Sequence record: PV357171.2 | Length of the DNA stretch: 64,000 nucleotides | Strand: one strand, 5' to 3' | Origin: a phage | In this document: positions 1-64,000 of the stretch, piece after piece | How the letters are laid out: each line of letters begins with the position of its first letter | Numbering within the stretch: the first letter of the stretch is position 1 | Translations under genes and position numbers: made by a program | The notes under the pieces: model-generated | What the model saw: the letters and a program-made list of their open reading frames with translations, nothing else | Told to the model about the DNA's origin: nothing | Database searches by the model: none

Positions 1-323
1 AAACAACTATTAATAACTTGATTGTTAATGGTGATGGTGCTACTAATGCTGTAACCGCAATTACTGTTAAATCTGCTGGTGATGCTACTACAGTAAACAA
101 CTCGGCTACTCTTCAAATGAGTGTTGAAGTTACTCCTCCTTCCGCAAAGAATAAGGAAGTTACTTGGGCTATCACCGCCGGTGATGCAGCCACAATTGAT
201 CCAGAATCTGGCCTATTAACTGCGGACACCACTAAAACTGGTGAAGTAACTGTAGAAGCTACTGCTAAAGATGGTTCTGGAGTTAAAGGTACTAAACAGA
301 TTACTGTAGCAGCAGGTGGCTAA
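1..323 (+). CDS. tail tube protein, C-terminal Ig-like (Big_2-type) domain; 5' end lies upstream of window
   Basis: Frame open back to window start; Thr/Ala/Val-rich beta-strand pattern typical of bacterial Ig-like domains; position just upstream of chaperones and tape measure gene. Confidence 0.55.
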   Translation, partial: TTINNLIVNGDGATNAVTAITVKSAGDATTVNNSATLQMSVEVTPPSAKNKEVTWAITAGDAATIDPESGLLTADTTKTGEVTVEATAKDGSGVKGTKQITVAAGG

Positions 324-327
324 TTAA

Positions 328-1227
328 ATGTACTACTCTCTAATGAGAGAGTCAAAAGTTATAGTTGAGTATGATGGTAGGGCATTTCATTTTGATGCCC
401 TATCAAACTATGATATACAGACTTCCTACGAGGAATTCAAGACTCTTCGTAGGACTGTTCATCGTAGAACTAACTATGCAGACTCTATTATAAATGCTCA
501 AACCCCCTCTTCTATCTCTCTAGCAGTAAATTTCAGTAATACTCTTACTGAGGCTAACTTCTTTGAATGGTTAGGTTTTGATAGAAAAGGTAATACTTTC
601 TTACTCCCGCTATATAGTAGTAATATTGAACCTATTATGTTCAATATCTATATAGTAAATAAAGATAATAACTGTGTATATTTTGAAAACTGTTATGTAT
701 CTACAGTAGATTTTTCTTTAGATAAGAACATACCAATTCTTAATGTTGGTATTGAGTCTGGGAAATTCTCAGAAGTATCTACGTATAGAGAAGCAGCTTC
801 TATTATACAGGGTGAAGTAATGTCTTACAGCCCAGTAATAGCTTCTACTAATGGCAGCATCTTACCCGGTCTTATTTCTGCCTCTTTATCTTTCCAGCAG
901 CAGTGCTCCTGGAGAGAGGATAAGAGTGTTTTTGATATAAATAAAATTTATAATAATAAAAGAGCCTATGTAACTGAAATGAATGCTTCGGCAACCATTT
1001 CTCTGTACTACTTAAAACGTTTTGCAGGAGATATGGTTTATAATATAGAACCGGAGACAGATGTACCTTTAATGATAAGAAATAATAATATTTCTATAGA
1101 TTTTCCTTCAGCACGTATTACAAAACGCCTAGAGTTCTCAGATGTGTATAGAGTTGAGTGGGATATTATACCTATTGCTTCTTCAGACCCAGTGAGAATA
1201 GATTTCTTTGGAGAAATTAAAAAATGA
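328..1227 (+). CDS. putative tail structural protein (p140-like position)
   Basis: 299-aa ORF between tail tube and chaperone-like genes; call is by synteny only. Confidence 0.4.
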   Translation: MYYSLMRESKVIVEYDGRAFHFDALSNYDIQTSYEEFKTLRRTVHRRTNYADSIINAQTPSSISLAVNFSNTLTEANFFEWLGFDRKGNTFLLPLYSSNIEPIMFNIYIVNKDNNCVYFENCYVSTVDFSLDKNIPILNVGIESGKFSEVSTYREAASIIQGEVMSYSPVIASTNGSILPGLISASLSFQQQCSWREDKSVFDINKIYNNKRAYVTEMNASATISLYYLKRFAGDMVYNIEPETDVPLMIRNNNISIDFPSARITKRLEFSDVYRVEWDIIPIASSDPVRIDFFGEIKK

Positions 1228-1628
1228 TTAATTTAAAAGATATTACTCTTGATACTCGTACTATTACTCTTTCCTACCCAGGTATGCCGAACTTTAAACT
1301 AGAACTTAACTATATGTCTCGTGCTACCTCTAAACGTGTTATTTCTTCTGCTAAACGCGATGAATGGGTTAATGGTACTTTGGTTCAGGTACAGGATGAT
1401 GATAAGTTCATTGAAGCCTTTGTTGACGCAGCTATTAAAGGTTGGACTGGTTTGACTGTAGGTGACGTTGAAAAACTGATGCTGATTGAAACAGACGCTG
1501 ATCCTGCTACTGAAGTTCCATTTAGTCGTGATAATGCTGTAATGCTTATGCAGAACTCTGCTGCGTTTGATTCTTGGATCAACCAGACAGTGTTCCATTT
1601 AGACACTTTTCGTAGCTCAAAAGCGTAA
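1224..1628 (+). CDS. putative tail assembly chaperone
   Basis: 134-aa ORF, start overlaps upstream stop (ATGA), sits just upstream of tape measure gene. Confidence 0.4.
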   Translation: MINLKDITLDTRTITLSYPGMPNFKLELNYMSRATSKRVISSAKRDEWVNGTLVQVQDDDKFIEAFVDAAIKGWTGLTVGDVEKLMLIETDADPATEVPFSRDNAVMLMQNSAAFDSWINQTVFHLDTFRSSKA

Positions 1629-1689
1629 AGAATTACTAGATGCTGTTGCTGACTTTGCTGATAAATGTATTAAAAGCTCAGCATCTAAA

Positions 1690-2058
1690 ATGACTAAACA
1701 ACAATATTTAATACTTTGTGAATCAATGGGTATAGAACCTGATCCTAAGGCTATGCCTGTTGAACTTGAAGACTTTCCACCTATTGTAGCTATTAGTATG
1801 AATATTTATAATAGTCTAGTTGACTGTTTCATACCTGGCGACTTTCCTATATTTATAGGTAAAGACAAGGCTGCTTTAGGTGTTTTATTCGATATTTATG
1901 GGATTACTGATCCCATAGAAAAAGAATTTGTTCTACACATTATCAATATATTTGATTCTAAAGCTGTAGACGCTGCACGTAAACGTGCTGAGAAGCATAA
2001 GCCGCAAAACGGTAGAATACCTAACGTTAAGCCACATGCTAAATCTCGAGCACGGTAA
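1690..2058 (+). CDS. putative tail assembly chaperone
   Basis: 122-aa ORF directly upstream of tape measure gene, followed by terminator hairpin. Confidence 0.4.
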   Translation: MTKQQYLILCESMGIEPDPKAMPVELEDFPPIVAISMNIYNSLVDCFIPGDFPIFIGKDKAALGVLFDIYGITDPIEKEFVLHIINIFDSKAVDAARKRAEKHKPQNGRIPNVKPHAKSRAR

Positions 2059-2093
2059 AAGTTTCCTCCAATGGGCGTTCCACGATGAGGCTT

Positions 2094-2124
2094 GGCTCTG
2101 GGTGATTTGCCCAGAGCCTTTTTT
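2094..2124 (+). terminator. rho-independent terminator
   Basis: 9-bp stem GGCTCTGGG / CCCAGAGCC, 7-nt loop, then TTTTTT. Confidence 0.7.
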
Positions 2125-2141
2125 ATTGGGAAAAATAAAAT

Positions 2142-5100
2142 ATGACTGATAAGCTAATACGAGAATTACTAATAGACGTTAAACAGAAGGGGGCAACCCG
2201 TACTGCAAAGTCTATTGAAAACGTATCTGATGCATTAGAGAACGCTGCTGCTGCTTCTGAACTAACAAATGAACAGTTAGGTAAAATGCCCAAAACTCTA
2301 TACTCCATTGAGAGGGCAGCAGATAGAGCAGCGAAAAGTCTTACTAAAATGCAAGCTAGCAGAGGTATGCTTAGTATTACTAAATCTATTAATGATATAG
2401 GAGCTAAGTTAGATGATCTCGCTATTACAATGATTGAAGTAGCAGATAAATTAGAAATCGGATTTGATGGAGTTTCTAGATCTGTTAAAACAATGGGCAA
2501 TGATGTTGCAGCTGCAACAGAGAAAGTTCAAGATAGGCTGTATGATACTAATAGAGCCTTAGGTGGTACAGCTAGAGGTTTTAATGATACTACTGGTGCC
2601 GCTGGTAGAGCTTCTAGAGCTATCGGTAATACCTCTGGCTCAGCACGCGGTGCAACTCGTGATTTCGCGGCAATGGCTAAGATAGGGGGTGGTTTACCTA
2701 TCCTGTATGCTGCAATTGCATCTAATATATTTGTTCTTCAGTCCGCTTTTGAGGGCCTAAAAGTAGGTGATCAATTAAACAGACTGGAACATTTTGGCAC
2801 TATCGTTGGGACTATAACGGGTACACCAGTACAGACGTTAGCTCTGGCACTACAAAACGCTACTAACGGTGCTGTATCCTTTGAAGAAGCTATGAGACAA
2901 GCGTCTTCTGCTTCAGCTTATGGATTTGATAGTAAACAATTAGAACAGTTCGGACTAGTAGCCCGTCGTGCTGCTGCTGTTCTTGGTGTTGACATGACCG
3001 ACGCACTTAACCGTGTAATTAAAGGCGTATCTAAGCAAGAAATAGAACTTCTAGACGAACTTGGTGTTACTATTCGCCTTAACGATGCGTATGCAAATTA
3101 TGTTAAACAGCTAAATGCTACCAGTACAGGCATTAAATATACTGTAGATAGCCTGACTACCTACCAGAGACAACAAGCATATGCAAATGAAGTTATAGCA
3201 GAATCTACTAGACGTTTCGGATACCTAGATGATGCTCTTAAGTCAACTTCTTGGGAGCTATTTGCTGCTAATGCTAACTCTGCCCTAAGAAGCCTACAAC
3301 AAAGCGCAGCAACATACTTAACCCCTGTTGTAGACACCATCAATGCTTTCTTATATCAAACTAAATCTTCTCAGATGAGGATTTCCGCAATGGCACGCAG
3401 TGCCTCTGCTAAAACCACTCCTACTGAAAATGTTACGGCTCTCATAGAAAACGCTGTAGGTGCACAAGAAGATCTAGATACTTACCTTAAAGAAAGTGAT
3501 GCTCGTGTTAAGAAAGCTCAAGAGATTAAACAGCAGTTAGATGATCTCAAGGCAAAACAAGCTGTTACTGCTCCAGTAGCTAACGCACTTACTGCTGTGG
3601 GCATTGGAGGCGATGAAAGTAATAAATTAGTAGTACAACTTACTAATGAACTGGCTCGTCAAAACCAAGAAATAGCAGAACGCGCTAAAACCGAAAAAGT
3701 TCTCAAACAAGCAGTGGAAGATACTGGGCAAGCCTTACTGCGTAATAGTAATCTAGCTAAGCAATTAGGAGCCAATATGCAGTATGCTGCCACTGCTATT
3801 CCTGGAGAGACCGGGGTATTTAAGATTGATCCTAATAATCTTAAAGCGGCTGCAGAGGTACAGAAGAACTATGACCAGCTAAAGAAAAGCTCTAGTGATA
3901 CTGCAAATAATATAAAAATGGCAGCTACTAACATTACCACTGCCAAAAAAGCATCAGGTGACTTAGTTAGCATTATAAAAGCAGTAGGAGATACTGCTAA
4001 GGTAACAGGGCAAAATACAGATACTCTAGTTAAAAATCTGAATCTAGGCTTTGAAAATCTAGATCAAATGAAGGCTGCGCAGAAAGGTCTATCAGAATAT
4101 GTAACTGCTATGGATAAGAATGAGCAGAATGCACTGGAAGTAGCTAAACGTAAAGACGAGGTTTATAACCAGACTAAAGACAAAGCTAAAGCGGAGGCAG
4201 CAGCTAGAGAGGTGCTACTACGTCAGCAACAGGAACAGCTCACAGCAGCAAAAGCACTACTGGCTGTTAATCCAAACGATCCAGAGGCTCTAAAGCAGGT
4301 AGCTAAGATAGAAACAGAGATTCTTAATACTAAAGCTCAGGGATTTGAGAACGCTAAGAAAACTAAAGATCTGACAGATAAAATTCTTGGTGTAGATCGT
4401 GAGATAGCTCTCCTGAATGACCGCACTATGACGAGTACTCAGTATCGTCTAGCACAATTAAGGCTAGAGCTACAATTAGAGCAGGAAAAAACGGAATTAT
4501 ATTCTAAACAAGCGGATGGCCAAGCTAAAGCAGAACAGTCTAGACGTGCCCAAGCACAAATAAGTAGAGAACTGTGGGAAGCAGAGAAACAAGCTACTGC
4601 CTCGCATGTGTCAGCTCTCATGGATGCCTTAGAAGTTAACCAAACTCAGAGAAATGTCACTGGTCAATCCCAGATTCTTACTGAAAGGTTATCCATTCTG
4701 CAACAACAGCTGGAGTTGTCTAAAGGTAATACTGAAGAAGAAATTAAATATCGTAATGAGATTTATAAAACTTCAGCAGCCTTAGAACAGCTTAAAAAGC
4801 AAAGAGAGAGTCAGATGCAGCAACAGGTAGGATCTTCATTAGGTGCTGTGTACACTCCTACAACTGGTCTATCTGGGGCAGATAAAGATTTTGCTGATAT
4901 GCAGAATAAGATGGCTTCTTATGACCAGGCTATTTCTAAGCTGTCTGAGTTAAATTCCGAAGCAACAGCTGTAGGTCAAAGCCTTGGTAATTTAACTAAT
5001 GCTATGATTCATTTCTCACGGGGATCTCTAGATACTACGTCTATGATTGCGGCAGGTATGCAAGCTGTATCTTCCGTAATTCAGTATAGTACTAGCCAGC

Positions 5101-5801
5101 AGGTAAGTGCTATTGATGCAGCTATTGCAGCAGAGCAAAAACGTGATGGTAAATCCGAGGAGTCTAAAGCTAAACTCAAGAAACTGGAAGCGGAAAAGGT
5201 TAAGATCCAGCAGGATGCAGCTAAGAAGCAAATCATTATTCAGACGGCAGTAGCAGTAATGCAAGCGGCAACAGCTGTACCATACCCGTTCTCTATTCCT
5301 TTGATGGTGGCGGCAGGTTTGGCAGGTGCGTTGTCTCTTGCTCAAGCATCTTCTGCATCGAGTATGTCAAGTATTGCTGATTCTGGAGCGGATACAACAA
5401 GTTATTTAACCTTAGGAGAGCGTCAAAAGAATATAGATGTGTCCATGTCTGCTAATGCAGGTGAACTATCTTATATCCGAGGCGATAAAGGAATAGGCGG
5501 TGCTAACTCTTTCGTTCCTCGTGCTGAGGGTGGTAATATGTACCCAGGGGTTAGTTACCAAATGGGTGAACATGGTACAGAAGTAGTTACCCCTATGGTT
5601 CCTATGAAAGCTACACCTAATGATGAGCTAAAAACCTCATCTAACTCAACTTCAGGAAGACCTATCATCTTGAATATTAGTGCTATGGATGCTGCAAGTT
5701 TCAGAGAGTTTGCTTCTAGTAATAGTAGTGCTCTAAGAGACGCAGTAGAATTAGCTCTGAATGAGAACGGTGCTAGTCTGAAAACATTAGGAAATTCTTA
5801 A
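2142..5801 (+). CDS. tail tape measure protein (pb2-like, 1219 aa)
   Basis: Very long Ala/Gln/Lys-rich coiled-coil ORF with hydrophobic segment and C-terminal Gly-rich region; length matches T5 pb2. Confidence 0.85.
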   Translation: MTDKLIRELLIDVKQKGATRTAKSIENVSDALENAAAASELTNEQLGKMPKTLYSIERAADRAAKSLTKMQASRGMLSITKSINDIGAKLDDLAITMIEVADKLEIGFDGVSRSVKTMGNDVAAATEKVQDRLYDTNRALGGTARGFNDTTGAAGRASRAIGNTSGSARGATRDFAAMAKIGGGLPILYAAIASNIFVLQSAFEGLKVGDQLNRLEHFGTIVGTITGTPVQTLALALQNATNGAVSFEEAMRQASSASAYGFDSKQLEQFGLVARRAAAVLGVDMTDALNRVIKGVSKQEIELLDELGVTIRLNDAYANYVKQLNATSTGIKYTVDSLTTYQRQQAYANEVIAESTRRFGYLDDALKSTSWELFAANANSALRSLQQSAATYLTPVVDTINAFLYQTKSSQMRISAMARSASAKTTPTENVTALIENAVGAQEDLDTYLKESDARVKKAQEIKQQLDDLKAKQAVTAPVANALTAVGIGGDESNKLVVQLTNELARQNQEIAERAKTEKVLKQAVEDTGQALLRNSNLAKQLGANMQYAATAIPGETGVFKIDPNNLKAAAEVQKNYDQLKKSSSDTANNIKMAATNITTAKKASGDLVSIIKAVGDTAKVTGQNTDTLVKNLNLGFENLDQMKAAQKGLSEYVTAMDKNEQNALEVAKRKDEVYNQTKDKAKAEAAAREVLLRQQQEQLTAAKALLAVNPNDPEALKQVAKIETEILNTKAQGFENAKKTKDLTDKILGVDREIALLNDRTMTSTQYRLAQLRLELQLEQEKTELYSKQADGQAKAEQSRRAQAQISRELWEAEKQATASHVSALMDALEVNQTQRNVTGQSQILTERLSILQQQLELSKGNTEEEIKYRNEIYKTSAALEQLKKQRESQMQQQVGSSLGAVYTPTTGLSGADKDFADMQNKMASYDQAISKLSELNSEATAVGQSLGNLTNAMIHFSRGSLDTTSMIAAGMQAVSSVIQYSTSQQVSAIDAAIAAEQKRDGKSEESKAKLKKLEAEKVKIQQDAAKKQIIIQTAVAVMQAATAVPYPFSIPLMVAAGLAGALSLAQASSASSMSSIADSGADTTSYLTLGERQKNIDVSMSANAGELSYIRGDKGIGGANSFVPRAEGGNMYPGVSYQMGEHGTEVVTPMVPMKATPNDELKTSSNSTSGRPIILNISAMDAASFREFASSNSSALRDAVELALNENGASLKTLGNS

Positions 5802-5808
5802 AACTGGA

Positions 5809-5835
5809 GGAGGACTTTGAGTCCTCCTTTTCTTT
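5809..5835 (+). terminator. rho-independent terminator after tape measure gene
   Basis: Stem GGAGGAC / GTCCTCC, loop TTTGA, then T-run. Confidence 0.65.
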
Positions 5836-5854
5836 ATGGAAAAATAAAAATTTC

Positions 5855-5883
5855 TTGATAAAATTTTCTAATACTATTATAAT
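5855..5883 (+). promoter_or_regulatory. sigma70-like promoter (TTGATA, 17 bp, TATAAT)
   Basis: Near-consensus -35 and -10 hexamers with 17-bp spacer upstream of Dit gene. Confidence 0.5.
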
Positions 5884-5910
5884 ATTGTTATTAAAGAGGA
5901 GAAATTAACT

Positions 5911-6525
5911 ATGAGATTACCAGACCCATACACGAATCCAGAACTTTCAGGCTTAGGATTCGAAAGTGTTAACCTGATTGATAATGACCCAGTAATTCGT
6001 GATGAGTTACCAAATGGTAAAGTTAACGAAGTTAAGGTATCTGCTCAATACTGGGGTATAAATATTTCTTATCCAGAATTATTTCCAGATGAATATAGTG
6101 TTCTAGATGCTTTTATTCTAGAATACAAAAGGACTGGTGGTTATATAGATGTTATATTACCCCAATACGAAGCTTTTAGAGTTAGAGGTAATACTAGTCT
6201 AGTAAATATACCTGCTGGACAGAAGGGTTCTAATATAACTATGGATACAAAAGGGCTTCTTACAGGTACTCCAAAACCGGGGGATCTATTTAAGCTGTCT
6301 AGCCACCCAAAAGTATATAAAATAACATCATTTAACAAATCAGGTAATACATGGTCTATAAACTTATACCCTGATTTATTTATAACTACTACTGGAGCGG
6401 AGAAGCCAGTATTCAATGGAATACTATTTAGAACAAAACTCATGAATGGTGATGCTTTTGGATCTACACTAAATAATAACGGAACATACTCCAACATCTC
6501 ATTAAATTTACGGGAAAGTCTATGA
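5911..6525 (+). CDS. distal tail protein Dit (pb9-like, 204 aa)
   Basis: 204-aa ORF immediately after tape measure gene; canonical Dit position and size. Confidence 0.6.
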   Translation: MRLPDPYTNPELSGLGFESVNLIDNDPVIRDELPNGKVNEVKVSAQYWGINISYPELFPDEYSVLDAFILEYKRTGGYIDVILPQYEAFRVRGNTSLVNIPAGQKGSNITMDTKGLLTGTPKPGDLFKLSSHPKVYKITSFNKSGNTWSINLYPDLFITTTGAEKPVFNGILFRTKLMNGDAFGSTLNNNGTYSNISLNLRESL

Positions 6526-9371
6526 AAAAAATATTAGATAGTGCTAGAAACTACTTAAAAAATAATAGCAGAATAAAAACTGCTAGTCTAATTTCTCTAG
6601 AATTACCCGGCTCTACTGGTACTAGTACTGCTTTTATTTACTTAACTGACTATTTTAGAGATGTACTATATAATGGTATTTTGTACCAGGCCGGTAAAGT
6701 TAAGTCTATTAGCACACATAAACAAAATAGAGATTTATCTATTGGCAGCCTATCTTTTACTATTACAGGTACAGCGCAGGATGAAGTACTGAAATTAGTG
6801 CAGAATGGTGTGTCTTTTTTAGATAGATTAGTATCAATTCACCAAGCAATTATTACAGAAGATGGTTCTATTTTACCTGTAGACCCAGACACAAATGGGC
6901 CTTTATTATACTTTAGAGGTAGAATTACTGGTGGAGGTATTAAGGATAATATTAGCACTTCGGGAGTTGGAACCTCCACAATTACTTGGAATTGTTCTAA
7001 CCAATTCTATGATTTTGATAGGGTTAATGGTAGATTTACTGATGATGCTTCTCATAGAGGGCTTGAAGTTGTAGCAGGGCAATTAGTTCCATCTAACGGG
7101 GCTAAAAGACTTGAGTATCAAGAAGATTATGGGTTCTTTCATGCCAATAAAAGTATCTCTATTCTAGCAAAATATCAGGTACAGGAAGAAAGATACAAGC
7201 TAAAGTCTAAGAAAAAGCTATTTGGCCTATCTAGAAGTTATAGTCTTAAAAAGTATTATGAGACTGTTACTAAAGAAGTAGATATAGATTTTAACCTTGC
7301 TGCTAAGTATCTACCAGTAGTTTATGGTGTACAGAAAATACCGGGAATACCTATTTTTGCGGATACGGAATTACACAATCCTAATATAGTTTACGTAGTA
7401 TATGCTTTTGCTGAAGGAGAGATAGACGGTTTTCTTGACTTTTCCTTTGGGGATAACCCTATGATTTGTATGGACTCTAATGATAGCTCTGCTAGAACCT
7501 GTTTCGGTGTTAAAAAAGTAGCCGGAGACACCATGCAAAGAATAGCATCAGGAACACCTTCTAGTAGTCCTTCCGTGCATGGGCAGGAGTATAAGTATAA
7601 TGATGGGAATGGTGACATAAGAATTTGGACGTATCATGGAAAACCTGACCAAACGGCTTCTGAAGTACTAGTAGATATAGCTAAAGAACGTGGGTTCTAC
7701 CTTCAGAATATGAATGGCAATGGACCGGAGTACTGGGATGCTAGGTATAAACTACTAGATACTGCATACGCAGTGGTGCGCTTCACTATTAATGAAAATA
7801 GGACTGAGATTCCTGAAGTTAGTGCTGAAATTCAAGGTAAAAAAGTAAAAGTCTATCATTCTGATGGTAGAGTAACTGCTAATAGTACTAGTTTAAATGG
7901 TATTTGGCAAACACTTGATTACTTAACCTCTGATAGATATGGCGCTAATATTACCATTGATCAGTTCCCCCTTCAGCAATTAATACAGGAAGCAGATATT
8001 TTAGATATTATAGATGAATCCTATCAGGTATCTTGGCAGCCATATTGGAGATACGTTGGGTGGACTGATCCACTAGCAGAAAATAGACAAATAGTACAAA
8101 TGAATACTATTCTGGATACATCTGAATCAGTATTTAAAAATGTGCAAGGTTTGTTAGAGTCCTATGGTGGGGCTATTAACAATTTATCTGGCCAGTATAG
8201 GGTTACTGTAGAAAAATACTCTAATACTCCATTAGAGATTAATTTTCTAGACACTTACGGTGATTTGGAGCTATCTGATACTACCGGTAGAAATAAATTC
8301 AACTCAGTTCAAGCATCTATTGTGGATCCCGCCCTTAGCTGGAAAACTAATTCCATTACCTTCTATAATTCCAAGTATAAGGAACAGGACAAAAACCTGG
8401 ATAAAAAACTACAATTATCTTTTGCAAATATAACTAACTACTATACTGCTAGAAGTTTTGCAGACAGAGAACTTAAGAAATCTAGGTATTCTAGAACCCT
8501 CTCATTCTCTTTACCATATCAATTCATTGGTATTGAGCCTAACGATGCTATTGCATTTACATACGACCGTTACGGATGGGATAAGAAGTACTTTTTAGTA
8601 GATGAAGTAGAAAACTCTAGAGAAGGAAAGATAAATGTTACTCTACAGGAATATGGTGAAGATGTATTTATCAACTCTGATCAAGTAGATAATAGTGGTA
8701 ATGATATACCAGATATTAGTAACAACGTTCTTCCTCCTAGGGATTTTAAATATACTCCTACACCCGGTGGTTTAGTTGGTTCTATAGGAAAAAATGGTGA
8801 GTTATCTTGGCTTCCAAGCTTAACTAATAACGTAGTTTATTATTCTATCGTACATTCCGGTCATGCTGAGCCTTATACTGTGCAGCAACTAGAAACAAAT
8901 CCCAATGAACGCATGATCCAAGAGATAATTGGAGAGCCTGCAGGCTTAGCGATATTTGAAATAAGAGCTGTGGATATAAACGGTAGAAGAAGTTCTCCAG
9001 TAACATTATCTATAGAACTTAACTCTGCTAAAAACCTAAGTGTAGTATCTAATTTTAGGGTAACTAATACGGCTTCCGGGGATGTAACTGAATTTGTAGG
9101 CCCAGATGTAAAACTAGCTTGGGATAGGATACCGGAAGAAGATATAATAGAAAGTATATTCTATACTCTGGAAATCTATGATTCCCAGAATAGAATGCTA
9201 AGAAGTGTACGTATTGAAAATCAGTATACTTATGACTATTTATTAATGTATAATAAGGCAGATTTTGCTCTTCATAACAGTGATGCTCTAGGAATCAATA
9301 GAAAACTATATTTTCGTATTAGAGCAGAAGGAGATGATGGGGAACAGTCTGTGGAGTGGGCATCCATTTAA
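6522..9371 (+). CDS. baseplate hub / Tal-like protein (pb3-like, 949 aa)
   Basis: 949-aa ORF following Dit, start overlaps Dit stop; synteny and size match T5 pb3. Confidence 0.6.
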   Translation: MKKILDSARNYLKNNSRIKTASLISLELPGSTGTSTAFIYLTDYFRDVLYNGILYQAGKVKSISTHKQNRDLSIGSLSFTITGTAQDEVLKLVQNGVSFLDRLVSIHQAIITEDGSILPVDPDTNGPLLYFRGRITGGGIKDNISTSGVGTSTITWNCSNQFYDFDRVNGRFTDDASHRGLEVVAGQLVPSNGAKRLEYQEDYGFFHANKSISILAKYQVQEERYKLKSKKKLFGLSRSYSLKKYYETVTKEVDIDFNLAAKYLPVVYGVQKIPGIPIFADTELHNPNIVYVVYAFAEGEIDGFLDFSFGDNPMICMDSNDSSARTCFGVKKVAGDTMQRIASGTPSSSPSVHGQEYKYNDGNGDIRIWTYHGKPDQTASEVLVDIAKERGFYLQNMNGNGPEYWDARYKLLDTAYAVVRFTINENRTEIPEVSAEIQGKKVKVYHSDGRVTANSTSLNGIWQTLDYLTSDRYGANITIDQFPLQQLIQEADILDIIDESYQVSWQPYWRYVGWTDPLAENRQIVQMNTILDTSESVFKNVQGLLESYGGAINNLSGQYRVTVEKYSNTPLEINFLDTYGDLELSDTTGRNKFNSVQASIVDPALSWKTNSITFYNSKYKEQDKNLDKKLQLSFANITNYYTARSFADRELKKSRYSRTLSFSLPYQFIGIEPNDAIAFTYDRYGWDKKYFLVDEVENSREGKINVTLQEYGEDVFINSDQVDNSGNDIPDISNNVLPPRDFKYTPTPGGLVGSIGKNGELSWLPSLTNNVVYYSIVHSGHAEPYTVQQLETNPNERMIQEIIGEPAGLAIFEIRAVDINGRRSSPVTLSIELNSAKNLSVVSNFRVTNTASGDVTEFVGPDVKLAWDRIPEEDIIESIFYTLEIYDSQNRMLRSVRIENQYTYDYLLMYNKADFALHNSDALGINRKLYFRIRAEGDDGEQSVEWASI

Positions 9372-11428
9372 TGATTTCGAATAATGCACCAGCCAAAATG
9401 GTCTTAAATAGTATAATGACTGGATATACAATGGCATATGTCCAGCACTCTATATATACTGACTATGACGTTATTGGTAGATCTTTTTGGTTAAAAACAG
9501 GGGAAAGTATAGATAGACGTGATTATACTGGTATAGATACTTTCTTCGTAATGATTAATAACCTGACCCCTTCAACCTCTTACGAGATTCAAGGGGCTTT
9601 TTATGATTCTATTATAGACTCTGAGCTATTAGAGGCTAAGATCGGTATAAATTTATCTAATAAAACTACCTTTAGTACTAAGAGAAAACCTACTATTACT
9701 GCTGCTCGATCAGAAGCAGATCCAGTAGATGTGGGTGTTGGTGCTCCAATAGTAGTTATAGAAACTACGGGAGAAGCTAGTTATTGTACTATTGAGCTAA
9801 AGAGTACTCAACCTTCAAATAGCCCGTGGGTAAAGCATTATATAGGTCCACTATCCCCCACTATTAGATTTGGTGGTGTTCCTGTTGGGGATTACAAAGT
9901 ACGCATATCAGGGCAAGTTACTATGCCTGATGGTGTAACGGTAGACTCCTCTGGGTACTTTGAATTTTCCAAAGTTCTTACTGTAGAATATAACTTTGTA
10001 CCTCCTACTGCTCCTAATAACATTACCTTCAAAGCTGCAAGAATAGCGGATGGTAAAGAGAGATATGACCTTCGTGTACAGTGGGAGTGGAATAGGGGAT
10101 CTGGAGCCAATGTTCGAGAATTTGTCGTTTCTTATATAGATTCCACAGAATTTGCAAGAACTGGATGGACTAAAGCTCAAAAAATTAACGTAGGTGCTGC
10201 ACAAGCGGCAACTATTATATCGTTCCCGTGGAAAATTGAGCATAAATTTAAAGTCTCCTCTATAGCGTGGGGGCCAGATGCTCAAGATGTAACAGATTCT
10301 GTAGTACAGACTTTTATACTAAATGAGGATACCCCTCTTGATAATAGTTTTGTTAATGAAACTGGTATAGAAGTAAACTATGCGTATATTAAAGGTAAGA
10401 TTAAAGATGGCTCCACGTGGAAGCAAACATTTTTAATCGATGCTACTACTGGTGCTATTAATATAGGTCTTCTAGATGCTGAAGGAAAAGCACCAATATC
10501 TTTTGATCCGATTAAAAAGATAGTTAACGTTGATGGTAGTGTTATAACTAAAACTATCAATGCTGCTAACTTTGTAATGACCAATCTAACTGGCCAAGAT
10601 AACCCTGCAATCTATACTCAAGGTAAAACTTGGGGGGATACAAAATCTGGTATCTGGATGGGAATGGATAACACTTCTGCTAAGCCAAAGCTAGATATAG
10701 GTAATGCTACTCAGTGGATACGCTATGATGGCGATGTGCTACGTATTTCTAGTGGAGTTGTTATTGGAACTCCTAATGGTGATGTAGATATTGGTACTGG
10801 GATGCAGGGTAAGCAAACAGTATTTGTTTATAAGTTAGCAACATCTCTACCCGCTAAACCACTAGAACAAGATTATCCGCCTCCTGGTTGGTCAAAAACT
10901 CCACCTAATCGTACAGATATGACACAAAATATCTATGCGACTACTGGTACACTTGATCCAGTTACTAACAAACTTCTTGAAGGTACTAGCTGGTCTGATG
11001 TAGTTCAATGGAGCGGTACTGAAGGTACTATTGGTGCAGATGGTCAAAGGGGTCCTGGCATGTATTCCTTAGGTATTCCAGGTCTTGGTGGTTGGGATGA
11101 TGGGCAAGCTAATACCTTCTTCCAGAATAACTTTGGTAGTCCACCCGTTAGATATGATGTATTGACTGAGTTTAATAGTAATGCTCCGCAATCTGCATTT
11201 ACTCGTCAATGGAATGGTTCCGGTTGGGTTAATCCAGCAATGGTACTGCATGGCGATATGATAGTTAACGGTACGGTAACCGCCAGTAAGATTGTAGCAA
11301 ATAATGCCTTCTTATCTCAGATCGGTGTTAACGTTATTTATGATAGAAACGCTGCATTATCTGATAATCCGGAAGCCTATTACAGAATGAAGATAGACCT
11401 GCAAAACGGGTACATCCATATAAGGTAA
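9356..11428 (+). CDS. tail tip central fibre protein (pb4-like, 690 aa)
   Basis: 690-aa ORF following hub gene; synteny with T5 pb4. Confidence 0.5.
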   Translation: MGIHLMISNNAPAKMVLNSIMTGYTMAYVQHSIYTDYDVIGRSFWLKTGESIDRRDYTGIDTFFVMINNLTPSTSYEIQGAFYDSIIDSELLEAKIGINLSNKTTFSTKRKPTITAARSEADPVDVGVGAPIVVIETTGEASYCTIELKSTQPSNSPWVKHYIGPLSPTIRFGGVPVGDYKVRISGQVTMPDGVTVDSSGYFEFSKVLTVEYNFVPPTAPNNITFKAARIADGKERYDLRVQWEWNRGSGANVREFVVSYIDSTEFARTGWTKAQKINVGAAQAATIISFPWKIEHKFKVSSIAWGPDAQDVTDSVVQTFILNEDTPLDNSFVNETGIEVNYAYIKGKIKDGSTWKQTFLIDATTGAINIGLLDAEGKAPISFDPIKKIVNVDGSVITKTINAANFVMTNLTGQDNPAIYTQGKTWGDTKSGIWMGMDNTSAKPKLDIGNATQWIRYDGDVLRISSGVVIGTPNGDVDIGTGMQGKQTVFVYKLATSLPAKPLEQDYPPPGWSKTPPNRTDMTQNIYATTGTLDPVTNKLLEGTSWSDVVQWSGTEGTIGADGQRGPGMYSLGIPGLGGWDDGQANTFFQNNFGSPPVRYDVLTEFNSNAPQSAFTRQWNGSGWVNPAMVLHGDMIVNGTVTASKIVANNAFLSQIGVNVIYDRNAALSDNPEAYYRMKIDLQNGYIHIR

Positions 11429-11431
11429 ATA

Positions 11432-11854
11432 ATGAGTACTGAAAATAGAGTTATAGACTTAGTAATAGATGAGAAAGTACCATATGGTTTAATGATGCAG
11501 TTCTTAGATGTTGATGATAGTACTTATCCACCTACAAGTACCCCTGTTAACTTAACTGGGTATTCTCTAAGGGGTACTATAAAAAATAGCCTAGATGAGA
11601 ATGCGGAGATATTGGCATCCTTTACTACTAATATTATTGATGCTGCTCAAGGGGCTGTAGCTATAAGTTTACCAGTAGAATCTGTGGAGAATATAGGAGC
11701 TAAAGCATCTAAAGATAGAGATAAATATAATCCTCGTCAGCGATTCGCAGGATACTATGATATAATTATGACTAGAGATGTTATAGGATCTGCAATTAGC
11801 TCCTTTCGTATAATGGAGGGTAAAGTATTTATCAGTGATGGGGTAACTAAATAA
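11432..11854 (+). CDS. collar protein (p132-like, 140 aa)
   Basis: 140-aa ORF immediately upstream of tail-fibre gene. Confidence 0.45.
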
Positions 11855-14202
11855 TGGCAGTAACTACTAAGATTATTGTACAACAGATACTAAATATTGA
11901 TGATACTAAAGCTACTGCTAGTAAATTTCCTAGATATACAGTAACTCTTGGTAACTCTATTAGCTCTATTACTGCAAGTGAGTTAGTATCATCTATTGAG
12001 GCCGCAGCTAAGTCTGCTGCAGCTGCAAAAGACTCTGAAATAGCTGCTAAGACTTCAGAGCTTAATGCTAAGAACTCTGAACAGGAAGCTGCTATTTCTG
12101 CTGGAGCTTCTGAAGCCTCTGCCACTCAGTCCGCTACATCTGCTACTCAATCTGCAGAATCAGCGGATAGATCTGCAGAATCAGCCGCAGCAGCTAAAGT
12201 ATCAGAGACTAATGCGAAAGCTAGTGAAACTAAAGCTAAAACATCCGAGACTAATGCAAAAGCCTCAGAAACTAATGCAAAGTCTAGTGAAACCAAAGCT
12301 AAAACCTCGGAAACTAATGCTAAAACTAGTGAAACCAACGCTGCTGCTTCCGCTGCTGCTGCAAAAATTAGTGAGACTAATGCTAAGACTAGTGAGACTA
12401 ATGCTGCTGAGTCTGCTGCGTCTGCTGCCGATTCTAAAGGTTTTAGGGATGAAGCAGAAACATTTGCTGCACAAGCGGCTGCCTCTGCTGCGGCTGCTAA
12501 AGTATCCGAGACTAAGGCAAAAACATCAGAAACTAATGCAAAGTCTAGCGAAACTAAAGCTAAGGCTAGTGAAACAAATGCTGCTAGTTCTGCAACTTCA
12601 GCTAGTCAATCAGTAACCACTATTCAAGGTCTAAAATCTGACGTTGAGGAATTAAAATCTGATACTCAAACCATAAAGAATAGTGCTGTAACTGAGACAA
12701 CAGCTTTAAAAAATCAAGCGGCTACTTCTGCAACTAATGCTGCTGCATCTGCTACTGAAGCGGGAAAACAAGCTACTAATGCTGCTAATAGTGCTAATAG
12801 TGCTAAAACTGAGGCTGACCGTTCAAAAACTGAAGCTGATCGTGCTAAAGCTGAGGCAGATAGATCTGAAGCCGCTATTAATGATACTCCTGAGCTGCAG
12901 CCGTTACCTGATGTATGGATACCTTTTAATGACTCCTTAGATATGATTACCGGCTTCTCACCTAGCTATAAAAAGATTATAATTGGTGACGATGAAATTA
13001 CAATGCCTGGTGACAAGATTGTTAAGTTTAAACGTGCATCAACTGCGACATATATTAATAAATCCGGCGTTTTCACTGTTGCGGGAATTGATGAACCACG
13101 TTTTGAACGTGATGGTCTGCTTATTGAGGGGCAAAGAACAAACTATATTCTTAACTCCCTTACTGTTTCTAAATGGGGTGCATCTTCGTGGTTGACAATC
13201 TCATCAAGCGGAGTTGATAGCTTTGGTTTTACATATGGCCGATTTGATGTTCAGTCTAGTAATGTTGGAAGCACAACATCCGGTAATATTGCTGTGGCTC
13301 CTTCACCAAGAGCTTTTGACGTTACTGGTGATGAGAAGTATTGCACTATATCTTGCCGATGCAAATGTGAATCAGACATAGATATTCGATGCAGACTCCG
13401 ATTTGAGAACTACGACGGGACTGCCACATCCTTCATTGGCGATGCGTACATGAATATGCAGACTTTAGATATAACAACTACAGGTGGAGCAGCAGGTAGA
13501 ATTACAGCTAAAGCGGTCAAGGATAATGCTACAGGATGGATATTTTTTGAAGCGACAATAAAAGCACTAGATACCGAAAATATGATTGGTGGCCAAGTTC
13601 AGATAGCACCATCTCAAAGAGTTGGATCTTTTGCAGATGGCGATCATATTATTGTTGCAACGCCGCAATTTGAAGGTGGGGCGACTGCATCGTCATTCAT
13701 CATATCTGATACAGTTGCAGCGACAAGGGCTAGCGATATGGTGACAGTGCCAATTAAAAACAATCTTTATAGCTTACCTTTTACGGTTCTTTGTGAGGTA
13801 CATAAGAATTGGTACAAAACACCGAATGCAGCACCGCGAGTTTTTGATACTGCAGGTCATCAAACTGGAGCAGCAATCATTCTTGGATTTGGTTCTTCAA
13901 CAAATTACGATGGGTTTCCATATTGCGATATTGGTGGGTCTAACCGACGTGTTAACGAAAACGCATCGCTTGAAAAAATGGTTATGGGGATGCGTGTGAA
14001 AGAAGATCAGATGACATGTGCGATAAGTAATGGGCGTATATCTAGTGAGACAAAGACAACTTGGACTTATATTCAAAGCTCTGCAACCATTCGTATAGGT
14101 GGTCAGACAACAACAGGGCAGCGTCATTTATTCGGGCATGTCAGAAATTTTCGAGTATGGCATAAAGCATTGACTGACCGTGAATTGAAGGAGTCGGTAT
14201 GA
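11854..14202 (+). CDS. L-shaped tail fibre protein (LtfA-like, 782 aa)
   Basis: Long N-terminal Ala-rich region with tandem heptad repeats SETNAK(A/T/S) and TEADR repeats; C-terminal globular domain; tail-fibre locus. Confidence 0.65.
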   Translation: MAVTTKIIVQQILNIDDTKATASKFPRYTVTLGNSISSITASELVSSIEAAAKSAAAAKDSEIAAKTSELNAKNSEQEAAISAGASEASATQSATSATQSAESADRSAESAAAAKVSETNAKASETKAKTSETNAKASETNAKSSETKAKTSETNAKTSETNAAASAAAAKISETNAKTSETNAAESAASAADSKGFRDEAETFAAQAAASAAAAKVSETKAKTSETNAKSSETKAKASETNAASSATSASQSVTTIQGLKSDVEELKSDTQTIKNSAVTETTALKNQAATSATNAAASATEAGKQATNAANSANSAKTEADRSKTEADRAKAEADRSEAAINDTPELQPLPDVWIPFNDSLDMITGFSPSYKKIIIGDDEITMPGDKIVKFKRASTATYINKSGVFTVAGIDEPRFERDGLLIEGQRTNYILNSLTVSKWGASSWLTISSSGVDSFGFTYGRFDVQSSNVGSTTSGNIAVAPSPRAFDVTGDEKYCTISCRCKCESDIDIRCRLRFENYDGTATSFIGDAYMNMQTLDITTTGGAAGRITAKAVKDNATGWIFFEATIKALDTENMIGGQVQIAPSQRVGSFADGDHIIVATPQFEGGATASSFIISDTVAATRASDMVTVPIKNNLYSLPFTVLCEVHKNWYKTPNAAPRVFDTAGHQTGAAIILGFGSSTNYDGFPYCDIGGSNRRVNENASLEKMVMGMRVKEDQMTCAISNGRISSETKTTWTYIQSSATIRIGGQTTTGQRHLFGHVRNFRVWHKALTDRELKESV
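12186..12600 (+). repeat. imperfect 21-bp tandem repeats inside tail-fibre gene
   Basis: Repeated units of the form AGTGAAACTAATGCTAAAGCT and variants visible directly; in-frame heptad repeats. Confidence 0.7.
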
Positions 14203-14474
14203 AAGACTTAACTATGAAATTTAAGGACAAGAAAGCATTTGAGGATTTTCTTGTGGTTATTGATTGGGAAGGTAATGAAACTTTGCAAAATCAAATAATA
14301 CTTGATGTTATCGGATATACTTATACACAAACTGGTGGCTCAGAGGAAGAGCCCATATATACCCAGAATGGGGGATATTATGTGAACGTAAGGGTTATTG
14401 ATGATTCAATTGACTTCACTCAATACAGTGATCATAGTGTTATTCTTGAACAGTCTCTTAGAGAGTGGGCATAA
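14199..14474 (+). CDS. hypothetical protein
   Basis: 91-aa ORF, ATG overlaps ltfA stop (ATGA). Confidence 0.4.
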   Translation: MKDLTMKFKDKKAFEDFLVVIDWEGNETLQNQIILDVIGYTYTQTGGSEEEPIYTQNGGYYVNVRVIDDSIDFTQYSDHSVILEQSLREWA

Positions 14475-14483
14475 GGTTTTATA

Positions 14484-14648
14484 ATGGTAACTAAAACAGT
14501 AATTCCTACGGATATTACAAAACTTAAAAATGAGTCACTTAATAAAAATAATAACCTGAGTGACTTAGCAGACCGTGCAGCAGCCTGGCTAAATGTGCGT
14601 CCTATTGGGTCCACCCCTCTTGCGGGGGATCCTGTTGGGGGACTATGA
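14484..14648 (+). other. out-of-frame N-terminal segment of second tail-fibre gene; frame break at G5 run 14637-14641
   Basis: ATG at 14484 after AAGG; 54-codon ORF stops at 14646-14648; removing one G from the run fuses it in frame with the 14593..16227 ORF. Confidence 0.6.
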
Positions 14649-16227
14649 TGCCGCAACTAAACGTTGGGTAGAGAATAAGATTAACACTGGTACAGTTGGA
14701 CCCACTATGAATGGTGTTATGAACTACGGTGTTGGTGATTTCCACCTTCGAGATAGCCGTGCATACATTCAACCATACGAGGTGGTTTCTGATGGGCAGC
14801 TCCTTAATAGGGCTGACTGGCCGGAGCTTTGGTCTTACGCTCAAATGGTGGGGGCAATTAGTGATGCAAAATGGTTAGCAGATCCACATGAGAGAGGCAA
14901 ATACTCAGTTGGTGATGGTCGAACAACCTTCCGTGTTCCTGATCGAAATGGTGTTCAATCTGGCTCCTTTAAAGGTCTTTTTGGACGTGGTGATAGTGGG
15001 GTAACTTCTAACCTCGGTAGAACGAATGAGTCTTCTGCTCCTAACTTAACTGCCTACTTCAGAACCGTAACTGATACGTCAATTATTGAAAATGATGCTG
15101 CAAGTGGTGCTGGATACCCATCCGAGGCATACCAAAAATATGCTCGGCTAAGCGCTATTAAAGAAGAGGCTGCACTAGAAATATACCCACGTAGATGGAA
15201 CTTTGATGCTTCTCGCCAATCTAGTGTATATGGGCGTTATGGTAATACAGATGAGATTACACCTAATAACTTCACCGGTGTATGGGTAATCCGGGCGTCT
15301 GGTGGTTTCGTTGCAGCAAATACATCTTGGAGTGTTATTAACGGCGATGCGACCAGACCAACAGACAGCACAAGAGTTGAATCAGGGAAAGTAAGCGTAG
15401 AATATAAGATTGGAACGGCTATTGAGGCGCAGGGTAAAGTCTATACTGCTGCAACAATGGGCGGGACATATTCTACCCAGCTCTCTGTTAAAAATGCCAC
15501 TACGGGTAAAGAGAAAGATATCAGCGTCACAGAAGATGGTGATCTGTGGTCTGACCGCTTTAAGGGTAGATTTGGCACCCGTATGGCTTGGAGTCAGACC
15601 GGCTGGGTCTATGGCACATTTTCCCAAGCCAACCAAGCCATCGGTAACGACTACAGTTTCTACAGTATTCTTAGCGGCTCCCAAAGTTCAAGCTCGGGCT
15701 ATAAAACTCATACCCATATTGGTCAAATCCATAATGACAATGGTTCATTTGCTGATAGCTGCTGGCATGTTGCAGGTGATGATGATAATAAATATGGTGT
15801 ACGTTTAAAAATTCAGCCTAATAATAATAGTATTTATTTCTATTCTTGGTGGCCTAATGGTGCAGCAACCTATACTTTGCAATTAAATGCTATATCTGAT
15901 TCTCGCTTAAAGCATGATATTAAGGCTATAGATGCAACTAAATCCATCGAAATATTAAAAGGATTGGAATTCCAATCCTTTGTATATAATAACGATGAAA
16001 AATCTCGTATCCGACGTGGGGTTATTGCTCAGCAAGTAGAGACTATAGAACCACTTTATGTAAAAACTAGAAGATTTTATAATAATGATGGGGTAGAGCA
16101 AGAACAGAAGGAATTAGATACGACTCCAATGCTTCTTGACACTATGCATGTCGTGCAAGAACTTATAAAACGGATTGAATCTTTGGAAGAAGAACTCAAG
16201 CAATTAAGAGCAAACCTAGTGCAATAA
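14593..16227 (+). CDS. L-shaped tail fibre protein (LtfB-like) with C-terminal S74 intramolecular chaperone domain
   Basis: C-terminal NAISDSRLKHDIKAID motif and coiled-coil tail typical of autoproteolytic chaperone domains of phage fibres; true N-terminus probably at 14484 in another frame. Confidence 0.75.
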   Translation: MCVLLGPPLLRGILLGDYDAATKRWVENKINTGTVGPTMNGVMNYGVGDFHLRDSRAYIQPYEVVSDGQLLNRADWPELWSYAQMVGAISDAKWLADPHERGKYSVGDGRTTFRVPDRNGVQSGSFKGLFGRGDSGVTSNLGRTNESSAPNLTAYFRTVTDTSIIENDAASGAGYPSEAYQKYARLSAIKEEAALEIYPRRWNFDASRQSSVYGRYGNTDEITPNNFTGVWVIRASGGFVAANTSWSVINGDATRPTDSTRVESGKVSVEYKIGTAIEAQGKVYTAATMGGTYSTQLSVKNATTGKEKDISVTEDGDLWSDRFKGRFGTRMAWSQTGWVYGTFSQANQAIGNDYSFYSILSGSQSSSSGYKTHTHIGQIHNDNGSFADSCWHVAGDDDNKYGVRLKIQPNNNSIYFYSWWPNGAATYTLQLNAISDSRLKHDIKAIDATKSIEILKGLEFQSFVYNNDEKSRIRRGVIAQQVETIEPLYVKTRRFYNNDGVEQEQKELDTTPMLLDTMHVVQELIKRIESLEEELKQLRANLVQ

Positions 16228-16237
16228 TGTAAGAAAA

Positions 16238-16270
16238 CCCCAGTGGATTTTGTCCACTGGGGTTTATTAT
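16238..16270. terminator. bidirectional terminator between convergent late and early transcription units
   Basis: 10-bp stem CCCCAGTGGA / TCCACTGGGG, loop TTTTG, flanked by A-run upstream and T-run downstream. Confidence 0.75.
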
Positions 16271-16286
16271 TTATTTGATATGTAGA

Positions 16287-16733
16287 TTATTTATTTCCCG
16301 AACTTCCAAACCCGCCTTCACCACGATCAGTTTCCCCTAGTTCATCAACAATTTCAAAATTATGTGTTGAGTAGTGTGGTACTACTACCAACTGACAAAG
16401 TCTTTCAAAATTCTCCAGAGTTTGCATTTCAGAACCGTAATTATAGAGGTTCATCTTAATAGTACCACGATAGTCTGAGTCGATCACCCCTGCGGTGTTT
16501 GCGATCATCAGATGACGCTTACCTAAAGAGCTGCGAGGAACTACCAAACCGAACCAACCTCGCGGAATTTCTACCGCGACACCGGTGTCAATCATTAAGG
16601 ATTTGCCTGGTGCAATAGCACGTAAATCTGCAGCAGGGTTAGTACCAAAGAATGCTCGCAGATCCATACCTGCGGCATCTTCGGAACCAATCTTAGGCAT
16701 ACAATCTGGATGAGTTAATTTAATTTTAATCAT
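16287..16733 (-). CDS. dut: dUTP pyrophosphatase (dUTPase)
   Basis: 148 aa; motifs RSSLG and GVIDSDYRG characteristic of trimeric dUTPases. Confidence 0.85.
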   Translation of the reverse strand: MIKIKLTHPDCMPKIGSEDAAGMDLRAFFGTNPAADLRAIAPGKSLMIDTGVAVEIPRGWFGLVVPRSSLGKRHLMIANTAGVIDSDYRGTIKMNLYNYGSEMQTLENFERLCQLVVVPHYSTHNFEIVDELGETDRGEGGFGSSGNK

Positions 16734-17605
16734 TGTTCTGCAATCTCCAAAATATCTTTTGTAAACTTATCTAATACATCTTGACCTACAGCAGCAATAG
16801 CGTCCACACAGTAGGTAGGTAAATCAACTAAAATTAGGTTTCGATAAAGCAATTCTTCCGAAGCATTTAAATTCTGTATATATTTCTGTTTTCCAGGTAG
16901 TGGAAGCTGATCAATAATATCCAGAACGTTACCAAATTCACGAATAATATTATATCCGCGTTTTGCCCCAATACCTTCAACACCTCGGATATTATCCCCT
17001 AAATCACCCATAATTGCTTTCAGAGAGATAAACTGCTCTACATCGTCAACATTATGATGCTCGTACATATCACGAAGATGATATTCACGATGTGTTGTGA
17101 AAGAGAAGCGAGAAACTTTATCAGTTAATAAAGTATCCCAGTCACCATCGGTAGAAATTAGCCAAACATGATCATATAGATGCCCAATCAACTTAACAAT
17201 ATAAGCTGCCATATCATCTGCTTCTACGCCACGAATAGTGAAGGTTGGGAATGTAGTTTCACATAGTTCGAAAGCATCTTTCAAATACTCGAAGAACTGC
17301 TCATCTAACGCTTTCTCCTCTTCCGTACGCTGAGAGTATTTCTCATCTCGATTCCCTTTATACTCAGGGAGATGCTCTAAGCGGAATGCAGACTTCCCTT
17401 TATCTCCTAAAACTATTGTAGTTCTAGCGGAATAAGATTTTGCTAGAGACTGAATAGTGGAAACATAACTTGAGGCAAATGGTTTTTTACTATTGTTATG
17501 TTTGAAGCGAAAGCCTAAGTTAGTTCCATCGACAATCATTAGGTTACGACGGGAAGCCATTTCAGCTTCCTCTTCTTCAATAAATTTTCCCCAGGATTTA
17601 CTCAT
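16730..17605 (-). CDS. flap endonuclease / 5'-3' exonuclease (T5 D15-like, 291 aa)
   Basis: 291 aa; acidic metal-binding clusters and helix-3-turn-helix region of the FEN family; size identical to T5 FEN. Confidence 0.8.
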   Translation of the reverse strand: MSKSWGKFIEEEEAEMASRRNLMIVDGTNLGFRFKHNNSKKPFASSYVSTIQSLAKSYSARTTIVLGDKGKSAFRLEHLPEYKGNRDEKYSQRTEEEKALDEQFFEYLKDAFELCETTFPTFTIRGVEADDMAAYIVKLIGHLYDHVWLISTDGDWDTLLTDKVSRFSFTTHREYHLRDMYEHHNVDDVEQFISLKAIMGDLGDNIRGVEGIGAKRGYNIIREFGNVLDIIDQLPLPGKQKYIQNLNASEELLYRNLILVDLPTYCVDAIAAVGQDVLDKFTKDILEIAEQ

Positions 17606-18087
17606 TATTTAATTAAGTCCTCAACAGATGCATGATGTAGCCACGGCTCAAATAAACCAATTACGATTTCCATGTCTTTCTTATTTAACACCATATGGGT
17701 ACGACTCATTAAGTTGTCAACCATCGGGTCTGAGCTATCCAAAGCTATTAACCACTGTCCTCTGTCTTTTTTGAATATTAATGCAGGTTTGGAGTTCATC
17801 TGCTCACCTTCACGTGAGCACTGCTGCCACCACTTCTCTAGGGTGGATTCACCAACATTAAATAAATTACTTGATAATGCGTCGTCTTTATAATGTTTTA
17901 CTTCAAAACAGTACTTACTGATTTTGCCTGTTTGTGGTGGAAGGTAGATGTCACCTTTCAGTCCGTGGCTCTGGCCAAAAGCACCAGAGCCAGGCACTCT
18001 CTCCCACTCTAGCTTTGTTCGCTCTCTAAGAATATCTCTTACTTGATACTCAGCTCTTTTTCCTTTTTCTCTACTATCTACAGCCAT
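17605..18087 (-). CDS. hypothetical protein, possible PD-(D/E)xK nuclease fold
   Basis: 160 aa; D..E.K-like spacing (GDIYLP...FEVKHYK); weak call. Confidence 0.4.
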   Translation of the reverse strand: MAVDSREKGKRAEYQVRDILRERTKLEWERVPGSGAFGQSHGLKGDIYLPPQTGKISKYCFEVKHYKDDALSSNLFNVGESTLEKWWQQCSREGEQMNSKPALIFKKDRGQWLIALDSSDPMVDNLMSRTHMVLNKKDMEIVIGLFEPWLHHASVEDLIK

Positions 18088-18578
18088 TATTCCTCTGGGA
18101 AATTTAATACTGCGAAATCTCCGAAGTATTCTTTTGCTTTAATATCATAGGCTTTTGCCGCAATTTCTTCAGTTGGGTAGCTACCAATATACTCAGTTTT
18201 TCTGCTGAAAGGATTGCCAATTCTAGCGATATAGCTCCTACCATTAAAATGGACTCCTCTAACTGTATTTGGGCTAGACCTATTAGCCATATTCTGGGAT
18301 CTAGAACAGTCTCTCAGATTTTCTATTCTATTATTACTAACATCTCTATCTATATGGTCTATTTCCTTTGGCCAATAATTATTGAACATAAAAAATATCA
18401 GTCTATGAACATACTCTTGCCTCTGGAACAAAGTAACCCTTAGATACCCGGCCTTATTAGGAGTACCTGCAGGTACTCCTGCCTTCATCCTACCCCTAGT
18501 CTGCTTATTTATTAGCAGTCCATCCCTATAATTATATCTATTCCAAAGGTATTCTACAGTAACTCTTGGATCAGCCAT
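18087..18578 (-). CDS. HNH homing endonuclease
   Basis: Motif YL..HRL.F........IDH.D....N...NLR......N shared with five other ORFs in this window. Confidence 0.7.
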   Translation of the reverse strand: MADPRVTVEYLWNRYNYRDGLLINKQTRGRMKAGVPAGTPNKAGYLRVTLFQRQEYVHRLIFFMFNNYWPKEIDHIDRDVSNNRIENLRDCSRSQNMANRSSPNTVRGVHFNGRSYIARIGNPFSRKTEYIGSYPTEEIAAKAYDIKAKEYFGDFAVLNFPEE

Positions 18579-18581
18579 GTT

Positions 18582-20420
18582 TTATTCTAAGTAGGAAAAT
18601 CCTTCTGCATCTTTTTTGACAGTAATCTTATGGGCTAATGGATGCGTATGCCCATGAGAAACAATGATAGAATTCAGACTATCTTCCTCATTTAATAATT
18701 CAACGAGAGTATCAAGTCCTTTCGTATCAATAAAGCTAATAACTTCGTCAAGGAACAGAAGATTAATATTAACTTTACTAATAGATGTTAACAGCATTCT
18801 AATAGCTAACAGAGTTGCTAGGTTAATTCTACTCTGCTGACCAGTAGAGCAGTTCTCCATGCTGGTACGGTTTCCGTCATTGAAGATTACTACTTGTAAT
18901 TTAGTTTCATCAAGTTCAAATCCAAGTGCGAACTTACCACCAGTCATAATAGAAAGATATTTATTAATCAATTCCTCAAATACTTTCACACTATGTTCTA
19001 GTTTATATCCTACCAGATTTTTCAATGCAGCGATCAGAATATCAAGATCAGCAACAGCTTCTGATACTCCATCCAGTTTGGACGTTATCTCAGACATTTC
19101 TGCCTCAGCTTTCTCAATCTGTTCTAATTTCGCTTTATATTTTGCATTGGCTAATTCGACATTTGCATTATGCTCTTTGGCAATTGCAACTTTAGAACGT
19201 CCATCAGCGATTTCCTGTTCTAATTGTCGGATTTGCACCTGTAGGATTTGCACATTGAGTTCTTCAAAAGAAGCGTCACTCATTGAATTTTTGAACTCGT
19301 CTCTAGCTGCTACTGCCTTATCTAAAGCATCTTTAGCTCTAGTATACACAGTGTACTCGACTTGTTCTTTCTTCAACTGCTCCAATGTAGCTTCAAGAGA
19401 TTGTTTCTCTTTAAACATAGGATCATATTCTGTTCTAGCCATATCCATTGCTTTTTGAGCAGCAGTTGTATCAAGATGCGTACCACAAGTAGGACATTCA
19501 GTATTTGAAGCCTCTTGCTTAAACTTCTGATAACGTTTCTTGACTTCTCCCGCACGTGAGGTAACAATCGTTAAGTCACGCGTAACACTTGAGATCTCTT
19601 CAGATTGGTCAGTGGGCGCAGGCAAATTTTTGAAAGGCTCGAAAGATTGTTCGGCAACTTGTACAGCTTTGTCCAAATTACGCAATTTAGTAATATTAGC
19701 CTCTTGAGACTTGGCTAATGCCGCCTTAATTTTCGATTCAGTAAGTTCTTGCGCTAATGGTTCTTCATCAAACTCGGGCACTTCTACTGGTTCTTGCAAA
19801 GTTCCCAAGTTATTCTTTCCATTAAGGATTTTCGTAATTACAGCCATTTGGCCCTGCAAATTATTTAAGGTATTTGCTATTTCTTTACGGTCAGCCTTAA
19901 TAGTTTCCGACATTTCTTTGTACTGTTCTTGGTTGAACAAGTTAACAAGAAAAGCCTTACGTGTTGCATCTGTTGCTTTTAGAAAGTCTAGATTGGAACC
20001 CACTGATTGATAAATTAGTTTGGTGAATGTTTGGAAGTCACCGCCCATAATCTCCTCAATCCTCTTGTATGTTTGGGTTGCCGTGTGCCCACTAATATCT
20101 TCCCCATTCTTAATAAGAGTTACTTTAGCAGTTGACTTAACTACTTTATGCAATTCATACTCATCTTCATCTTTTGAGAAGTAAGCGTGCATATCATACT
20201 CTTTTTTCGGAGAAGACCAAGAGAACAGAGCATCTTTCTTAATACCACGTGAGTTCTTATTATAGAACAGCTCTTCTATAACCGTGGCGATGGTAGATTT
20301 CCCTAGCCCATTGCCACCAATTAGTTGAGTAACTGGATTCTTATCGAAATGAATTACGATGTCCTTACCGTAAGACATAACGTTACTAAATTTTAGTGTC
20401 TTAATTGTAATCTTTGACAT
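18582..20420 (-). CDS. SbcC/Rad50-like recombination ATPase (D13-like)
   Basis: Walker A GGNGLGKS, long coiled coil with CPTCG zinc hook, C-terminal signature and D-loop; start moved to ATG at 20420 (ORF track start at 20501 is GTG). Confidence 0.7.
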   Translation of the reverse strand: MSKITIKTLKFSNVMSYGKDIVIHFDKNPVTQLIGGNGLGKSTIATVIEELFYNKNSRGIKKDALFSWSSPKKEYDMHAYFSKDEDEYELHKVVKSTAKVTLIKNGEDISGHTATQTYKRIEEIMGGDFQTFTKLIYQSVGSNLDFLKATDATRKAFLVNLFNQEQYKEMSETIKADRKEIANTLNNLQGQMAVITKILNGKNNLGTLQEPVEVPEFDEEPLAQELTESKIKAALAKSQEANITKLRNLDKAVQVAEQSFEPFKNLPAPTDQSEEISSVTRDLTIVTSRAGEVKKRYQKFKQEASNTECPTCGTHLDTTAAQKAMDMARTEYDPMFKEKQSLEATLEQLKKEQVEYTVYTRAKDALDKAVAARDEFKNSMSDASFEELNVQILQVQIRQLEQEIADGRSKVAIAKEHNANVELANAKYKAKLEQIEKAEAEMSEITSKLDGVSEAVADLDILIAALKNLVGYKLEHSVKVFEELINKYLSIMTGGKFALGFELDETKLQVVIFNDGNRTSMENCSTGQQSRINLATLLAIRMLLTSISKVNINLLFLDEVISFIDTKGLDTLVELLNEEDSLNSIIVSHGHTHPLAHKITVKKDAEGFSYLE

Positions 20421-21378
20421 ATTTCGCAGCTCTAGCCAAGATTCTATCAATGTCGCCTTGAGATAGCTTCTCGACTTCACGAAAGTAAAGTTCAAGTTCA
20501 CCTAGCATATCAAGATCAACAAGATTTAACTTAGCATCTTTAGTAACTCGATGGTTAATCTTCTTATCTAATAAATCAGAGTCTTTGATAGACTTTAATT
20601 GAACAACGTCACCAGTAACTTCATAGACTACACGATCATAATCACTAGGTTCCATCTCTTCACCAGCTCCGATTGTTTTACGAATCAGTTGTGGCAAATC
20701 ACCAAGTTCAATCCACTCTACTTTTAATGTATCGGTATCAATGATAAAGCAACCATTTGTACCTTTTGTGCGTTCTCTATGGAACGATGTAGTTAATGGA
20801 GACCCTGGGTAGAGGAGTCTAGTAGATCCGATAGTCTGGCTATTAGTATAAGAATGTAAATCGCCAGCAATTACAGTATCATAACAGTTGTACTTAGTTA
20901 GATCAATTTCTGGTTTTACATGTGGAGGGATTTCACCACGAACATGCGTGAAACATAGTTTTGATTCAGATGGTTTCCACTTAGACTTATGGATTTCATC
21001 ATATGGAACAATATCAAATTCAGGGGAACGATATGGTTTGGTAATTACTTCCCACTTACCACTCGTTACTTTATTAATAACTCCTGCATAATGATATAAA
21101 CATGAAATGGTTTTAGTTAACATTTCATGATTTCCAGTAAAGATTTTGCCTGGGTGGTCAAGTCTTGACATGAACTGTTCAAGCAGTTCTATTTCTTCTG
21201 ACGACGGGTCGGCAACATCAAGTATATCACCACCAGCAATATGAAGATCACAGTTATGATTATGGAATATATCATTTAACCGTTCTCCTAGCATTAGGAA
21301 GCGACGCTTCTGCCATTCCTTTGGAACTTTATCTTGTCCTAGTTTGATATGATGATCAGCACTAAATAATATTCTCAT
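20401..21378 (-). CDS. SbcD/Mre11-like nuclease (D12-like)
   Basis: N-terminal calcineurin-like phosphoesterase motifs (DHH, GNHE); paired with SbcC-like gene. Confidence 0.7.
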   Translation of the reverse strand: MRILFSADHHIKLGQDKVPKEWQKRRFLMLGERLNDIFHNHNCDLHIAGGDILDVADPSSEEIELLEQFMSRLDHPGKIFTGNHEMLTKTISCLYHYAGVINKVTSGKWEVITKPYRSPEFDIVPYDEIHKSKWKPSESKLCFTHVRGEIPPHVKPEIDLTKYNCYDTVIAGDLHSYTNSQTIGSTRLLYPGSPLTTSFHRERTKGTNGCFIIDTDTLKVEWIELGDLPQLIRKTIGAGEEMEPSDYDRVVYEVTGDVVQLKSIKDSDLLDKKINHRVTKDAKLNLVDLDMLGELELYFREVEKLSQGDIDRILARAAKYVKDYN

Positions 21379-21383
21379 TGGTT

Positions 21384-21406
21384 AAAAAGAAAGGGGCCGA
21401 AGCCCC
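21384..21406 (-). terminator. tetraloop hairpin terminator on minus strand
   Basis: GGGGC-UUCG-GCCCC on the minus-strand RNA followed by U-run, between two minus-strand genes. Confidence 0.5.
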
Positions 21407-21414
21407 TCTATTTA

Positions 21415-22188
21415 TTAGTCGTCCAGATCGCTTGCAGCTTCTGTGTCAATACCTTTCTGGGAGCCTGCATTGCTATTACCAGATTTGGCATCATCATCTT
21501 TATTCTCACGACCCTCCATGAAGGCTAGAATTGCTTCTTTCTGCTCTTCATAGGTAGGGACCGGATAGGTTTGTTCCAGAGAAGGAACTTTTTCGAACTT
21601 AATGATGTCGCCATCTTCGTCACACATAGCTTCACCGATCAGATCTACATCCGCAGCATATTGCTTAGATTCCGCACTGTTAGGATCTTGCAACTTAATC
21701 TGGAACTGCATAGCAGCAATCTGCTGTACATCATACTCAGTATCGAAACCTTTACCTTTTTTCTCGATAGAAATATCAATATCAAACGGAGTTGCCAGGC
21801 TCAACTGCTTCATGATAGACTGGATGCCTTTCAGAATAGTAGCCTTGACTTCCATTACTTTCAGTTTGTTATCAGAACGGTCAATAACAAAAGCGATATA
21901 GTTTTTCTTCGGTTTCAGCGGAACACGATTACCATCTTTATCCAGCTCTTTCTCGAAGAAGCCCATCTCATGAACCGGATCAGCTTTACCACGAACAAAG
22001 CTCTCTTTGTCACGGTTAAAACGGAGACATTCGAAAGGAGCTACGCTACCCTCTTTATTAGTCAGCCAATAGACATAACGTGGAAGAACACCAGAAACGA
22101 TACGAACACGAGTGATACCGTTGTTGAACTTCAGGAATTCGATTTTATCGTTAGAACCGCCAGTAGTTTCGCCCCAAGACTTAGCCAT
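21415..22188 (-). CDS. hypothetical protein; possible ssDNA-binding protein
   Basis: 257 aa with strongly acidic C-terminal tail (…ASDLDD) as seen in phage SSBs; inference only. Confidence 0.35.
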   Translation of the reverse strand: MAKSWGETTGGSNDKIEFLKFNNGITRVRIVSGVLPRYVYWLTNKEGSVAPFECLRFNRDKESFVRGKADPVHEMGFFEKELDKDGNRVPLKPKKNYIAFVIDRSDNKLKVMEVKATILKGIQSIMKQLSLATPFDIDISIEKKGKGFDTEYDVQQIAAMQFQIKLQDPNSAESKQYAADVDLIGEAMCDEDGDIIKFEKVPSLEQTYPVPTYEEQKEAILAFMEGRENKDDDAKSGNSNAGSQKGIDTEAASDLDD

Positions 22189-22465
22189 ATTTTATTTCCT
22201 CTTTAAAGATTAATTTCGATTTGTTAATTGCGATTAGTGGGTTAGTGTCGATTACTAAACGTGGTATCCATACTGGAACATATTGCATGTCCAAGCTAGG
22301 ATCGTTTGTAAACTTGTATTCGGCATAATTTCGTAGACTTAAAATTCCTAGATATTCTGCCAGTTGTCTATTAGACAATTTATTTGGATTATCAACTATC
22401 GTTGATTCATTCAAAATGAATGAGGAACCTACCAATAATTGGTGAGCATCAGGCTCTGTAAGCAT
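22181..22465 (-). CDS. hypothetical protein
   Basis: 94-aa ORF downstream of two tandem early promoters. Confidence 0.4.
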   Translation of the reverse strand: MLTEPDAHQLLVGSSFILNESTIVDNPNKLSNRQLAEYLGILSLRNYAEYKFTNDPSLDMQYVPVWIPRLVIDTNPLIAINKSKLIFKEEIKYG

Positions 22466-22572
22466 TCTTTTGAATAGCTTAATAATTAGGTCGGAATTTC
22501 CTCTAGCTAGTAAGTATAGCTTTTCATAATCGAAGAATTTAATTTTTGTTTTCTCCTCGAATTTATGTATAT

Positions 22573-22602
22573 ATTATACTAGATTTCGAGAGAATTTAGC
22601 AA
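22573..22602 (-). promoter_or_regulatory. early promoter (TTGCTA, 18 bp, TATAAT)
   Basis: Reverse complement gives TTGCTAAAT...TATAATATATACATAAATT matching the window-wide early promoter consensus. Confidence 0.65.
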
Positions 22603-22673
22603 CTAAAATTTTTATTTTTCTGCTTCGGACTTTCTTATCAATCCGAAACTTTCTCTCTCAAATTTATGTATAT

Positions 22674-22702
22674 ATTATACATCATTTATGAGCTGTTGCC
22701 AA
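22674..22702 (-). promoter_or_regulatory. early promoter, second copy (TTGGCA, 17 bp, TATAAT), overlapping 3' end of helicase gene
   Basis: Same -10 and downstream ATAAATTTGAGAGAG cassette about 100 bp upstream of the first copy. Confidence 0.55.
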
Positions 22703-24038
22703 ATGCAATTTTAGCTAATTGAACTGCTTTCTCCGGAGTCATGGTAATAGTTTTCCACCCGTTGTTACGATATACTGCCATACGTCCAGAAGCCTGTCTT
22801 AGTCCAGTACCACCTTTCATAATTAGATCTACAACAATAGGGTCGAGTTTACCCTCGACAATACGTTGAACACGTCCTGCAAGCTGTTCAATAAGAGATT
22901 CATTATTAATAAGACTTCCCATTATTAAACAAGATAGCTCATTAAGGGAAATACCTTCAGAGAAGATACTCTGAGCTGCTGCAAGTACACAAGGTCCACC
23001 TTTTGCTATATCTTCCTGGATTTTTAATCGGTCATCCAAGTGGGTTGCCCCTATAATTTCATATGTTGTAACACCACGCTGTGTAAGAGCTTCTAGTACT
23101 GTTTGGATTAACTCTGTTCTATCACTTACAATGAGTACTTTATGTCCCATATTCACGTATAAATGTGCCAGGTTTATAATGGTCTCTCGATATTCAGGAT
23201 GGTTGTACACATCATTAGCACGTAACGCCCATGGTACGTTTTGGTTTCCTGATAATTCAACAGGCACGGAGTACCTATGGATTGTAGGTGCAACAGTATT
23301 ATTAACCGGCGGACTAAATATCTTATATCCAAAGAAATCTTTGAACATAACTTGTAGACCATCTTTACGTTTTAATGTTCCAGATAGTCCAATCTTATAG
23401 CGAGCACATGATATTTCTAGGAAGTTAGTGAAAGTTGTAGCCACACAATGGTGAACTTCATCAACTATAACAGTACCGAATACTTTAGAAAGATTATTCG
23501 CATGTTTATTCACTGTTTGAATATTACTGACCACAATTGGTGGATCAATATTGTATTTCCCAGAACCTATGATACCCGGTTCAAACCCAAACCATTTACG
23601 AACTTCTGCCGCCCACATTTCACGAATAGATGTGTTAGTACAAATTACTAAAGTTTTCTGGCCAAATTTATACGCAAGTGCAAGGGCTAGGATAGTTTTA
23701 CCAAATCCAGGTTTACCATTAATAATACAGGTATCATCGCATTCTTCGTATATTGGAAGCTGATCTTCTTCACGCAGTTTGAACTTAGGTTTTGGTATAT
23801 CTACCGGAGCTAGTGTGCGTTTATCAACTAATTCGTATTTTACTCCTTTAGCATCTAGTAAGTCTAGACGTGTAATAGGAATCCACTTAATCTCTTTGGC
23901 AACAACACCACTATTCTTATACATAATAGGGTATTTACTAGTCATTGTCTCAATGTGATAAGTAGTTTGCTTACTACAATAATCCCAAAGTTCATCATCG
24001 GGCTTGAAATAGGCTTTATTAGATATAACAACCTTCAT
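22686..24038 (-). CDS. SF2 DNA helicase (D10-like, 450 aa)
   Basis: Walker A GKPGFGKT, DEVH box (VIVDEVHH), helicase C-terminal motifs. Confidence 0.7.
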   Translation of the reverse strand: MKVVISNKAYFKPDDELWDYCSKQTTYHIETMTSKYPIMYKNSGVVAKEIKWIPITRLDLLDAKGVKYELVDKRTLAPVDIPKPKFKLREEDQLPIYEECDDTCIINGKPGFGKTILALALAYKFGQKTLVICTNTSIREMWAAEVRKWFGFEPGIIGSGKYNIDPPIVVSNIQTVNKHANNLSKVFGTVIVDEVHHCVATTFTNFLEISCARYKIGLSGTLKRKDGLQVMFKDFFGYKIFSPPVNNTVAPTIHRYSVPVELSGNQNVPWALRANDVYNHPEYRETIINLAHLYVNMGHKVLIVSDRTELIQTVLEALTQRGVTTYEIIGATHLDDRLKIQEDIAKGGPCVLAAAQSIFSEGISLNELSCLIMGSLINNESLIEQLAGRVQRIVEGKLDPIVVDLIMKGGTGLRQASGRMAVYRNNGWKTITMTPEKAVQLAKIAFGNSS

Positions 24039-24532
24039 AATTTTATTCTAAGTCTAGGAATTTCAGGCTCCTCTTGATGGACTTGATAAATAACAGGGCT
24101 ATTATTTACCAGAATATAGCTTATATAAGCTGGAACATAGGATAATACAAATGGATAAGGGACTTTAGCCACATAGCATTGGTATTTTCCGTTATAAATT
24201 CTAGCTGAATGCAAAACTTTAGAGGTGACAACATCATAGAACGTAGTTTTCTTCCAGTTAATAAGATTTCCATCAGAATCTATAAATTGGCTACGCTTTG
24301 ACCCAACTAATTGAGACAACATTGATATTCTGCCCCTAATAGGATAGAGCTTGTAGGGTAATTCCTTCCGTTTCTCAAATAGAATAAGCCTACGTTGAGA
24401 AAACGTGCCAGGCAACTTCCTGTTATCTAGCACATATTTATTATACCTTGTTGTAATTACGGAATAATCACCTTCTTGCTCAATTGATACAAACGCCCGT
24501 AAAGCATATACGGGCAATTTGAAATCAAGCAC
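24035..24532 (-). CDS. hypothetical protein
   Basis: 165-aa ORF translationally coupled between polymerase and helicase genes. Confidence 0.4.
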   Translation of the reverse strand: MLDFKLPVYALRAFVSIEQEGDYSVITTRYNKYVLDNRKLPGTFSQRRLILFEKRKELPYKLYPIRGRISMLSQLVGSKRSQFIDSDGNLINWKKTTFYDVVTSKVLHSARIYNGKYQCYVAKVPYPFVLSYVPAYISYILVNNSPVIYQVHQEEPEIPRLRIKL

Positions 24533-27092
24533 CGAGAATCCTTCTCACGTTATCCAAATCTTTACATACAGCAATAAACTTATCATCCTTGTATTTGCTA
24601 TGATCTGGATGCTCTTTATCCATTGCAGCTAGTTTCTTATACTCGAATTCTGCATCAAGTAATACACCCTTGACATAACGAGTATATTCATCATCATCAA
24701 TACAAGCGATTGATGGATGCTGCTTCTTCATCTTACCACAGGAGTAGTCACGAGAACCTCCAGCCTCAGAATCAGAATCAATACCAATCGGACAGCCAGG
24801 AATACTGATACCACGGTCTTTCTGAATATTACGAATCAGGATTTCATTGTATTGGTCGATCAAATCCTCACGAACAATAGCAACTACGGAGTCATGAACC
24901 AGCATAACAATCTTCATCTCGTGTTCTAAGCCAAGAGAAATGATCTCATTATCTGCATCTACAGCACCTAAAAGGAGACTATCAGAAGAAGCAGACTGAA
25001 TGATTGCGTTAAATCCAGAACGAATTTCTTCACCCTGAACGCCACGGTCTTCGGAGTGGATATTATGCAGACGACGTTTACGACCAAAGTGACTATAGAT
25101 AAATCCATGATTCTTGATCTGATCGTGGCACTTATCAATCCAACGCTTAAGCTGTGGGAATTGACCAAAGTAAGTCTCAATGTACTCTTTAGCATCTGCA
25201 ACAGTACATTCAACAAACGGTTCCCCCGTTTTGGCTGCTTGTTCGAGCAATGCTTCGTTAACAGAATGTGCTACTTTAGCCGGGCCAGAACCGTACAAAA
25301 TACCAAAGGTAATTGCCTTAGCTGCCTGACGCAGAGCTGGGAACAGCTTCTTAACATCACGAGGTTCACATTGCAATTTAAATACCATGTGGGCGATGTT
25401 AGAGTGGAAGTCAGGGTATTTATCAGGTTCATTTCTCATGTTGATAAATACTTGTTGCATATTTCTATCACCAGATAGAACAGCAGCATAATAAACTTCC
25501 GCAGTTGTTAAGTCCCATGCGATTACACGGTATCCAGGTGGTGCAACTACACAACCCTTAATGATAGATTCATCACGAGGTAACTGTTGCAGGTTCAGTT
25601 TACCAGAAGAACTCAGACGACCAGAAGTAGTCATATGCTCATGGAAGCCAGTACGAATGCAACCATCAGCATCAATGCTCAGAAGAATCTTCTCAACGTA
25701 AGTAGAGATCAGCTTAGTCAGCTTACGAATCTCTAGTAGGGTCTTAGCAATTGGATGCTGCGTAGACAATTCGTTCAGAGCTTCTGCATCTGTAGAGTCC
25801 GCTCCAGTATCTGTCAATTTACCTGTTGGAGTTAACCCAACATAATCAAACAGAAGAACACGTAGCTGCTTAACAGAGTTTGGGTTAAACGCTTCGTTCT
25901 GGTCTTTCTCTAGCTGAACGACTTCTGGATAAGTATACAGTTTCTCACGAGCTTTATTCAGATTATGGGTTAACTGGTACTGAGCTTCTTTTAAACGATC
26001 AATAGAAATAGGTACACCACGATCCTCAACACGTTGCAGGAACACGCAACCAGGCATTAGAACATCATAATACAGACTGCAAAGTTTTTCATTCTTCTCA
26101 ATTTTTGGTAAGAAGAAGTTGTGCAAACGTATGGTGGCATCGGTATCTTTTGCAGCGTAAGGCCACATAATATCAAACGGAATTAAATCATAGGTGAAAT
26201 CTTCTTTCTTGATTTTATGTGCTTTGCAATAATCCTCCTTGAACTTATCTAGTTCAAAATCATAGTCACCCATATCGGTATACTTCATTGCTAGAGATTT
26301 CAAGCCATGAGTACCACGACGCTCATCTAGAACATAATGCTGCAACATTGTATCATGGAGCCTGCGTTCTTTATGTGCTTTATCAAAAGTAAGTCCCAGA
26401 TGGTACTTATAAAAGTGCATATCAAACTTCAGGTTGTGAAAAACAATAGTGTGGTTTTCACTATCCAGAATTTTCTGGAGATAATATACTGCAACCTCTG
26501 TGAGACAATCAGAATCGATATATACACCCTGATATTCTTGGTGAGACATAGAAACACCAAGCAGATAACCATCTCGACAGTATAGTGCTGAGGTTTCGGA
26601 GTCAAATGCTACAGGTCCGATAACCATATTATACACCATCTTGATATATTCTTCCGCCTCGTCAGGGTCAGTAATAGGACGGTAATCACCAGCTTTTGCA
26701 ATCTTCTCACGACCATTGATAATATCGTGGATATTCTCTACTGTTGCATCGAAAACTGGTTTCATTTCAGGTTTAAAGTGTAACTGGGCTGGGCTGATGC
26801 TCGCAATCCAGTTAGCATATCCATTATGCTCTACACGTTTACCAGTATAGTCACCAATGCCTTTCTTACCAGCAAAGTACAGGAAAGGTTCGGCACCTAC
26901 CAGTATAACAAAATCATAATCATTCGGATCAAATGGGTTTTCCGGAGTCCCGATAGTAATATGCTTTTTGAGCAAACGACCGGATAACTTCTCATTACAC
27001 ATATGGAATACATCAACTTCCTCGCCGTATAGCTGGAAATGTTTATCGTAACGAGTGTTATTTAGAGCTTTATCAACTACTGCGATTTTCAA
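24525..27092 (-). CDS. DNA polymerase, family A, with 3'-5' exonuclease domain (855 aa)
   Basis: Exo I motif FDSETSAL, polymerase motif B (K...FGILYGSG) and motif C (VHDS); start codon is TTG at 27092 preceded by GAGGA. Confidence 0.9.
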   Translation of the reverse strand: MKIAVVDKALNNTRYDKHFQLYGEEVDVFHMCNEKLSGRLLKKHITIGTPENPFDPNDYDFVILVGAEPFLYFAGKKGIGDYTGKRVEHNGYANWIASISPAQLHFKPEMKPVFDATVENIHDIINGREKIAKAGDYRPITDPDEAEEYIKMVYNMVIGPVAFDSETSALYCRDGYLLGVSMSHQEYQGVYIDSDCLTEVAVYYLQKILDSENHTIVFHNLKFDMHFYKYHLGLTFDKAHKERRLHDTMLQHYVLDERRGTHGLKSLAMKYTDMGDYDFELDKFKEDYCKAHKIKKEDFTYDLIPFDIMWPYAAKDTDATIRLHNFFLPKIEKNEKLCSLYYDVLMPGCVFLQRVEDRGVPISIDRLKEAQYQLTHNLNKAREKLYTYPEVVQLEKDQNEAFNPNSVKQLRVLLFDYVGLTPTGKLTDTGADSTDAEALNELSTQHPIAKTLLEIRKLTKLISTYVEKILLSIDADGCIRTGFHEHMTTSGRLSSSGKLNLQQLPRDESIIKGCVVAPPGYRVIAWDLTTAEVYYAAVLSGDRNMQQVFINMRNEPDKYPDFHSNIAHMVFKLQCEPRDVKKLFPALRQAAKAITFGILYGSGPAKVAHSVNEALLEQAAKTGEPFVECTVADAKEYIETYFGQFPQLKRWIDKCHDQIKNHGFIYSHFGRKRRLHNIHSEDRGVQGEEIRSGFNAIIQSASSDSLLLGAVDADNEIISLGLEHEMKIVMLVHDSVVAIVREDLIDQYNEILIRNIQKDRGISIPGCPIGIDSDSEAGGSRDYSCGKMKKQHPSIACIDDDEYTRYVKGVLLDAEFEYKKLAAMDKEHPDHSKYKDDKFIAVCKDLDNVRRILGA

Positions 27093-27153
27093 ATTTAATC
27101 TCCTCTTGGTAAGTAAGTATAACTTCAGTGTTTCTTCTCTAACTTACCAATAT

Positions 27154-27183
27154 ATTATACCAAATCTTTAAGCGATTCAGCAA
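27154..27183 (-). promoter_or_regulatory. early promoter upstream of DNA polymerase gene
   Basis: Reverse complement TTGCTGAAT, 18 bp, TATAATATATT. Confidence 0.65.
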
Positions 27184-28045
27184 CTAAAATTTCAATACGT
27201 TTTGCTAACATATCAATTTCATCTTTGTTTAAATCACCCGGATCTTTGCCTTCGGGCAGAAGAAAGTTAGCAACTACAGGTGTTAAACGCGTTTTTGTAC
27301 GAATTAACTTGGCCAATGCTTGTGCAGCTTTATTACCAGAAGCATCATTATCTAGTAAGATAACAACAACTTTTACACCGGCAATAATATAAGGACTGAA
27401 CTTATCTGCAATGTTATCCGAAGTAAACTGATGTGTACCAAAGCAGCAAGAAGCATAGTCTATACCATTATCCTCTAGGTTCAGCATATCAAAGATACCT
27501 TCAACTAGAATAAGAACTGGAGTATTATATCGTACAGGGAAAATCGGTGGTGAAACTTGTTTTGGTTTTACTAAGTATTTAGGAGGGGCAGAACTGTTTA
27601 TAGAACGACCCAAAAATAGGATATTGCGTCCAACAGCATCTGTGATTGGGAATACAATTCTGCCTTCCCAGTCTGCTTGATGTTGGAAAGCAAAATATTT
27701 CTTCAAGGTCTTAGAACTTATACCTCGGAAATCACCTTCGAAAAGGCAAGCAGATTCAGGAATTGCAAGATTCGTTGATCCATTCCTAATCTCTGAAATC
27801 TTTTTACGTACTTGCGATAGTCTTGGGGACTGTCGGTACTGAGTCTCATTAAAATAATGGTAAATGCTCGGTATACCTTTACCGAAGCCACAACTCAAGC
27901 AGTGCATAATACCTGTTTCAGGATCAATACGCAAACTTGGGTGTTTATCGTCATGATCTGGATTGAGACAACAGATGAGGATGTCCCCACCTGTGTCTTT
28001 ATATTCAATGCCTTTCAGATCAAGTAGTTCTGTTATTCTACTCAT
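27155..28045 (-). CDS. DNA primase (DnaG-like zinc-binding and Toprim domains)
   Basis: CxxH...C..C zinc ribbon (CLNPDHDDKHPS...HCLSCG) and Toprim EGxxD (LVEGIFDM). Confidence 0.75.
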   Translation of the reverse strand: MSRITELLDLKGIEYKDTGGDILICCLNPDHDDKHPSLRIDPETGIMHCLSCGFGKGIPSIYHYFNETQYRQSPRLSQVRKKISEIRNGSTNLAIPESACLFEGDFRGISSKTLKKYFAFQHQADWEGRIVFPITDAVGRNILFLGRSINSSAPPKYLVKPKQVSPPIFPVRYNTPVLILVEGIFDMLNLEDNGIDYASCCFGTHQFTSDNIADKFSPYIIAGVKVVVILLDNDASGNKAAQALAKLIRTKTRLTPVVANFLLPEGKDPGDLNKDEIDMLAKRIEILVAESLKDLV

Positions 28046-29565
28046 ATATCGCTGGCCTGTTCACCTGTTGAATTTTCAGCTTTGTCTTTCTTAGCACGTT
28101 TAGGTTGAGCCGGCTTATCCTTCTCAATAGGGATAACGAACTCAGCTTCCATTTGAGATATATCTTCCATTGCTAGGTTGGTAGTGTTATCCATCTGCAG
28201 GGTTTCCCAGTTCATCTTAGGCATAAACTTCACGCTATCAGAAGAACGGGTCTTAACGAAGTCAAACATAATAGCACCTTGACCATTATCAGCTTTTGCA
28301 GCATTAAGATTAGCAGCCATGTCTGCGGAATCAAGAATCCCCTTTGACATACGTGTTCTACCATCTTGATCGATCTGGTAAGGAGCTACTCCAGCCACGT
28401 TATGTTTCTGGCAGATGGATTTGAAAGATGAACTAACAACCATCTGTTCTTTCCAGTCATACATATCAATGGTCTTTGAATCTGGAAGTCTTGTTTGGTT
28501 AATATAGTCTAGAAGAGCTACAGTAACCTTATCACCATATTTAGCAACTAGTTTATTTAATTCTACGTCAACCGTCGTAATAGACAGTTCAGGATCGTAA
28601 ACGATGATCATAGGAGTGTGAAGCTCATAGCCTTCAAGGAGTTTACTTTCCATATCATAGAAGTCACTCATTTTAGCCATAGTGTATTGCTTAACGAAGT
28701 TATCGAAAAGCTCTTCACCACCATTAAACATTCTAGCCCTAGTTCTGGCTAATCTCAACAGAGCAGCACCTTCAAGAGTGTTATTACGCATTGCTAATGC
28801 AGATACTCCAGCTAACATAGCCAGATTACGTCTAAACACTTCGTGCTCTTTCATCTCAATTGAGAAATATGGAGCAATGTCTCCATTCAAATATTGCTGA
28901 ACCTGTATGTTTGAACAGATAATGGATTTACCAGTACCACGCCAACCACCAAGCAGTAACGTTTCTGTGCGAGCTAAACCAATTTGAGCGTCGAACTCAT
29001 TACAAATACCAAGAGCGATTAAGTTCAGTTTGGTATCTTCTTCTCTCTGGAAAATACGCATTGTGTCTGCGTTGAATACCTTTCCAGTATTCGTTACTTT
29101 CTCTTCTAATTTTAAGTGAAGGGAGGCAACTCGGTTGAGAATTTCTCCCTGATCCAGCATTGTTAAATCTTGAAGCACGTCTGTTTCTAGAAGCTTCAGG
29201 AATAAATCCTGTGTATATTCGGCCTCTAGGACTTCAAGTGCCTGTTCCATGCTAACTTCTGGAATTTGAGTGTTAGCTAAAACGACTAGAGCTTGAGAAA
29301 GGCGGGCGTTCCTATTAGCCTCAAGCATCAGTGCGTCAATGGATGGCATTGTGTTATATTTTTTATAATAATTCTGGACGGCTTGGTAAATTGAGGAGAA
29401 AGCGTCATTAAAATGATCTTTATGCAGTTTTGAGAATGTTTCCAATGCTATTTGCTTCTGTTCGGAAGCTAGAAGCATCTTCAACACTACAGCTTGCACG
29501 TTAAACAAGGTCATTCTCCTTTGCACGCTTTCGTGCCTTCTAAATGCAAAAAGGGGAAGGAGCAT
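28042..29565 (-). CDS. replicative DNA helicase (DnaB-like RecA-fold ATPase)
   Basis: Walker A GGWRGTGKS and Walker B-like hydrophobic-D motif; position beside primase. Confidence 0.6.
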   Translation of the reverse strand: MLLPLFAFRRHESVQRRMTLFNVQAVVLKMLLASEQKQIALETFSKLHKDHFNDAFSSIYQAVQNYYKKYNTMPSIDALMLEANRNARLSQALVVLANTQIPEVSMEQALEVLEAEYTQDLFLKLLETDVLQDLTMLDQGEILNRVASLHLKLEEKVTNTGKVFNADTMRIFQREEDTKLNLIALGICNEFDAQIGLARTETLLLGGWRGTGKSIICSNIQVQQYLNGDIAPYFSIEMKEHEVFRRNLAMLAGVSALAMRNNTLEGAALLRLARTRARMFNGGEELFDNFVKQYTMAKMSDFYDMESKLLEGYELHTPMIIVYDPELSITTVDVELNKLVAKYGDKVTVALLDYINQTRLPDSKTIDMYDWKEQMVVSSSFKSICQKHNVAGVAPYQIDQDGRTRMSKGILDSADMAANLNAAKADNGQGAIMFDFVKTRSSDSVKFMPKMNWETLQMDNTTNLAMEDISQMEAEFVIPIEKDKPAQPKRAKKDKAENSTGEQASDI

Positions 29566-29580
29566 AGCCCCCTCCCCTTA
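29548..29580 (-). terminator. hairpin terminator (minus strand)
   Basis: GGGGAGG..CCTTCCCC stem with bulge followed by T-run on minus strand. Confidence 0.45.
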
Positions 29581-29596
29581 GGTTTAATTTACCAGA

Positions 29597-30364
29597 TTAT
29601 TCAGCAGCCGCAGCTTTTGCATCCAGTTTAGCACGCTTAGCGGCACCATCATAGTCCTTAGCAACCAGACCACGACGAGACAGCATAGATTTAACACCGC
29701 GCTCAGATTTACCAGTTTTCTCAGCGATCTCAGCAACAGTCATGTTAACCAGATCCAGACCTTCTAACAGATCTTCACGAGTTTTAGCACTCGAGGTTTC
29801 CTGTACCGGCATAGCGGCGATACGACCTTCACGAAGCAGACTCAGAGCTTTACCACGGATCTGCTTGATATTACGACCGAAGTGAGCAGCGATAGCTTCA
29901 ATAGTAGCACCAGCAACAACCTGATTAACAAAATCAGTTTCTTCATCCGGAGTGAAGGAACGAACAGCAGCAGCTTTTTCAGTTGGTTTAACAGAAGCGG
30001 TCATTTCCAGACTCAGGATCTTACCCTGTACCTGCTTAGCACCGAACTGACCACCAGCTACAGCAGCAGCGATTTCAGCATAGGTATACTGACCAGCATG
30101 AGCGTTCAGGAAATCAACCAGTTCAGCTTCCTGCTCAGGAGTCCACGGAGATTTCTGCACTTCGTTAGCTTTCTGTACTTCAAAACCTTCTTTACGCAGT
30201 TTAGAGCCAACAGAGCGGGCAGTAACATCTTTGCCAGTTTCAGCAGCCAGTTCAGCAGCAATAGCAGCTACTTGTTCTTGAGAGATTACAGCAACACCCA
30301 GAGCAGTGGCTTTTGCTTTCAGAGACTCGGTTACACCTTCTACGTTCCAGTTCAGTTTAGACAT
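29597..30364 (-). CDS. putative DNA-binding protein (D5-like position)
   Basis: 255-aa Ala/Lys-rich ORF with internally repeated helix-rich segments; call by synteny. Confidence 0.4.
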   Translation of the reverse strand: MSKLNWNVEGVTESLKAKATALGVAVISQEQVAAIAAELAAETGKDVTARSVGSKLRKEGFEVQKANEVQKSPWTPEQEAELVDFLNAHAGQYTYAEIAAAVAGGQFGAKQVQGKILSLEMTASVKPTEKAAAVRSFTPDEETDFVNQVVAGATIEAIAAHFGRNIKQIRGKALSLLREGRIAAMPVQETSSAKTREDLLEGLDLVNMTVAEIAEKTGKSERGVKSMLSRRGLVAKDYDGAAKRAKLDAKAAAAE

Positions 30365-31136
30365 TATTATTTTTCTCCAATAGTTCTTTAATCGACAGGA
30401 TTTCTATCCCATTCGTTTCGGCTTTCTTATAAGATGAGGAAGAACGTTTTGATTCATCCTCACAGATCAGGTATTTGACGTCTTTGGTAACGGATTTCTT
30501 AACCGTATATCCTAGACCTTCTAAATAGTTTGTTGCATCCGTTCTATTTGCAAAATCTTGCAAAGATCCGGTAATACATACCGTTATTCCGTTTGGTTGG
30601 GCTACTAGACCATCAGTGATGATGACCTCAGCTTTAGCACCTTTAATACCAGTTGTGAATTTCCACGGTAATTCGATAACATCCTTGCCTTGTGGGGAAT
30701 TTAGCCAGGCTTTATAATTTTCTCCAGCCTTGCCGTCAGCCTTCACATCATGGAAGCTAGTGCAATTTTGGGATAATTTCTTTGCTGCAACCTCTCCGAT
30801 TAGAGGGATTCCTAAAGAACCGAGAACTGAACCAAAGTCAATGTCTCCGCGAACTTTAGTATTTAATTCGCTAATTAACTTAGCGGCAACCTTGCTACCC
30901 ACGGCTCTAACCAAATCTTCTTCGGTTAGGTAAAATAGTTCTGAAATCTTCGTCAGCTCCAGCTTCTCAATAGTTTTTGGACCAAAGCCCTTTAACTTCA
31001 TTTTTGAACAGAAGTTCTCAATTAACTTACTTGATTGCGCTGGACAGTTGGACTTATTCCGACAAAATAATTGTCCGTTGACAAGATCTAGCTTAGAACC
31101 ACAAGAGGGACATTGTGTTGGAATTTCGATTTTCAT
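30357..31136 (-). CDS. NAD-dependent DNA ligase, C-terminal subunit (Zn-finger and HhH domains)
   Basis: CPSCGSKL...FCRN...C Zn-finger typical of LigA plus helix-hairpin-helix region; ATG at 31136 one codon inside the TTG of the ORF track. Confidence 0.7.
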   Translation of the reverse strand: MKIEIPTQCPSCGSKLDLVNGQLFCRNKSNCPAQSSKLIENFCSKMKLKGFGPKTIEKLELTKISELFYLTEEDLVRAVGSKVAAKLISELNTKVRGDIDFGSVLGSLGIPLIGEVAAKKLSQNCTSFHDVKADGKAGENYKAWLNSPQGKDVIELPWKFTTGIKGAKAEVIITDGLVAQPNGITVCITGSLQDFANRTDATNYLEGLGYTVKKSVTKDVKYLICEDESKRSSSSYKKAETNGIEILSIKELLEKNNNV

Positions 31137-31166
31137 CAAATTTCTTCCTTATCAATTTATATAAAT

Positions 31167-31195
31167 ATTATAGCAAGTATTTAAGCATTTAGCAA
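31167..31195 (-). promoter_or_regulatory. early promoter for ligase C-terminal subunit
   Basis: Reverse complement TTGCTAAATGC, 17 bp, TATAATATTTATATAAATT. Confidence 0.65.
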
Positions 31196-31259
31196 CTACA
31201 ATTTTAACTAACTTTGCTTACCCTCGCCATAACTTTCTATCCCTCAACTGAATGATAAT

Positions 31260-31288
31260 AGTATATACCTAAGCGGCGAAAATGTCAA
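31260..31288 (-). promoter_or_regulatory. consensus sigma70 promoter (TTGACA, 17 bp, TATACT)
   Basis: Reverse complement TTGACATTTTCGCCGCTTAGGTATATACT in the spacer between the ligase halves. Confidence 0.5.
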
Positions 31289-31340
31289 TAACCACTTTAT
31301 AATTCCGATATGGTAGATGGGTAGCAAAGGGTTACATATA

Positions 31341-32315
31341 TTAATCGTATACTCGCTCTACTATGCACGGGATTACACCACCAGCACGAATCACTCGAAT
31401 CTGGCAACCGATCTCTAGATCAAGAGAGTTAATATAATCAACGTTATTAAGAGTCGCTTTAACAATTGTAGCGTCATCAATAATTACCGGTTCGAAATAT
31501 CCAACAGGAGTTACTTTACCAGAAGCCCCTACCTGCCACTCAACTTTGAGAAGAGTTGTAATTTCGCCTTCTTCATCTTGTTTAATTGCATAAGCACCGC
31601 GAGGATGTTTATTCGTCCAACCTTCACGGAAGAATTTATTGTTGTCATTAATACGAACAACTTTACCATCCGTTGGATACCAGTTGAAGTAGTTTTTAAT
31701 GTTCATTACAGTGATGAAATCTTCGTTAGCCAACCAAGACATATCATCTAAATAAGAACCTGTAATACCTACAGAATCTTCTGAACACTGAATACCATAA
31801 GCTACAAAGATTAATCCACCTTCCGCAATACGTTCGATGAAATCATCTTCTTCTTTTAAGTTAATAGCACCTGAAGCGTAGTTACGTTTGTTTTCTACTT
31901 CTTTAGTGATAAGAACTTCACCCGTGATTTGAGTTGGTACTTTTTGGGAAATCTTTTTCGGGATGTTCAGCAATCTAACGTTGCTTGTGACATCATTCCC
32001 TAGAATACCATTACCACGAGTTAACGCTTGAACAAACGTTCCGTCGATGTACAACAGAGAAATTGCGCAACCGTCTAGCTTATCAGTTTCTACGTCTTCA
32101 AGAGTAGTGAAGGGGGCTTTATCACCACGATCGAAGTAAACTTTTTGTAAAGAATACATACGATACAGATGTGGGATATCACCTTTCGGGCCGATAGCAT
32201 CTTCCGCCGTTGGGAAACGTTTTAACAGACGGTCATATTCTTCATCAGATATTAAAGACATACCCTGATAATATGCTTCTTGACAGCGTTTAATAAAGTC
32301 TTTTACATTAGTCAT
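31341..32315 (-). CDS. NAD-dependent DNA ligase, N-terminal adenylation/OB subunit
   Basis: KxDG adenylation motif (TDKLDGCAISL) and downstream nucleotidyltransferase motifs; ends with a stop before the Zn-finger part. Confidence 0.8.
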   Translation of the reverse strand: MTNVKDFIKRCQEAYYQGMSLISDEEYDRLLKRFPTAEDAIGPKGDIPHLYRMYSLQKVYFDRGDKAPFTTLEDVETDKLDGCAISLLYIDGTFVQALTRGNGILGNDVTSNVRLLNIPKKISQKVPTQITGEVLITKEVENKRNYASGAINLKEEDDFIERIAEGGLIFVAYGIQCSEDSVGITGSYLDDMSWLANEDFITVMNIKNYFNWYPTDGKVVRINDNNKFFREGWTNKHPRGAYAIKQDEEGEITTLLKVEWQVGASGKVTPVGYFEPVIIDDATIVKATLNNVDYINSLDLEIGCQIRVIRAGGVIPCIVERVYD

Positions 32316-32588
32316 TTATTCTGCCTCATAGTACGTGGGCTGTCTAGTGGACCCGTGCCATGTATAATTTTTGCAAAGATGCAAATATGTAGTTTTTACT
32401 AGCCTATCTGACAACGGAGAGTATATTTCAGCTGTTAATACTTCTTTTTCGTAATGAAGTGAAATCAGCTTATACCCACTTCTAGTTTTAGTATACTTTT
32501 CTCCATTAATCTTCTCCTCCCACATAAGTATAAGAGGCTGTCCGATACATGGGAAAGGTTTAAGTGTACTTATATTTATCTTTTTCAC
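32316..32588 (-). CDS. hypothetical protein
   Basis: 90-aa ORF with GTG start 8 nt after GAGAGG; own promoter. Confidence 0.4.
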   Translation of the reverse strand: MKKINISTLKPFPCIGQPLILMWEEKINGEKYTKTRSGYKLISLHYEKEVLTAEIYSPLSDRLVKTTYLHLCKNYTWHGSTRQPTYYEAE

Positions 32589-32618
32589 TTTGCAACCCTC
32601 TCATTAATTTATATAAAT

Positions 32619-32647
32619 ATTATATAACAAAACTGAGTTGAAAGCAA
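32619..32647 (-). promoter_or_regulatory. early promoter
   Basis: Reverse complement TTGCTT, 17 bp, TATAATATTTATATAAATT. Confidence 0.6.
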
Positions 32648-32660
32648 ATACATTTATAAA

Positions 32661-32689
32661 GAAAAAGCCAAGAACTAGGCATTCTTGGC
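32661..32689 (-). terminator. rho-independent terminator (minus strand)
   Basis: 8-bp stem GCCAAGAA / TTCTTGGC plus T-run on minus strand. Confidence 0.55.
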
Positions 32690-32983
32690 TTTGAGTTCTT
32701 CAGCTCGTTTCTGTACTTCATGTAAAACCTCAGATTCGCTAAGAATCTGTGTAAACGCATAGAAAAGCTGTGATGTTGTTTCTAGAGTGTAAGGAAAAGA
32801 GAAGCCAGATTTCGTTGGAAACCATTCATCATTAATATCAAGAAGCCAGTAACGAATACCCATGTATAGATTCCCACGAAATTCAGATACTGTTAATCTT
32901 ACTTGTTCTCCCTCCTTCTCCCAAAGTATGATGGACTGGTCATCAACGTGTCCTTCATAGTTTTGATTTACCTGTTCGCTCAT
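32675..32983 (-). CDS. hypothetical protein
   Basis: 102-aa ORF. Confidence 0.4.
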   Translation of the reverse strand: MSEQVNQNYEGHVDDQSIILWEKEGEQVRLTVSEFRGNLYMGIRYWLLDINDEWFPTKSGFSFPYTLETTSQLFYAFTQILSESEVLHEVQKRAEELKAKNA

Positions 32984-33033
32984 TTACATATCCCAAATAC
33001 ACAAAAAGCCCCATATAGGGGCTAATTGGTTTC

Positions 33034-33330
33034 TTATCGGCCTACTGGAGAAGCACGATCTAACTCTGATTGGAGGCTAGTCACACGACGGACTTTCTCG
33101 ACAGGAATAAAACGGAAGCTATCATTAGTGCGAGAGAAGACAAGGATTTCATCATCTTTCGCTTTACGAATACGTTCACGTTTAATACGCTCAGCTAGAT
33201 ATTTATCTTGGGCTGGGTCAAATTCCATCGTACCCTGAAGGTACGTGGTTCCTTTCTGACGAAGTTTCTCGTAATGAAGATAAAACTCACCAAATTTTTC
33301 ACATTGTGCGATAATTTCAGCTTTGGTCAT
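33034..33330 (-). CDS. hypothetical protein
   Basis: 98-aa ORF followed by GCCCC-ATATA-GGGGC hairpin terminator at 33003-33022. Confidence 0.4.
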   Translation of the reverse strand: MTKAEIIAQCEKFGEFYLHYEKLRQKGTTYLQGTMEFDPAQDKYLAERIKRERIRKAKDDEILVFSRTNDSFRFIPVEKVRRVTSLQSELDRASPVGR

Positions 33331-33366
33331 AACTGTGTTCCTTTTGTTGGTGGATTTATCTAAAAA

Positions 33367-33777
33367 TTACTTAGTGATAGCTCGGATTGCTTCTGCCAGA
33401 TGAGCAGCCGCTTTACCGGTCAGTTTGTCGATAATTGCATCATCCAGAAAATCTGGTGCTAAGCCAGCGTCAGAGAATGCTGCGCGAAGGTCGGCATGGG
33501 CTTGAGCTTTGGAGGTACGAGAACCACCGGAAGCTTTTTCTCCAGTAGATGCGCTAGATTTAGAAGTAGAACCAGCAGCTTTCTTGATATACAAACCTGC
33601 TTTAGTCAGCTTCATACGAAAACCGTTCGGAGTTACACCATTTTCCTGGGCAATTTCGCTAACAATTTCCATGCTAACACCCGGACGTTCATCCTCTGGG
33701 AATTGCTCCATACGAGCAACATATTCGGAAGACATTTTTTCAAACAGTTCATCAGTCCACTGAGTTGGAGTAGTCAT
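33367..33777 (-). CDS. hypothetical protein
   Basis: 136-aa ORF with own promoter. Confidence 0.4.
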   Translation of the reverse strand: MTTPTQWTDELFEKMSSEYVARMEQFPEDERPGVSMEIVSEIAQENGVTPNGFRMKLTKAGLYIKKAAGSTSKSSASTGEKASGGSRTSKAQAHADLRAAFSDAGLAPDFLDDAIIDKLTGKAAAHLAEAIRAITK

Positions 33778-33834
33778 ATTTTATATTTCCTTAATTAAGA
33801 ATTAAACAGAATAGTTCTTTCAAACTATGAGAAT

Positions 33835-33863
33835 ATTATATCAAGAATTATAGGATTAAGCAA
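33835..33863 (-). promoter_or_regulatory. early promoter
   Basis: Reverse complement TTGCTT, 17 bp, TATAAT. Confidence 0.6.
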
Positions 33864-33883
33864 CTGAAATTTTTCGGTAACTG

Positions 33884-34144
33884 CTACACATCTAGCTCAA
33901 CAATCTCCCAATCATCCGCTAGAGCTTCGTCTAGAGTTAATTCAACCTCTTCATCACTAGGCAGCAGCGTAGTATCTGAAGGCATCCACACATATTGGCG
34001 TACAGTATTGCTGTCTACATCAAATTTCAATAGTACAGTATACTCTTTATTATTTTCCCAGCTATCCCGCTGGAGATACTTTACATCTCCATCTTTAAGC
34101 AAGTCTGTTAGCTTACTCACGGCGTTTTCCTTTTTCTTTATCAA
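33884..34144 (-). CDS. hypothetical protein
   Basis: 86-aa acidic ORF. Confidence 0.35.
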   Translation of the reverse strand: MIKKKENAVSKLTDLLKDGDVKYLQRDSWENNKEYTVLLKFDVDSNTVRQYVWMPSDTTLLPSDEEVELTLDEALADDWEIVELDV

Positions 34145-34817
34145 GTTTCAGGGCAGCCTTAACAGCTTCGTTAATCAACGAAATTACTTCTTCCCGGGTC
34201 CATTTATACCCTAGAGATTTTACATCAACCCCCAGCTTTTCCAGATGTTTAACAGAGGCCAACTCGTAATTCATATAATGGACGTTCTGTTGTTTGCCTT
34301 CTGATAGGAGCCATACACGGTAACAACCAACAGGATTATCCATTGCTTTTTTGATTTCACCGATACACTGGTATCCAGGAACCCAAACAAGTTCACCAAC
34401 TGCAAATTCTTCTGCTACAGCATCATCAGGAATAATTGGAGGATTCAATGGATCTACAATATCGTTCAAACGAAGCAGAGCACCATATCGTTCCAGAACA
34501 GATTTAACCATTGCTACAGAGCGGTAATTACGATCGGCAATTTCTTCAAAAGAATCACCAGATAAATACTGCTCAATAACGTTAGCTAACTCAATACCTT
34601 CAATGAGTGTGCCACGTTTCTTTTTCTTCATTTCGGCAACTTGAATCTGGCGGTCTTGCCATTCTTCAATCATCCTTTCCATAGTTGGATTGGATGATAC
34701 GCCGAGCATTTCACATGCTGCTTTCTTAGTACCACCGTTCTCCAGATGCTCTATAACTTTTTTAAAGACTTCATCCGGGATTTCATGGATATGTTTCTTT
34801 CTGCGAGAACCAGCCAT
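34113..34817 (-). CDS. hypothetical protein with helix-turn-helix-like segment
   Basis: 234-aa ORF; ATG preceded by GAGGAG; C-terminal basic tail. Confidence 0.4.
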   Translation of the reverse strand: MAGSRRKKHIHEIPDEVFKKVIEHLENGGTKKAACEMLGVSSNPTMERMIEEWQDRQIQVAEMKKKKRGTLIEGIELANVIEQYLSGDSFEEIADRNYRSVAMVKSVLERYGALLRLNDIVDPLNPPIIPDDAVAEEFAVGELVWVPGYQCIGEIKKAMDNPVGCYRVWLLSEGKQQNVHYMNYELASVKHLEKLGVDVKSLGYKWTREEVISLINEAVKAALKLDKEKGKRRE

Positions 34818-34848
34818 ATTTAAACTCCTCTCTCAAATTTATGAATCT

Positions 34849-34877
34849 ATTATACAGAAAAATTTTCCTGAAAGCAA
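34849..34877 (-). promoter_or_regulatory. early promoter
   Basis: Reverse complement TTGCTT, 17 bp, TATAATAGATTCATAAATTTGAGAGAGGAG. Confidence 0.6.
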
Positions 34878-34885
34878 ATAAATTT

Positions 34886-35344
34886 TTAATTTGGATAGAG
34901 TTCGGACTTAAAATTAGCCCTAACTTTTTTAGCCTCTTCTATAGTATTGCACTGCTGGTACTTACGAATAGATCCTTTCTGCATTAGCACACAATATTTA
35001 TCGCCCCTCATGTAGATATTAGGCTCGCCCAACTTATTGTCTTTACGCACATTAATATTGTGCATTTGCTTAGATCTATTGGAGTCTTCTAAATTCTCTA
35101 TAAAGTTGCAATCTTTAATCCTGTTTTTGTGGTCTATCTCTTCTGGTATGTACCCCTTATGATATAAGAATACCAGCTGATGCTCTCCCCAGTGCCTACG
35201 CTTAAACCCTATTCTTATATACCCTTTATGTTTACCCCCGGCAAACTTACCTACTAGACTCTTCTGTCTTGTTTTCTTCCATTTAAGATGGCCTGTTTCA
35301 GGATCATACTCAAAAGCCTCTCTAACCTCTTCCTGTGTTATCAT
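34886..35344 (-). CDS. HNH homing endonuclease
   Basis: GYIRIGF...HQLVFLYHKGYIP..IDHKNRIKDCNFIENLE motif. Confidence 0.7.
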   Translation of the reverse strand: MITQEEVREAFEYDPETGHLKWKKTRQKSLVGKFAGGKHKGYIRIGFKRRHWGEHQLVFLYHKGYIPEEIDHKNRIKDCNFIENLEDSNRSKQMHNINVRKDNKLGEPNIYMRGDKYCVLMQKGSIRKYQQCNTIEEAKKVRANFKSELYPN

Positions 35345-35582
35345 TTTCTTTAATCAATTCTCCTAATTCTCTATAGATTTGATCTAACTCAAAAGATATA
35401 CGTAGTGATATGCTTTGCTTTCTCTGCTTTAGCAACCATGCGCCTATGCCATTTATGGATGCTAGTCTAGCAGGAACCACCCTACATAGCTTCTCCGAAG
35501 TATCATAAACAGGAACTTTGCGTTCTTTTACTGGAAACTTCCTTGTTTCCCATTTTTTATTCTTCACTGTCATTTCTAGCAC
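35322..35582 (-). CDS. hypothetical protein
   Basis: 86-aa ORF overlapping neighbours. Confidence 0.35.
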   Translation of the reverse strand: MLEMTVKNKKWETRKFPVKERKVPVYDTSEKLCRVVPARLASINGIGAWLLKQRKQSISLRISFELDQIYRELGELIKENDNTGRG

Positions 35583-38346
35583 CTAGCTCTGACATTGCTT
35601 CCTCGTGCATCTGACGTTCTTCCTCTGTCATGAATTTGAAAGGAATTGGCATACACTCGATTTTACAATAGGTTCTGTACCAGTCTACGATATTCTCCGT
35701 GTTCATATCTTTACCAATACCCATCATACCAAGATACATTCTAGCATATTTTGGGTTAGCACTCTGACCTGTTTTAAGGAAGAAATCTTTCTTCTTACCT
35801 TTCAGAGCTTCTATGAAAGGTTTGATAGTGACATTTGAACACTTCTTAATATCTTCCCAGAACATCTCATGCATCTTATGGAAGAATGCAGCTCGATCAT
35901 TCGGCTTATCTTTGATATATTGTTCAACATGCTCAACGGTTACATCTTTAATAGACTCCAGATGATAATAGCGAACAAGAAGTAGTTTAGCTTCATACGC
36001 ATCCGCATGACGTGGAGCACAATAATCAGGAGTTGAGTGCAGAATAGCTTTGATTCGCTCTTCTGTATACTCTTTACCAGCACCTTCAATAGTTCCCCAG
36101 CTTTCACTGAAAATATCAATAGTTGCACCCTGATCAAGTAAGTAATAACGTAAAGTACTAGTATAGTTCCTAGATTCCAGCTCCCTGCGACGTGCGTATA
36201 ATTGCTGTGCTAACTCCAGCCAACCCTCATCAATATTATATTGTTCAGAACCTGCGGAGAATCCACTAGTGGATTTATCAATAAAATAATAGATATTCTG
36301 AGCACCACGGTCGCGCCTGATTGCTTGGAAACGCATGTTTGGCGCTTGATTACTGGTTCTAGTAATAACAAATACGTTATCAAAATAGTTGAAGTCAACT
36401 CCACTCGTTACGGATGGACTACATAATAAGCAATCAATTTGTTGATCAATTAGCTCATTAGTTGTATAATCCAGAATACGTCGAATATCCACATCTGAGG
36501 TAGAGTTTGAATGGATTTCCTTAACTAACGCACCCGTATTACGACGCAGTGCCATACCCTTCTCATTCAGTTCATCCGGTCCACAGTCAGATACTAGGAT
36601 AGATTTTTCACCCATCTCTAGAGATGTCTGAAGTGCAACCCAAATACTGGATTCATCCGGGAACTCATAAGCATGAGCTTTTGATAGCATTTTACGGTGA
36701 TGATTATAGAATGCAACTGGTTTATCGAACTCAATCAAAGAACCATATGCTTCAATTGTTTCAGCACTAATATCACCATCTGATAGTATAATGATTTTTG
36801 CAGTTGCAAGAATATCACGAAGAACCTGAATACACTCACGACGTTGTTTAACAACCGGGGCGAATAATAGGTCATTCATTACTGCATCACATTCATCGAT
36901 AAAGATTGCATCAATTTGACCAATAAAACTCTTGAACTTATGCAAAGAGTGAATAGTTGTGGACATACGGTCAATAGCACCACGCTTAAAATTAAGCATA
37001 TCTACAGACTTATCATATTGTCCTGCACTAAATTTCTTGGCATTTGAAGACACCAGTGCTCTAGTATTGGTAATTGCTAAGAAATTACCTTTAATAACTC
37101 CTGAATCCAGCCAACGAACAACAGCCGTTGTTTTACCTGTGCCTAGACTTGCTTTTACAAAAGTCATATAGCCTTCTGGTGGTACAGTATTTAATTTCAA
37201 GAAGTTGTCGGTCTCTAGTGAATTAGTTTCTAGCTTTTTAAGTGGAATACCTTTTAAAATATCCGGTATATCACGTTTAGAATTATTAACAAACGCTTTC
37301 AGAGCCTGCTTACGACCGTTGTTAAAGTAATCTTGAATATTACGACTATTATCTTTAGTTGCAATATATTCTGATAAGGCTGGACGGATTTCTTTTTCTA
37401 GCCATGCGAAGTCAACACCATCCTCTAAAGCTCTGTGATAGAGTTTAGGTATGATACGTAGGTACACTCCATCCTCAGCTTCTTCTAGTTCGCTGATAGT
37501 TTCCTCTACTTTATCAGAGGCAGCTTTTTTACCTTTAATTTGATCGAGTAAAGAGTAAAACTCCTCTTTAAACTCACCTCTAGTTGTTTCATAATCAACT
37601 AGATTATTGGGTAAGTTTACCTTAGAACCCTTAACAAATACCAGACGTGAAGCACCCTCCGCTTTAAACGGATCTACTATACCATCATTAAATAACGGAT
37701 CTGCAAAATAATGGAGCTGTACGGAAGAGTAATAAGCTAAGTCGGCAATATCAAAGCCATACTTTTGTCTACTACTTTCGTTGATAGATGTAAATAAGAA
37801 TTTGATTTGACCCTGAGTCACTTTAATATTAGATTCTAGTATTAAGTGCATTCGGATACCTGGTTTTAGCCCGGCCGAAGACGATGCATGAGCGATAAAC
37901 CCTGCATCAAGAGGAAACATATCCTCACTAATACTATTTAACATTCTAATAATATGTCGAGCCATGCCAACAAGATCAAACTTGTTACAACCACCTGTAT
38001 CTACAATACCATCCACGTCCATTGCGATTATATGACTTGGGTTAGATACATTAAAGTTGCCCTTCTTACGTCGCACATTATTTTTAGGTGCAAGACATCG
38101 ACCTCGTACCGCAACGATATGAGGGTCAGACGTTAAACGTCTCATAAGAGGAAGCATTTCTACTAGGGTTTGAGGATCAACTTCATCAATTACATCAAAC
38201 TTGAAGGGCATTGAAGCTGGTTTACCTTCAGGATGCTTTGAGGAAAATCTTTTAGCAAAAAGATAATCTTCTGCTTTAACTTCTCGCCAATTACCTGTGG
38301 CTAAATCGCGATGAAATCCTGCATGACCTTGTAGGATTGAGAACAC
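35557..38346 (-). CDS. replication origin-binding-protein-like SF2 helicase/ATPase
   Basis: Walker A (ASLGTGKTTAV), DExx-like box (FIDECDA), about 930 aa; probable GTG start at 38346 seven nt after AGGAG (ORF track extends to 38424 with TTG). Confidence 0.55.
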   Translation of the reverse strand: MFSILQGHAGFHRDLATGNWREVKAEDYLFAKRFSSKHPEGKPASMPFKFDVIDEVDPQTLVEMLPLMRRLTSDPHIVAVRGRCLAPKNNVRRKKGNFNVSNPSHIIAMDVDGIVDTGGCNKFDLVGMARHIIRMLNSISEDMFPLDAGFIAHASSSAGLKPGIRMHLILESNIKVTQGQIKFLFTSINESSRQKYGFDIADLAYYSSVQLHYFADPLFNDGIVDPFKAEGASRLVFVKGSKVNLPNNLVDYETTRGEFKEEFYSLLDQIKGKKAASDKVEETISELEEAEDGVYLRIIPKLYHRALEDGVDFAWLEKEIRPALSEYIATKDNSRNIQDYFNNGRKQALKAFVNNSKRDIPDILKGIPLKKLETNSLETDNFLKLNTVPPEGYMTFVKASLGTGKTTAVVRWLDSGVIKGNFLAITNTRALVSSNAKKFSAGQYDKSVDMLNFKRGAIDRMSTTIHSLHKFKSFIGQIDAIFIDECDAVMNDLLFAPVVKQRRECIQVLRDILATAKIIILSDGDISAETIEAYGSLIEFDKPVAFYNHHRKMLSKAHAYEFPDESSIWVALQTSLEMGEKSILVSDCGPDELNEKGMALRRNTGALVKEIHSNSTSDVDIRRILDYTTNELIDQQIDCLLCSPSVTSGVDFNYFDNVFVITRTSNQAPNMRFQAIRRDRGAQNIYYFIDKSTSGFSAGSEQYNIDEGWLELAQQLYARRRELESRNYTSTLRYYLLDQGATIDIFSESWGTIEGAGKEYTEERIKAILHSTPDYCAPRHADAYEAKLLLVRYYHLESIKDVTVEHVEQYIKDKPNDRAAFFHKMHEMFWEDIKKCSNVTIKPFIEALKGKKKDFFLKTGQSANPKYARMYLGMMGIGKDMNTENIVDWYRTYCKIECMPIPFKFMTEEERQMHEEAMSELGARNDSEE

Positions 38347-38843
38347 AACAATACTCCTGTGTTGGAAATGAAATAAGTTTTCTTTAGGACTATTCAGAAA
38401 GAATAGAACAACTGTTACTGTCAATTTCTCAACAAATTAATCGCAAATACTGAAGTGGGGTGGCAACTTCCACTTTCACGCTACACTGCCGCTTCACTAT
38501 ACCGCACAAATCCTTGAGGATGGCCGCTAAGCCAGATTTGCTCACCTAATGCTTCATGTACTAGCTCATACTAGATGCAGTATACCTTACGTCATCACTT
38601 CTCAGAGTTTTTCACTCTTCCCGTCTCACTTCACAACCACCTCACACTAGGTTGCTTCGAGGCCTTACCAGGGTTCCTACGGGGTGTAGATCGCTAAGTA
38701 TTCTATTAACTATTTGTTTAAAAACTAACACGTAACAGTTAAAACAACCCTTAATGGGGCAGCCTAACTGTTCCGTATCGCGGATTGTAAACAAGAAAAA
38801 TTAGCAAAATCAGTTTTTACTAATGTCTCTCAATTATGGGAAT

Positions 38844-38873
38844 ATTATACTATAAAATAATACTCCCTTGCAA
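38844..38873 (-). promoter_or_regulatory. early promoter directing transcription into ORF-free region 38430-38836
   Basis: Reverse complement TTGCAA, 18 bp, TATAATATTCCCATAATTGAGAGA. Confidence 0.55.
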
Positions 38874-38881
38874 ATGAAATT

Positions 38882-39334
38882 TTACTGGATTGATTCCCTA
38901 CCGTATAATTGACCTCTAAACATCTTGGCCATAGAACATGCAACCTCATAGTTATCATATGTTCCTTTAACTATACGTTTACGGTTAATAGTAAATACTA
39001 CTTGCCAGTTCTTACTACCAGAAGGGTAAACATGCATTCCTTTCTTATACTTGATATTTCTTAGATTACCGGATACTGTCTGCTCTCTAAGATTTTCAAT
39101 ACGATCATCACCTTTTACAGTATTCACATGATCTACTAAATCAGGTAAGTATCCGTGATGCATTAAGAAGATAGCTCTGTGTCGGAGCATAGTTCTACTC
39201 CCTAGAGAAATACGGTAATAACCATTTCCCGTTGAAACACAACATTCCTTGCCTGCATTTCTTCCTGTAGTTCTAAATAATTTTCCATCTTCATATCGGA
39301 AATTATCTAAAAGTTCCTGTTGTGTGAGCGACAT
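38882..39334 (-). CDS. HNH homing endonuclease
   Basis: HNH motif (HRAIFLMHHGYLPDLVDHVN....DDRIENLRE); start at ATG 39334 after GGAGG. Confidence 0.65.
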   Translation of the reverse strand: MSLTQQELLDNFRYEDGKLFRTTGRNAGKECCVSTGNGYYRISLGSRTMLRHRAIFLMHHGYLPDLVDHVNTVKGDDRIENLREQTVSGNLRNIKYKKGMHVYPSGSKNWQVVFTINRKRIVKGTYDNYEVACSMAKMFRGQLYGRESIQ

Positions 39335-39473
39335 CTTTACCTCCAATACATATATTATTACATAATCCACCCAATTTGTCAATGACAATTTATTCATACT
39401 GTCAATTAACTGGAAAGATTATATAATAATCCGAGCCAAAATGACTCGGTAGTCAGAGTTCAGCTAATAAAAA

Positions 39474-39866
39474 TCATTCATCATTCAGACCTGGAACATA
39501 GATCCCAACATGGTTTAACTGTTCTTTAGCTTCTTTGAGAATATCTGGAGTGTACTCCCAAATATCATCTTCCACCTGTAAAAGATGGGGCGAACAACCA
39601 TCATCAGGCATACGACATATAGCCAAACCACGTGGATGGAACAAAGAGAAATTTAGGGCAACAATTAAACCCATAGCAGACAACTCATTCCAATCCAATT
39701 CCCATTCCCTAGCGTAGCCTGATAGGAAAACACCAATACAGGGATCGTCTATTTGCTGCTCCGGAAAAGTGAAGGAGGCTTGTCTTACCCCCAACCAACG
39801 TTGTAGCAGCTTCTCCGCACGCTTCACCAAACTAGGATCAATCTGACGCCAATATACTTGTTCCAT
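39474..39866 (-). CDS. hypothetical protein (paralog of adjacent ORF)
   Basis: Shares PCIG...W.EL.EMGL..ALN..LF.P block with 39876..40304. Confidence 0.45.
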   Translation of the reverse strand: MEQVYWRQIDPSLVKRAEKLLQRWLGVRQASFTFPEQQIDDPCIGVFLSGYAREWELDWNELSAMGLIVALNFSLFHPRGLAICRMPDDGCSPHLLQVEDDIWEYTPDILKEAKEQLNHVGIYVPGLNDE

Positions 39867-39875
39867 TCTGCCTCC

Positions 39876-40304
39876 TTAAGCAGTTAAATCTGGGATCATA
39901 TACCCGAAACGTCGAAGTTTCTGAATCCCCTCATTTACTTCTTCCGGTGAATAAGACCAACCATAACGTTCATTAACCTGAAAACCAGGAGATTCACTAG
40001 TTTTATAGTTAACAACTAGGCGATGCTTAGCAGGCATAAACAGCTTATAATTTAACGCAAAAACTAAGCCCATTTCATCTAACTCTTTCCAGCCTACAAT
40101 CTCTTCAAGACCCTCCTCTACCTGAACAATTAAACCAATACAGGGGGCCTCATCAATATCATCTTTAAAAGCAAAGGAGATTTCATTATTCTCACACCAT
40201 ATTTTCAAGGAGTTAATAGCCTCATTATACAGGCTAGCTGGGAGAGTACGCCAAAAGTTAATCAAAATTGGATTAGCTTCTTTAGAGAATACATTATTGA
40301 ACAT
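39876..40304 (-). CDS. hypothetical protein (paralog of adjacent ORF)
   Basis: Tandem paralog of 39474..39866. Confidence 0.45.
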   Translation of the reverse strand: MFNNVFSKEANPILINFWRTLPASLYNEAINSLKIWCENNEISFAFKDDIDEAPCIGLIVQVEEGLEEIVGWKELDEMGLVFALNYKLFMPAKHRLVVNYKTSESPGFQVNERYGWSYSPEEVNEGIQKLRRFGYMIPDLTA

Positions 40305-40306
40305 AT

Positions 40307-40813
40307 TTACACCTTAAATTGTTGTAAGGATTTACACATTTCAAGATCTGGGCTAAATTCTAGCATATAGCTAACAGCTTTTAAATCTTGAAGATTTATC
40401 CCAGTCCTACCGTTGACTATAACCGTTGGATACTGATACATCATAGCACCCGCATCATCAAGCACACACCAATGTTTGAGCTTATGCTTTTCAACGAAAC
40501 GAAGAACAGAATTACCCCTAGATAATCCACCCCCCGTAAAATCCGTTGTACCAAGAAAACGATCGATAAGACCTAATCCGGTCATAATCTGAACGTTCTC
40601 CATCTCATTTCTAACAGAGAACCAAGATGATACCCCAACAATCATTATCGGAGAAGGACGAATAAAATCCTGAAAAGCCTTGAGAAGCGGTTTGAAAACC
40701 CAGTCACTTCCAAAGAAAATCTTTTCATTATCAGGTGCATGATGGTGGGAGATGCTCGAATTGAGCACCCCATCAATATCTAGAAAAATAATTGGAGTAT
40801 TACTTATTTCCAT
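40307..40813 (-). CDS. HAD-superfamily phosphatase-like protein
   Basis: N-terminal motif I FLDIDGVLN (DxDGxL-type). Confidence 0.5.
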   Translation of the reverse strand: MEISNTPIIFLDIDGVLNSSISHHHAPDNEKIFFGSDWVFKPLLKAFQDFIRPSPIMIVGVSSWFSVRNEMENVQIMTGLGLIDRFLGTTDFTGGGLSRGNSVLRFVEKHKLKHWCVLDDAGAMMYQYPTVIVNGRTGINLQDLKAVSYMLEFSPDLEMCKSLQQFKV

Positions 40814-40982
40814 TTTTGTTCCTTTCTAAGAACGTATCATACTCAACCGTATCAACATATATGACGCCATAGTCATCGGATTTATAGTCCATTTCCCATA
40901 ACTCACATCGATAGCACCAACTACCATCTGCCCATACAAATATATCATCGGGATGTGTATATACAGATTTAACTATGGACAT
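40800..40982 (-). CDS. hypothetical protein
   Basis: 60-aa ORF overlapping neighbours. Confidence 0.3.
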   Translation of the reverse strand: MSIVKSVYTHPDDIFVWADGSWCYRCELWEMDYKSDDYGVIYVDTVEYDTFLERNKNGNK

Positions 40983-41805
40983 ATCTGTTTACCTTGCTTC
41001 TCGACACATAAGGTCTACCCTCTAAATGAGCTTCTACACGAGCAATAAAATCAGGATCACTGAAAGCATCTACCGCACCTTTACTCCAGTAAGGGATACC
41101 ACGTTCTTCCAGCTGGTACATCTCACTACGAGTCATACCTTGATAGCCCGGTTCTGCCGCTAGGCCACTATCATAGTAGTTAACAACCATAAGTTTCGCA
41201 GCAGTCAAATTAAGAACAGGAAATAATTCCCAGTAGAAGTTAATTACTTGGTTAGAGCAACCAACCACAATGATCATATCTTGACTGGTAATACCATCAA
41301 AAACATTATACATTTCTGCGTATGCAGGAGCATGTTCTCCAAAGAAGATTACATTAGGTTTAACCCATTTATAATCATCTGGATCAATAGAATTATACCC
41401 TACATCAATAATCCGTTTATTGCTACTATTGTAGCTATCAGCTACAACAACCTCTTTTAAATATCCGTGAATGTGCAGAATGTCACTATGTGGAACACCA
41501 GCACGCTCAATAAGGTCATCAACGTTGGTAGTCAAGTTTACTACTTGACCTGGGTATTGTTTATACCATTCACCAATACGCAAATGCGCAAGATTGGGTT
41601 CAACAGTTTTTAGCTCTTCACGACGCTTGTTGTAAAACATATGGGTTTTATGATAAAAATTACCACGAAAGGCATGAATATTACATACTTCTTCTAGATC
41701 ATAATCATCCCACAATGCTTTACCACTAGCAGTATCAGTACGGAAGGCTCGTACACCACTTTCAACGCTCAAACCTGCACCGCTAATAATAATTAATCTA
41801 CGCAC
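40969..41805 (-). CDS. Sir2-family (sirtuin-like) NAD-dependent protein
   Basis: GAGLSVESGVRAFR (sirtuin GAGIS..SGIP.FR), TTNVDDLIERAG, HIHG catalytic His, VIFFGE and VVGCS blocks; no Zn-ribbon cysteines. Confidence 0.65.
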   Translation of the reverse strand: MRRLIIISGAGLSVESGVRAFRTDTASGKALWDDYDLEEVCNIHAFRGNFYHKTHMFYNKRREELKTVEPNLAHLRIGEWYKQYPGQVVNLTTNVDDLIERAGVPHSDILHIHGYLKEVVVADSYNSSNKRIIDVGYNSIDPDDYKWVKPNVIFFGEHAPAYAEMYNVFDGITSQDMIIVVGCSNQVINFYWELFPVLNLTAAKLMVVNYYDSGLAAEPGYQGMTRSEMYQLEERGIPYWSKGAVDAFSDPDFIARVEAHLEGRPYVSRSKVNRYVHS

Positions 41806-41999
41806 TATACGATTCCTCGCTTAAATCCTTCGATAATATTTCGGAGTAAAATTGCTTCCTCCGGGCGTACCTTTTCTTGCTTAATAAGCATATCCAATCC
41901 AGCAATACAACTAGTTACACCAGCATTATAACCAGAGTTCCATTGCTCAATGAGCATGTTTTCTAGATTACTTTTTAGATTCTGATTCAAGAAGTCCAT
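41805..41999 (-). CDS. hypothetical protein
   Basis: 64-aa ORF. Confidence 0.3.
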   Translation of the reverse strand: MDFLNQNLKSNLENMLIEQWNSGYNAGVTSCIAGLDMLIKQEKVRPEEAILLRNIIEGFKRGIV

Positions 42000-42171
42000 A
42001 AAGTCTCTCCTCTAATTCCATAATACGATTTTCATAAGAGGCACGCAACTTTTCAATTGCCAGCGCACGCACTGTAACCTCATTAGAGTTAATAGCTAAT
42101 TGGGCCAGATCTTCTGTTTCCATACGTCCGTTGTAAATTAAGCGATATTTAAGATGTTTTACGTTTTTCAT
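41968..42171 (-). CDS. hypothetical protein
   Basis: 67-aa ORF. Confidence 0.3.
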   Translation of the reverse strand: MKNVKHLKYRLIYNGRMETEDLAQLAINSNEVTVRALAIEKLRASYENRIMELEERLYGLLESESKK

Positions 42172-42180
42172 TCTTGTTCC

Positions 42181-42462
42181 TTAGTTCTGTACTGTAAATT
42201 CATTCTTATCACAGTGAGCGTAATAATACCCATACATGCGATAAATTTTCACAGCCTTAGTAGACCCCTTCGATTCTTCATAATCAATCCAGAGCCACTT
42301 GTCTTTACCTACATAATGTACCCGAAACTTCTTAACTTTCTTATCATTCCATGTTGCAACAACACGACGATAATCAAATCCACCCAACCAATCTAGAGCC
42401 TTACGTTCTTCACTAGGCCCTCCAAGATGGGAGACATCTACTTTAGGAAGCAACTCGCTCAT
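42181..42462 (-). CDS. hypothetical protein
   Basis: 93-aa ORF with own promoter. Confidence 0.4.
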   Translation of the reverse strand: MSELLPKVDVSHLGGPSEERKALDWLGGFDYRRVVATWNDKKVKKFRVHYVGKDKWLWIDYEESKGSTKAVKIYRMYGYYYAHCDKNEFTVQN

Positions 42463-42490
42463 AGCTTTCTCCTCTCAAATTTATAAATCA

Positions 42491-42519
42491 ATTATACATA
42501 AATTTTTGGCTGAAAGCAA
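42491..42519 (-). promoter_or_regulatory. early promoter
   Basis: Reverse complement TTGCTT, 17 bp, TATAATTGATTTATAAATTTGAGAGGAG. Confidence 0.6.
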
Positions 42520-42520
42520 A

Positions 42521-42553
42521 TAAAATAAAAGCCAGGTCGACTAGCAACCTGGC
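42521..42553 (-). terminator. rho-independent terminator after nrdD (minus strand)
   Basis: Stem GCCAGGT / ACCTGGC followed by T-rich run on minus strand. Confidence 0.55.
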
Positions 42554-42561
42554 TGATTAGC

Positions 42562-44388
42562 TTACTTAAGATTTAAGTGTTTTACTCTACCAAGTACTTC
42601 TTTTTGTTTCCCAGAATTGAAAGGCCTACTGCCCGGGGATCCCAGGTACCCGCAAACCCTACGTGTAACCTCTATTTCTTCAGATCCACAACTCGGACAT
42701 ACAAACCCACGTTCAGAGGCAACAGATTCACCCATATACCCACAGTTGAAGCACTCATCAATTGGTATATTAACACCAATATAATGACTACATTCTAGTC
42801 CCTTATCTACTACGTATTCAAGAGCTTTATGGAACTTTTTCATTTGTGGTAGTTCCACAAACGATATATTACCACCATTAGCTATTTTGGTGAAATGAGC
42901 TTCATACTCAAATTTAGTATCCGGAGCTACCTTCTCCCTTACGTCCAAATGATGACTATTAGTGAGATAGCCTTTATCTGTTAGCCAAGAATACTCAGGG
43001 AACCTACGTTCCAGTAGTTTATTAAAGCGATTACATAGAGACTCACTAGGAGTAGCATACAAGCTAAACCCAAGATTAGTCTCATTAGCTTTAACTTCGC
43101 AACGATTTTTTAGGTGAGTAAGAACTTCCTCTGTAAATTCAATACAGTCCCTATGAGTCTGCGGTAAACTAAACATTATTTGGCACATCTCATAGACCCC
43201 AATATACCCAAGAGATACAGAAGATCTACCCTCAAAAATTGGCCATACATACTCTTCCCTATCTAAACGCACACCAAAACCACCGTGCATATAAAGAATA
43301 GGGGCTTGTTTAGCCTTCACTTTCTTAAGTCTATCCAAGAAAAAATCATGAGCTTCAAAAGCCTCATCCACATATTTGTCCAGAATATCCCAGAAATCTT
43401 CAAAAACCCCATCTGCCTCAGCAGCAACCATAGGTAGATTAATAGACACTACACCTAAATTATTGCGCCCTGCAATTTCTCCGGAGGGGATAGCAGATAA
43501 AAAGCTACGACAACCCATAGGGGCTTTAAAATCACCAGTAACAGCTATAACTTTCTCATAGCTTAAATAGTCTGGGTACATACGGGTAGCAGAACACTCA
43601 AGTGCTAGCTGTTTTATATCATAGTTAGGATCGCCTGGATTTTTATTTAACCCTTCTTTAACTGAGAATACTAGTTTAGGGAAGATAGGGGTTGACTCGG
43701 CAGCACCTAAACCTTTAATACGATTTTGGAGGATGGCTTTCTGAATCATCCTTTCCTCCCACTCCTGACCTAATCCAAAGCCAAGCGTAACAAAAGGGGT
43801 CTGCCCGTTAGAGTTAAATAATGAATTAGTTTCATACTCTAGAGCTTGGAATGCATCATAACACTCTTTTTCAGTAAGCTCAGTAGCATACACAGCAGCT
43901 TTTCTTTCATCCTTGAGCCAACGTAGCCCACGACCCAGATGTTTATTGTAAGACTTTCTGACATACGGGGCTAGAACCTCGTCGATACGATCAATAGAGG
44001 TACCACCATACTGAGCACCAGATACTTGGGCAATAATCTGAGCAGTGATTGCACATGCAGTAGTTATGGATTTAGGAGTTTCAATATTTGCATTACCGAT
44101 TTTAGTACCATTCTTCAGCATGCCCCCCAGATCTACTAAACAACAGTTGGTGTACCCTTGTGCTCTGTAGTCCATGTCATGAATGTGTATTTTACCTAGA
44201 TTATGCGCGTCTAACAGGTGTTTAGGTAATTCTTGCGATACTAAATACTTGTTAATTTCCCCAGCTAATAAGTCCCTTTGAGTATGGAACATCTCACTAG
44301 GCTTATTAGCATTATTATGTTGTAAGTCTTTATCCGCAGTTAGAGTGAGCAGACCTTTGCAATTTTCAATTAATTCATTCTCTGTCAT
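42562..44388 (-). CDS. nrdD: anaerobic ribonucleoside-triphosphate reductase (class III)
   Basis: C-terminal CxxC...CxxC zinc site (CFNC...CPSC) and glycyl-radical motif RVCGYLGS. Confidence 0.8.
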   Translation of the reverse strand: MTENELIENCKGLLTLTADKDLQHNNANKPSEMFHTQRDLLAGEINKYLVSQELPKHLLDAHNLGKIHIHDMDYRAQGYTNCCLVDLGGMLKNGTKIGNANIETPKSITTACAITAQIIAQVSGAQYGGTSIDRIDEVLAPYVRKSYNKHLGRGLRWLKDERKAAVYATELTEKECYDAFQALEYETNSLFNSNGQTPFVTLGFGLGQEWEERMIQKAILQNRIKGLGAAESTPIFPKLVFSVKEGLNKNPGDPNYDIKQLALECSATRMYPDYLSYEKVIAVTGDFKAPMGCRSFLSAIPSGEIAGRNNLGVVSINLPMVAAEADGVFEDFWDILDKYVDEAFEAHDFFLDRLKKVKAKQAPILYMHGGFGVRLDREEYVWPIFEGRSSVSLGYIGVYEMCQIMFSLPQTHRDCIEFTEEVLTHLKNRCEVKANETNLGFSLYATPSESLCNRFNKLLERRFPEYSWLTDKGYLTNSHHLDVREKVAPDTKFEYEAHFTKIANGGNISFVELPQMKKFHKALEYVVDKGLECSHYIGVNIPIDECFNCGYMGESVASERGFVCPSCGSEEIEVTRRVCGYLGSPGSRPFNSGKQKEVLGRVKHLNLK

Positions 44389-45046
44389 TGATTATTTCCT
44401 CGATAAACCTTGCTACTATTTCTGGCTCAATACTAAAAAATTCTGTAGCACCATCAAAATCTTTGTACTGACAATTATATTCCTTAAACTGTAAATGGGC
44501 CTCTCTTTCAATACGCATAGCTTTTGATCTATCTGAAAAGCTATATTCCTTAAATATTTTTAAATCATGTATGTTAGAAGAAGTTTTAATATCTCTGAGT
44601 CTATCTTTAGTTCTGCTAGACACCCCTATTTTGGTTCCCACACTACTTATTAAAATATATACGTTAGTAGGATAATTATCCTTCTCTAATAAACATATAG
44701 GACAACCAGAATTATGATTTCTAACACTATCAAGTGTAGACTCCCATCTATGATTATTCTCACAGCTGAACATAATTTTACTCTTAGAATTGATGTATTT
44801 ACCTTCCATCTTTATTCCACGAGCAGCTAAGGATTCATTTACCTCTTTAAGATCTAAAGTACGACTAGCACAATAAGGGCAACCTCTCCCACCTTTTACA
44901 TTATCTACTCTAGCCTCCCAGATATGTCCATTAGAGCACTTAAATACAGCATTGGATTTAGCTGATATATACGTGCTTAGCATAATTATTCCTCTGGGAG
45001 CAAGTGTTAAGTTCACATCTTCTGTAGTTATTTTCTTTCTTACCAT
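44375..45046 (-). CDS. T5orf172/GIY-YIG-like domain protein with N-terminal duplicated zinc ribbons
   Basis: Two C..H...C..C repeats, then NVYILISSVGTKIGVS..R block resembling the T5orf172 (GIY-YIG superfamily) domain. Confidence 0.5.
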   Translation of the reverse strand: MVRKKITTEDVNLTLAPRGIIMLSTYISAKSNAVFKCSNGHIWEARVDNVKGGRGCPYCASRTLDLKEVNESLAARGIKMEGKYINSKSKIMFSCENNHRWESTLDSVRNHNSGCPICLLEKDNYPTNVYILISSVGTKIGVSSRTKDRLRDIKTSSNIHDLKIFKEYSFSDRSKAMRIEREAHLQFKEYNCQYKDFDGATEFFSIEPEIVARFIEEIINDRE

Positions 45047-45067
45047 TAAATTCTCCTTAATTCACAT

Positions 45068-45096
45068 ATTATACACAATTCCACCCCATAAGTCAA
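45068..45096 (-). promoter_or_regulatory. consensus sigma70 promoter (TTGACT, 17 bp, TATAAT)
   Basis: Reverse complement TTGACTTATGGGGTGGAATTGTGTATAAT, then AAGGAG RBS. Confidence 0.6.
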
Positions 45097-45268
45097 CTAC
45101 ATTTTTCTAATACTATTTGACTTTTGATTTTTATCAATTTTTATTGATGCTATACAGCATAATATCTTTACATATAAATAAATGATTATCTAGTATCATA
45201 TTTTTACCTTTATAAGCAAGTAAATTTTTTACTTAAAAGCAATATCATAGGTTTATTTAAAATTATAC

Positions 45269-45297
45269 TTGCTTTTTGCTGTAAACCTTGTTATAAT
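45269..45297 (+). promoter_or_regulatory. early promoter (TTGCTT, 17 bp, TATAAT)
   Basis: Divergent promoter region between minus- and plus-strand early gene blocks. Confidence 0.6.
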
Positions 45298-45373
45298 ATA
45301 TTTGTAAGTTGATAAACAAGATCTCTTTGTTGATCCTCTGTTAGAAGCGAAGTACACTATAGGAGTGTTATTT

Positions 45374-46126
45374 ATGGGAAAAGCACGTCAAAAAAGAGAG
45401 AACCGCAATGGTTCAAGAAAGCGTGGCAACAAATATGAGAATAACGTAATTCAGGCTGATTTTTCTAATGATTACGCTAACCCAGTTGCTAAATCCCTAG
45501 TAGGTAAAAACCGCGAGCAAAAATCATATATCAATATGATCAAGAACAACACAGTGACTGTGGGTATCGGTGAGCCAGGTACTGGTAAAACCTTTATTCC
45601 GTCCGTTCTTGCAGCTCAGGAACTCGTAGACATTCACTCAGATATTGAGCAAGTGATTCTCGTACGTCCTAATGAACCTCTAGGTAAGTCTCTTGGTATG
45701 CTTCCTGGTGATCTGGCGGAAAAGCTAGAGCCTTGGTTAGAGCCAATAGCTGATGGTATGAAATGGGCCATCGGCGATCATGCCTATAAGGGATATGTCG
45801 AACGTCAGAAAATTAAATTTTTGGCTGTCGAACATGCTCGTGGCAGAACTTTCAACAACTCCTATGTAATTGTCGATGAAGCTCAGAATATTTCCGTTGA
45901 GGCAATGATTTGTCTCCTAACTCGTGTAGGGCAAGACTGCCGTTTAATTATCTGCGGAGATATAGCTCAGAAAGACATTAAAGGTGACTCAGGTCTAGCA
46001 CTCCTTATGGAAGTCTATGAGAAATATGAAAATGCCCCATTCTCAATGATCGAATTGATTGATAACGTTCGTTCTGTTGAGTCTAAAGCATTCTATGATA
46101 TTTTTAAAGATATGGGAAAGGTGTAA
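45374..46126 (+). CDS. phoH: PhoH-like ATPase
   Basis: Walker A GEPGTGKT and Walker B VIVDEAQN; ATG at 45374 after GGAG. Confidence 0.75.
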   Translation: MGKARQKRENRNGSRKRGNKYENNVIQADFSNDYANPVAKSLVGKNREQKSYINMIKNNTVTVGIGEPGTGKTFIPSVLAAQELVDIHSDIEQVILVRPNEPLGKSLGMLPGDLAEKLEPWLEPIADGMKWAIGDHAYKGYVERQKIKFLAVEHARGRTFNNSYVIVDEAQNISVEAMICLLTRVGQDCRLIICGDIAQKDIKGDSGLALLMEVYEKYENAPFSMIELIDNVRSVESKAFYDIFKDMGKV

Positions 46127-46127
46127 T

Positions 46128-46370
46128 ATGGGAAACGTCGTTCATCTGAGCCGTAAAACTAAAATACATCGTACTTCACTGAGTGCTGCTAATATGATTA
46201 CACGTAAGGAAGGGGAAGAAAGTCCTAAGACAGCCCTAGCGTGGAAAATTGTAACCTCAAATCCAAATAAACCATTCAATTATAACGAGCTGAGCACCTC
46301 TATAGATATTCTATTAAAAGAAGTAGCTAGAGCTAAAGTAATTGAACAAGCTAAAAAGCTAGACTGGTAA
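46128..46370 (+). CDS. hypothetical protein
   Basis: 80-aa ORF from ATG at 46128 overlapping phoH stop; ORF track extends upstream in same frame. Confidence 0.4.
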   Translation: MGNVVHLSRKTKIHRTSLSAANMITRKEGEESPKTALAWKIVTSNPNKPFNYNELSTSIDILLKEVARAKVIEQAKKLDW

Positions 46371-46379
46371 TATACAGGG

Positions 46380-46409
46380 CCTGGGTATGAAAATACTCGG
46401 GCCTTTTCT
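46380..46409 (+). terminator. rho-independent terminator with GAAA tetraloop
   Basis: 9-bp stem (two G-U pairs) CCTGGGTAT / ATACTCGGG, GAAA loop, then CCTTTTCT. Confidence 0.5.
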
Positions 46410-46424
46410 ATCAGAAAATTTTAT

Positions 46425-46453
46425 TTGCCTAATGACAGATAATAAAGTAGAAT
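46425..46453 (+). promoter_or_regulatory. candidate promoter (TTGCCT, 17 bp, TAGAAT) upstream of nrdA
   Basis: Hexamers with 17-bp spacer; weaker match than the main family. Confidence 0.35.
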
Positions 46454-46491
46454 ATTCCTTAAATCCTGATAACTATAAAAAGGAAAGCCAA

Positions 46492-48822
46492 ATGAGCCAT
46501 CGCATTGAAAAAGTAATTAAACGTGACGGTACTGTAGAAGACTTTGCTCCTGAAAAACTCAATGGTTGGGCAGAGTATGGTTGCAAAACAGTTGATGTAA
46601 GTTGGTCAGCCATTACTATGGCTGCTCAAAAAACTCTGCCTAAGGGGGTTGTAGATTCCGACACTCTGATGGACGCATTAATTAAAGCTGCTGAAAGTCT
46701 TATCAAAGATAACCCAGCATACGATGTGCCAGCAAAGGAATTACGTCTTGCGCAAATGCGTAAACGCCTTTACGACTCTTTCGAACCACCTTCTCTACGC
46801 TTCTTCCATGACCATATGGTTAGCGTAGGTGCATGGGAAGACATGAGTGCATGGATTACCGATGAGCAGTTCGAAGCTCTGAATCAGGTTATCGACCATG
46901 ATCGTGACCGTCTTTTTACTAGTGGTGGACTGAAACAGTTCTTTGATAAGTATTCCCGTCGTAACATAGCCACTGGTGAAATTTATGAAACTCCGCAGTT
47001 TGCCTACATGGGTATGGCAATGGCGATGTTATCTCAACCTAACTGGACAATTCTAGATGCAATCGACCTCTACAACGCAATGTCACTCCACAAAATCAAC
47101 GTTCCTACGCCGCCACTGGTTGGTCTGCGCTCTAGTGACCGTGGATTTGCTAGTTGCTGCCTCGTGGATTCCACTGACACGTTGGATTCAATCGACACCG
47201 CCGAGCACATCGTCTTCAAAATGGTCGCAGCCAGAGCGGGAATCGGGTATCATCTTGAAAGCCGATCAATTGCTGATCCGGTGCGAAATGGGGCATTCCC
47301 GCATTCCGGAAAACTGCCATATTATCGACACATTGACCGCTCAGTAAAGGCCAATACTCAGCAAACTCGTGGTGGTTCTGCCACAGTGTCTTATCCGTAC
47401 TTCGACCCTGAAATCATTCAATTGATGCAGGTTAAGCAACAACGTGCTACAGATGAGAATAAAATCGATAAGATGGATTATTCTCTGAGCTTCAACAATC
47501 TTTTGTTAAAACGTTATCTGAAAAATGAAGATATTACGCTAATGTCATACTTCTATGCTCCAGAAGTTCATGAAGCGTTTTATAGTGATGACGAGGCTAA
47601 ATTTGAAGAAATCTATGTGGCAGCGGAGAAACGTGTGGCATCTCTTACAAAGATCGACCATGAAGGAAAAACAGTTCCAGCAGCTCCTAAAGTCTCTGCA
47701 AAAGAAATCCTAGATACTTGGCTACGTATCCGAATGGAAACAGGACGTATGTATGCCCACCACATCGGGGAATCTAATCGTCACGGTAACTTCCTTGATC
47801 CGATCCGTATGACAAACCTTTGTGTTGAAATTACTCAGCCTACGCGCCCGTTCCACCACATTACAGAGTTGTATAAGACAAAAGAACAACTTGATCAAAT
47901 GAAGCCGGAGGATATTGGTGAAGTATCTCTGTGTAACTTAGGTGGTGTTGTACTTGGACGCATGGAATCTCTGGCTGAGTGGGAAAAAACTTGCTACATC
48001 CTCCTGAAATTCGTTGATACAATTATTGAAATTCAGGATTACCCATTCCCAACTATGGAATATACGGCTAAGAAACGTCGTAATGTTGGTATTGGTCTGA
48101 TGAACGCAGCAGGTGCAATGGCAGCAGAAGGTCTGGCTTACGAAGGTATTGAAGCACGTAACTGGATTCATCGTGAAGCTGAAAAATTGTCCTACTTCCT
48201 GCATAAAGCCTCTGTACGTCTAGCCAAAGAGCAAGGTGCATGTGAGTGGTTTGATCGTACTAAACCATCTAAAGGAATTCTGGTAATCGACACGTACAAG
48301 AAAACTGTTGATGAACTGGTATCCGTAGGTCTAGAAATGGATTGGGAGTCTCTGCGTGCAGATATTCTGAAATACGGTATGCGTAACTCTGTTCTGACTG
48401 CGCAGATGCCGGGAGAAAGTTCTTCCGTTCTATTAGGGGTTACTAACTCTATTGAACCACCTCGTAAGATTGTATCTATCAAGGGTAGTGCAGTGAATAA
48501 AGTAATTGCAATTGCTCCAGGTGCAACCGACTGGGAAACGTTAATGAGCTATAAACTGGCTTATGATATTGATCGCACTGAGTGGATCAAGTGGAATGCC
48601 GTTTACCAAAAATTCTTGAGTCAGTCATCAAGTTTCCAGATGTATTATGATTACTCTAAATTCGAGAATGAAATCATCCCTGGCCCAGTAGTAATTCGTG
48701 ATTTTATGACTGCGGTTAAGTATGGCATAAAAACCTGGTATTATGCTAACTTTAACACTGCGAATGGTGGAGGAGCTGGTGAGGAAGCAGCGGGTTGTGC
48801 TTCTGGTGGTTGCCAGTTATAA
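46492..48822 (+). CDS. nrdA: ribonucleoside-diphosphate reductase large subunit (class Ia)
   Basis: ATP-cone N-terminus, active-site NLCVEI, C-terminal Cys pair (CASGGC); ATG at 46492 after AAAGGAAAG. Confidence 0.85.
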   Translation: MSHRIEKVIKRDGTVEDFAPEKLNGWAEYGCKTVDVSWSAITMAAQKTLPKGVVDSDTLMDALIKAAESLIKDNPAYDVPAKELRLAQMRKRLYDSFEPPSLRFFHDHMVSVGAWEDMSAWITDEQFEALNQVIDHDRDRLFTSGGLKQFFDKYSRRNIATGEIYETPQFAYMGMAMAMLSQPNWTILDAIDLYNAMSLHKINVPTPPLVGLRSSDRGFASCCLVDSTDTLDSIDTAEHIVFKMVAARAGIGYHLESRSIADPVRNGAFPHSGKLPYYRHIDRSVKANTQQTRGGSATVSYPYFDPEIIQLMQVKQQRATDENKIDKMDYSLSFNNLLLKRYLKNEDITLMSYFYAPEVHEAFYSDDEAKFEEIYVAAEKRVASLTKIDHEGKTVPAAPKVSAKEILDTWLRIRMETGRMYAHHIGESNRHGNFLDPIRMTNLCVEITQPTRPFHHITELYKTKEQLDQMKPEDIGEVSLCNLGGVVLGRMESLAEWEKTCYILLKFVDTIIEIQDYPFPTMEYTAKKRRNVGIGLMNAAGAMAAEGLAYEGIEARNWIHREAEKLSYFLHKASVRLAKEQGACEWFDRTKPSKGILVIDTYKKTVDELVSVGLEMDWESLRADILKYGMRNSVLTAQMPGESSSVLLGVTNSIEPPRKIVSIKGSAVNKVIAIAPGATDWETLMSYKLAYDIDRTEWIKWNAVYQKFLSQSSSFQMYYDYSKFENEIIPGPVVIRDFMTAVKYGIKTWYYANFNTANGGGAGEEAAGCASGGCQL

Positions 48823-48830
48823 TAAAAACA

Positions 48831-48858
48831 AGGAGATCTTCGGGTCTCCTTTTTCTTT
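48831..48858 (+). terminator. rho-independent terminator with UUCG tetraloop
   Basis: AGGAGATC-TTCG-GGTCTCCT followed by TTTTCTTT. Confidence 0.7.
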
Positions 48859-48868
48859 GAAATTTTAC

Positions 48869-48897
48869 TTGCTAATCGCTACCTGATTTGCTATAAT
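48869..48897 (+). promoter_or_regulatory. early promoter for HNH gene between nrdA and nrdB
   Basis: TTGCTA, 17 bp, TATAAT. Confidence 0.6.
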
Positions 48898-48903
48898 ATC
48901 TAT

Positions 48904-49401
48904 ATGAAATTAACACAGAGTAGATTAAAAGAGCTAATCTCCTATGACCCTGAAACTGGCGAATTTACCTGGCTCCCAAGAAAAACTTTAGCAAAGCATT
49001 TATGGAATGCTAAAGCAGGAACCTACGATAAATTAGGGTATCTTCGTATAAAAGTTGAAGGAGTTCAATATTTAGCTCATCGCCTAGCCTTCTTGTATAT
49101 GACTGGAGAAATACCGGAAGGAAAAATCGACCATAAAGATACTAATCCGTCTAATTGTGCCTGGGATAATCTCCGTGAAGCCACGAGTTCTCAAAATTCT
49201 ATGAACTCGTGTGCAAGATCGGATAACCAGCTTGGAATGAAAAATATTCGTGTAAAAGGCACTTCATTTCAGGTTAGGATAGGCAAAGACGGCAAATCTT
49301 ATACAAAAACTTTTAAAACCCTAGAAGAAGCTATAGAATGGAGAGACACCAAACTACTAGAACTTCATGGGGACTTTGCAAACAACGGAGAAGCTAAATG
49401 A
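48904..49401 (+). CDS. HNH homing endonuclease inserted between nrdA and nrdB
   Basis: GYLRIKVEGVQYLAHRLAFLYMTGEIPEGKIDHKDTNPSNCAWDNLRE motif. Confidence 0.7.
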   Translation: MKLTQSRLKELISYDPETGEFTWLPRKTLAKHLWNAKAGTYDKLGYLRIKVEGVQYLAHRLAFLYMTGEIPEGKIDHKDTNPSNCAWDNLREATSSQNSMNSCARSDNQLGMKNIRVKGTSFQVRIGKDGKSYTKTFKTLEEAIEWRDTKLLELHGDFANNGEAK

Positions 49402-50543
49402 CTACTTTACTTAACTTAGAATGGGATCATACTAACGCTGACCTTTTCCTGGGAGATTCTCTTGGTATCGCAGACTATGTTCGTGTTGCTCATCCCGAGC
49501 TAGAACGACTCGCCCTACTGCAGAGGAGCCAGTTTTGGACTGAGACAGAAATCAGTTTAGAAGCTGATAAAAAGCAGTGGGGTAATCTCCCGCGTGAAAT
49601 TCAGGAAATTACACTCCTGAACTTAGCATGGCAAACTCAAACTGATTCCTTTATCAGTCGTGCTCCTGAAGCAGCTATTATGCCACTTGTAAGTCGCCCA
49701 GAATTGGAAGGTATGCTCAAGCAGTGGAGCTACTTCGAAGATCTGCATAGCCGTGCATATAGTAATATTATTCGTAATGTGCTGACTGATCCAGCAGAAT
49801 TTATTGATTCTGTAACCAAAAACCAGGAAGCATTCGCACGCATCGCTGATTCTGTTGAGCTATTTGATGAGCTATATCAGTTAGGTCAGTATTTCCTAGC
49901 AGTACGTGATCATCGTGGCGATAATACTTACCCAGAAACCGAGTTTCCTGAAGTTAAACGTGAAACTCAGGCTAAGCTATTAGACGCTTACTTTGCAATC
50001 TACGGTCTGGAAGCAATGCAGTTTTACGCATCCTTTGCATGTACCTTTGCATTAGCGGAGAACGATATTCTGCAAGGTATTGCTAAAAACCTGCAATTAA
50101 TCGCTAAAGATGAAGCTCTGCACACTCAGATGTCCAAAGCAATCATCCAGATTATGTTTCAGCAATTTGACAAAGATCTGGTAGATGAAGCAGTGGCTAA
50201 AGCACCAGCACAGCTCCTGAAAACTCTGAAAACTGAAATTGAATGGGGTCATTTCATTTTCAAAGGTCGTAGTCTGATTGGTTTAAATGCAGAACTTCTA
50301 GAAGAATATCTGTATTTTGTGGGACGTAATGCATTTATGCACATCGGTGTAGAATGGCCTAGTCATTTACCAGTAATCACCAAAAACCCTATTCCGTGGA
50401 TCATGAACTGGTTGGATACCACTTCTTTACAGCCTGCTCCACAAGAAATCCAGATTGGTGCAGCATATCGTGTAGGTCAAGTCACCGAAACCTCTACTGA
50501 TACTCTGAAAGATCTGGGTAATGAATTTGGAGATTTCTTATGA
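49398..50543 (+). CDS. nrdB: ribonucleoside-diphosphate reductase small subunit
   Basis: Di-iron ligand helices (E..H pairs) and C-terminal acidic tail; follows nrdA. Confidence 0.8.
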   Translation: MTTLLNLEWDHTNADLFLGDSLGIADYVRVAHPELERLALLQRSQFWTETEISLEADKKQWGNLPREIQEITLLNLAWQTQTDSFISRAPEAAIMPLVSRPELEGMLKQWSYFEDLHSRAYSNIIRNVLTDPAEFIDSVTKNQEAFARIADSVELFDELYQLGQYFLAVRDHRGDNTYPETEFPEVKRETQAKLLDAYFAIYGLEAMQFYASFACTFALAENDILQGIAKNLQLIAKDEALHTQMSKAIIQIMFQQFDKDLVDEAVAKAPAQLLKTLKTEIEWGHFIFKGRSLIGLNAELLEEYLYFVGRNAFMHIGVEWPSHLPVITKNPIPWIMNWLDTTSLQPAPQEIQIGAAYRVGQVTETSTDTLKDLGNEFGDFL

Positions 50544-51073
50544 TTACAGCAATGTATGCAGTTGGGCCGAATGGGGAGTTCGGCCTCCGCGGTAAACTTC
50601 CATGGGGTTCCTTCAAAGAAGAACTAGATGCTTTCTATTCTCAACTGGACGTGTTGAATCCAGATAACATCATCATTGGTGCGGGTACTTATTTAGCACT
50701 TCCAGAAGTTGTTCGGCAACGTATGATTGGAGAATCAGACCTCTTTATTCGTGCGGATCGTCCTCTGCCTGATGATATTAAACAGGGTATCTATACCCCA
50801 ATTTCAAAGATTGGGGATACATTACCTACATTCTTAAAAGATCAGCAAACAGTAGTTCTAGGCGGTGCAACATTACTGTACGAAATGTATATTCATGGGC
50901 ATATTGAAAGCGCTTTTGTATCCACAATCTTTAGTAATCAAAAACTAGAGGCAGATGTACATCTGGATAATACGATTCTAGATTACAACTATGAATCTAC
51001 TCGTTTAGTTTACGCAACTGGCGCAAACAGTGATAACAGCCTGCGATTTGTACAGGAATTGGTTACTTATTAA
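50540..51073 (+). CDS. dihydrofolate reductase
   Basis: N-terminal IxAM..N..IG...LPW motif of DHFR; 177 aa; beside thymidylate synthase. Confidence 0.7.
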
Positions 51074-51927
51074 TGGATCAGTATATCGAAGTTGGAAAAC
51101 GTATTCTATCAGAGGGTCAGTGGGTAACGAATCCCAGAACAGGGGTTCGTTGCCTCACCATTATTAACGCAGATTTTACTTTTAATGTAGGTGCAGGTGA
51201 ATTTCCACTTATTACTACCCGTAAGGCGTTTGCAAAACAAGCAATAATGGAAATGATTGGGTATCTACGTGGGTATGATTCAGCAGCACAATTCCGCGCT
51301 ATTGGTGTTAACACATGGAATGCTAATGCAAATGAAAACTTAGCTTGGCTAGACAATCCATACCGTAAAGGTGAGGATGATATGGGACGAGTCTATGGTG
51401 TTCAAGGACGTCAGTGGACTAATTCCGATGGTCTTATGTTTGACCAACTAGCCAAGATTTATCATAACCTGAAGAAGGGCATTGATGATCGTGGGGAAAT
51501 TCTAACGTTCTGGAATCCTGGAGAGTTCTCGAAAGGTTGCTTACGTCCATGTATGCACACTCATCAGTTCTCTATTTTGGGGGATACATTATACCTGAAC
51601 TCTTTCCAGAGATCTAATGACTTCCTGTTAGGCCAAGTATTTAACATGGTTCAGTGCTACACGCTTCTAGCATTAATGGCACAGATTACAGGCCTTAAAC
51701 CAGGGATTGCACGCCAGAAGATTATCAATCTTCATATCTATGAGGATCAGTATAATGTTTTGATGGAGCATAAGCAATTCGATCGTGAACCTTTTGCACC
51801 TCCTACTCTAGAAATCAACCCAAATATCCGAACTCTAGAGGATGTATTGACCTGGGTAAGCAAGGATGACTTTACTGTTCGTGGTTACGAGCACCACCCT
51901 GCTATTGCATATCCATTCACTGTGTAA
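51073..51927 (+). CDS. thyA: thymidylate synthase
   Basis: Active-site region [10 protein letters not shown] and conserved ThyA blocks; 284 aa, uninterrupted. Confidence 0.8.
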
Positions 51928-51944
51928 TTCAAATAAAATATTAC

Positions 51945-51973
51945 TTGCTTGATGTCTAAATTTATAATATAAT
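51945..51973 (+). promoter_or_regulatory. early promoter
   Basis: TTGCTT, 17 bp, TATAAT. Confidence 0.55.
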
Positions 51974-52006
51974 ATTTCCTATATGTATATTATAGGGGAT
52001 TTACTT

Positions 52007-52561
52007 ATGATTATAAAAGAAGGATGGACAAAAGAGTCCGCACGAGCTAGATTTATATACAACCCTGATACAGGGGAGATTTTTAACAGAGTAAATAGCG
52101 GACGTGCTAGAAAAGGAGAATTAGCCGGGTATATTGATAAATCTACGGGGTATGTTAGACTAGTATTATCTGGTAAAAGGATTAAAGGACATCAGCTAGC
52201 CTTCTTATATATGGAAGGCTATATACCTGATACCATAGACCATATTAATAGAATAAAATCAGATAATAAATGGACTAATCTAAGGGAATCATCGGCTCAA
52301 GAAAATGCTAGAAATATTAGGGCAAGAAGTAAATCGGGCTATTTAGGTGTTGGTTGGTATAAGCCAACCCAAAACTGGTGTGTTTATACTAAGGATAAAG
52401 ATGGAGTCCAAGTTAACGGAGGCTACTTTGCATACAAAGAACTAGAGTTAGCAGTTCAAAAGGCTAATGAACTTCGCTTACAGTTACATGGAGAAAACGC
52501 TGTTATAGAAGCTTTTGATTCCACAAAACCACTTCCCACATTAGAGGATCTTAATAAATGA
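52007..52561 (+). CDS. HNH homing endonuclease
   Basis: GYVRLVLSGKRIKGHQLAFLYMEGYIPDTIDHINRIKSDNKWTNLRE; ATG at 52007. Confidence 0.7.
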   Translation: MIIKEGWTKESARARFIYNPDTGEIFNRVNSGRARKGELAGYIDKSTGYVRLVLSGKRIKGHQLAFLYMEGYIPDTIDHINRIKSDNKWTNLRESSAQENARNIRARSKSGYLGVGWYKPTQNWCVYTKDKDGVQVNGGYFAYKELELAVQKANELRLQLHGENAVIEAFDSTKPLPTLEDLNK

Positions 52562-53037
52562 GTACATTCCACGTTTACACAGATGGTGCTTGTAAGTCTA
52601 ATCCGGGTTTAGGTGCTTGGGGATTTATTGTCTATGATGATAATGATGATCGTTTAGGTTCTAAATCTGGCTATAACCCTAAAACCACAAATAACGAGAT
52701 GGAACTCACGGCTATTGTAGAGGCTCTTCGCTGGTCTGTTAAAAAAGATAATAGACCAATTGCTATCTATACTGATTCTGCTTATTGCAAAAATGGTATG
52801 GAAAGTTGGATGTTTTCTTGGCAAAGGAAAGGCTGGAAGAAAGCAGATGGTGAAGTTCCTCTTAATCTAGAACTTTGGCAGGAAGCATTTAAATTAACAC
52901 AGCAGTATATCAACTTTCATAATACTAATCCTACCTTTATTAAGGTTAAAGGACATTCTGGTATTAGTGGTAATGAAGCTGTAGACGCCTTATGTAATAC
53001 AGTTATTACTGAAGCTGAAATGGCTGAGATGTTATAA
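52558..53037 (+). CDS. ribonuclease H
   Basis: YTDGAC...G.GAWG, TNNEMEL, YTDS motifs of RNase H1. Confidence 0.75.
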   Translation: MSTFHVYTDGACKSNPGLGAWGFIVYDDNDDRLGSKSGYNPKTTNNEMELTAIVEALRWSVKKDNRPIAIYTDSAYCKNGMESWMFSWQRKGWKKADGEVPLNLELWQEAFKLTQQYINFHNTNPTFIKVKGHSGISGNEAVDALCNTVITEAEMAEML

Positions 53038-53054
53038 ATAAATTAAAAATTTTC

Positions 53055-53083
53055 TTGCTTAAAGCCCTCTAATTTAGTATAAT
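53055..53083 (+). promoter_or_regulatory. early promoter with palindrome arm in its spacer
   Basis: TTGCTT, 17 bp, TATAAT; spacer AAAGCCCTC is the inverted repeat of GAGGGCTTT at 53102-53110. Confidence 0.6.
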
Positions 53084-53110
53084 ATTCGTATTGAAAGTGA
53101 GGAGGGCTTT

Positions 53111-53389
53111 ATGCGAATTTATAACTCAAATTCATTAGGATTTAAACCATTGAGAAAACGTGCACAATCACCTCGTCAAATAAGAAAGGCTAATATTGGT
53201 GAGCCAGAGACACGCCTTCCACCTCCTCCAGAACAACGTTTAGTTTATCTGGACGAAGAATTAGCTGAACGCGAAAGAAAAGCTCAAGAAGAGATTGAGC
53301 GTAAGAAAATGTGTACTGCTCCAGCGTATAATAAAGGGGCGTATCAATACGTCTCAGATGCCGAACAAGCTAAGATGGTTGGTAGATAA
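53111..53389 (+). CDS. hypothetical protein
   Basis: 92-aa ORF. Confidence 0.4.
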   Translation: MRIYNSNSLGFKPLRKRAQSPRQIRKANIGEPETRLPPPPEQRLVYLDEELAERERKAQEEIERKKMCTAPAYNKGAYQYVSDAEQAKMVGR

Positions 53390-53405
53390 TTTTTAAAAAA
53401 TTCAT

Positions 53406-53434
53406 TTGCTAAACGCTTCAAATTCTTGTATAAT
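53406..53434 (+). promoter_or_regulatory. early promoter
   Basis: TTGCTA, 17 bp, TATAATATACTTCATAAATT. Confidence 0.65.
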
Positions 53435-53472
53435 ATACTTCATAAATTGATAAACAAAAAGGAAAACAAATA

Positions 53473-53988
53473 ATGGCTAAGCAGAAAAACGCAAAAACTC
53501 AAGCAGCTCCGGCAGTTAAAACTTTCCCGAAGACTGAGGCTAATCGCAAAGCTCGGCTGGAACGTCACCTGCGTAAGCATCCTACCGATGCTCAGGCTGC
53601 GCAAGCACTGAATAATCCGGCTCCGATTCGTAAGAAGCCTAAAGCTAAAAATGCCACCCGTAAATCCTACAAAATGGTTATGTATGTAGAAAATTACGGC
53701 CACAAATCTGTCCCAGTTTCCCTGAGCTTCAACGCTGGAGCTGAATTGTTCTCTCGTAATGGTATGTCTATGAAAGACTATGAGAAGGCAGTTAACCAGA
53801 AGCGTAAACCAACAGCAGATGTATTGCGTGATACTCGTGGACAGTTTGGTTCTGTTAAGCCAAATATCTTTGGCGTAGAGTATAGTAAAGATAATGTTCG
53901 TGCTCTGTGTTACGGTGTAGGCATTAAGTTCACGGGTGATTCTGCTCGTAAATCTGCTAAACCAGCTCGTAAACGTAAAGCGAAGTAA
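53473..53988 (+). CDS. hypothetical basic protein
   Basis: 171-aa Lys/Arg/Ala-rich ORF. Confidence 0.4.
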   Translation: MAKQKNAKTQAAPAVKTFPKTEANRKARLERHLRKHPTDAQAAQALNNPAPIRKKPKAKNATRKSYKMVMYVENYGHKSVPVSLSFNAGAELFSRNGMSMKDYEKAVNQKRKPTADVLRDTRGQFGSVKPNIFGVEYSKDNVRALCYGVGIKFTGDSARKSAKPARKRKAK

Positions 53989-54052
53989 TAGATAAATAGG
54001 GGCAGAAGCCCCTACAATCTACTAATTCTCTAACTAATCAAGGATATTTTTT

Positions 54053-54268
54053 ATGTTCTCTAAGAAACCACGTTCCGTTACTGAAATCGTTGCTTCCTTT
54101 ACCACTATCACTGATGAGCTTCAAGCTCGTATTGAGGCTGATCAAAAAATTGCGGCGGATATTCAGAAACAGCAGGAAGAACTCGCTTTAAAGTTGGCTG
54201 AAACCAACAAGAGTGAAAAATCTGCCCAAACTATTATGGAAAATATTCTTAAACTGCTGGGCGAGTAA
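54053..54268 (+). CDS. hypothetical protein
   Basis: 71-aa ORF flanked by GGGGC-NNNN-GCCCC tetraloop hairpins. Confidence 0.35.
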   Translation: MFSKKPRSVTEIVASFTTITDELQARIEADQKIAADIQKQQEELALKLAETNKSEKSAQTIMENILKLLGE

Positions 54269-54310
54269 TTTAAGTTAGGGGGCGAAAGCCCCTCTTAGTT
54301 TGGAGAAACT

Positions 54311-54547
54311 ATGCGTAATTTTGTAGCAAAGAATGATTTTAACCGTGCTAGCACTCATAAGTCCGCTAGAGATTATACACGACTTTCTAGTCACGAGGTA
54401 ATGGATACCTGTTATGAAGAGCTGGAAGGTAGCTGGGATGAATGGCCCGACTTCTCTATGGAAGAGAACTGGGATGTCAGTGAGGATATGCTTCCTGGTT
54501 TTAAAGACCCCAAGAAGTGGGAGTCTATTAAAGAGACAGCTCTTTAA
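54311..54547 (+). CDS. hypothetical protein
   Basis: 78-aa acidic ORF. Confidence 0.35.
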   Translation: MRNFVAKNDFNRASTHKSARDYTRLSSHEVMDTCYEELEGSWDEWPDFSMEENWDVSEDMLPGFKDPKKWESIKETAL

Positions 54548-54575
54548 TAGTTTTCTACACAGTAAAGGATAAGTT

Positions 54576-55277
54576 ATGAAAGTAAAACCATTTGGTATGC
54601 TAGATATTGAATCTCTAGGAACTCCAGGAGATTGTGGTACTACTCATATCGTAATGCCTTCTTTCGCTTTTGTGGCTATGCATGGGGTTGATAAAGACCC
54701 TGATCTAGTATTTGTTACTTTGGATGTGCAGGATCAGCTTAATTCTGGTGCCAAAGTTACAGCATCTACTCTAGCATTCTGGATGGATCAAGCTAAAAAT
54801 AGCCCGTCTGCTATCCACATTATGGAAGCTATGAAGGAACGTAATCCAAAACTGATTGCCTTCCAAAATGGTAAACATCATTGCACTAATAAATTAGGCT
54901 CAAACTATGCTGCCTTCTCTATGGCTCAAAATATTATGGAGTTGGCTCTAGGCGAAAATGCTTTGTATTATGGCAATGGCCCAGAGTTTGATATGACTAT
55001 CTACTCTGCAAATACGTTCCATGCTGGAACCAATGAAGAGGTAGTTCCGTGGAAATTCTGGAATTTGGGCAATGTTCGATCTCTTCGTAATCTCTGGATG
55101 CAAGCTGGATACAGTTATAAGGCTCTAGAGACCGAAGGTATTAGCTGGGCAATAGCTAAAATGGAGAAGATGGACACTATTCGTTATGGGATATATCCGG
55201 TTAAGCACGACCCAGCATTCGATGCCTTAGTTGAGAGCTATTGTGTTGCGGCTATGATCGAAAAAATGAAAATTTGA
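54576..55277 (+). CDS. putative DEDDh-type 3'-5' exonuclease
   Basis: Exo I-like MLDIESLG near N-terminus and H-x4-D (HDPAFDA) near C-terminus. Confidence 0.4.
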   Translation: MKVKPFGMLDIESLGTPGDCGTTHIVMPSFAFVAMHGVDKDPDLVFVTLDVQDQLNSGAKVTASTLAFWMDQAKNSPSAIHIMEAMKERNPKLIAFQNGKHHCTNKLGSNYAAFSMAQNIMELALGENALYYGNGPEFDMTIYSANTFHAGTNEEVVPWKFWNLGNVRSLRNLWMQAGYSYKALETEGISWAIAKMEKMDTIRYGIYPVKHDPAFDALVESYCVAAMIEKMKI

Positions 55278-55278
55278 T

Positions 55279-55307
55279 TTGCTTCCGGCTCCAAAATTCT
55301 GTATAAT
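55279..55307 (+). promoter_or_regulatory. early promoter
   Basis: TTGCTT, 17 bp, TATAATATATTCATAAATTTGAGA. Confidence 0.65.
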
Positions 55308-55347
55308 ATATTCATAAATTTGAGAAAACAATAAAAGGAAAACAAAT

Positions 55348-55530
55348 ATGCCAGTATCTAAAAATGTTCGTAAAAATGGTAAGAAAGCTACTCGTAATCT
55401 GGGTATCCGTCGTATGGCTGAACGTCAATCAGGTATCCAGAAAATCTTTGATCTGTTAAATCGTGCTAATCCTAAAATTGATAACAGTAAAGATACTGTT
55501 CTGCGTACCTTACTGGCAATGGGTCTGTAA
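55348..55530 (+). CDS. hypothetical protein
   Basis: 60-aa basic ORF 20 nt after AAAGGAAAAC. Confidence 0.35.
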   Translation: MPVSKNVRKNGKKATRNLGIRRMAERQSGIQKIFDLLNRANPKIDNSKDTVLRTLLAMGL

Positions 55531-55582
55531 TAGACCAACTTTAAACAAATTCAAATCTTAAACTTCATATAAGGAAGAAACA

Positions 55583-56221
55583 ATGACTACTCGTATTTCT
55601 AAAACTCGCGATCTGGCAACTATCAAATCTCTGGAAGCTAAAATCCGTAAAGCTACTGAACAACAGCTTCTGATCGCTGTTGGTGAAGGTAAGGATAAAA
55701 ATAAGGTTGTAGTTGGCGCTGCAATCGAAGTAGACGATCTGTCTGCTCGTATTAAGGCAGATTTCCAATCTCTCCTAGATATGATGTCCCAGCGTGATCG
55801 TATCAAAGCTGCTCTGATTAAGAGCAATGCGGAAACAGTAGTTGAGATTGGTTCTCGTAAAATGACTGTTGCAGAAGCAATTGAAGCTAAGCGTTCTATG
55901 GAGCTTAAAGCTCAGTTGCTGGCTAATATGCGTAAGCAGTTCCATGCCGCTACGGTTAAGTTTAATACGCAGAAAGCACAGTTTGATGCTAAATATGAGC
56001 GTTTGCAGGATAGCATGGCTACCCGCGATAAGAAAACTTCCGAAGATGAAGTTAAAATGCAGCTCAACCTGCTGGAACTCAAGAATACTCCATTCTTGAT
56101 TGATCCGCTGGAGCTGGAGAAGCTGATCAAGCAGCACGACGAAGAATATCAGGACTTTGCAACTAATGTTGACTTTGTTCTGTCTGAGTCTAATGCCTCT
56201 ACTTTCATTGAAGTAGAGTAA
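55583..56221 (+). CDS. hypothetical protein
   Basis: 212-aa ORF. Confidence 0.4.
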   Translation: MTTRISKTRDLATIKSLEAKIRKATEQQLLIAVGEGKDKNKVVVGAAIEVDDLSARIKADFQSLLDMMSQRDRIKAALIKSNAETVVEIGSRKMTVAEAIEAKRSMELKAQLLANMRKQFHAATVKFNTQKAQFDAKYERLQDSMATRDKKTSEDEVKMQLNLLELKNTPFLIDPLELEKLIKQHDEEYQDFATNVDFVLSESNASTFIEVE

Positions 56222-56604
56222 TAATTTAAAAGCTAGTAAATCGGTAGACGAAAGCCCAAGCATCTTACCTCGCAGCAGCGGTTGAAATACGAGGTTAAAT
56301 AAGACCGCTGACCATACTATAAAGTATAATCTATTGGAGATTATGTTTATTACATCAGACATTTAATCTGACACGTAAAAACAAAGAGTCGTTGATATTA
56401 CCGACACAACTTCAAAGATCAACATTTAAGTATGAAAGCTGAAAAGTTTAAAGAACTCAAACTTCTAAACTTCTAAAGCTAAAAGATGCAAAGTATTCGT
56501 TGATGATTCAAACCCTAGATCAAAGGTACATGGCTCATAAGATATGGCCTGTGGCGCCTCTAGGCTGTTTATCGGTTTACTAGTTTCACAATTTAAAAAT
56601 GTAT

Positions 56605-56633
56605 TTGCTAATCTACTAAATTATATGTATAAT
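56605..56633 (+). promoter_or_regulatory. early promoter
   Basis: TTGCTA, 17 bp, TATAATATATTT. Confidence 0.65.
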
Positions 56634-56663
56634 ATATTTTTAAATTGATGAAACGAGGCTATT

Positions 56664-57485
56664 ATGGGTAAATTACAAAAACAAATACTACCACATATAG
56701 ATTATATTCGAGAAATTATAGAGTATAATCCTTATACTGGTAAATTATTTTATAAGCCTAATAAATACAAGAATAAAACTTGGCACACCCTATATGCTGG
56801 GAGAGAAATATGTAGTAAGAACTCTGATGGGTATATCAGAGTTAGTTTGCTCTTAGATAATAAACCCACAATTATTTATGGACACCGAATAGCGTGGTTG
56901 CTCCATTATGGTGAAGAGCCTCCTTATATGATCGACCATATAAATACCATACCGTGGGATAACAGAATTGTTAATCTAAGAGAGACAAATTTTAAGTTAA
57001 ATAGGATTAATACTAATAAAACCGTAGGTGTAGAACTCCTCCCCGAGGGTTTTGTGTATAGCATTACATTAGGTGGAAAGTTTTTCGTATCTCCTGGCTT
57101 CACCACTTTCGAACAAGCTAAAGGGGAAAGAGAAAAACTAGTAAATGGTTTATGTAATGCAGAAATTGGGAAGCAGACCAATATTCTAATAGACGATGTT
57201 AGAGATCTACCTGAAATGTCCATTATTTGTCGTACAGTTATAGGTGCGCTGGAACTATCAGATATGTTTAGTTTTACTGGTTCCTACCTATTTATGGACT
57301 CAGATCTAGGAGACCCAGAAGTACAAGGAAAAGACTTATTAGATTATATACTCTTTTTAGGTCAAAGACCTTTGAAAGTAGTTCTAGTAACATCCAACCC
57401 TGTTGACGCAGAGTACATGAGAGGTACTCTTACGTCTTATGGTTATCGAGAAAATCCCAATAGGTTAGAATATGACCTATTTTAA
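56664..57485 (+). CDS. HNH homing endonuclease with C-terminal extension
   Basis: GYIRVSLLLDNKPTIIYGHRIAWLLHYGEEPPYMIDHINTIPWDNRIVNLRE. Confidence 0.65.
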   Translation: MGKLQKQILPHIDYIREIIEYNPYTGKLFYKPNKYKNKTWHTLYAGREICSKNSDGYIRVSLLLDNKPTIIYGHRIAWLLHYGEEPPYMIDHINTIPWDNRIVNLRETNFKLNRINTNKTVGVELLPEGFVYSITLGGKFFVSPGFTTFEQAKGEREKLVNGLCNAEIGKQTNILIDDVRDLPEMSIICRTVIGALELSDMFSFTGSYLFMDSDLGDPEVQGKDLLDYILFLGQRPLKVVLVTSNPVDAEYMRGTLTSYGYRENPNRLEYDLF

Positions 57486-57497
57486 GGAGTAAAAAGA

Positions 57498-57947
57498 ATG
57501 AAGGCAGCTTTGCTTTTAGTAGCTGCCCTTACCTTCAGCTTTAGTAGTCAGGCATCGCACGATGCAAAAGAAATAGATTGCATTGCTAAAAATATCTATT
57601 TTGAAAGTCGTGGTGAGGGCATAAATGGAATGATGGCGATTGCACATGTTACTAAAAACCGTGTAAACTCCGGTAAATTCCCAGATTCCTACTGTAAAGT
57701 AGTATATCAGTCTACCCAGTTCTCTTGGGTATCTAAGAGACCAAAAGTTGATAAAACGGATGAGGCTTGGCAAACCGCTAAGAATTTAGCTAGAGTGATA
57801 TACTACGTTGATTTACCACAAGATCCAACACATGGAGCACTATACTTCCATAGTGGTAAAGATAAACCTTACTGGACAAAGAAGTTTAAGAAAACAACGA
57901 AGATTCAAGGCCATACGTTCTACAAGCCTGCGGTCACTAAAACTTAA
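57498..57947 (+). CDS. secreted SleB/CwlJ-like cell wall hydrolase
   Basis: Signal peptide MKAALLLVAALTFSFSSQA, then NIYFESRGEG...MMAIAHVTKNR block typical of the SleB/CwlJ (Hydrolase_2) family. Confidence 0.5.
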   Translation: MKAALLLVAALTFSFSSQASHDAKEIDCIAKNIYFESRGEGINGMMAIAHVTKNRVNSGKFPDSYCKVVYQSTQFSWVSKRPKVDKTDEAWQTAKNLARVIYYVDLPQDPTHGALYFHSGKDKPYWTKKFKKTTKIQGHTFYKPAVTKT

Positions 57948-57955
57948 AAATTTAT

Positions 57956-57984
57956 TTGCTTAAATACTTAAACTTCTGTATAAT
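57956..57984 (+). promoter_or_regulatory. early promoter
   Basis: TTGCTT, 17 bp, TATAATACTTTCATAAATTAATGAGAGGAAG. Confidence 0.65.
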
Positions 57985-58015
57985 ACTTTCATAAATTAAT
58001 GAGAGGAAGCGAAAT

Positions 58016-58186
58016 ATGAAGAACTTGATCGTCATTGGTGTTAACACTCGCGGTATTCGTACTACGAAAACTATTAAAACTTCTAACGTTGCTGAAATCA
58101 CTACGAACCCTAAAAAGTTTGATTTCGCCAAAGTCTCAGCAGTTATGACGGAGCAATCTTTTAACCAAGCGTTAGGACTGAAATAA
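58016..58186 (+). CDS. small hypothetical protein (56 aa), below ORF-track threshold
   Basis: ATG 7 nt after GAGAGGAAG and directly behind a family promoter; stop overlaps next ATG (TAATG). Confidence 0.45.
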   Translation: MKNLIVIGVNTRGIRTTKTIKTSNVAEITTNPKKFDFAKVSAVMTEQSFNQALGLK

Positions 58187-58629
58187 TGGAAGAGAATATT
58201 TTAGATGTTTTGCGTAGAGCTTTGCAGGATTCTAAGTTTAATGGTTCTGATAAAGAAGTCGCTAAAAGCTATCAGACCATAATCGGGGATCTTCAGCGTA
58301 TTGATAAAGATTTCATCACTTCTGAACAATTTGTGTCTTATCTCAAAGCTCAACTAAAAAGCATTAACCAGATGAAAGCTAAACTTCATGGTCAAGATCT
58401 TGATAGTTATAGCTTGCAGTCCGCTCAGTATGAATACATTCTAAATAAGTGGTTGCAGGAGTATCTGCCTCCTCAGTTATCTGATACTGAGATTCGTAAA
58501 TACTTTGCAGAATTAGTTAAGCTAAACCCTGGAATTACAAAAGGTATGCTGATGAAAGCGATTAAGGAAGAATTTCCTGGGCGTTATGATGGTGGTACTG
58601 CTGCTCAGATTGCTGGCGAATTTAATTAA
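58186..58629 (+). CDS. hypothetical protein
   Basis: 147-aa ORF. Confidence 0.45.
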   Translation: MEENILDVLRRALQDSKFNGSDKEVAKSYQTIIGDLQRIDKDFITSEQFVSYLKAQLKSINQMKAKLHGQDLDSYSLQSAQYEYILNKWLQEYLPPQLSDTEIRKYFAELVKLNPGITKGMLMKAIKEEFPGRYDGGTAAQIAGEFN

Positions 58630-58637
58630 AAATTTAC

Positions 58638-58666
58638 TTGCTAAATGCTTATAAATTCTGTATAAT
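58638..58666 (+). promoter_or_regulatory. early promoter driving ORF-free RNA region
   Basis: TTGCTA, 17 bp, TATAATATATTCATAAATT. Confidence 0.65.
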
Positions 58667-59463
58667 ATATTCATAAATTAGGGAACAGCGAGCCGATTAC
58701 GCTGAGTGCAGAATCCCAACCGGAGCGCATTGAATAGAGTCGGTGGGTTAGTTGTAAAACTAGTACACAGGGGGCGGCAATCCCGGTTAGTGGCTAGAAC
58801 GTGTAAAATGAGGCGTCTGAAACCTCTCCCCTAAACTCTTCTCTAATTTATAAATAGTGGGGTGTGGAAATCACTTATGTAGTAACACTGCCGTCCTAGT
58901 ATAATTGGTATTATCAAGCCGTAACTGGTGGAAGATGTAGGTTCGAATCCTACGGTCGGTAAGAACTGGATAACTGATGCTTTTAACGTAAAAGCTTCCG
59001 AGGTTAGTTGCGCACTGCCTAAACCACGCGGTAGTTGGTTCCAGACTAACCAACCAGTCTGCTGAATAGTTTTATTACGATTTAACTATGCCCAGGCTAA
59101 AGAAGAACTTTAGAAGGTATTCTAGGATAGTGAAGTTCTTTCTCCATATCGGAGTAGTTTTTCAAGCTATCCACAAAGTGGGAAATGCTGACATGAGAGA
59201 TGTCACTAATGGTGCACAATAGCACAGGTAATTCGCGATAACCCCTGTTGAGTAGCAGCAAAAGGCGGGAAGTCATGACCCCAAGCCTAACCGAGTCCTC
59301 AATATACCGCAGGACATAACCACTAAGTCCCCCTGACTTAAACTGGAAAATAATAGACGTTACTGTATTTTGTCTTGAAATACTTAATGAGTGAGACTTA
59401 TGACTCTCCCGGTATCGTCTGTATTTTTAAGAGTTTTTACGAGAGTTCTTAAAAATACTTAAA

Positions 59464-59535
59464 CGGGGTGTAGTCTAAGGGAGAGGCAGGAGTCTTCTAA
59501 ATTCCTTTATGCAGGTTCGAATCCTGTCACCTCGG
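59464..59535 (+). tRNA. tRNA-Arg (anticodon UCU)
   Basis: Hand-folded cloverleaf: acceptor CGGGGTG / CACCTCG, D-stem GTCT / AGGC, anticodon stem GGAGT / ATTCC with loop CTTCTAA, T-arm GCAGG-TTCGAAT-CCTGT, CCA encoded. Confidence 0.75.
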
Positions 59536-59572
59536 CCAATTTTATTAACTGTAGCTAAAACAAAGGAAATAT

Positions 59573-60520
59573 ATGTTTAATACTAAAAATATGAAAGAAC
59601 TGACTTCTGAGCAGAAAGTAATTCGTACTATTAAACGTTGGGGTATTGGTGCTGTAGTTGGTTTAGCAGGTTTAATCCTAGCTTTTAATTCATATACTGT
59701 TGTTCAAGACGGTACTGTTAAAACCCAGACTTTCCTGGGTAAAGTTGACCCTAGCCCAGTATTACCCGGCTTTCATATTGTAAATCCTTTTGCTTCTTTC
59801 GATACTTTTAGTACTAAAGATATTGCCCTAAAATTAGATAAACTTCAGGTTCCTAGCCAGGATAAGTTTAAATCCACTGTTGACCTGACTGTTATGTTGC
59901 AGTTTGATGGTTCTAAGGCACCAATTAACCGTATTAACGCAGGTACTCAGGATCAGGCGTTAGACAAGTATGTAACTGAAAAATTACTGTCTACTATTCG
60001 TGAGTTTGGTAAGTCTGTACCTAAAGCACAAGATTTGTTTGATGCTAAAATTCAGGCTCAATTGCAAACTGCAATTCAACAGGAAGTTGAAGAGTATGCA
60101 CGCCCATATGGTTACACAGTTAAGCAGGTATTCCTTCAGGATATTACTTTGCCACCGGTAATCATGGAACAGGTACAGAATACCAAAGTTCGTGAAGAGC
60201 AAGTTAATGCTGCGAAAGCTGAACTGGCCCGCGTTGAACAAGAAGCGCAGCAAAAGGTTAAACAAGCAGAAGCAGACCGTGAAGCTCGCAACAACCAAGC
60301 TATTGCTAATGAACGTGACGCAGATGCTAAACTGTACGCAGCTAAGAAAGAAGCTGAAGCTAACGCCGCATTGCAACGTACCATTACTCCTGAGATGATT
60401 CGCTGGAAGCAACTGGAAGTTGAAATGCTTCGTGCTGAAAAATACCAAGGTGGTGTACCGCAAACAGTAGTGGGAACTGGTTACGATGGCCAGATGATCA
60501 TGGATATGCGTAATAAGTAA
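59573..60520 (+). CDS. SPFH/band-7 (HflK/C-like) domain membrane protein
   Basis: N-terminal TM helix, then SPFH-type core and Ala/Glu/Gln-rich coiled coil; 315 aa. Confidence 0.5.
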   Translation: MFNTKNMKELTSEQKVIRTIKRWGIGAVVGLAGLILAFNSYTVVQDGTVKTQTFLGKVDPSPVLPGFHIVNPFASFDTFSTKDIALKLDKLQVPSQDKFKSTVDLTVMLQFDGSKAPINRINAGTQDQALDKYVTEKLLSTIREFGKSVPKAQDLFDAKIQAQLQTAIQQEVEEYARPYGYTVKQVFLQDITLPPVIMEQVQNTKVREEQVNAAKAELARVEQEAQQKVKQAEADREARNNQAIANERDADAKLYAAKKEAEANAALQRTITPEMIRWKQLEVEMLRAEKYQGGVPQTVVGTGYDGQMIMDMRNK

Positions 60521-60544
60521 TATCCGCATGTAATCTCTGAAGTA

Positions 60545-60582
60545 AGCCCTGTGTTCCCTGGAGAGCGCAGGGCTTTTCTGTA
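60545..60582 (+). terminator. rho-independent terminator
   Basis: Stem AGCCCTG / CAGGGCT with structured loop, then TTTTCTGTATTT. Confidence 0.55.
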
Positions 60583-60725
60583 TTTAAGGCAAAAGAAAAA
60601 GCCCATAAGTTATTCAACTAAGGTCTTTAGTATTTAATTCTTTAGAATCATATAATATTATTGCAGCAACAACGTGCTAACCTTAAGTGCCCTGCAATTT
60701 TCCTCTAAAAAGTTAAAAAATTCGA

Positions 60726-60754
60726 TTGCTTGAATGCTAAATTCTCTGTATAAT
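60726..60754 (+). promoter_or_regulatory. early promoter
   Basis: TTGCTT, 17 bp, TATAATATATTTATAAATTTGAGAGAGG. Confidence 0.65.
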
Positions 60755-60784
60755 ATATTTATAAATTTGAGAGAGGAATCAAAT

Positions 60785-61840
60785 ATGATTAAGACTGGTC
60801 TAGTAATTGGTAAGTTCGCACCATTAACGCGTGGTCATATTAACCTAATAAACACAGCAGCAACTATGTGTGAACGAGTTATTGTTGTAGTTAGTCATGA
60901 TAATCGTTGGCTGGATAAGCAGAACACACGTGATCAGGAAGTATTACAGTTAAAGAATCGACTTCGTTGGTTAGAACAAACTTACGCGGATATTGAGCAC
61001 ATTTCGGTAGAGTACATTATTGAAGATGATATTCCTGAATATCCGAATGGTTGGCCGGAATATGCTAGAATCCTTAATGAAAATTACGGACATTTGCCTG
61101 AGATCACCGTTTTCTCTAGCGAACTAGACTATGATGCAGAATATAAGAAATATCTGCCGAAGTTTGGTCATTATATTGTAGATTCTGATCGGACTCGTGT
61201 TCCAATCTCAGCTACAATGATTCGTAATGATCTTATGAAGTATTGGGAGTTTCTTCCTAGCTTAGTTCGTAAAGATTACGTGCGTAAGGTTGTAATCATT
61301 GGGACTGAAAGCTCGGGAAAGACTACTTTAACAAAATACCTTGCGAAGCTATACAACACTTCGTGGGTAGAAGAATATGGCCGAACGTATTGTGAAGTTG
61401 ATCTAGTTGGTAACGAAAATCTACTTACCAGTGAAGATTACAGTAAAATTGCGTTCAGACACAAAGAGCTAGAGTTTGAAGCAGAACGTACTGCAAATAA
61501 GATCATGTTTGTGGATACAAATGCTTTTATTACTGAGTTCTACCACAGACTTTATGAACATAGTAAGAACCCTGTGGTTACAGCAATTGCAAAAGTAGAA
61601 CATTACGATTTAGTAATTGTTCTAGCGCCTACTGTCAAGTGGGTAGATGATGATTTACGTATTAACTCCGATCGTTCAATTACTTCTGAACTGTTCGAGC
61701 AGATGAAGAAAGAATTTCCAAATCAGTTCCCTGAAGGGCGTACTGTTTACATCGACTCTCCGGACTACAAAGTTCGTATGGACGAAGCAGTAAACGCAGT
61801 AGACTGGCTGATTCATCACTTTAACGTTGGAGAGTTTTAA
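60785..61840 (+). CDS. nadR: NadR-like bifunctional NMN adenylyltransferase / ribosylnicotinamide kinase
   Basis: N-terminal GKFAPLTRGH (nucleotidyltransferase H/T-x-G-H) and C-terminal P-loop IGTESSGKTTL; ATG at 60785 after GAGAGG. Confidence 0.6.
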   Translation: MIKTGLVIGKFAPLTRGHINLINTAATMCERVIVVVSHDNRWLDKQNTRDQEVLQLKNRLRWLEQTYADIEHISVEYIIEDDIPEYPNGWPEYARILNENYGHLPEITVFSSELDYDAEYKKYLPKFGHYIVDSDRTRVPISATMIRNDLMKYWEFLPSLVRKDYVRKVVIIGTESSGKTTLTKYLAKLYNTSWVEEYGRTYCEVDLVGNENLLTSEDYSKIAFRHKELEFEAERTANKIMFVDTNAFITEFYHRLYEHSKNPVVTAIAKVEHYDLVIVLAPTVKWVDDDLRINSDRSITSELFEQMKKEFPNQFPEGRTVYIDSPDYKVRMDEAVNAVDWLIHHFNVGEF

Positions 61841-61841
61841 T

Positions 61842-62519
61842 ATGACTAACTATCTCGTAAATGACTTTAAAAACTGGAAACCTCTGGAATATCTGTGGCT
61901 GCTCATAGCGGTTGTCTTCATTAGTTTAGCAAACTATAATGGTACAGCTCTAGATTGGGCTACTGCAATAACCAATGTGGTTTGTGTTATTCTGGTTGCA
62001 AAAGGACGTGTTTCCAACTATATTTGGGGCTTAGTGGGTGTTCTTACATATGGTATTACAGCTTTAAACGCAGATCTTTATGGTAACGCTGCACTAAACC
62101 TGCTATACTACGTTCCTATGCAGTTTTATGGAATGTACTTATGGCATAAAAATAAACCAAGTAATCTGCCAGACGTTCCAACTAAGGTTCTGACTAAAGC
62201 TCAGGCTTTATTAACTCTTGGGATTCTAGCAGTAGCTACTCTAGGCTATGGCAGCTTCCTCGCTACCACAGCAGATCCGTTCCCAATGCTCGATGCATTT
62301 ACTGCGGTTGGTAGTGTAATTGCTATGTGGCTTATGGTCAAGCAGTATGCTGAACAATGGCTAATCTGGATTGCCATTAATATTGGTACTGTATACATTT
62401 GGTTTGTAACTGCTCAGTCTACAGGTGCTTCTTATGCAATCCTAGCAATGTGGCTGGTATTCTTTGGTAACTCTGTACTTGGAGCCTATAAAGGGTACTT
62501 TGTACGCGTTAACAAATAA
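61842..62519 (+). CDS. pnuC: PnuC-like nicotinamide riboside transporter
   Basis: About 226 aa, multiple predicted TM helices, Trp-rich motifs; immediately after NadR-like gene; ATG at 61842 after GGAGAG. Confidence 0.55.
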   Translation: MTNYLVNDFKNWKPLEYLWLLIAVVFISLANYNGTALDWATAITNVVCVILVAKGRVSNYIWGLVGVLTYGITALNADLYGNAALNLLYYVPMQFYGMYLWHKNKPSNLPDVPTKVLTKAQALLTLGILAVATLGYGSFLATTADPFPMLDAFTAVGSVIAMWLMVKQYAEQWLIWIAINIGTVYIWFVTAQSTGASYAILAMWLVFFGNSVLGAYKGYFVRVNK

Positions 62520-62526
62520 AATAGTT

Positions 62527-62552
62527 ATAGCCCTCAAAGCGAGGGCTATTAT
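62527..62552 (+). terminator. hairpin, terminator-like
   Basis: 9-bp stem ATAGCCCTC / GAGGGCTAT, loop AAAGC; weak U-run. Confidence 0.4.
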
Positions 62553-62566
62553 CCAGAAAATTTCAC

Positions 62567-62595
62567 TTGCTAAATGCCGAGATTTTCTGTATAAT
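62567..62595 (+). promoter_or_regulatory. early promoter driving tRNA pair
   Basis: TTGCTA, 17 bp, TATAATATATTTATAAATT. Confidence 0.65.
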
Positions 62596-62609
62596 ATATT
62601 TATAAATTC

Positions 62610-62701
62610 GGAAGATTAACCCTAATTGGTAAGGGAGCATCTTGCTAAGTTGCCAGTAGCTGTGGAAACACGGTGTATCGGTTCAAGTCCGATATCTTCC
62701 T
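62610..62701 (+). tRNA. type II tRNA, probably tRNA-Ser (anticodon GCU)
   Basis: Perfect 7-bp acceptor GGAAGAT / ATCTTCC, T-arm ATCGG-TTCAAGT-CCGAT, anticodon loop TTGCTAA, long variable arm with GAAA-capped stem, CCA encoded. Confidence 0.55.
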
Positions 62702-62709
62702 CCAAATTT

Positions 62710-62784
62710 GGTTCTCAAGCTCATTTGGTATGAGCCGTCGCCTCATAAGCGAAAGGTAGGTAGGTTCGAATCCTCCGGGAGCCA
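62710..62784 (+). tRNA. tRNA with CAU anticodon (Met, or Ile if lysidine-modified)
   Basis: Acceptor GGTTCTC / GGGAGCC (two G-U), D-stem GCTC / GAGC, anticodon loop CTCATAA, T-loop TTCGAAT, CCA encoded. Confidence 0.65.
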
Positions 62785-62804
62785 CCAGATAACTAGGAGA
62801 CTTT

Positions 62805-62993
62805 ATGTCACGCTTTCACGAAATTAAGCAAGAACTGGAAGAACTCGCCTGTCCTGAATGCTTTGGGACAGGTGAATGGAATGATGCTGAACCCGGGGAT
62901 ACGCGGTTTAACACTTACGTTTGCACTCACTGTGAAGGTACTGGTGTAAACCCTCTTTACACTATTTCTCTTTTTGTAGGGGTTGCTAAATAA
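62805..62993 (+). CDS. small zinc-ribbon protein
   Basis: 62 aa with CPEC...CTHC. Confidence 0.4.
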   Translation: MSRFHEIKQELEELACPECFGTGEWNDAEPGDTRFNTYVCTHCEGTGVNPLYTISLFVGVAK

Positions 62994-62999
62994 TGCACT

Positions 63000-63347
63000 T
63001 TGAAGATGATGAAAAAAGAAGCGTTCTACACTGTCCCAGCAATTAATCTGCTCGGTACTGTACTATTTCAGATTAAGTTCTACCTGCGAGACGACTACAC
63101 TGAAGTGGTAAACGCTATTGTACCTGAGTTCTTCGTAAATAATTTCCAAAAGGACTTTAAGTTCTTTATTGATGATGTTTACGATGGTGTGGTTGATCCG
63201 GCAGTAGCTCCAGCTATATACAATGTATTTAATTCTCTGCCAGATCTAGATTTTGATCTAGGACTTATTGAGTCTGGTGAGATTATCTGGGCACTTAATG
63301 TTCCAGTGACTGGATTCCCTGGTTGGCTGCAAGGTTACGAACTCTAA
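63000..63347 (+). CDS. hypothetical protein
   Basis: 115-aa ORF. Confidence 0.4.
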   Translation: MKMMKKEAFYTVPAINLLGTVLFQIKFYLRDDYTEVVNAIVPEFFVNNFQKDFKFFIDDVYDGVVDPAVAPAIYNVFNSLPDLDFDLGLIESGEIIWALNVPVTGFPGWLQGYEL

Positions 63348-63355
63348 CAAAATTT

Positions 63356-63438
63356 GGATCTGTGGTGGAATTGGCAATACACACCATGCTTAAAACGTGG
63401 CGCTTAAATGATTGAGGGTTCGAGCCCCTCCAGATCCA
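63356..63438 (+). tRNA. type II tRNA-Leu (anticodon UAA)
   Basis: Perfect 7-bp acceptor GGATCTG / CAGATCC, anticodon stem CCATG / CGTGG with loop CTTAAAA, T-arm GAGGG-TTCGAGC-CCCTC, CCA encoded. Confidence 0.75.
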
Positions 63439-63457
63439 CCAAATTAAGGAAGTAAAA

Positions 63458-63580
63458 ATGAAATCTATTAAGAAAGCACTGCGTAAATTTATGTATTGTC
63501 GTTTTCATAGCATCAAGGCTTCAACTAATGGTACTACTTACGATCGCTATGATCCTAAGTTTGGCTTACATTCTAAATAA
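63458..63580 (+). CDS. small hypothetical protein (40 aa), below ORF-track threshold
   Basis: ATG 6 nt after AAGGAAG directly after tRNA-Leu. Confidence 0.3.
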   Translation: MKSIKKALRKFMYCRFHSIKASTNGTTYDRYDPKFGLHSK

Positions 63581-63593
63581 CTGGAGAAAACAA

Positions 63594-63800
63594 ATGGCTA
63601 ATCCTGAAATTACGGCACAACGCTTTATGCTGAAAGGAATTATTGCTGAAGCAGGCATGACAGAAGAAGTTGCAGATTTTCAAAAGCAATTCCTCAATAT
63701 TCTCACTCAAGCCAAAGAGCTAGGAGAGAAAGAACATGGCGCGGCTATTATGGCAATCACATTGGTTGGGCTTGATCTGGCTGAAGAATCAGGAGTTTAA
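63594..63800 (+). CDS. hypothetical protein
   Basis: 68-aa ORF from ATG at 63594 after GGAGA; ORF track extends upstream across a hydrophobic stretch. Confidence 0.4.
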   Translation: MANPEITAQRFMLKGIIAEAGMTEEVADFQKQFLNILTQAKELGEKEHGAAIMAITLVGLDLAEESGV

Positions 63801-63830
63801 CTCCTCCAAGCAGAAATTTTAAAAATGTAC

Positions 63831-63860
63831 TTGCTTTTTACTTAAGATTTCTGCTATAAT
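63831..63860 (+). promoter_or_regulatory. early promoter
   Basis: TTGCTT, 18 bp, TATAAT. Confidence 0.6.
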
Positions 63861-63889
63861 AGTTATATAAGTTGATGAGAGGAATCAGA

Positions 63890-64000
63890 ATGTTAAAACG
63901 TTTTGCAGCAACTGGTATTGAAAGCTCAGTATGTAAATCCTGGGGTGGTTGGGAAGGTGAGATCGAGTGGCTTTATTTCTACAATGTAGAACTTCTTCCA
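63890..64000 (+). CDS. hypothetical protein, 3' end beyond window
   Basis: ATG 8 nt after GAGAGGAATC; ORF open to window end. Confidence 0.4.
   Translation, partial: MLKRFAATGIESSVCKSWGGWEGEIEWLYFYNVELLP

Follow-up and report, generated by a model that had tools for sequence, protein, structure and literature searches.

The SleB enzyme of Bacillus acts on cortex glycan from which the stem peptides have been removed, and it depends on muramic-delta-lactam, which is specific to the spore cortex and absent from the murein of E. coli and other enterobacteria. Among phage enzymes, the SAR domains of SAR endolysins are long, Gly/Ala-rich and uncleaved. In T5-like phages, a gene of the SleB family has received the names cell wall hydrolase, SleB or endolysin in hundreds of phage records, it is mentioned in papers of 2012 and 2024, and an arrangement of two 'endolysins' which is the same as the one discussed below has been described by Guzel et al. 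2024. Furthermore, a Phapecoctavirus has been reported with a GH24 lysozyme together with a Hydrolase_2 lytic protein. Our literature search found no enzymatic, localisation or genetic study addressing the function of the T5 gene, T5.083, or of its orthologs; for the biochemistry of phage Hydrolase_2 proteins it returned annotations and bioinformatic surveys only, and for the bacterial and phage homologs compared in this work it returned no functional characterisation.

The stretch of DNA analysed, referred to as the window (64,000 nt, PV357171.2), comes from a T5-like phage, and the ORF found at 57498..57947 (+ strand, ATG to TAA, 149 aa) is the ortholog of T5.083 (YP_006911.1). Both proteins have 149 aa and the same signal peptide, both genes occupy the same slot, after T5.084 and before promoter P-D/E 33 and T5.082, and the two proteins are separated by ~ 5 amino-acid differences (5 nonsynonymous), with flanking promoters that are near-identical or identical. 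The gene was found across the Demerecviridae, with Sugarlandvirus and Pectobacterium phage My1 among the carriers. Examples of orthologs in Tequintavirus and Epseptimavirus are bas33_0077 of HildyBeyeler and ORF81 of AKFV33. An earlier note made on this DNA from its letters had called an early, exported hydrolase of this kind unusual. This did not stand, as the gene is T5.083 with its many annotated records and as similar genes with predicted export signals are present in rV5-like phages and in Pakpunavirus; the gene is ordinary and already known.

A Shine-Dalgarno motif, AAGGAG, was read from the sequence at 57484..57489 (+), 8 nt 5' of the hydrolase ATG, and it shares bases with the stop codon of the preceding gene. 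The ORF and the two motif blocks quoted in the earlier note are present exactly at 57498..57947 (+), with NIYFESRGEG at aa 32-41 and IAHVTKNR at aa 48-55, and the assignment to the SleB/CwlJ-like hydrolases was borne out by the HMM search. Indeed, the protein matches Pfam Hydrolase_2 (PF07486) with 89 bits for a cutoff of 27 (E=3.5e-25), and the entire model (1-100/100) is covered by aa 39-142. No Pfam domain other than Hydrolase_2 was matched in the 149 residues. The protein also matches PHROG 938 (E=5.7e-30), the label of which is 'endolysin'. The strength of these matches is far above chance, and the ORF is real and maintained by selection: compared with its orthologs, dN/dS values of 0.06-0.17 show a strong purifying selection on the signal region and the mature domain alike. 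An Rfam snoR83 match over the start of the gene (27 bits, gathering score 40, E=0.04) was dismissed as chance.

The mature Hydrolase_2 domain, of SleB fold, is predicted to span aa 20-149 (57555..57947, +, stop codon included). An AF2 model of the protein reached a mean pLDDT of 91.2, and when it was compared with the PDB using Foldseek the only significant matches were 4F55 and 4FET, both of them catalytic domains of Bacillus SleB, with TM-scores of 0.71-0.78 (target-normalised) and an rmsd of 2.4-2.9 Å. The same two entries were the only PDB matches by sequence (E ~ 1e-8), with 28-30% identity to the SleB catalytic domain over ~ 120 residues, and in the alignment YFESRGE of the phage protein faces YGESRGE of SleB. 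The Glu of the latter motif is the catalytic residue of SleB. It is aligned with E36 of the hydrolase (codon 57603-57605, +, within the mature domain), which is kept in 149 of the 150 family representatives of a MAFFT alignment, and E36, R55 and H139 are all invariant or nearly so in this set. Hence, as judged from the model and the alignment, the fold of the protein is that of SleB/CwlJ (Hydrolase_2), and its catalytic Glu is conserved.

The same alignment displays two cysteines of the mature domain, Cys28 (57579-57581, +) and Cys66 (57693-57695, +), which are present together in 148/150 representatives at positions where SleB has Leu and Ser. The two residues probably form a disulfide in the periplasm. 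The Cys pair is specific to a clade with export signals, most of the 148 representatives which have both cysteines carrying such signals, and this lends some indirect support to export. It is kept in the closest family representatives and in most of the bacterial homologs recovered, while the rV5 and JG004 proteins show different, even-numbered, cysteine patterns.

At its N-terminus, the protein begins with MKAALLLVAALTFSFSSQA followed by SHD, and its n-, h- and c-regions are arranged as in substrates of signal peptidase I. The predicted signal peptide covers aa 1-19 (57498..57554, +), with MK as n-region, AALLLVAALTF as h-region and SFSSQA as c-region, and cleavage is expected between SQA and S, with Ser at -3 and Ala at -1. 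This segment contains 15 uncharged residues (aa 3-17) with a maximum Kyte-Doolittle 9-mer value of 2.96, and all the features of the Sec/SPase I rule set were found in it, namely a basic n-region, a hydrophobic h-region within the 7-15 residues allowed, a polar c-region and small residues at -3 and -1. The call was made from such residue rules together with the comparison among homologs. In the orthologs and in distant homologs the shape of the signal peptide is kept and its sequence is divergent, as illustrated by MLKVLLLLATTISSLPAYA before T in P0019, MKAAILMISILTSFHAQA before K in Sugarland and VKIKIFAIILSAFLSLPVVA before A in the rV5-type protein. A hydrophobic N-terminus is found in 137/146 family representatives and in 55 of the 59 bacterial homologs that were recovered. 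We infer that this N-terminus is a credible cleavable Sec signal peptide, so that the Sec-type signal proposed in the earlier note agrees with the layout, with the SQA-S site and with a shape conserved despite sequence turnover.

Other types of N-terminus were considered. A lipoprotein was ruled out, as the signal region has no Cys that could form a lipobox. A SAR endolysin was rejected on a rule-based judgement, given a short, Leu/Ala/Val-rich h-region with only 15 uncharged residues and the SQA-S site.

It could be argued that no active enzyme is exported at all, either because the hydrophobic N-terminus does not function as a signal peptide or because the domain merely binds peptidoglycan, with a different role or without any. 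Muramic-delta-lactam, the substrate feature of SleB-type enzymes, is indeed lacking in the host. Moreover, Hydrolase_2 proteins of Ladybird added from outside did not limit the growth of E. coli (PMC7807722), a result which the outer membrane explains. We consider this reading very improbable, given that the catalytic Glu and the other core residues are invariant, that purifying selection acts strongly on both parts of the protein, that the shape of the signal peptide survives a complete turnover of its sequence, that the Cys pair is confined to the clade with export signals and that the gene is highly transcribed in Bas33 (see below).

The hydrolase gene comes second in an operon of two genes. 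The operon promoter (56605..56638, +) is a sigma-70 promoter of the T5 early class composed of TTGCTA, a 17-nt spacer and TATAAT (56605-56633), then an ATATT discriminator, and it scored 10/12 in a promoter scan. For the early promoters known in T5, ATATT is the stated consensus of the discriminator (PMC7472727), and save a few spacer bases the operon promoter is the one annotated upstream of T5.084 (NC_005859). The pattern TTGCTW-N17-TATAAT occurs at 16 exact sites, this promoter among them, for 0.05 expected by chance, and all 16 fall in the two blocks of early genes and point in the direction of these genes. The first gene of the operon (56664..57485, +) joins in one reading frame an HNH_3 endonuclease module (aa ~ 1-170) and a cREC_REC part (aa ~ 171-273), as seen with Pfam (HNH_3, cREC_REC) and PHROG (99, 1479). 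Its cREC_REC part is the homolog of T5.084, a 105-aa protein without the HNH part, and the HNH insertion begins directly after the ATG common with T5.084; this in-frame insertion is found here and in HildyBeyeler but not in T5. The linkage of T5.084/cREC_REC to the hydrolase is limited to the Markadamsvirinae.

No terminator was predicted between the HNH_3/cREC_REC gene and the hydrolase. Directly 3' of the hydrolase stop, a further member of the 16-site family (57956..57984, +; TTGCTT-17-TATAAT) is 100% identical to the T5 feature 'promoter P-D/E 33'. It drives the DUF7616 / T5.082 homolog at 58016 and marks the 3' boundary of the unique region of the hydrolase operon. The neighbours of the hydrolase are HNH/cREC_REC, DUF7616, a YqeY-like gene and a tRNA-Arg. 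The locus, with the nrd/frd/thy/rnh genes on one side and the tRNA cluster on the other, belongs to an early block of the DNA that is transferred in the second step. At the level of the sequence, the early promoter context that had been claimed for this ORF therefore holds, for the class of the promoter as for the gene block.

RNA-seq data, deposited as PRJEB101990, are available for the close relative Bas33. The ortholog bas33_0077 reached 1,630/1,410 TPM at 20 min, the sole time point and one at which late genes are already on, so that early and late expression are not told apart by it, and its operon partner bas33_0076 was similar (1,826/1,267 TPM). At this time bas33_0077 is above the Bas33 holin and endolysin (845-1,072 and 686-898 TPM respectively), and when second-step DNA transfer is blocked it falls to ~ 5 TPM. 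The ortholog is thus transcribed in this relative and is not pre-early.

This early setting is what could point to a non-lytic role in the envelope, such as local remodelling or thinning of the murein, accommodation of envelope changes, an altered periplasm that hinders the DNA or the injection machinery of superinfecting phages, or release of muropeptide signals; superinfection and remodelling of the wall were the roles suggested in the earlier note. Besides the class of the promoter, the gene lies among nucleotide-metabolism and tRNA genes and not among lysis genes, its placement is similar in rV5-like phages and in Pakpunavirus, and a holin-independent export, as predicted, would allow the enzyme to act long before lysis. 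However, the holin and the endolysin of T5 are also located in an 'early' region of the map, so that position says little on timing, and nothing that was found favours a function in superinfection or in wall remodelling. Nor was any conserved partner or immunity gene found across lineages which could suggest a pathway: the neighbours differ between Sugarland (metallopeptidase), rV5-type phages (MoxR, rIIA) and JG004 (ligase, phosphohydrolase). Furthermore, superinfection exclusion in T5-like phages is already attributed to a lipoprotein, which the CRISPRi-ART table lists as lpp (T5.158). An early role of this kind is in our opinion distinctly unlikely.

Concerning lysis, HildyBeyeler, one of the closest relatives with an annotation (95% nt identity), carries, as T5 itself does, a holin, an M15 endolysin and i/o-spanins ~ 19-22 kb away from the hydrolase gene, at a position which corresponds to a region outside the 64-kb window. 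The contrast drawn in the earlier note, of an exported hydrolase taking the place of a holin and its cytoplasmic endolysin, did not withstand this comparison. Given that the relatives possess this separate set, the hydrolase is an addition and not a replacement, and it is not the main endolysin of a T5-like phage. A canonical holin-dependent endolysin was rejected on the grounds that no holin or spanin gene adjoins the ORF, that its N-terminus resembles an export signal and that the cassette of the relatives is elsewhere.

Fitness data exist for T5 itself. T5.083 was called 'Not Fit' in the T5 CRISPRi-ART screen, as would suit an accessory gene, but this call is weak since the canonical endolysin gene lys, both spanins and known essential genes (D13, N4) were 'Not Fit' as well. 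In the same screen the holin was 'Fit', and such a pattern would arise if lys can be replaced by another murein hydrolase. The protein could then be a true second endolysin, Sec-exported without need of the holin like Lys44 of oenophage fOg44 or, in its functioning, like SAR endolysins, restrained in the periplasm, activated once the membrane potential has been collapsed by the holin and redundant with the M15 endolysin. A predicted signal peptide together with an intact catalytic Glu would suit such an enzyme, PHROG 938 and many records name it 'endolysin', and secreted or SAR lysins are common in Gram-negative phages, with 27.9% predicted (PMC8223927). On the other hand, the gene is linked to neither holin nor spanins in any lineage examined, and its h-region and SPase I site are unlike SAR domains. 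The 'Not Fit' call for lys is explained more simply by an insensitive screen, spanins and essential replication and virion genes giving the same call, and the knockdown of T5.083 was likewise without effect. We therefore hold a second endolysin to be unlikely.

The reading that we favour, with a probability of about 0.55, is that of an accessory periplasmic murein hydrolase of the early class, exported by Sec, which aids lysis. According to this proposal, the host sigma-70 RNA polymerase would start at the T5 early-class promoter and transcribe first the T5.084-like gene and then the hydrolase gene, and the Sec pathway would export the product with removal of the 19-residue signal peptide. The mature domain of ~ 14.5 kDa would fold in the periplasm, probably stabilised by the Cys28-Cys66 disulfide, and would cut the glycan strands of peptidoglycan, most likely as a lytic transglycosylase by analogy with SleB. 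As it would reach the murein without a holin, its cutting of glycan could complement the peptide-cutting endolysin, an M15 L-Ala-D-Glu peptidase, and the most likely contribution would be a faster or more complete breakdown of the sacculus at lysis. Activity on ordinary Gram-negative murein is here extrapolated from SleB. An active hydrolase exported early should, however, harm the cell before lysis at ~ 40 min, which implies either that its activity is low or restrained or that the proposed role as an aid to lysis is wrong.

By analogy with SleB and its preference for stripped glycan, one may imagine that the hydrolase is present in the periplasm early, is nearly inert on intact cross-linked murein and becomes active once the holin-released M15 peptidase strips the peptides. 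If true, this would explain both the harmless early secretion and the fact that an exported Hydrolase_2 protein is kept apart from the lysis cassette in several unrelated phage groups. As a general rule it meets a difficulty in the reported Phapecoctavirus, in which Hydrolase_2 is paired with a GH24 lysozyme and not with a peptidase, and we give such a relay only a slim chance.

As a finding in its own right, the locus adds little, since this accessory gene of a model phage is conserved and has long been annotated. A SleB-fold hydrolase beside a complete lysis system is nevertheless seen in unrelated virulent Gram-negative phages (T5-like, rV5-like, Pakpuna and probably Phapecocta), and in the three groups examined, T5-like, rV5-like and Pakpuna, it is predicted to be Sec-exported and its gene, surrounded by early genes, is separate from the lysis cassette. 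The role of this extra exported hydrolase is a modest residual question in phage biology, for which T5 genetics suits deletion and double-deletion tests. To our knowledge, E. coli probably has no enzyme of the Hydrolase_2 family, and if the glycan strands of Gram-negative bacteria are cut by this one, its compact catalytic module (~ 130 aa) may be of interest for engineered lysins.

Compared with the described systems, the hydrolase shares with SleB the fold and the Y-x-E-S-R-G-E catalytic motif, and differs from it by the lack of an N-terminal PG_binding_1 domain and by its cysteines in place of Leu/Ser. A true SleB ortholog was rejected, with 50.8 bits for the TIGR02869 equivalog as against a cutoff of 236.5, no PG-binding domain and a T5-like enterobacterial phage as source. 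Moreover, because the host murein has no muramic-delta-lactam, substrate recognition must differ from that of SleB.

Likeness is also found in Hydrolase_2 proteins of other phages and of non-sporulating Gram-negative bacteria, for the most part Alphaproteobacteria, with 33-44% identity in the catalytic domain. The bacterial, rV5-like and JG004 proteins examined all carry a hydrophobic N-terminal export signal, but most of the bacterial proteins are longer, with 150-400 aa and linker regions, and the JG004 protein has an uncleaved-looking anchor instead of a classic signal peptide. In the rV5-like phages and in Pakpunavirus JG004 (PJG4_029) the gene is likewise not part of the lysis cassette but surrounded by early genes or genes of DNA metabolism, where it adjoins rIIA and MoxR in the former, and DNA ligase and dCMP deaminase in the latter.

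Finally, Lys44 of fOg44 and the SAR endolysins (P1 Lyz, phage 21 R) resemble the hydrolase, as far as its predicted signal allows, in being murein hydrolases that use the Sec system of the host, and not holes made by a holin, to reach the wall. These enzymes belong to a different catalytic family and each is the sole endolysin of its phage, encoded in the lysis cassette, whereas the hydrolase coexists with a cytoplasmic endolysin, is unlinked to the holin and has an N-terminus that looks cleavable and not SAR-like.

The open reading frame at 57498-57947 (plus strand) starts with ATG, comprises 149 codons and is preceded by a ribosome-binding site, AAGGAG, 8 nt 5' of the start codon. Its product contains the motif strings quoted in the earlier note, which had described a SleB-type hydrolase, and the whole PF07486 (Hydrolase_2) model is matched with 89 bits (gathering score 27; E=3.5e-25), confirming that description; the second profile match is PHROG 938, labelled 'endolysin'. 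The only solved structures matched by the sequence are the Bacillus SleB catalytic domains 4F55 and 4FET (E about 1e-8), where YFESRGE of the hydrolase aligns with YGESRGE of SleB. An AlphaFold2 model obtained with 29 homologs as input was confident (mean pLDDT 91.2, pTM 0.83), and among PDB entries only the SleB domains were significant, with TM 0.71-0.78 (target-normalised) and rmsd 2.4-2.9 Å, the next matches having E>1. Given the reading frame, the Pfam and PHROG matches and the likeness to SleB in sequence and structure, the hydrolase is a real gene and not a chance reading frame. It is not a SleB ortholog, as it scores 50.8 bits against an equivalog cutoff of 236.5 bits and is devoid of the peptidoglycan-binding domain. 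With 14,430 clusters at E<=1e-3, its family is very large. The closest cellular relatives of the hydrolase share 33-44% identity with it; they are encoded on the chromosomes of non-sporulating bacteria, mainly Alphaproteobacteria, and as a rule exceed it in length.

The window comes from a T5-like phage (Demerecviridae, Tequintavirus), and the 4.6 kb round the hydrolase, matched by 460 phage records, show 95% identity to Escherichia phages vB_EcoS_HZ_ZJUN2 and HildyBeyeler (Bas33); homologs were found by tblastn in 1,367 phage records. Read from the HildyBeyeler annotation, the window holds a block of late tail genes, an early replication block on the minus strand and an early nucleotide-metabolism and tRNA block on the plus strand, the hydrolase being located in the last of these between rnh/thy/frd/nrd and the tRNA cluster. 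The T5 (NC_005859) ortholog is T5.083, which differs from the window protein at ~5 amino-acid positions (5 nonsynonymous differences) and is flanked 5' by T5.084 and an annotated promoter and 3' by the annotated promoter 'P-D/E 33'. The allele in the window is of T5 type (...FSFSSQASHDAKE...) and that of HildyBeyeler, at 21499-21948 of its comparison locus L001, is of Epseptimavirus type (...FSFNSHATYDSKQ...), with a dS of 0.44 against the window and flanks ~95% identical. This mosaicism suggests recombinational exchange of the gene between the Tequintavirus and Epseptimavirus lineages.

The N-terminus, MK-AALLLVAALTF-SFSSQA followed by SHD after the predicted signal-peptidase cleavage site, displays a basic n-region, then a strongly hydrophobic core of 11 residues inside 15 uncharged ones (Kyte-Doolittle 9-mer maximum 2.96), and lastly a polar c-region in which Ser occupies position -3 and Ala position -1. 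A lipoprotein was ruled out by the lack of Cys in this segment, and a SAR domain by its being too short and too Leu-rich. Comparison of homologs provides evidence for a signal peptide that is stronger than this rule-based reading: the mature domain is 84-86% identical between homologs, yet the signal region is rewritten, for instance as MLKVLLLLATTISSLPAYA before T (P0019), MKAAILMISILTSFHAQA before K (Sugarland), MRTISKLLIASAIALATFATPPVVA before K, MKKFLALLLFSASIEA before S and many more. Furthermore, a hydrophobic segment precedes the domain in 137 of the 146 representatives that could be scored from the closest clusters at 50% identity, and in 55 of the 59 bacterial homologs recovered. Cys28 and Cys66 are both present in 148 of 150 representatives, whereas Bacillus SleB has Leu and Ser in these columns; such a pair, confined to the clade with export signals, would be expected of a periplasmic disulfide. 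The signal peptide claimed in the earlier note is hence supported by the n/h/c layout, the SQA/S site and the homologs, and we infer, with good support, that the hydrolase is exported.

Conservation in the family sample extends to E36 (149/150), R55 (150/150) and H139 (149/150), as well as to Y34 and G44. The whole gene has a dN/dS of 0.06-0.17 against T5, HildyBeyeler and TrudiRoth, and its signal region stays under 0.27. That the gene encodes an exported Hydrolase_2 enzyme is highly probable, and a non-exported or non-catalytic protein is very improbable. Bacillus SleB is a lytic transglycosylase that requires muramic-delta-lactam. E. coli murein is not known to contain this lactam, so the bond cleaved by the hydrolase and its substrate preference are extrapolations. 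The sole experimental data found on non-spore Hydrolase_2 proteins concern ladybird cwh1 proteins, which, applied from outside, limited vegetative growth of B. subtilis and not that of E. coli (PMC7807722).

A sigma-70 promoter, TTGCTA-17-TATAAT followed by ATATT, was found by promoter scan at 56605-56633 on the plus strand (score 10/12), and the T5 promoter annotated ahead of T5.084 differs from it in only a few spacer bases. The promoter in the window precedes a reading frame of 273 codons (56664-57485, plus strand) whose stop codon overlaps the Shine-Dalgarno sequence of the hydrolase, and no terminator-like site is predicted at their junction; the two therefore form an operon. The weak terminator-like sites inside the upstream frame (56820-56843 and 57037-57049) are within chance expectation in number. 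The operon promoter belongs to a set of strong, almost identical promoters: exact TTGCTW-N17-TATAAT sites number 16 in the window against 0.05 expected, spanning 31167 to 62595 (plus-strand members include 45269, 48869, 53055, 55279, 58638 and 60726); all lie inside the two early blocks, co-oriented with the genes and with AT-rich upstream regions, and none in the late tail-gene block. The minus-strand site at 34849-34877 exactly matches what we take to be the core of T5 P_N25. The ATATT discriminator is present in all known T5 early promoters (Klimuk et al. 2020, PMC7472727). Right after the hydrolase stop, a further promoter (57956-57984) is 100% identical to T5 'P-D/E 33'. The proposed early promoter context is thus borne out at the sequence level by the promoter with its discriminator, its T5.084 counterpart and the 16-site family.

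In Bas33 RNA-seq, sampled once at 20 min post-infection with two untreated values per gene, TPM are 1,630 / 1,410 for the hydrolase (bas33_0077), 1,826 / 1,267 for its operon partner (bas33_0076), 1,072 / 845 for the holin (bas33_0142) and 898 / 686 for the endolysin (bas33_0143). With second-step DNA transfer blocked, the hydrolase gene falls to about 5 TPM. The gene is thus transcribed from DNA of the second transfer step and does not belong to the pre-early genes; its early-class assignment rests on promoter type and position. An early non-lytic role in the envelope, as the earlier note suggested, would suit that class, and we regard it as unlikely; the T5 holin and endolysin likewise map in the 'early' region, so early synthesis of a wall hydrolase is not exceptional for this phage by map position alone.

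Several neighbouring features were recorded. The upstream gene is an in-frame fusion of an HNH_3 module (aa ~1-170) with a cREC_REC domain (aa ~171-273), the homing-endonuclease-like insert of ~500 bp lying immediately 3' of the ATG of the T5.084 homolog, whose promoter, RBS and ATG are reused; the cREC_REC part lacks a separate start codon here. The insertion is absent from T5, T5_ev219 and TrudiRoth (318 bp vs 822 bp in the window). HildyBeyeler annotates it as 'intein' (aa 3-171), a doubtful label, since Met-Gly would make up the entire N-extein and the insert opens with Lys rather than Cys/Ser and lacks a terminal His-Asn. The T5.085 homolog (55583-56221, plus strand) is called 'tail fiber protein' by PHROG 1491 and several GenBank records; it has no Pfam domain and lies in the early block, where an early-type promoter of its own (55279) precedes it, and the label is probably a propagated annotation artefact. 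At ~58667-59463 (plus strand), behind the promoter at 58638-58666 and between the T5.081 homolog and tRNA-Arg, lies a homolog of T5 'rnaX' (T5s08), in T5 annotation a stable RNA of 719 nt with no function given. An insertion of ~147 nt close to the 5' end and, further on, a deletion of ~87 nt set it apart from its T5 counterpart; it holds a tRNA-like element at 58890-58961 (Rfam RF00005, 35.5 bits vs gathering score 29; no ARAGORN call), and the small ORFs recorded in this stretch are unlikely to be genes. Further on are an SPFH/Band_7 membrane protein gene (59573-60520, plus strand), homologous to T5.080 and annotated 'lipoprotein', and a NadR-like bifunctional nicotinamide-nucleotide adenylyltransferase / AAA_28 kinase gene (60734-61840, plus strand; PHROG 3462, E=1e-151), replaced at the matching HildyBeyeler position by a 519-bp hypothetical gene.

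The earlier note had set an exported hydrolase in place of an endolysin with a holin, which is wrong: in HildyBeyeler the genes for i-spanin, o-spanin, holin and endolysin (bas33_0138/0139/0142/0143) follow the hydrolase at a distance of ~19 kb, beyond the window end, and T5 has lys (T5.040), a holin (T5.041) and Rz-like spanins (T5.044/045). The best-supported reading, with a probability of roughly 0.55, is an accessory enzyme that Sec export would carry to the periplasm, giving access without the holin, and that would cut glycan strands there as a complement to the peptide-cleaving M15 endolysin. Early export without premature lysis could possibly be explained by low intrinsic activity on intact murein or by substrate-state gating. 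The genome-wide T5 CRISPRi-ART screen gave 'Not Fit' for T5.083 and T5.084 (5 guides, p=0.73; PMC11879866, supplementary file 16), which weakly suggests that T5.083 is accessory. The holin scored 'Fit', but a 'Not Fit' call also went to lys, to the two spanins and to several genes known to be essential (PMC11879866), so the screen is insensitive for T5. The result for lys and the spanins most likely reflects a sensitivity limit of knockdown for catalytic proteins, and a 'Fit' holin with a 'Not Fit' lys would also be the outcome of redundancy between T5.040 and T5.083. A redundant secreted endolysin, restrained until membrane depolarisation, is considered unlikely, though slightly more probable than the early envelope role.

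The gene and its odd placement are already on record, as both are described for T5-like Salmonella phages, with a Peptidase_M15C endolysin beside the holin and a SleB-domain 'endolysin' far away (Guzel et al. 2024), and for AKFV33, whose early-region genes include 'cell wall hydrolase SleB (ORF81)' (Niu et al. 2012). No functional study of T5.083 or its orthologs was found in the literature, and the name 'T5.083' occurs in no paper searched. To call the hydrolase unusual was therefore overstated: it is T5.083, a conserved accessory gene, already known and long annotated. Its remaining interest lies in the recurrent class of exported phage Hydrolase_2 proteins to which it belongs. Hydrolase_2 is among the dominant catalytic domains in lysins of phages infecting Gram-negative bacteria (survey, PMC8223927), and the exported gene pattern is general, with no conserved partner gene across the lineages compared (including rV5-like phages, Pakpunavirus JG004 and Sugarlandvirus). 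Its neighbours in rV5-like phages are a MoxR ATPase cluster on one side and rIIA on the other, and the product starts with a classic signal peptide. In JG004 the gene is flanked by those for DNA ligase/dCMP deaminase and for phosphohydrolase, and the N-terminus of its product forms a hydrophobic anchor. In Sugarlandvirus it is preceded by a metallopeptidase gene, and one Phapecoctavirus phage is reported to have a GH24 lysozyme together with a Hydrolase_2 'lytic protein'.

Follow-up and report, generated by a model that had tools for sequence, protein, structure and literature searches.

Large structured RNAs of phages

GOLLD and ROOL are giant phage RNAs encoded beside tRNA genes that were recently shown to be RNA-only nanocages, and their hosts are hard to handle. 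The species 1 and 2 RNAs of phage T4 are small stable RNAs interspersed with tRNA genes. Phage T5 encodes RNAI, RNAIII, RNA1, RNA2H, RNAIV, and rna2 (AY692264), stable RNAs that lie among tRNA genes and are freed from transcripts containing tRNAs. GOLLD combines a conserved 3' region with a variable 5' region, tRNAs sometimes lying in the linker between them, and forms symmetric kissing loops through two self-complementary loops, one of which covaries while the other is conserved (PMC12286853). For OLE and GOLLD, the same source takes palindrome switching in a loop as the criterion of a symmetric kissing loop, and it describes ROOL as having multiple pseudoknots, an assembly mediated by kissing loops and A-minor contacts, and no known protein partner (PMC12286853).

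The locus analyzed here is an interval of 0.8 kb flagged as "empty" in a 64-kb window (the whole stretch of DNA that was analyzed), whose source is a T5-like phage (Tequintavirus). The interval (58673-59463) is very probably the T5-family RNAX gene, coding for a highly structured, Demerecviridae-specific non-coding RNA of ~790 nt. RNAX resembles the T5 RNAs listed above as a phage stable RNA among tRNA genes that would be released from a tRNA-containing transcript; these RNAs and T4 species 1 and 2 measure 100-170 nt, whereas RNAX is multi-domain and ranges from 640 to 1000 nt. GOLLD is likewise phage-encoded, ~800 nt long, and adjoins tRNA genes, but it occurs in other hosts than the Enterobacterales of RNAX. 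The 3'/5' conservation pattern, the linker tRNA, and the two self-complementary loops of GOLLD all have counterparts in RNAX at the sequence level, a resemblance that does not define a family, and the RNAX palindromes span 6-8 nt compared to a dinucleotide for the core of the covarying GOLLD loop L21a. ROOL is also a large ornate phage or prophage RNA often found near tRNA islands, although an embedded tRNA-like module is not described for it in the available part of the source. The GOLLD model (RF01998) had no match in the window at its gathering score nor in 58500-59600 at E <= 10, and the ROOL model (RF03087) had none in the window or in 58500-59600.

The existence of RNAX is known from earlier annotation, which supplies coordinates alone, while its architecture appears to be undescribed. 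A literature search on RNAX and T5 stable RNA located no structure, family model, or function, nor any experiment on the transcript, where it ends, or how stable it is; the term "stable RNA" is a GenBank note.

Identification of the probable RNAX gene and its transcription unit

Sequence comparison of 58673-59463 revealed 97.6% identity to rnaX of BF23 with 100% of the query covered, along with 92.5 and 95.7% identity to rnaX of T5 and DT571/2, respectively, each over 78% of the query. The gene is labeled in all three records (BF23, NC_042564; T5, AY543070; DT571/2, NC_047749) as misc_RNA rnaX, "stable RNA with unknown functions," and shares its location with the window, lying on the same strand between P16-17 and tRNA-Arg(UCU), 3' of a YqeY-like gene, with its annotated end at the base preceding tRNA-Arg. 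The window sequence matches T5 and DT571/2 in the tRNA-like module, the 3' core, and also hairpin F.

The original prediction of a promoter leading into a region of about 0.8 kb that was poor in ORFs and lacked a canonical tRNA was confirmed on each count. The promoter is the strong P16-17, annotated in the T5 and BF23 records and a zero-mismatch member of the window promoter family (48 matches observed versus 21.8 +/- 4.6 expected), with a predicted transcription start at ~58673. ORFs >60 aa were absent from 58630-59572, and ARAGORN identified only tRNA-Arg(UCU), which encodes CCA and is predicted to be co-transcribed with RNAX. No terminator was seen between P16-17 and tRNA-Arg or the SPFH gene, and the transcription unit runs in the order promoter, RNAX, tRNA-Arg, and SPFH/Band_7 gene up to the first intrinsic terminator downstream (Table 1). 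The promoter, the occurrence of G-U pairs, and the way related records are annotated all point to transcription of RNAX from the + strand of the window. Its 5' end would lie inside helix P1, while RNase P cleavage at the start of tRNA-Arg would generate its 3' end, so that the RNA finishes with hairpin F and 5 further nt. A helix would then protect each end, in keeping with the "stable RNA" annotation. The internal tRNA-like module may also be cut by RNase P.

The Rfam 15 covariance models, searched against the whole window and against 58500-59600 at E <= 10, returned only tRNA above gathering score, and 12 related loci gave nothing except tRNA. The region thus gave no match above gathering score to models of group I or group II introns, RNase P RNA, Y RNA-like RNA (YrlA), HEARO, or any of the remaining Rfam families. 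A tmRNA identity was rejected (none by ARAGORN and no Rfam tmRNA match), and the weak matches at E <= 10 to Hrs13, a Tetrahymena snoRNA, a miRNA, and a baculovirus element were discarded as noise far below the gathering scores. A plain tRNA cluster, the outcome set against the original prediction, was not found as ordinary tRNAs were not recovered throughout the region by ARAGORN or Infernal.

Structural organization of RNAX

RNAX is, as predicted from sequence comparison, a modular multi-domain structured RNA comprising a 5' domain, a module segment, a variable middle, a 3' core, and a terminal hairpin (Table 1).

Table 1. Coordinates of RNAX and of the surrounding transcription unit in the window.
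Feature	Position	Strand	Sequence or evidence
Sigma-70 early promoter (P16-17 of T5/BF23)	58638..58666	+	-35 TTGCTA 58638-58643, -10 TATAAT 58661-58666, 17-nt spacer, 10/12 match
RNAX 5' domain	58673..58851	+	Lineage-variable, dispensable; closed by helix P1; alignment A1 pair counts
Helix P1, 13 bp	58673-58685 / 58839-58851	+	Inverted repeat I1
Hairpin P2	58686-58690 / 58700-58704	+	
Pseudoknot, P2 loop GCCGAU / GUCGGU	58692-58697 / 58739-58744	+	
Hairpin P6	58810-58813 / 58823-58826	+	
Conserved linker UAGUGGGGUGUGGAAAUCACUUAUGUAGUAACACU	58855..58889	+	GUGG 58857-58860 and small GUG/CAC hairpin
tRNA-like module	58890..58961	+	Infernal/Rfam tRNA 35.5 bits vs gathering score 29
Conserved segment after module	58962..59027	+	GAUAACU motif, hairpin 58979-58995, CUAAACCAC motif (CCAC at 59024-59027)
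Hairpin GCUUUUA-ACG-UAAAAGC	58979-58995	+	Inverted repeat I7
Lineage-variable middle region	59028..59171	+	Two hairpins
Hairpin GUUGGUU/AACCAAC	59034-59054	+	Within variable middle region
Hairpin AAGAACUU/AAGUUCUU (DNA AAGAACTT/AAGTTCTT)	59103-59140	+	Encloses UAGAA/UUCUA
RNAX 3' core, universally conserved, ~180 nt	59172..59352	+	Alignment A2, RNAalifold, pair counts
GUGG / CCAC helix closing four-way junction	59178-59181 / 59320-59323	+	
H2	59189-59194 / 59200-59205	+	
H3, UGGU / ACCG	59210-59213 / 59290-59293	+	
H5, ACAGG / CCUGU	59224-59228 / 59244-59248	+	Loop palindrome UCGCGA 59233-59238
H6, AGGCGGG / CCCAAGCCU	59263-59269 / 59280-59288	+	Invariant loop palindrome GUCAUGAC 59272-59279
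H7	59295-59299 / 59311-59315	+	
H8	59325-59329 / 59335-59339	+	
3' sub-domain	59353..59420	+	AGACG 59355-59359 / CGUCU 59416-59420 closing stem; MFE fold
Terminal hairpin F, 17 bp with G-U pairs, UACG loop	59421-59437 / 59442-59458	+	Inverted repeat I3; 5 nt 5' of tRNA-Arg
tRNA-Arg(UCU)	59464..59538	+	ARAGORN and Rfam
SPFH/Band_7 gene	59573-60520	+	Band_7 domain
Intrinsic terminator	60544..60575	+	Bidirectional terminator ter1 annotated in BF23

The 5' domain elements P1, P2, the pseudoknot, and P6 were paired in 95.8% of cells of alignment A1 versus 41-47% with the partners slid, and nine of 31 tested pairs were compensatory compared to 1.0 +/- 0.9 in shuffles (0/500 as high), with the pseudoknot pair appearing as C-G, U-A, and A-U among relatives. 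The domain has been deleted down to the P1 hairpin in T5 and DT571/2, and an HNH_3 ORF stands in its place in smaug and mar003J3. In the conserved linker, GUGG is proposed to pair with the CCAC at the end of the segment following the module. Pectobacterium phage DU_PP_V carries ACGG in place of both GUGG motifs and CCGU in place of both CCAC motifs, and in this sole informative lineage both alternative pairings among these motifs co-vary.

The tRNA elbow, including the acceptor stem, D arm, and T arm/loop, is what RNase P and other tRNA-binding proteins recognize. The T arm reported at 58937-58953 was present exactly as claimed, with a perfect stem and T loop, and the 5' acceptor strand that could not be found for it was identified as GCCGTCC (58890-58896), forming with GGTCGGT (58954-58960) a 7-bp stem with a conserved U5-U68 mismatch and a terminal G1-U72 pair (G1-U72 or G1-A72 among variants). 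Together with a D arm containing GG, these elements constitute a single tRNA-like module in place of the several tRNA-like fragments originally described, and it passes the Rfam threshold for tRNA (RF00005). In contrast to tRNA and YrlA, the module has no canonical anticodon stem-loop, its anticodon arm consisting of ~3 bp and a 6-nt loop (GUAACU) with 18 nt skipped by the tRNA model, where a canonical arm has a 5-bp stem and a 7-nt loop containing U33. It further differs by the U5-U68 mismatch, by the lack of an encoded CCA (GGUCGGU-AAGAAC), and by lying within an RNA of 790 nt in which its flanks are conserved; ARAGORN did not call it, and the Rfam search of the region gave no YrlA or Y RNA match. 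Within the cloverleaf, 12/21 pairs were compensatory in alignment A4 versus 6.0 +/- 1.4 expected, and the anticodon stem was just 63.6% paired across the family. The modules of relatives scored 29-50 bits on the Rfam tRNA model, with T5, the Klebsiella phages, and phiR2-01 below threshold, and Erwinia phage KEY carries a canonical-looking tRNA-Pro(UGG) of 50 bits at this position. EPS7-type phages have an unrelated two-hairpin element instead, such that the module cannot be essential to the RNAX core function.

Downstream of the module, the GCUUUUA/UAAAAGC hairpin was found as predicted but one nucleotide away from the position first given, and by eye it covaries as GCUUAU/AUAAGC, GGUUC/GAACC, and GGUUA/UAACC. 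The second T-arm-like element proved to be the ordinary hairpin GTTGGTT/AACCAAC in the lineage-variable middle. The AAGAACTT/AAGTTCTT hairpin in the same region was present as predicted, and its inner UAGAA/UUCUA helix covaries in the Klebsiella phages (UAGGC/GCCUA).

The 3' core was 85.8% paired in alignment A2 versus 26-45% when slid, and 24 of its 37 pairs were compensatory versus 13.7 +/- 2.1 expected (0/500 shuffles as high), rising to 92.3% paired and 27/37 compensatory on the model-fitted alignment A3. Throughout RNAX, much of the covariation comes from a small number of divergent lineages (DU_PP_V, KEY, the Klebsiella phages, and 26175III), and kinship among the sequences inflates the shuffle statistics. 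A covariance model of the 3' core (R1) had a single match in the window (190 bits) and exactly one copy per related phage, and it detected the non-seed DU_PP_V core (17.2 bits, E = 0.012). T5 carries an 83-nt insertion following H8. A UGCUG/CAGCA pairing in the core was dropped by eye as one side is changed in T5 without compensation. The minimum free energy of the whole RNA was unremarkable (z-scores of -1.45 and -1.27 for the + and - strands, respectively), speaking neither for nor against structure.

The 3' sub-domain encloses two hairpins and a conserved CUUAAU motif, and by eye its closing stem becomes GACGG/CCGUC in STyj5 and a different stem in mar003J3 (9/10 positions paired). The terminal hairpin F exists as predicted but is longer than the 9 bp assigned to it, with 12 perfect bp (59421-59432/59447-59458) that extend to 17 when G-U pairs are counted. 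No other piece of RNAX is as widely conserved as this hairpin, which has matches in the majority of 455 phage records and is 92.9% identical in DU_PP_V. Its fifth pair changes from U-A via C-A to C-G among relatives along with further consistent changes.

Conservation, mosaicism, and alternative explanations

The RNAX family spans two Demerecviridae subfamilies, and RNA motifs are identical among phages whose neighboring proteins share just 39-64% identity. Deletions, ORF insertions, and module swaps among relatives imply that large parts of RNAX are dispensable. Homing endonucleases remodel the locus, with structural modules swapped or deleted whole while the conserved core remains intact. 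The T5 st0 deletion begins within the YqeY gene upstream and continues through RNAX, and the mutant is viable, making RNAX an accessory gene. A metagenome scan matched 10 contigs, most of them 100-115 kb or with full-scoring copies of the 3' core, and only known Demerecviridae genomes were matched in IMG/VR. A single match in a bacterial genome was rejected as a chance hit of a gapped pattern.

RNAX always precedes tRNA-Arg(UCU) in the same orientation without an intervening terminator, and most phages have hairpin F directly next to the tRNA. This arrangement would suit a cis-acting leader whose structure controls the processing, stability, or yield of tRNA-Arg and the SPFH mRNA, the excised RNA itself being functionless. 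Such a role is unlikely, however, as 26175III, Kp127, KEY, and phiR2-01 keep the core and hairpin F together despite ORFs totaling 0.5-1 kb before tRNA-Arg. In addition, an RNA of 790 nt that includes pseudoknots and a four-way junction exceeds by far any known tRNA leader, and a comparable leader is absent from the other tRNAs of the window.

The original prediction offered degenerate or non-canonical tRNAs, pseudogenes left by homing endonucleases, or small RNAs as candidates. The nearest were a small RNA and a non-canonical tRNA, in that the region is a non-coding RNA gene with one non-canonical module, although it specifies one ~790-nt RNA and not a set of small RNAs. Decay of former tRNA genes, leaving a non-functional spacer with homing-endonuclease scars that is transcribed only by position, would explain the degenerate anticodon arm of the module where KEY has its tRNA-Pro(UGG), the HNH and other ORFs inserted in or replacing parts of the locus, the mosaic architecture, and the deletion of the region in viable T5 st0. 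This origin is very improbable, since only one tRNA-like element is present and ~90% of the region is not tRNA-like. Across two subfamilies, the other ~700 nt keep invariant junction motifs and show compensatory changes in more than 30 base pairs, covariation that largely refutes decay, and this conservation persists in spite of the divergence of the flanking proteins; nor would AGUCAUGACC and hairpin F stay unchanged in a neutral spacer.

An element acting as DNA, whose inverted repeats and palindromes serve as protein-binding or recombination sites (operators, homing-endonuclease targets, or a replication or packaging signal), could account for the perfect palindromes TCGCGA, GTCATGAC, and GTGCAC and a near-perfect 38-bp inverted repeat; symmetric co-variation is also known for symmetric operators and the region has active homing endonucleases. 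Against this highly improbable reading, many of the supported pairs in P1, H3, H6, and hairpin F are G-U, corresponding to C-A on the opposite strand, and the long-range and nested helices, pseudoknot, and cloverleaf are sensible only for a single strand. Palindrome density is also not raised in the region (8 observed versus 13.1 +/- 3.5 expected), and a general palindrome enrichment was rejected as only specific loops are palindromic.

That the ORFs of 42-60 aa present in the region, where several records annotate two to three hypothetical proteins, encode real small proteins can be practically dismissed because a conserved reading frame is absent (translated similarity among relatives falls in all frames on both strands), indels are not multiples of three, and conservation tracks the helices. 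Many phage records carry spurious "hypothetical proteins" or tRNA-Sec, tRNA-Ser, and tRNA-OTHER annotations across the RNAX locus.

Possible self-assembly and role of RNAX

Taking the interval as the gene for a structured RNA, the 3' core has two self-complementary hairpin loops, with the H6 palindrome invariant and that of H5 switching between lineages as UCGCGA, CGCGCG, CUCGAG, (U)CCGCGG(A), and GUGCGCAC (GUCGCGCAC-type), while KEY and L024 retain CGCG alone. This palindrome evidence is modest and was noticed post hoc, with a chance probability per lineage of 0.006-0.29. A third candidate kissing loop, GUGCAC at 59212, was rejected as it belongs to a local hairpin whose GUGC/GCAC stem reads GUGC/GUAC in Epseptimavirus.

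As the likeliest mode of action, and by analogy with GOLLD, ROOL, and OLE, for which homo-oligomeric assembly has been shown, it is tentatively suggested that the two 3'-core loops could join RNAX copies into a homo-oligomeric particle, which may carry or present the tRNA-like module. RNAX would act in trans as an accessory factor because it is absent from viable T5 st0. A more speculative proposal is that RNAX might represent a third independent class of ornate phage RNA beside GOLLD and ROOL, a symmetric RNA-only homo-oligomer held by two kissing loops with a tRNA-shaped module displayed or enclosed, and acting as an accessory during infection, e.g., as a decoy or sponge for a tRNA-directed host enzyme or defense nuclease.

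RNAX merits its own Rfam family. It is carried by T5-like phages of E. coli and Salmonella, where more than 500 relatives have been sequenced, T5 st0 provides a naturally occurring deletion, and host genetics are fully developed. Should the structure and self-assembly be borne out, RNAX would be a tractable system for asking the role of such RNAs, and if the proposed class is real, the function of ornate RNAs would become testable by E. coli genetics as T5 is a classical coliphage.

Identity and Distribution of RNAX

The ORF-poor region, for which the original prediction had offered degenerate or non-canonical tRNAs, tRNA pseudogenes, or small RNAs as candidates, is a genuine RNA gene; it is very likely RNAX, known by name yet uncharacterized, and a structured RNA. 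Three curated records (BF23, T5, and DT571/2) label the interval rnaX ("RNAX, stable RNA with unknown functions"), with "promoter P16-17" before it, tRNA-Arg directly after it, and annotated lengths of 784, 719, and 636 nt, respectively. From these annotations and the full-length 97.6% identity between BF23 rnaX and the window, the existence of RNAX was already on record. No paper describing it was found in a literature search and Rfam 15 held no family for it.

Blastn with 58600-59560 matched 579 public phage records that were nearly all T5-like (Demerecviridae) with Salmonella, Escherichia, and Klebsiella hosts, the top matches being Tequintavirus genomes at 99.5% identity. The family ranged over the Markadamsvirinae (Tequintavirus, Epseptimavirus, and Erwinia phage KEY), Sugarlandvirus, and the Mccorquodalevirinae (DU_PP_V). 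RNAX motifs such as AGUCAUGACC were invariant even though the neighboring endolysin and YqeY proteins of KEY, DU_PP_V, and Kp127 shared just 39-64% identity with their window counterparts. Scans of IMG/VR, metagenomes, and bacterial genomes displayed T5-like contigs among those that could be checked plus one chance match, a Lachnospiraceae MAG contig (L080 329-370) that alone among bacterial genomes matched the gapped RNAX pattern and was otherwise dissimilar to the window.

Coordinates of RNAX and neighboring features in the window, with their occurrence in related phages
Feature	Coordinates	Description	Occurrence
YqeY-like gene	58186-58629	directly upstream of the RNAX promoter	
RNAX promoter	58638-58666	TTGCTA-17-TATAAT	
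Perfect copies of TTGCTAAA-N15-TATAAT (n = 4)	31167-31195 (-); 53406-53434; 58638-58666; 62567-62595		
RNAX	58673-59463		
5' domain	58673-58851		present in the window, BF23, Epseptimavirus, Klebsiella Sugarlandvirus, Erwinia KEY, Pectobacterium DU_PP_V; deleted in T5 and DT571/2 (bare hairpin left); HNH_3 endonuclease ORF instead in smaug and mar003J3
Helix P1	58673-58685 / 58839-58851	closes 5' domain	
tRNA-like module	58890-58961		widely kept, with flanks; unrelated two-hairpin element with acceptor-like closing stem in EPS7-type phages
Acceptor stem of module	58890-58896 / 58954-58960	GCCGUCC / GGUCGGU	
T arm of module	58937-58953		
Middle region	59028-59171		lineage-specific
3' core	59172-59352	junction arms H2, H3 (bearing hairpins H5 and H6), and H7; external hairpin H8 after junction	all lineages examined
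3' core closing helix	59178-59181 / 59320-59323	GUGG / CCAC	
H5 loop	59233-59238	UCGCGA	
H6 loop	59272-59279	GUCAUGAC	
Terminal hairpin F	59421-59437 / 59442-59458	17 bp including 3 G-U, UACG loop; helix ends 5 nt ahead of tRNA-Arg	all lineages examined
tRNA-Arg(UCU)	59464-59538		
SPFH/Band_7 gene	59573 (start)		
Intrinsic terminator	60544-60575	13-bp stem	

Transcription Unit and Coding Potential

The proposed promoter was confirmed as a consensus match, with 10 of 12 positions agreeing. Its pattern is that of the T5 early-promoter family, which was over-represented in the window (48 matches with at most 3 mismatches vs. 21.8 ± 4.6 expected). The lack of a credible ORF also held, as none longer than 60 aa lay between the YqeY-like and SPFH/Band_7 genes. 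A coding role was ruled out by short stop-free stretches, an unkept reading frame, and inter-lineage indels that were not multiples of three: translated comparison of homologs from eight lineages gave similarity in all frames on both strands, with the frame differing from lineage to lineage. Many GenBank records carry two to three "hypothetical protein" CDSs inside RNAX, and the products of some have names transferred from other records (e.g., "recombination related exonuclease"). These CDSs and the tRNA-Sec, -Ser, -Pro, and -OTHER calls within RNAX are probably mis-annotations.

ARAGORN called only tRNA-Arg(UCU), as predicted. The promoter, RNAX, tRNA-Arg, and the SPFH gene were assigned to one transcription unit since no plus-strand terminator was found ahead of the strong intrinsic one downstream of the SPFH gene. 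This terminator is the counterpart of the BF23 "bidirectional terminator ter1", beside an annotated T5-type single-strand nick site. Transcription would be expected to start approximately 7 nt past the -10 box, at the first base of P1, and RNase P cleavage at the tRNA-Arg 5' end would give RNAX a 3' end of hairpin F followed by 5 nt. RNase P-dependent release is likely, and the internal tRNA-like module may be a second cleavage site. Both ends would then be locked in long helices and stability would be expected, in agreement with the GenBank "stable RNA" label.

Modular Architecture and the tRNA-Like Module

Pairwise blastn against 16 relatives revealed that the blocks of RNAX were kept, swapped, or lost independently. 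The HNH_3 homing-endonuclease ORF (E = 1.2e-11) of smaug and mar003J3 (L007 717-1199 and L016 717-1199) followed the P16-17 promoter and preceded the conserved linker, as an exact replacement of the 5' domain. In EPS7-type Epseptimavirus (L010, L011, L019, and L030), the element in place of the tRNA-like module was 46 nt long with a CCAGA/UCUGG stem and kept the flanking motifs. Inserted ORFs separated the terminal hairpin from tRNA-Arg in 26175III, Kp127, KEY, and phiR2-01, where the hairpin remained with RNAX and not with the tRNA. T5 also contained an 83-nt insertion duplicating the UAAACUGGAA motif after hairpin H8, between the equivalents of 59339 and 59340.

All hairpins of the original prediction were present to within 1 nt, and the T arm said to have no acceptor strand proved to belong to a module with a 7-nt acceptor pairing. 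The Infernal tRNA model scored this module at 35.5 bits (threshold 29), skipping 18 nt at the anticodon-arm position. Its acceptor, D, and T stems were maintained across 22 variants, with 12 of 21 pairs compensatory vs. 6.0 ± 1.4 expected, and acceptor stems included GCCGUCC/GGACGGU (BF23), GCCGACC/GGUCGGU (T5), and GCCCUCU/AGUGGGA (DU_PP_V). An ordinary tRNA was ruled out by an unpaired U-U at position 5:68 in 16 of the 22 variants, a G-U or mismatch at 1:72, an anticodon stem just 63.6% paired, a 6-nt anticodon loop (GUAACU or UUCACC; a long hairpin in Klebsiella phages), and no encoded CCA. A canonical tRNA-Pro(UGG) occupied the position only in KEY (50 bits), and annotators have labeled the module tRNA-OTHER, tRNA-Sec, tRNA-Ser, tRNA-Leu, or tRNA-Pro. 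The immediate flanks were as conserved as the module itself. The region as a whole is an RNA gene and not tRNA debris.

Covariation-Supported Structure

In 26 distinct variants of the 5' domain, the invariant single-stranded motifs GAACAGCGAGCCGAUUACGCUGA, UGAAUAGAGUCGGUG, GUAAAA, and UAAACUCUUCU alternated with hairpins wholly different in sequence between lineages. P1 length changes in phiR2-01 and KEY were matched on both strands and the helix read AGUAAAGAA/UUCUUUACU in DU_PP_V. The P2 hairpin loop GCCGAU formed a pseudoknot with GUCGGU 45 nt downstream, the central pair being C-G, U-A (KEY), or A-U (DU_PP_V), while the P2 closing pair changed from G-C to A-U in DU_PP_V. In total, 95.8% of cells were paired (41-47% with partners slid) and nine pairs had changed on both sides vs. 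1.0 ± 0.9 in shuffles, with none of 500 shuffles as high.

The 3' core, modeled by RNAalifold on 20 variants with manual inspection, was a four-way junction. In the MAFFT alignment, the paired fraction of cells was 85.8% (vs. 26-45% after sliding), compensatory changes occurred in 24 of 37 pairs (13.7 ± 2.1 in shuffles; 0/500), and the covariation score was 0.305 vs. 0.144. Converted to a covariance model, this alignment hit the 64-kb window once (190 bits) and each related locus searched once, with nothing in one unrelated control locus; the model also detected the core of DU_PP_V, a phage absent from the seed, with a score of 17.2 bits (E = 0.012). Refitting to the model, which favors the structure, gave 92.3% of cells paired and 27 of 37 pairs compensatory. 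In DU_PP_V, ACGG took the place of both GUGG motifs (equivalents of 58857 and 59178) and CCGU that of both CCAC motifs (59024 and 59320). These paired changes support two long-range GUGG/CCAC helices and hint that RNAX has two sub-domains closed in similar ways, one enclosing the tRNA-like module and the other being the 3' core.

The terminal hairpin was 92.9% identical in DU_PP_V and was the segment through which most of the 455 records found with the DU_PP_V region aligned. Its fifth pair changed from U-A (window) to C-A (Epseptimavirus and DU_PP_V) and C-G (Klebsiella phages). Elsewhere in the helix, G-U was replaced by A-U and U-G by C-G, and KEY, with a 40-nt insertion in the loop, kept 15 of the 17 pairs.

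Palindromic Loops and Possible Self-Assembly

Palindromes of at least 6 nt were not enriched in RNAX (8 vs. 13.1 ± 3.5 expected). Two of them occupied the apical loops of the adjacent, covariation-supported hairpins H5 and H6. The H6 loop was invariant in all sequences. The H5 loop was CGCGCG in T5, CUCGAG on a different stem (CUAGGAAG/CUUCCUAG) in 26175III and L058, (U)CCGCGG(A) in Klebsiella phages, and GUGCGCAC in phiR2-01, with only CGCG retained in KEY and L024. Shuffling each loop gave chance probabilities of 0.18, 0.07, 0.11, and 0.006 for four independent sequence classes, or ~0.003 when combined by hand with Fisher's method, a value that is suggestive only as the pattern was spotted after the fact.

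A loop that changes yet stays self-complementary points to pairing between two RNA copies, since adjacent bases within one loop cannot pair. According to PMC12286853, the same argument validated symmetric kissing loops in the large structured RNAs OLE (GGCC, GAUC, and AGCU) and GOLLD, the second symmetric GOLLD loop being simply conserved. In that paper, GOLLD is a phage RNA frequently encoded close to tRNA genes; its 3' region is conserved, its 5' region is less so, and its linker sometimes holds tRNAs (PMC12286853). RNAX has every one of these features but had no match to the GOLLD or ROOL models. Self-assembly of RNAX was considered less likely than not, albeit a substantial possibility.

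Dispensability and Biological Context

In the T5 st0 deletion mutant (L081; AY692264 27000-45000), an annotated recombination site at record positions 33674-33683 fuses T5p079 (the YqeY-like gene, here truncated) with T5p066. The match to the window ended at 58219 and no RNAX body was found in the 18 kb inspected. T5 st0 is viable without RNAX, tRNA-Arg, and the SPFH gene, which are therefore unneeded for growth on laboratory E. coli, and RNAX is an accessory gene. The tRNA region of the same record (30287-33086) encodes six more small RNAs without stated function (RNAIII, RNAI, RNA1, RNA2H, RNAIV, and rna2), each 100-170 nt.

The YqeY-like gene codes for a stand-alone protein (Pfam PF09424, 25.4 bits, slightly below the cut-off of 27). 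It adjoins RNAX in T5, STyj5, phiR2-01, KEY, and DU_PP_V (39-93% amino acid identity), whereas the Klebsiella Kp127 locus showed no such gene. In GatB the YqeY domain forms the tRNA-binding tail, so this protein could interact as a partner with the tRNA-like module.

What appears to be new is the nature of RNAX as a large, modular, pseudoknotted RNA, conserved with abundant covariation across the Demerecviridae and including one non-decoding tRNA-shaped module. In sequence, RNAX also bears the signature expected of symmetric kissing loops.

Follow-up and report, generated by a model that had tools for sequence, protein, structure and literature searches.

Two adjoining genes close to the end of a 64,000-nucleotide stretch of phage DNA (sequence record PV357171.2; the whole stretch is called the window below) raise the question whether this phage carries an NAD+ salvage pathway of its own, whether such a pathway is already described for its phage family and what it would serve during infection. 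The original prediction, made from the letters alone, had placed a NadR-like and a PnuC-like gene at 60785-62519, and both open reading frames were found there, co-oriented and with nadR first (Table 1). Comparison with published systems made the pair, with high probability, an orthologue of the phage module NARP3 in a T5-like, Epseptimavirus-type phage, working by a stepwise rebuilding of NAD+.

Only one nucleotide separates the nadR stop from the pnuC ATG, and gene order, strand and this spacing were identical in TrudiRoth, beppo and CitS1. A 368-aa version of nadR, which the ORF finder begins at an ATG at 60734, was rejected, as this codon falls within the promoter, downstream of the -35 and upstream of the -10 hexamer. 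The real start of nadR was taken to be the ATG at 60785, which is preceded by a GAGG at a distance of 8 nt and is also used in the annotations of relatives. For pnuC, the ORF-finder start TTG 61827 was dropped in favour of ATG 61842 on the grounds of Shine-Dalgarno spacing, annotation in relatives and published residue numbering. Since the Shine-Dalgarno sequence of pnuC lies inside the end of nadR and the nadR stop precedes the pnuC ATG so closely, translational coupling of the two genes is plausible.

Table 1. Features of the nadR-pnuC locus and of the NAD-dependent ligase genes, with positions in the window
Feature	Position	Strand	Evidence or remark
NAD ligase subunit B	30357-31139	-	
NAD ligase subunit A	31341-32315	-	
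Rho-independent terminator of upstream SPFH/band-7 gene	60544-60575	+	13-bp stem, then T-run; MFE -22.9 kcal/mol, z = -3.8
T5-type early promoter and 5' leader	60712-60782	+	Homology to T5 P15a
nadR promoter, -35 TTGCTT	60726-60731	+	17-nt spacer to -10
nadR promoter, -10 TATAAT	60749-60754	+	
nadR ribosome binding site GAGG	60773-60776	+	
nadR-like gene	60785-61840	+	351 aa; ORF and domain matches
GKFAPLTRGH	60809-60838	+	Residues 9-18 of the NadR-like protein
TRGH	60827-60838	+	NadR aa 15-18; adenylyltransferase signature
ISATMIR	61205-61225	+	NadR aa 141-147; NMNAT motif
Walker A GTESSGKT	61301-61324	+	NadR aa 173-180
Walker B Asp244	61514-61516	+	NadR
NadR codon 290	61652-61654	+	GAT (Asp), relatives GGT (Gly); W-V-D-D-G-L-R motif, RNK domain
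pnuC Shine-Dalgarno GGAGAG	61829-61834	+	Within the nadR 3' end; read directly from the sequence
nadR stop codon	61838-61840	+	1 nt ahead of the pnuC ATG
pnuC-like gene, predicted nicotinamide riboside transporter	61842-62519	+	225 aa, multi-pass membrane protein
Hairpin directly 3' of the pnuC stop	62527-62549	+	MFE -14.8 kcal/mol, z = -5.1
Second early-promoter repeat copy, TTGCTA-17-TATAAT	62557-62611	+	T5 early-promoter alignment; downstream boundary of the module
tRNA-Ser	62610-62704		Driven by the second promoter copy

The strong early promoter assumed in front of the pair was borne out as a sequence element. The nadR promoter region was identical at 74 of 75 positions to the annotated promoter P15a of T5, identical to the region upstream of nadR in Bas30 (bas30_0086), and belongs to a 55-nt promoter repeat that occurs three times within 5 kb. 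A consensus promoter scan had missed it, as TTGCTT matches the -35 hexamer at 3 of 6 positions; it was recovered via the repeat family and the alignment with T5. On the upstream side the module is bounded by the terminator of an SPFH/band-7 gene, and in T5 a terminator is annotated beside the homologue of this gene, T5.080. The SPFH/band-7 gene itself was considered as a member of the module but excluded, as it ends in a terminator of its own and T5, which is devoid of the module, keeps it at 97% identity (tblastn). Downstream, the hairpin behind pnuC probably forms the 3' end of the nadR-pnuC transcription unit, termination on the plus strand being predicted; a T-run was found on the opposite strand only, and the sense strand has no U-tract. 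The second promoter copy aligns with the T5 early-promoter set including P15b, which is annotated upstream of T5 tRNA-Ser3(GCU). An Rfam search of 58600-63500 gave tRNAs only, neither an NAD+ nor another riboswitch was detected in the nadR leader. Judged by these sequence elements, nadR and pnuC make up a single predicted transcription unit under a T5-type early promoter.

The NadR-like protein had been described as a 351-aa protein with the NMN adenylyltransferase (NMNAT) signature GKFAPLTRGH and a C-terminal P-loop kinase domain, and family profiles and the Walker A motif agree. Pfam placed CTP_transf_like on residues 7-147 and AAA_28 on residues 168-314; the published domain limits of the enzyme are aa 1-166 for NMNAT and aa 167-351 for RNK (PMC13464706). 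The NCBIfam model for NadR, NF005988, reached 244 bits (cut-off 201), while the score for TIGR01526 was 266 and thus under the trusted cut-off of 341. The protein belongs to PHROG 3462 ('nicotinamide-nucleotide adenylyltransferase', E = 9e-152) and aligned to the NadR of Haemophilus influenzae (1LW7) with 183.6 bits (E = 6e-53).

Many database records are titled 'NadR transcriptional regulator', and a protein of this kind would control host NAD genes like the enterobacterial NadR rather than act as an enzyme. The probability of such a role is close to nil, however, as the protein begins with the NMNAT motif and its alignment to NF005988 covers model positions 65-407 of 411, which means that the N-terminal HTH is absent; Bas30_86, an enzyme introduced below, likewise has no HTH domain (PMC13464706). 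An identity with the trifunctional enterobacterial NadR, which includes the regulator, was rejected for the missing HTH, the DNA-binding domain.

Conservation of the catalytic motifs was counted in an alignment of the window NadR with 120 homologues of 43-98% identity (121 sequences), drawn from a search of 5.8 billion proteins; IMG/VR gave two close and two distant loci, a number too small for counting alleles. Across the homologues G17 and H18 were invariant, and position 15 was Thr in 94 and His in 25 of the 120. The H-x-G-H named in the original prediction therefore needs correction to T-R-G-H, while its catalytic G17 and H18 and the P-loop are kept. This is not the loss of a catalytic motif, since Thr15 is the majority residue of the clade and the active Bas30_86 has Thr as well. 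Among nucleotidyltransferases TxGH is an accepted form of the signature, as in pantetheine-phosphate adenylyltransferase (PPAT), and weak PPAT matches to the NadR-like protein were seen in PDB and profile searches. A143 and R147 of ISATMIR were invariant, the Walker A residues G173 and K179 and Asp244 invariant or nearly so.

The gene behind nadR had been read as a PnuC-like protein with multiple transmembrane segments, and this reading held. Scores were well over the cut-offs for Pfam NMN_transporter (PF04973; 148.4 bits, cut-off 27.3) and TIGR01528 (118.9 bits, cut-off 42.45). A hydropathy scan revealed hydrophobic stretches over most of the protein length. Residues 9-215 aligned to the PnuC of N. 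mucosa (4QTN) with 115 bits (E = 3e-32), including a conserved EQWxxWxxxN segment.

Whether the pair was already described in this phage family had been left undecided from the letters; the answer is yes. The NadR-like protein is identical to Bas30_86 of Escherichia phage TrudiRoth (PDB 9X6F/9X6H) at 347 of 351 positions (98.9%), the PnuC-like protein to Bas30_87 of the same phage at 220 of 225 (97.8%), and TrudiRoth shares with the window the genus-level phage group, the gene order, the spacing and the promoter. Bas30_86 and Bas30_87 were named NARP3 (NAD+ reconstitution pathway 3) by Yan et al. (Sci Adv 2026, PMC13464706), where the crystal structures 9X6F and 9X6H are assigned to Bas30_86 by table and data statement. 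Earlier, Osterman et al. (bioRxiv 2024, 10.1101/2024.02.11.579819) had proposed that the NadR-PnuC operons of BASEL phages probably form an additional pathway. About 200 phage records carry the pair annotated as nadR/pnuC or equivalents. The system is thus already known, being widely annotated, hypothesised in 2024 and furnished with biochemistry and structures in 2026 (PMC13464706), and the window is one more carrier of NARP3, not a new system.

In vitro, Bas30_86 phosphorylates nicotinamide riboside (NR) to NMN and then adenylates NMN to NAD+; both domains are required, and Bas30_87 is a trimeric NR-binding transporter that imports NR and in which N45, Q94 and N180 are essential (PMC13464706). 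Co-expression of Bas30_86 and Bas30_87 restored NAD+ and gave an NR-dependent rescue of T7, lambda and Klebsiella phages from the defence systems Sir2-HerA and DSR1, the module being expressed from plasmids and the phages being heterologous (PMC13464706). All of the mutagenised residues are kept in the window, namely K10, F11, S37, E80, P84, G89, F110, S112, D115, V139, I141, E230 and D275 of NadR as well as N45, Q94 and N180 of PnuC. These experiments on proteins of 98-99% identity (PMC13464706) support, by analogy, the predicted import of NR, its conversion via NMN to NAD+ and the use of the pathway against NAD-depleting defences. In long-range comparisons dN/dS was 0.02-0.07 for both genes of the pair, indicating strong purifying selection.

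Transferred to the window, the pathway would begin early in infection with host sigma-70 reading the T5-type early promoter, which would yield a bicistronic nadR-pnuC mRNA. The PnuC-like membrane protein would import exogenous NR, the RNK domain of the HTH-less NadR-like enzyme would form NMN from NR and ATP, and the NMNAT domain would adenylate NMN to NAD+. In this way the pool that Sir2-HerA, DSR1 or similar host systems hydrolyse could be refilled and replication could continue. NAD+ depletion is a common bacterial strategy against phages, and pathways that rebuild NAD+ shape phage-strain infectivity, including that of therapeutic phages.

The copy in the window is not identical to its relatives. 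Compared with six of them, the 1.96-kb nadR-pnuC module has exactly four substitutions private to the window, NadR V160L, E271V and G290D and PnuC F21L, by which it also differs from the NARP3 of TrudiRoth; all four are non-synonymous, and private synonymous or intergenic changes were absent from the module in this comparison. Between the nadR genes of the window and beppo there were three non-synonymous and no synonymous differences. Such changes may reflect relaxed constraint, e.g., during laboratory passage, and leave an impaired or altered copy in which G290D cripples the kinase step. The third motif of the kinase, WVxDGxR in the vicinity of the lid, reads W-V-D-D-D-L-R in the window; Gly occupies position 290 in 112 of the 120 homologues and Asp in none, and a 39-mer centred on the D290 variant was not found in any of 50,697 phage records. 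By an approximate offset from the motif numbering of L. lactis NadR (PMC7221760), position 290 would map to the start of the kinase lid; a PDB search with the C-terminal 101 residues of NadR did not return the L. lactis structure 6GYE.

Other observations speak against an impairment and make it quite improbable. At position 290, N, K, E or S occurs in six natural homologues whose motif is otherwise intact (W286, D289, R292), hence Gly is not strictly required, and V160L and E271V fall in variable columns of the alignment. Both reading frames are intact, and every experimentally tested residue is conserved. Towards the tips dN/dS is raised also in the close relatives (0.17-0.47, against 0.02-0.07 in the long-range comparisons), so that the four non-synonymous tip changes are statistically unremarkable and not strong evidence of decay; a case for relaxed or positive selection built on the excess of private non-synonymous changes was not compelling for the same reason. 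By analogy with Bas30, the window copy would be active despite its private substitutions.

By sequence similarity, the window is from a T5-like phage (Demerecviridae, Epseptimavirus). A 20-kb query was 94-95% identical to Epseptimavirus genomes, e.g., that of Citrobacter phage CitS1, and a 2.2-kb query around the pair matched 402 phage records, the majority being Demerecviridae of Salmonella and Escherichia. NadR was present at an identity of at least 80% in about 207 records, whereas the surrounding early region is common to 570. This patchy distribution is in keeping with accessory genes that are of use under certain conditions. T5 itself illustrates the exchange: the slot between T5.080 and tRNA-Ser(GCU) holds T5.077-079 and T5.076, the latter driven by P15a, and tblastn over the whole 121,750-bp genome (E <= 1e-3) found no nadR or pnuC. 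With a different cargo behind P15a in T5, the module has to be seen as exchangeable cargo that uses a conserved promoter.

The absence from T5 bears on the purpose of the module. As an alternative to counter-defence, the original prediction had considered the supply of an NAD-dependent ligase in the same stretch, and this ligase was found, split into the subunits A and B, together with a Sir2-family protein. The module may accordingly raise NAD+ for these two consumers regardless of any host defence; driven by an early promoter, it would be expressed together with the replication genes, and the counter-defence data for NARP3 come from a plasmid-borne module and heterologous phages. However, T5 has the Sir2-family protein (94% identity by tblastn) and LigA (87%) without nadR and pnuC, which shows that the NAD-consuming enzymes of these phages do not depend on the pair, and the supply of the ligase is weakened as a motive. 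The patchy occurrence in the family and the rescue of phages from Sir2-HerA and DSR1 by the orthologous pair are likewise at odds with a housekeeping role, which we regard as rather unlikely. A conditional counter-defence is favoured, given that T5 does without the module though ligase and Sir2 are present, and by analogy with the published module it would be the function in the native phage. Highly improbable is the joint case of an allele with changed kinase-domain behaviour and a native module that mainly feeds the phage Sir2-family protein and NAD ligase instead of acting in counter-defence.

Bacterial salvage by NadR and PnuC has the same chemistry from NR via NMN to NAD+, and the two-domain NMNAT-RNK enzyme and the transporter fold are shared with the phage pair (1LW7, E. 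coli NadR 8X7F, L. lactis NadR 6GYE, 4QTN). Unlike the bacterial regulator NadR, the phage enzyme has no regulatory HTH domain, and its signature is TxGH instead of the HxGH of the enterobacterial and Haemophilus enzymes. The phage genes adjoin and would be transcribed together from an early promoter of the phage, whereas the E. coli genes are at separate loci. Among the phage pathways, NARP2 (NadV/Nampt and NatV, an NMNAT-Nudix protein, e.g., in Vibrio phage KVP40) also ends in the adenylation of NMN to NAD+ and follows the same counter-defence logic as NARP3; it starts, however, from nicotinamide and PRPP without imported NR and without a transporter, and the fusion partner of its NMNAT is a Nudix domain in place of the kinase of the window enzyme. 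NARP1 (Adps and Namat) equally rebuilds NAD+ to escape NAD-depleting defences, but with unrelated enzymes and substrates, converting ADPR to ADPR-PP and then adding nicotinamide. NARP1 thereby recycles breakdown products, while NARP3 takes up an external precursor. Beyond the T5-like phages, the order nadR-pnuC recurs in jumbo-phage contigs of about 300 kb, with identities of 60% and 47%.

The locus has a mosaic structure. Between about 60600 and 62200 the window hardly differs from beppo, but the SPFH gene and the last third of pnuC diverge by approximately 15%. A different lineage of this last third accounts for the PnuC positions 188, 208, 212 and 213, at which the window differs from TrudiRoth; in NadR, the window has V at position 109, where Bas30 has I. 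Relatives carry a 297-bp ORF behind pnuC (bas30_0088 in TrudiRoth), which is missing from the window. The one promoter copy that the window has there matches the sequence on either side of this ORF in beppo, which suggests a deletion between direct promoter repeats.

Compared with the related phage beppo, window positions 59560-62560 showed near-identity across about 60600-62200, whereas the upstream SPFH gene and the last third of pnuC diverged by about 15 %. This region is, as judged from the alignment, of mosaic ancestry. Since the identity to beppo ends before the last third of pnuC, one recombination junction has to be placed inside this gene. The promoter and leader of nadR were identical in 74 of 75 positions to the T5 promoter P15a. 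In T5, P15a drives T5.076, a Toprim-like gene unrelated to nadR, while in the window the near-identical promoter precedes nadR. The cargo between the SPFH gene and tRNA-Ser(GCU) varies among T5-like phages.

Relatives carry a 297-bp ORF (bas30_0088 in TrudiRoth, beppo_103 in beppo) between pnuC and tRNA-Ser that is missing in the window (62554-62611). In beppo, both flanks of this ORF match the single promoter copy of the window. A deletion between direct promoter repeats is expected to leave one copy matching both ORF flanks, thus the observed pattern fits such an event. Two short records, OR847496.1 and OR848805.1, labelled 'Listeria phage LM 4-11-1' and 'LM 4-14-1', had 98.6-98.9 % identity to the T5-like module; they are almost certainly T5-like sequences, either mislabelled or contaminating. 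The fragment OR847496.1 (L004) is collinear with the window over 60625-62800, a stretch spanning the site of the missing ORF, and therefore appears to share the deletion.

Features of the window and of related records
Feature	Position	Strand	Remarks
P15a counterpart of nadR promoter	T5 NC_005859 37802-37876 (T5 handle L013, 15803-15877)		aligned to window 60712-60782
OR847496.1 (L004)			2.7-kb assembly node, flag UNVERIFIED_ORG
OR848805.1			3.6-kb record
Sir2-family ORF	40969-41805	-	Pfam SIR2, E = 8e-25
tRNA match	58890-58961	+	Rfam, 35.5 bits (gathering score 29)
Homing-endonuclease-type ORF	56664-57485	+	early region, scattered
Homing-endonuclease-type ORF	51983-52561	+	early region, scattered
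Homing-endonuclease-type ORF	44375-45046	-	early region, scattered
YqeY-like ORF	58186-58629	+	weak Pfam match, 25.4 bits (below cut-off 27)

The Sir2-family ORF, 94 % identical to T5.102, encodes a putative NAD-consuming enzyme of the phage. Among the homing-endonuclease-type ORFs were two HNH_3 proteins, one of them also matching the cREC_REC domain; the third, a T5orf172/DUF4379 protein, adjoins nrdD. T5.081, the T5 counterpart of the YqeY-like ORF, is annotated as 'tRNA amidotransferase'. The Rfam tRNA match is flanked by an early-promoter copy (58628-58682) and tRNA-Arg; its score lies above the gathering threshold, and ARAGORN called no tRNA at this position. The surrounding region corresponds in T5 to the 'rnaX' stable RNA region.
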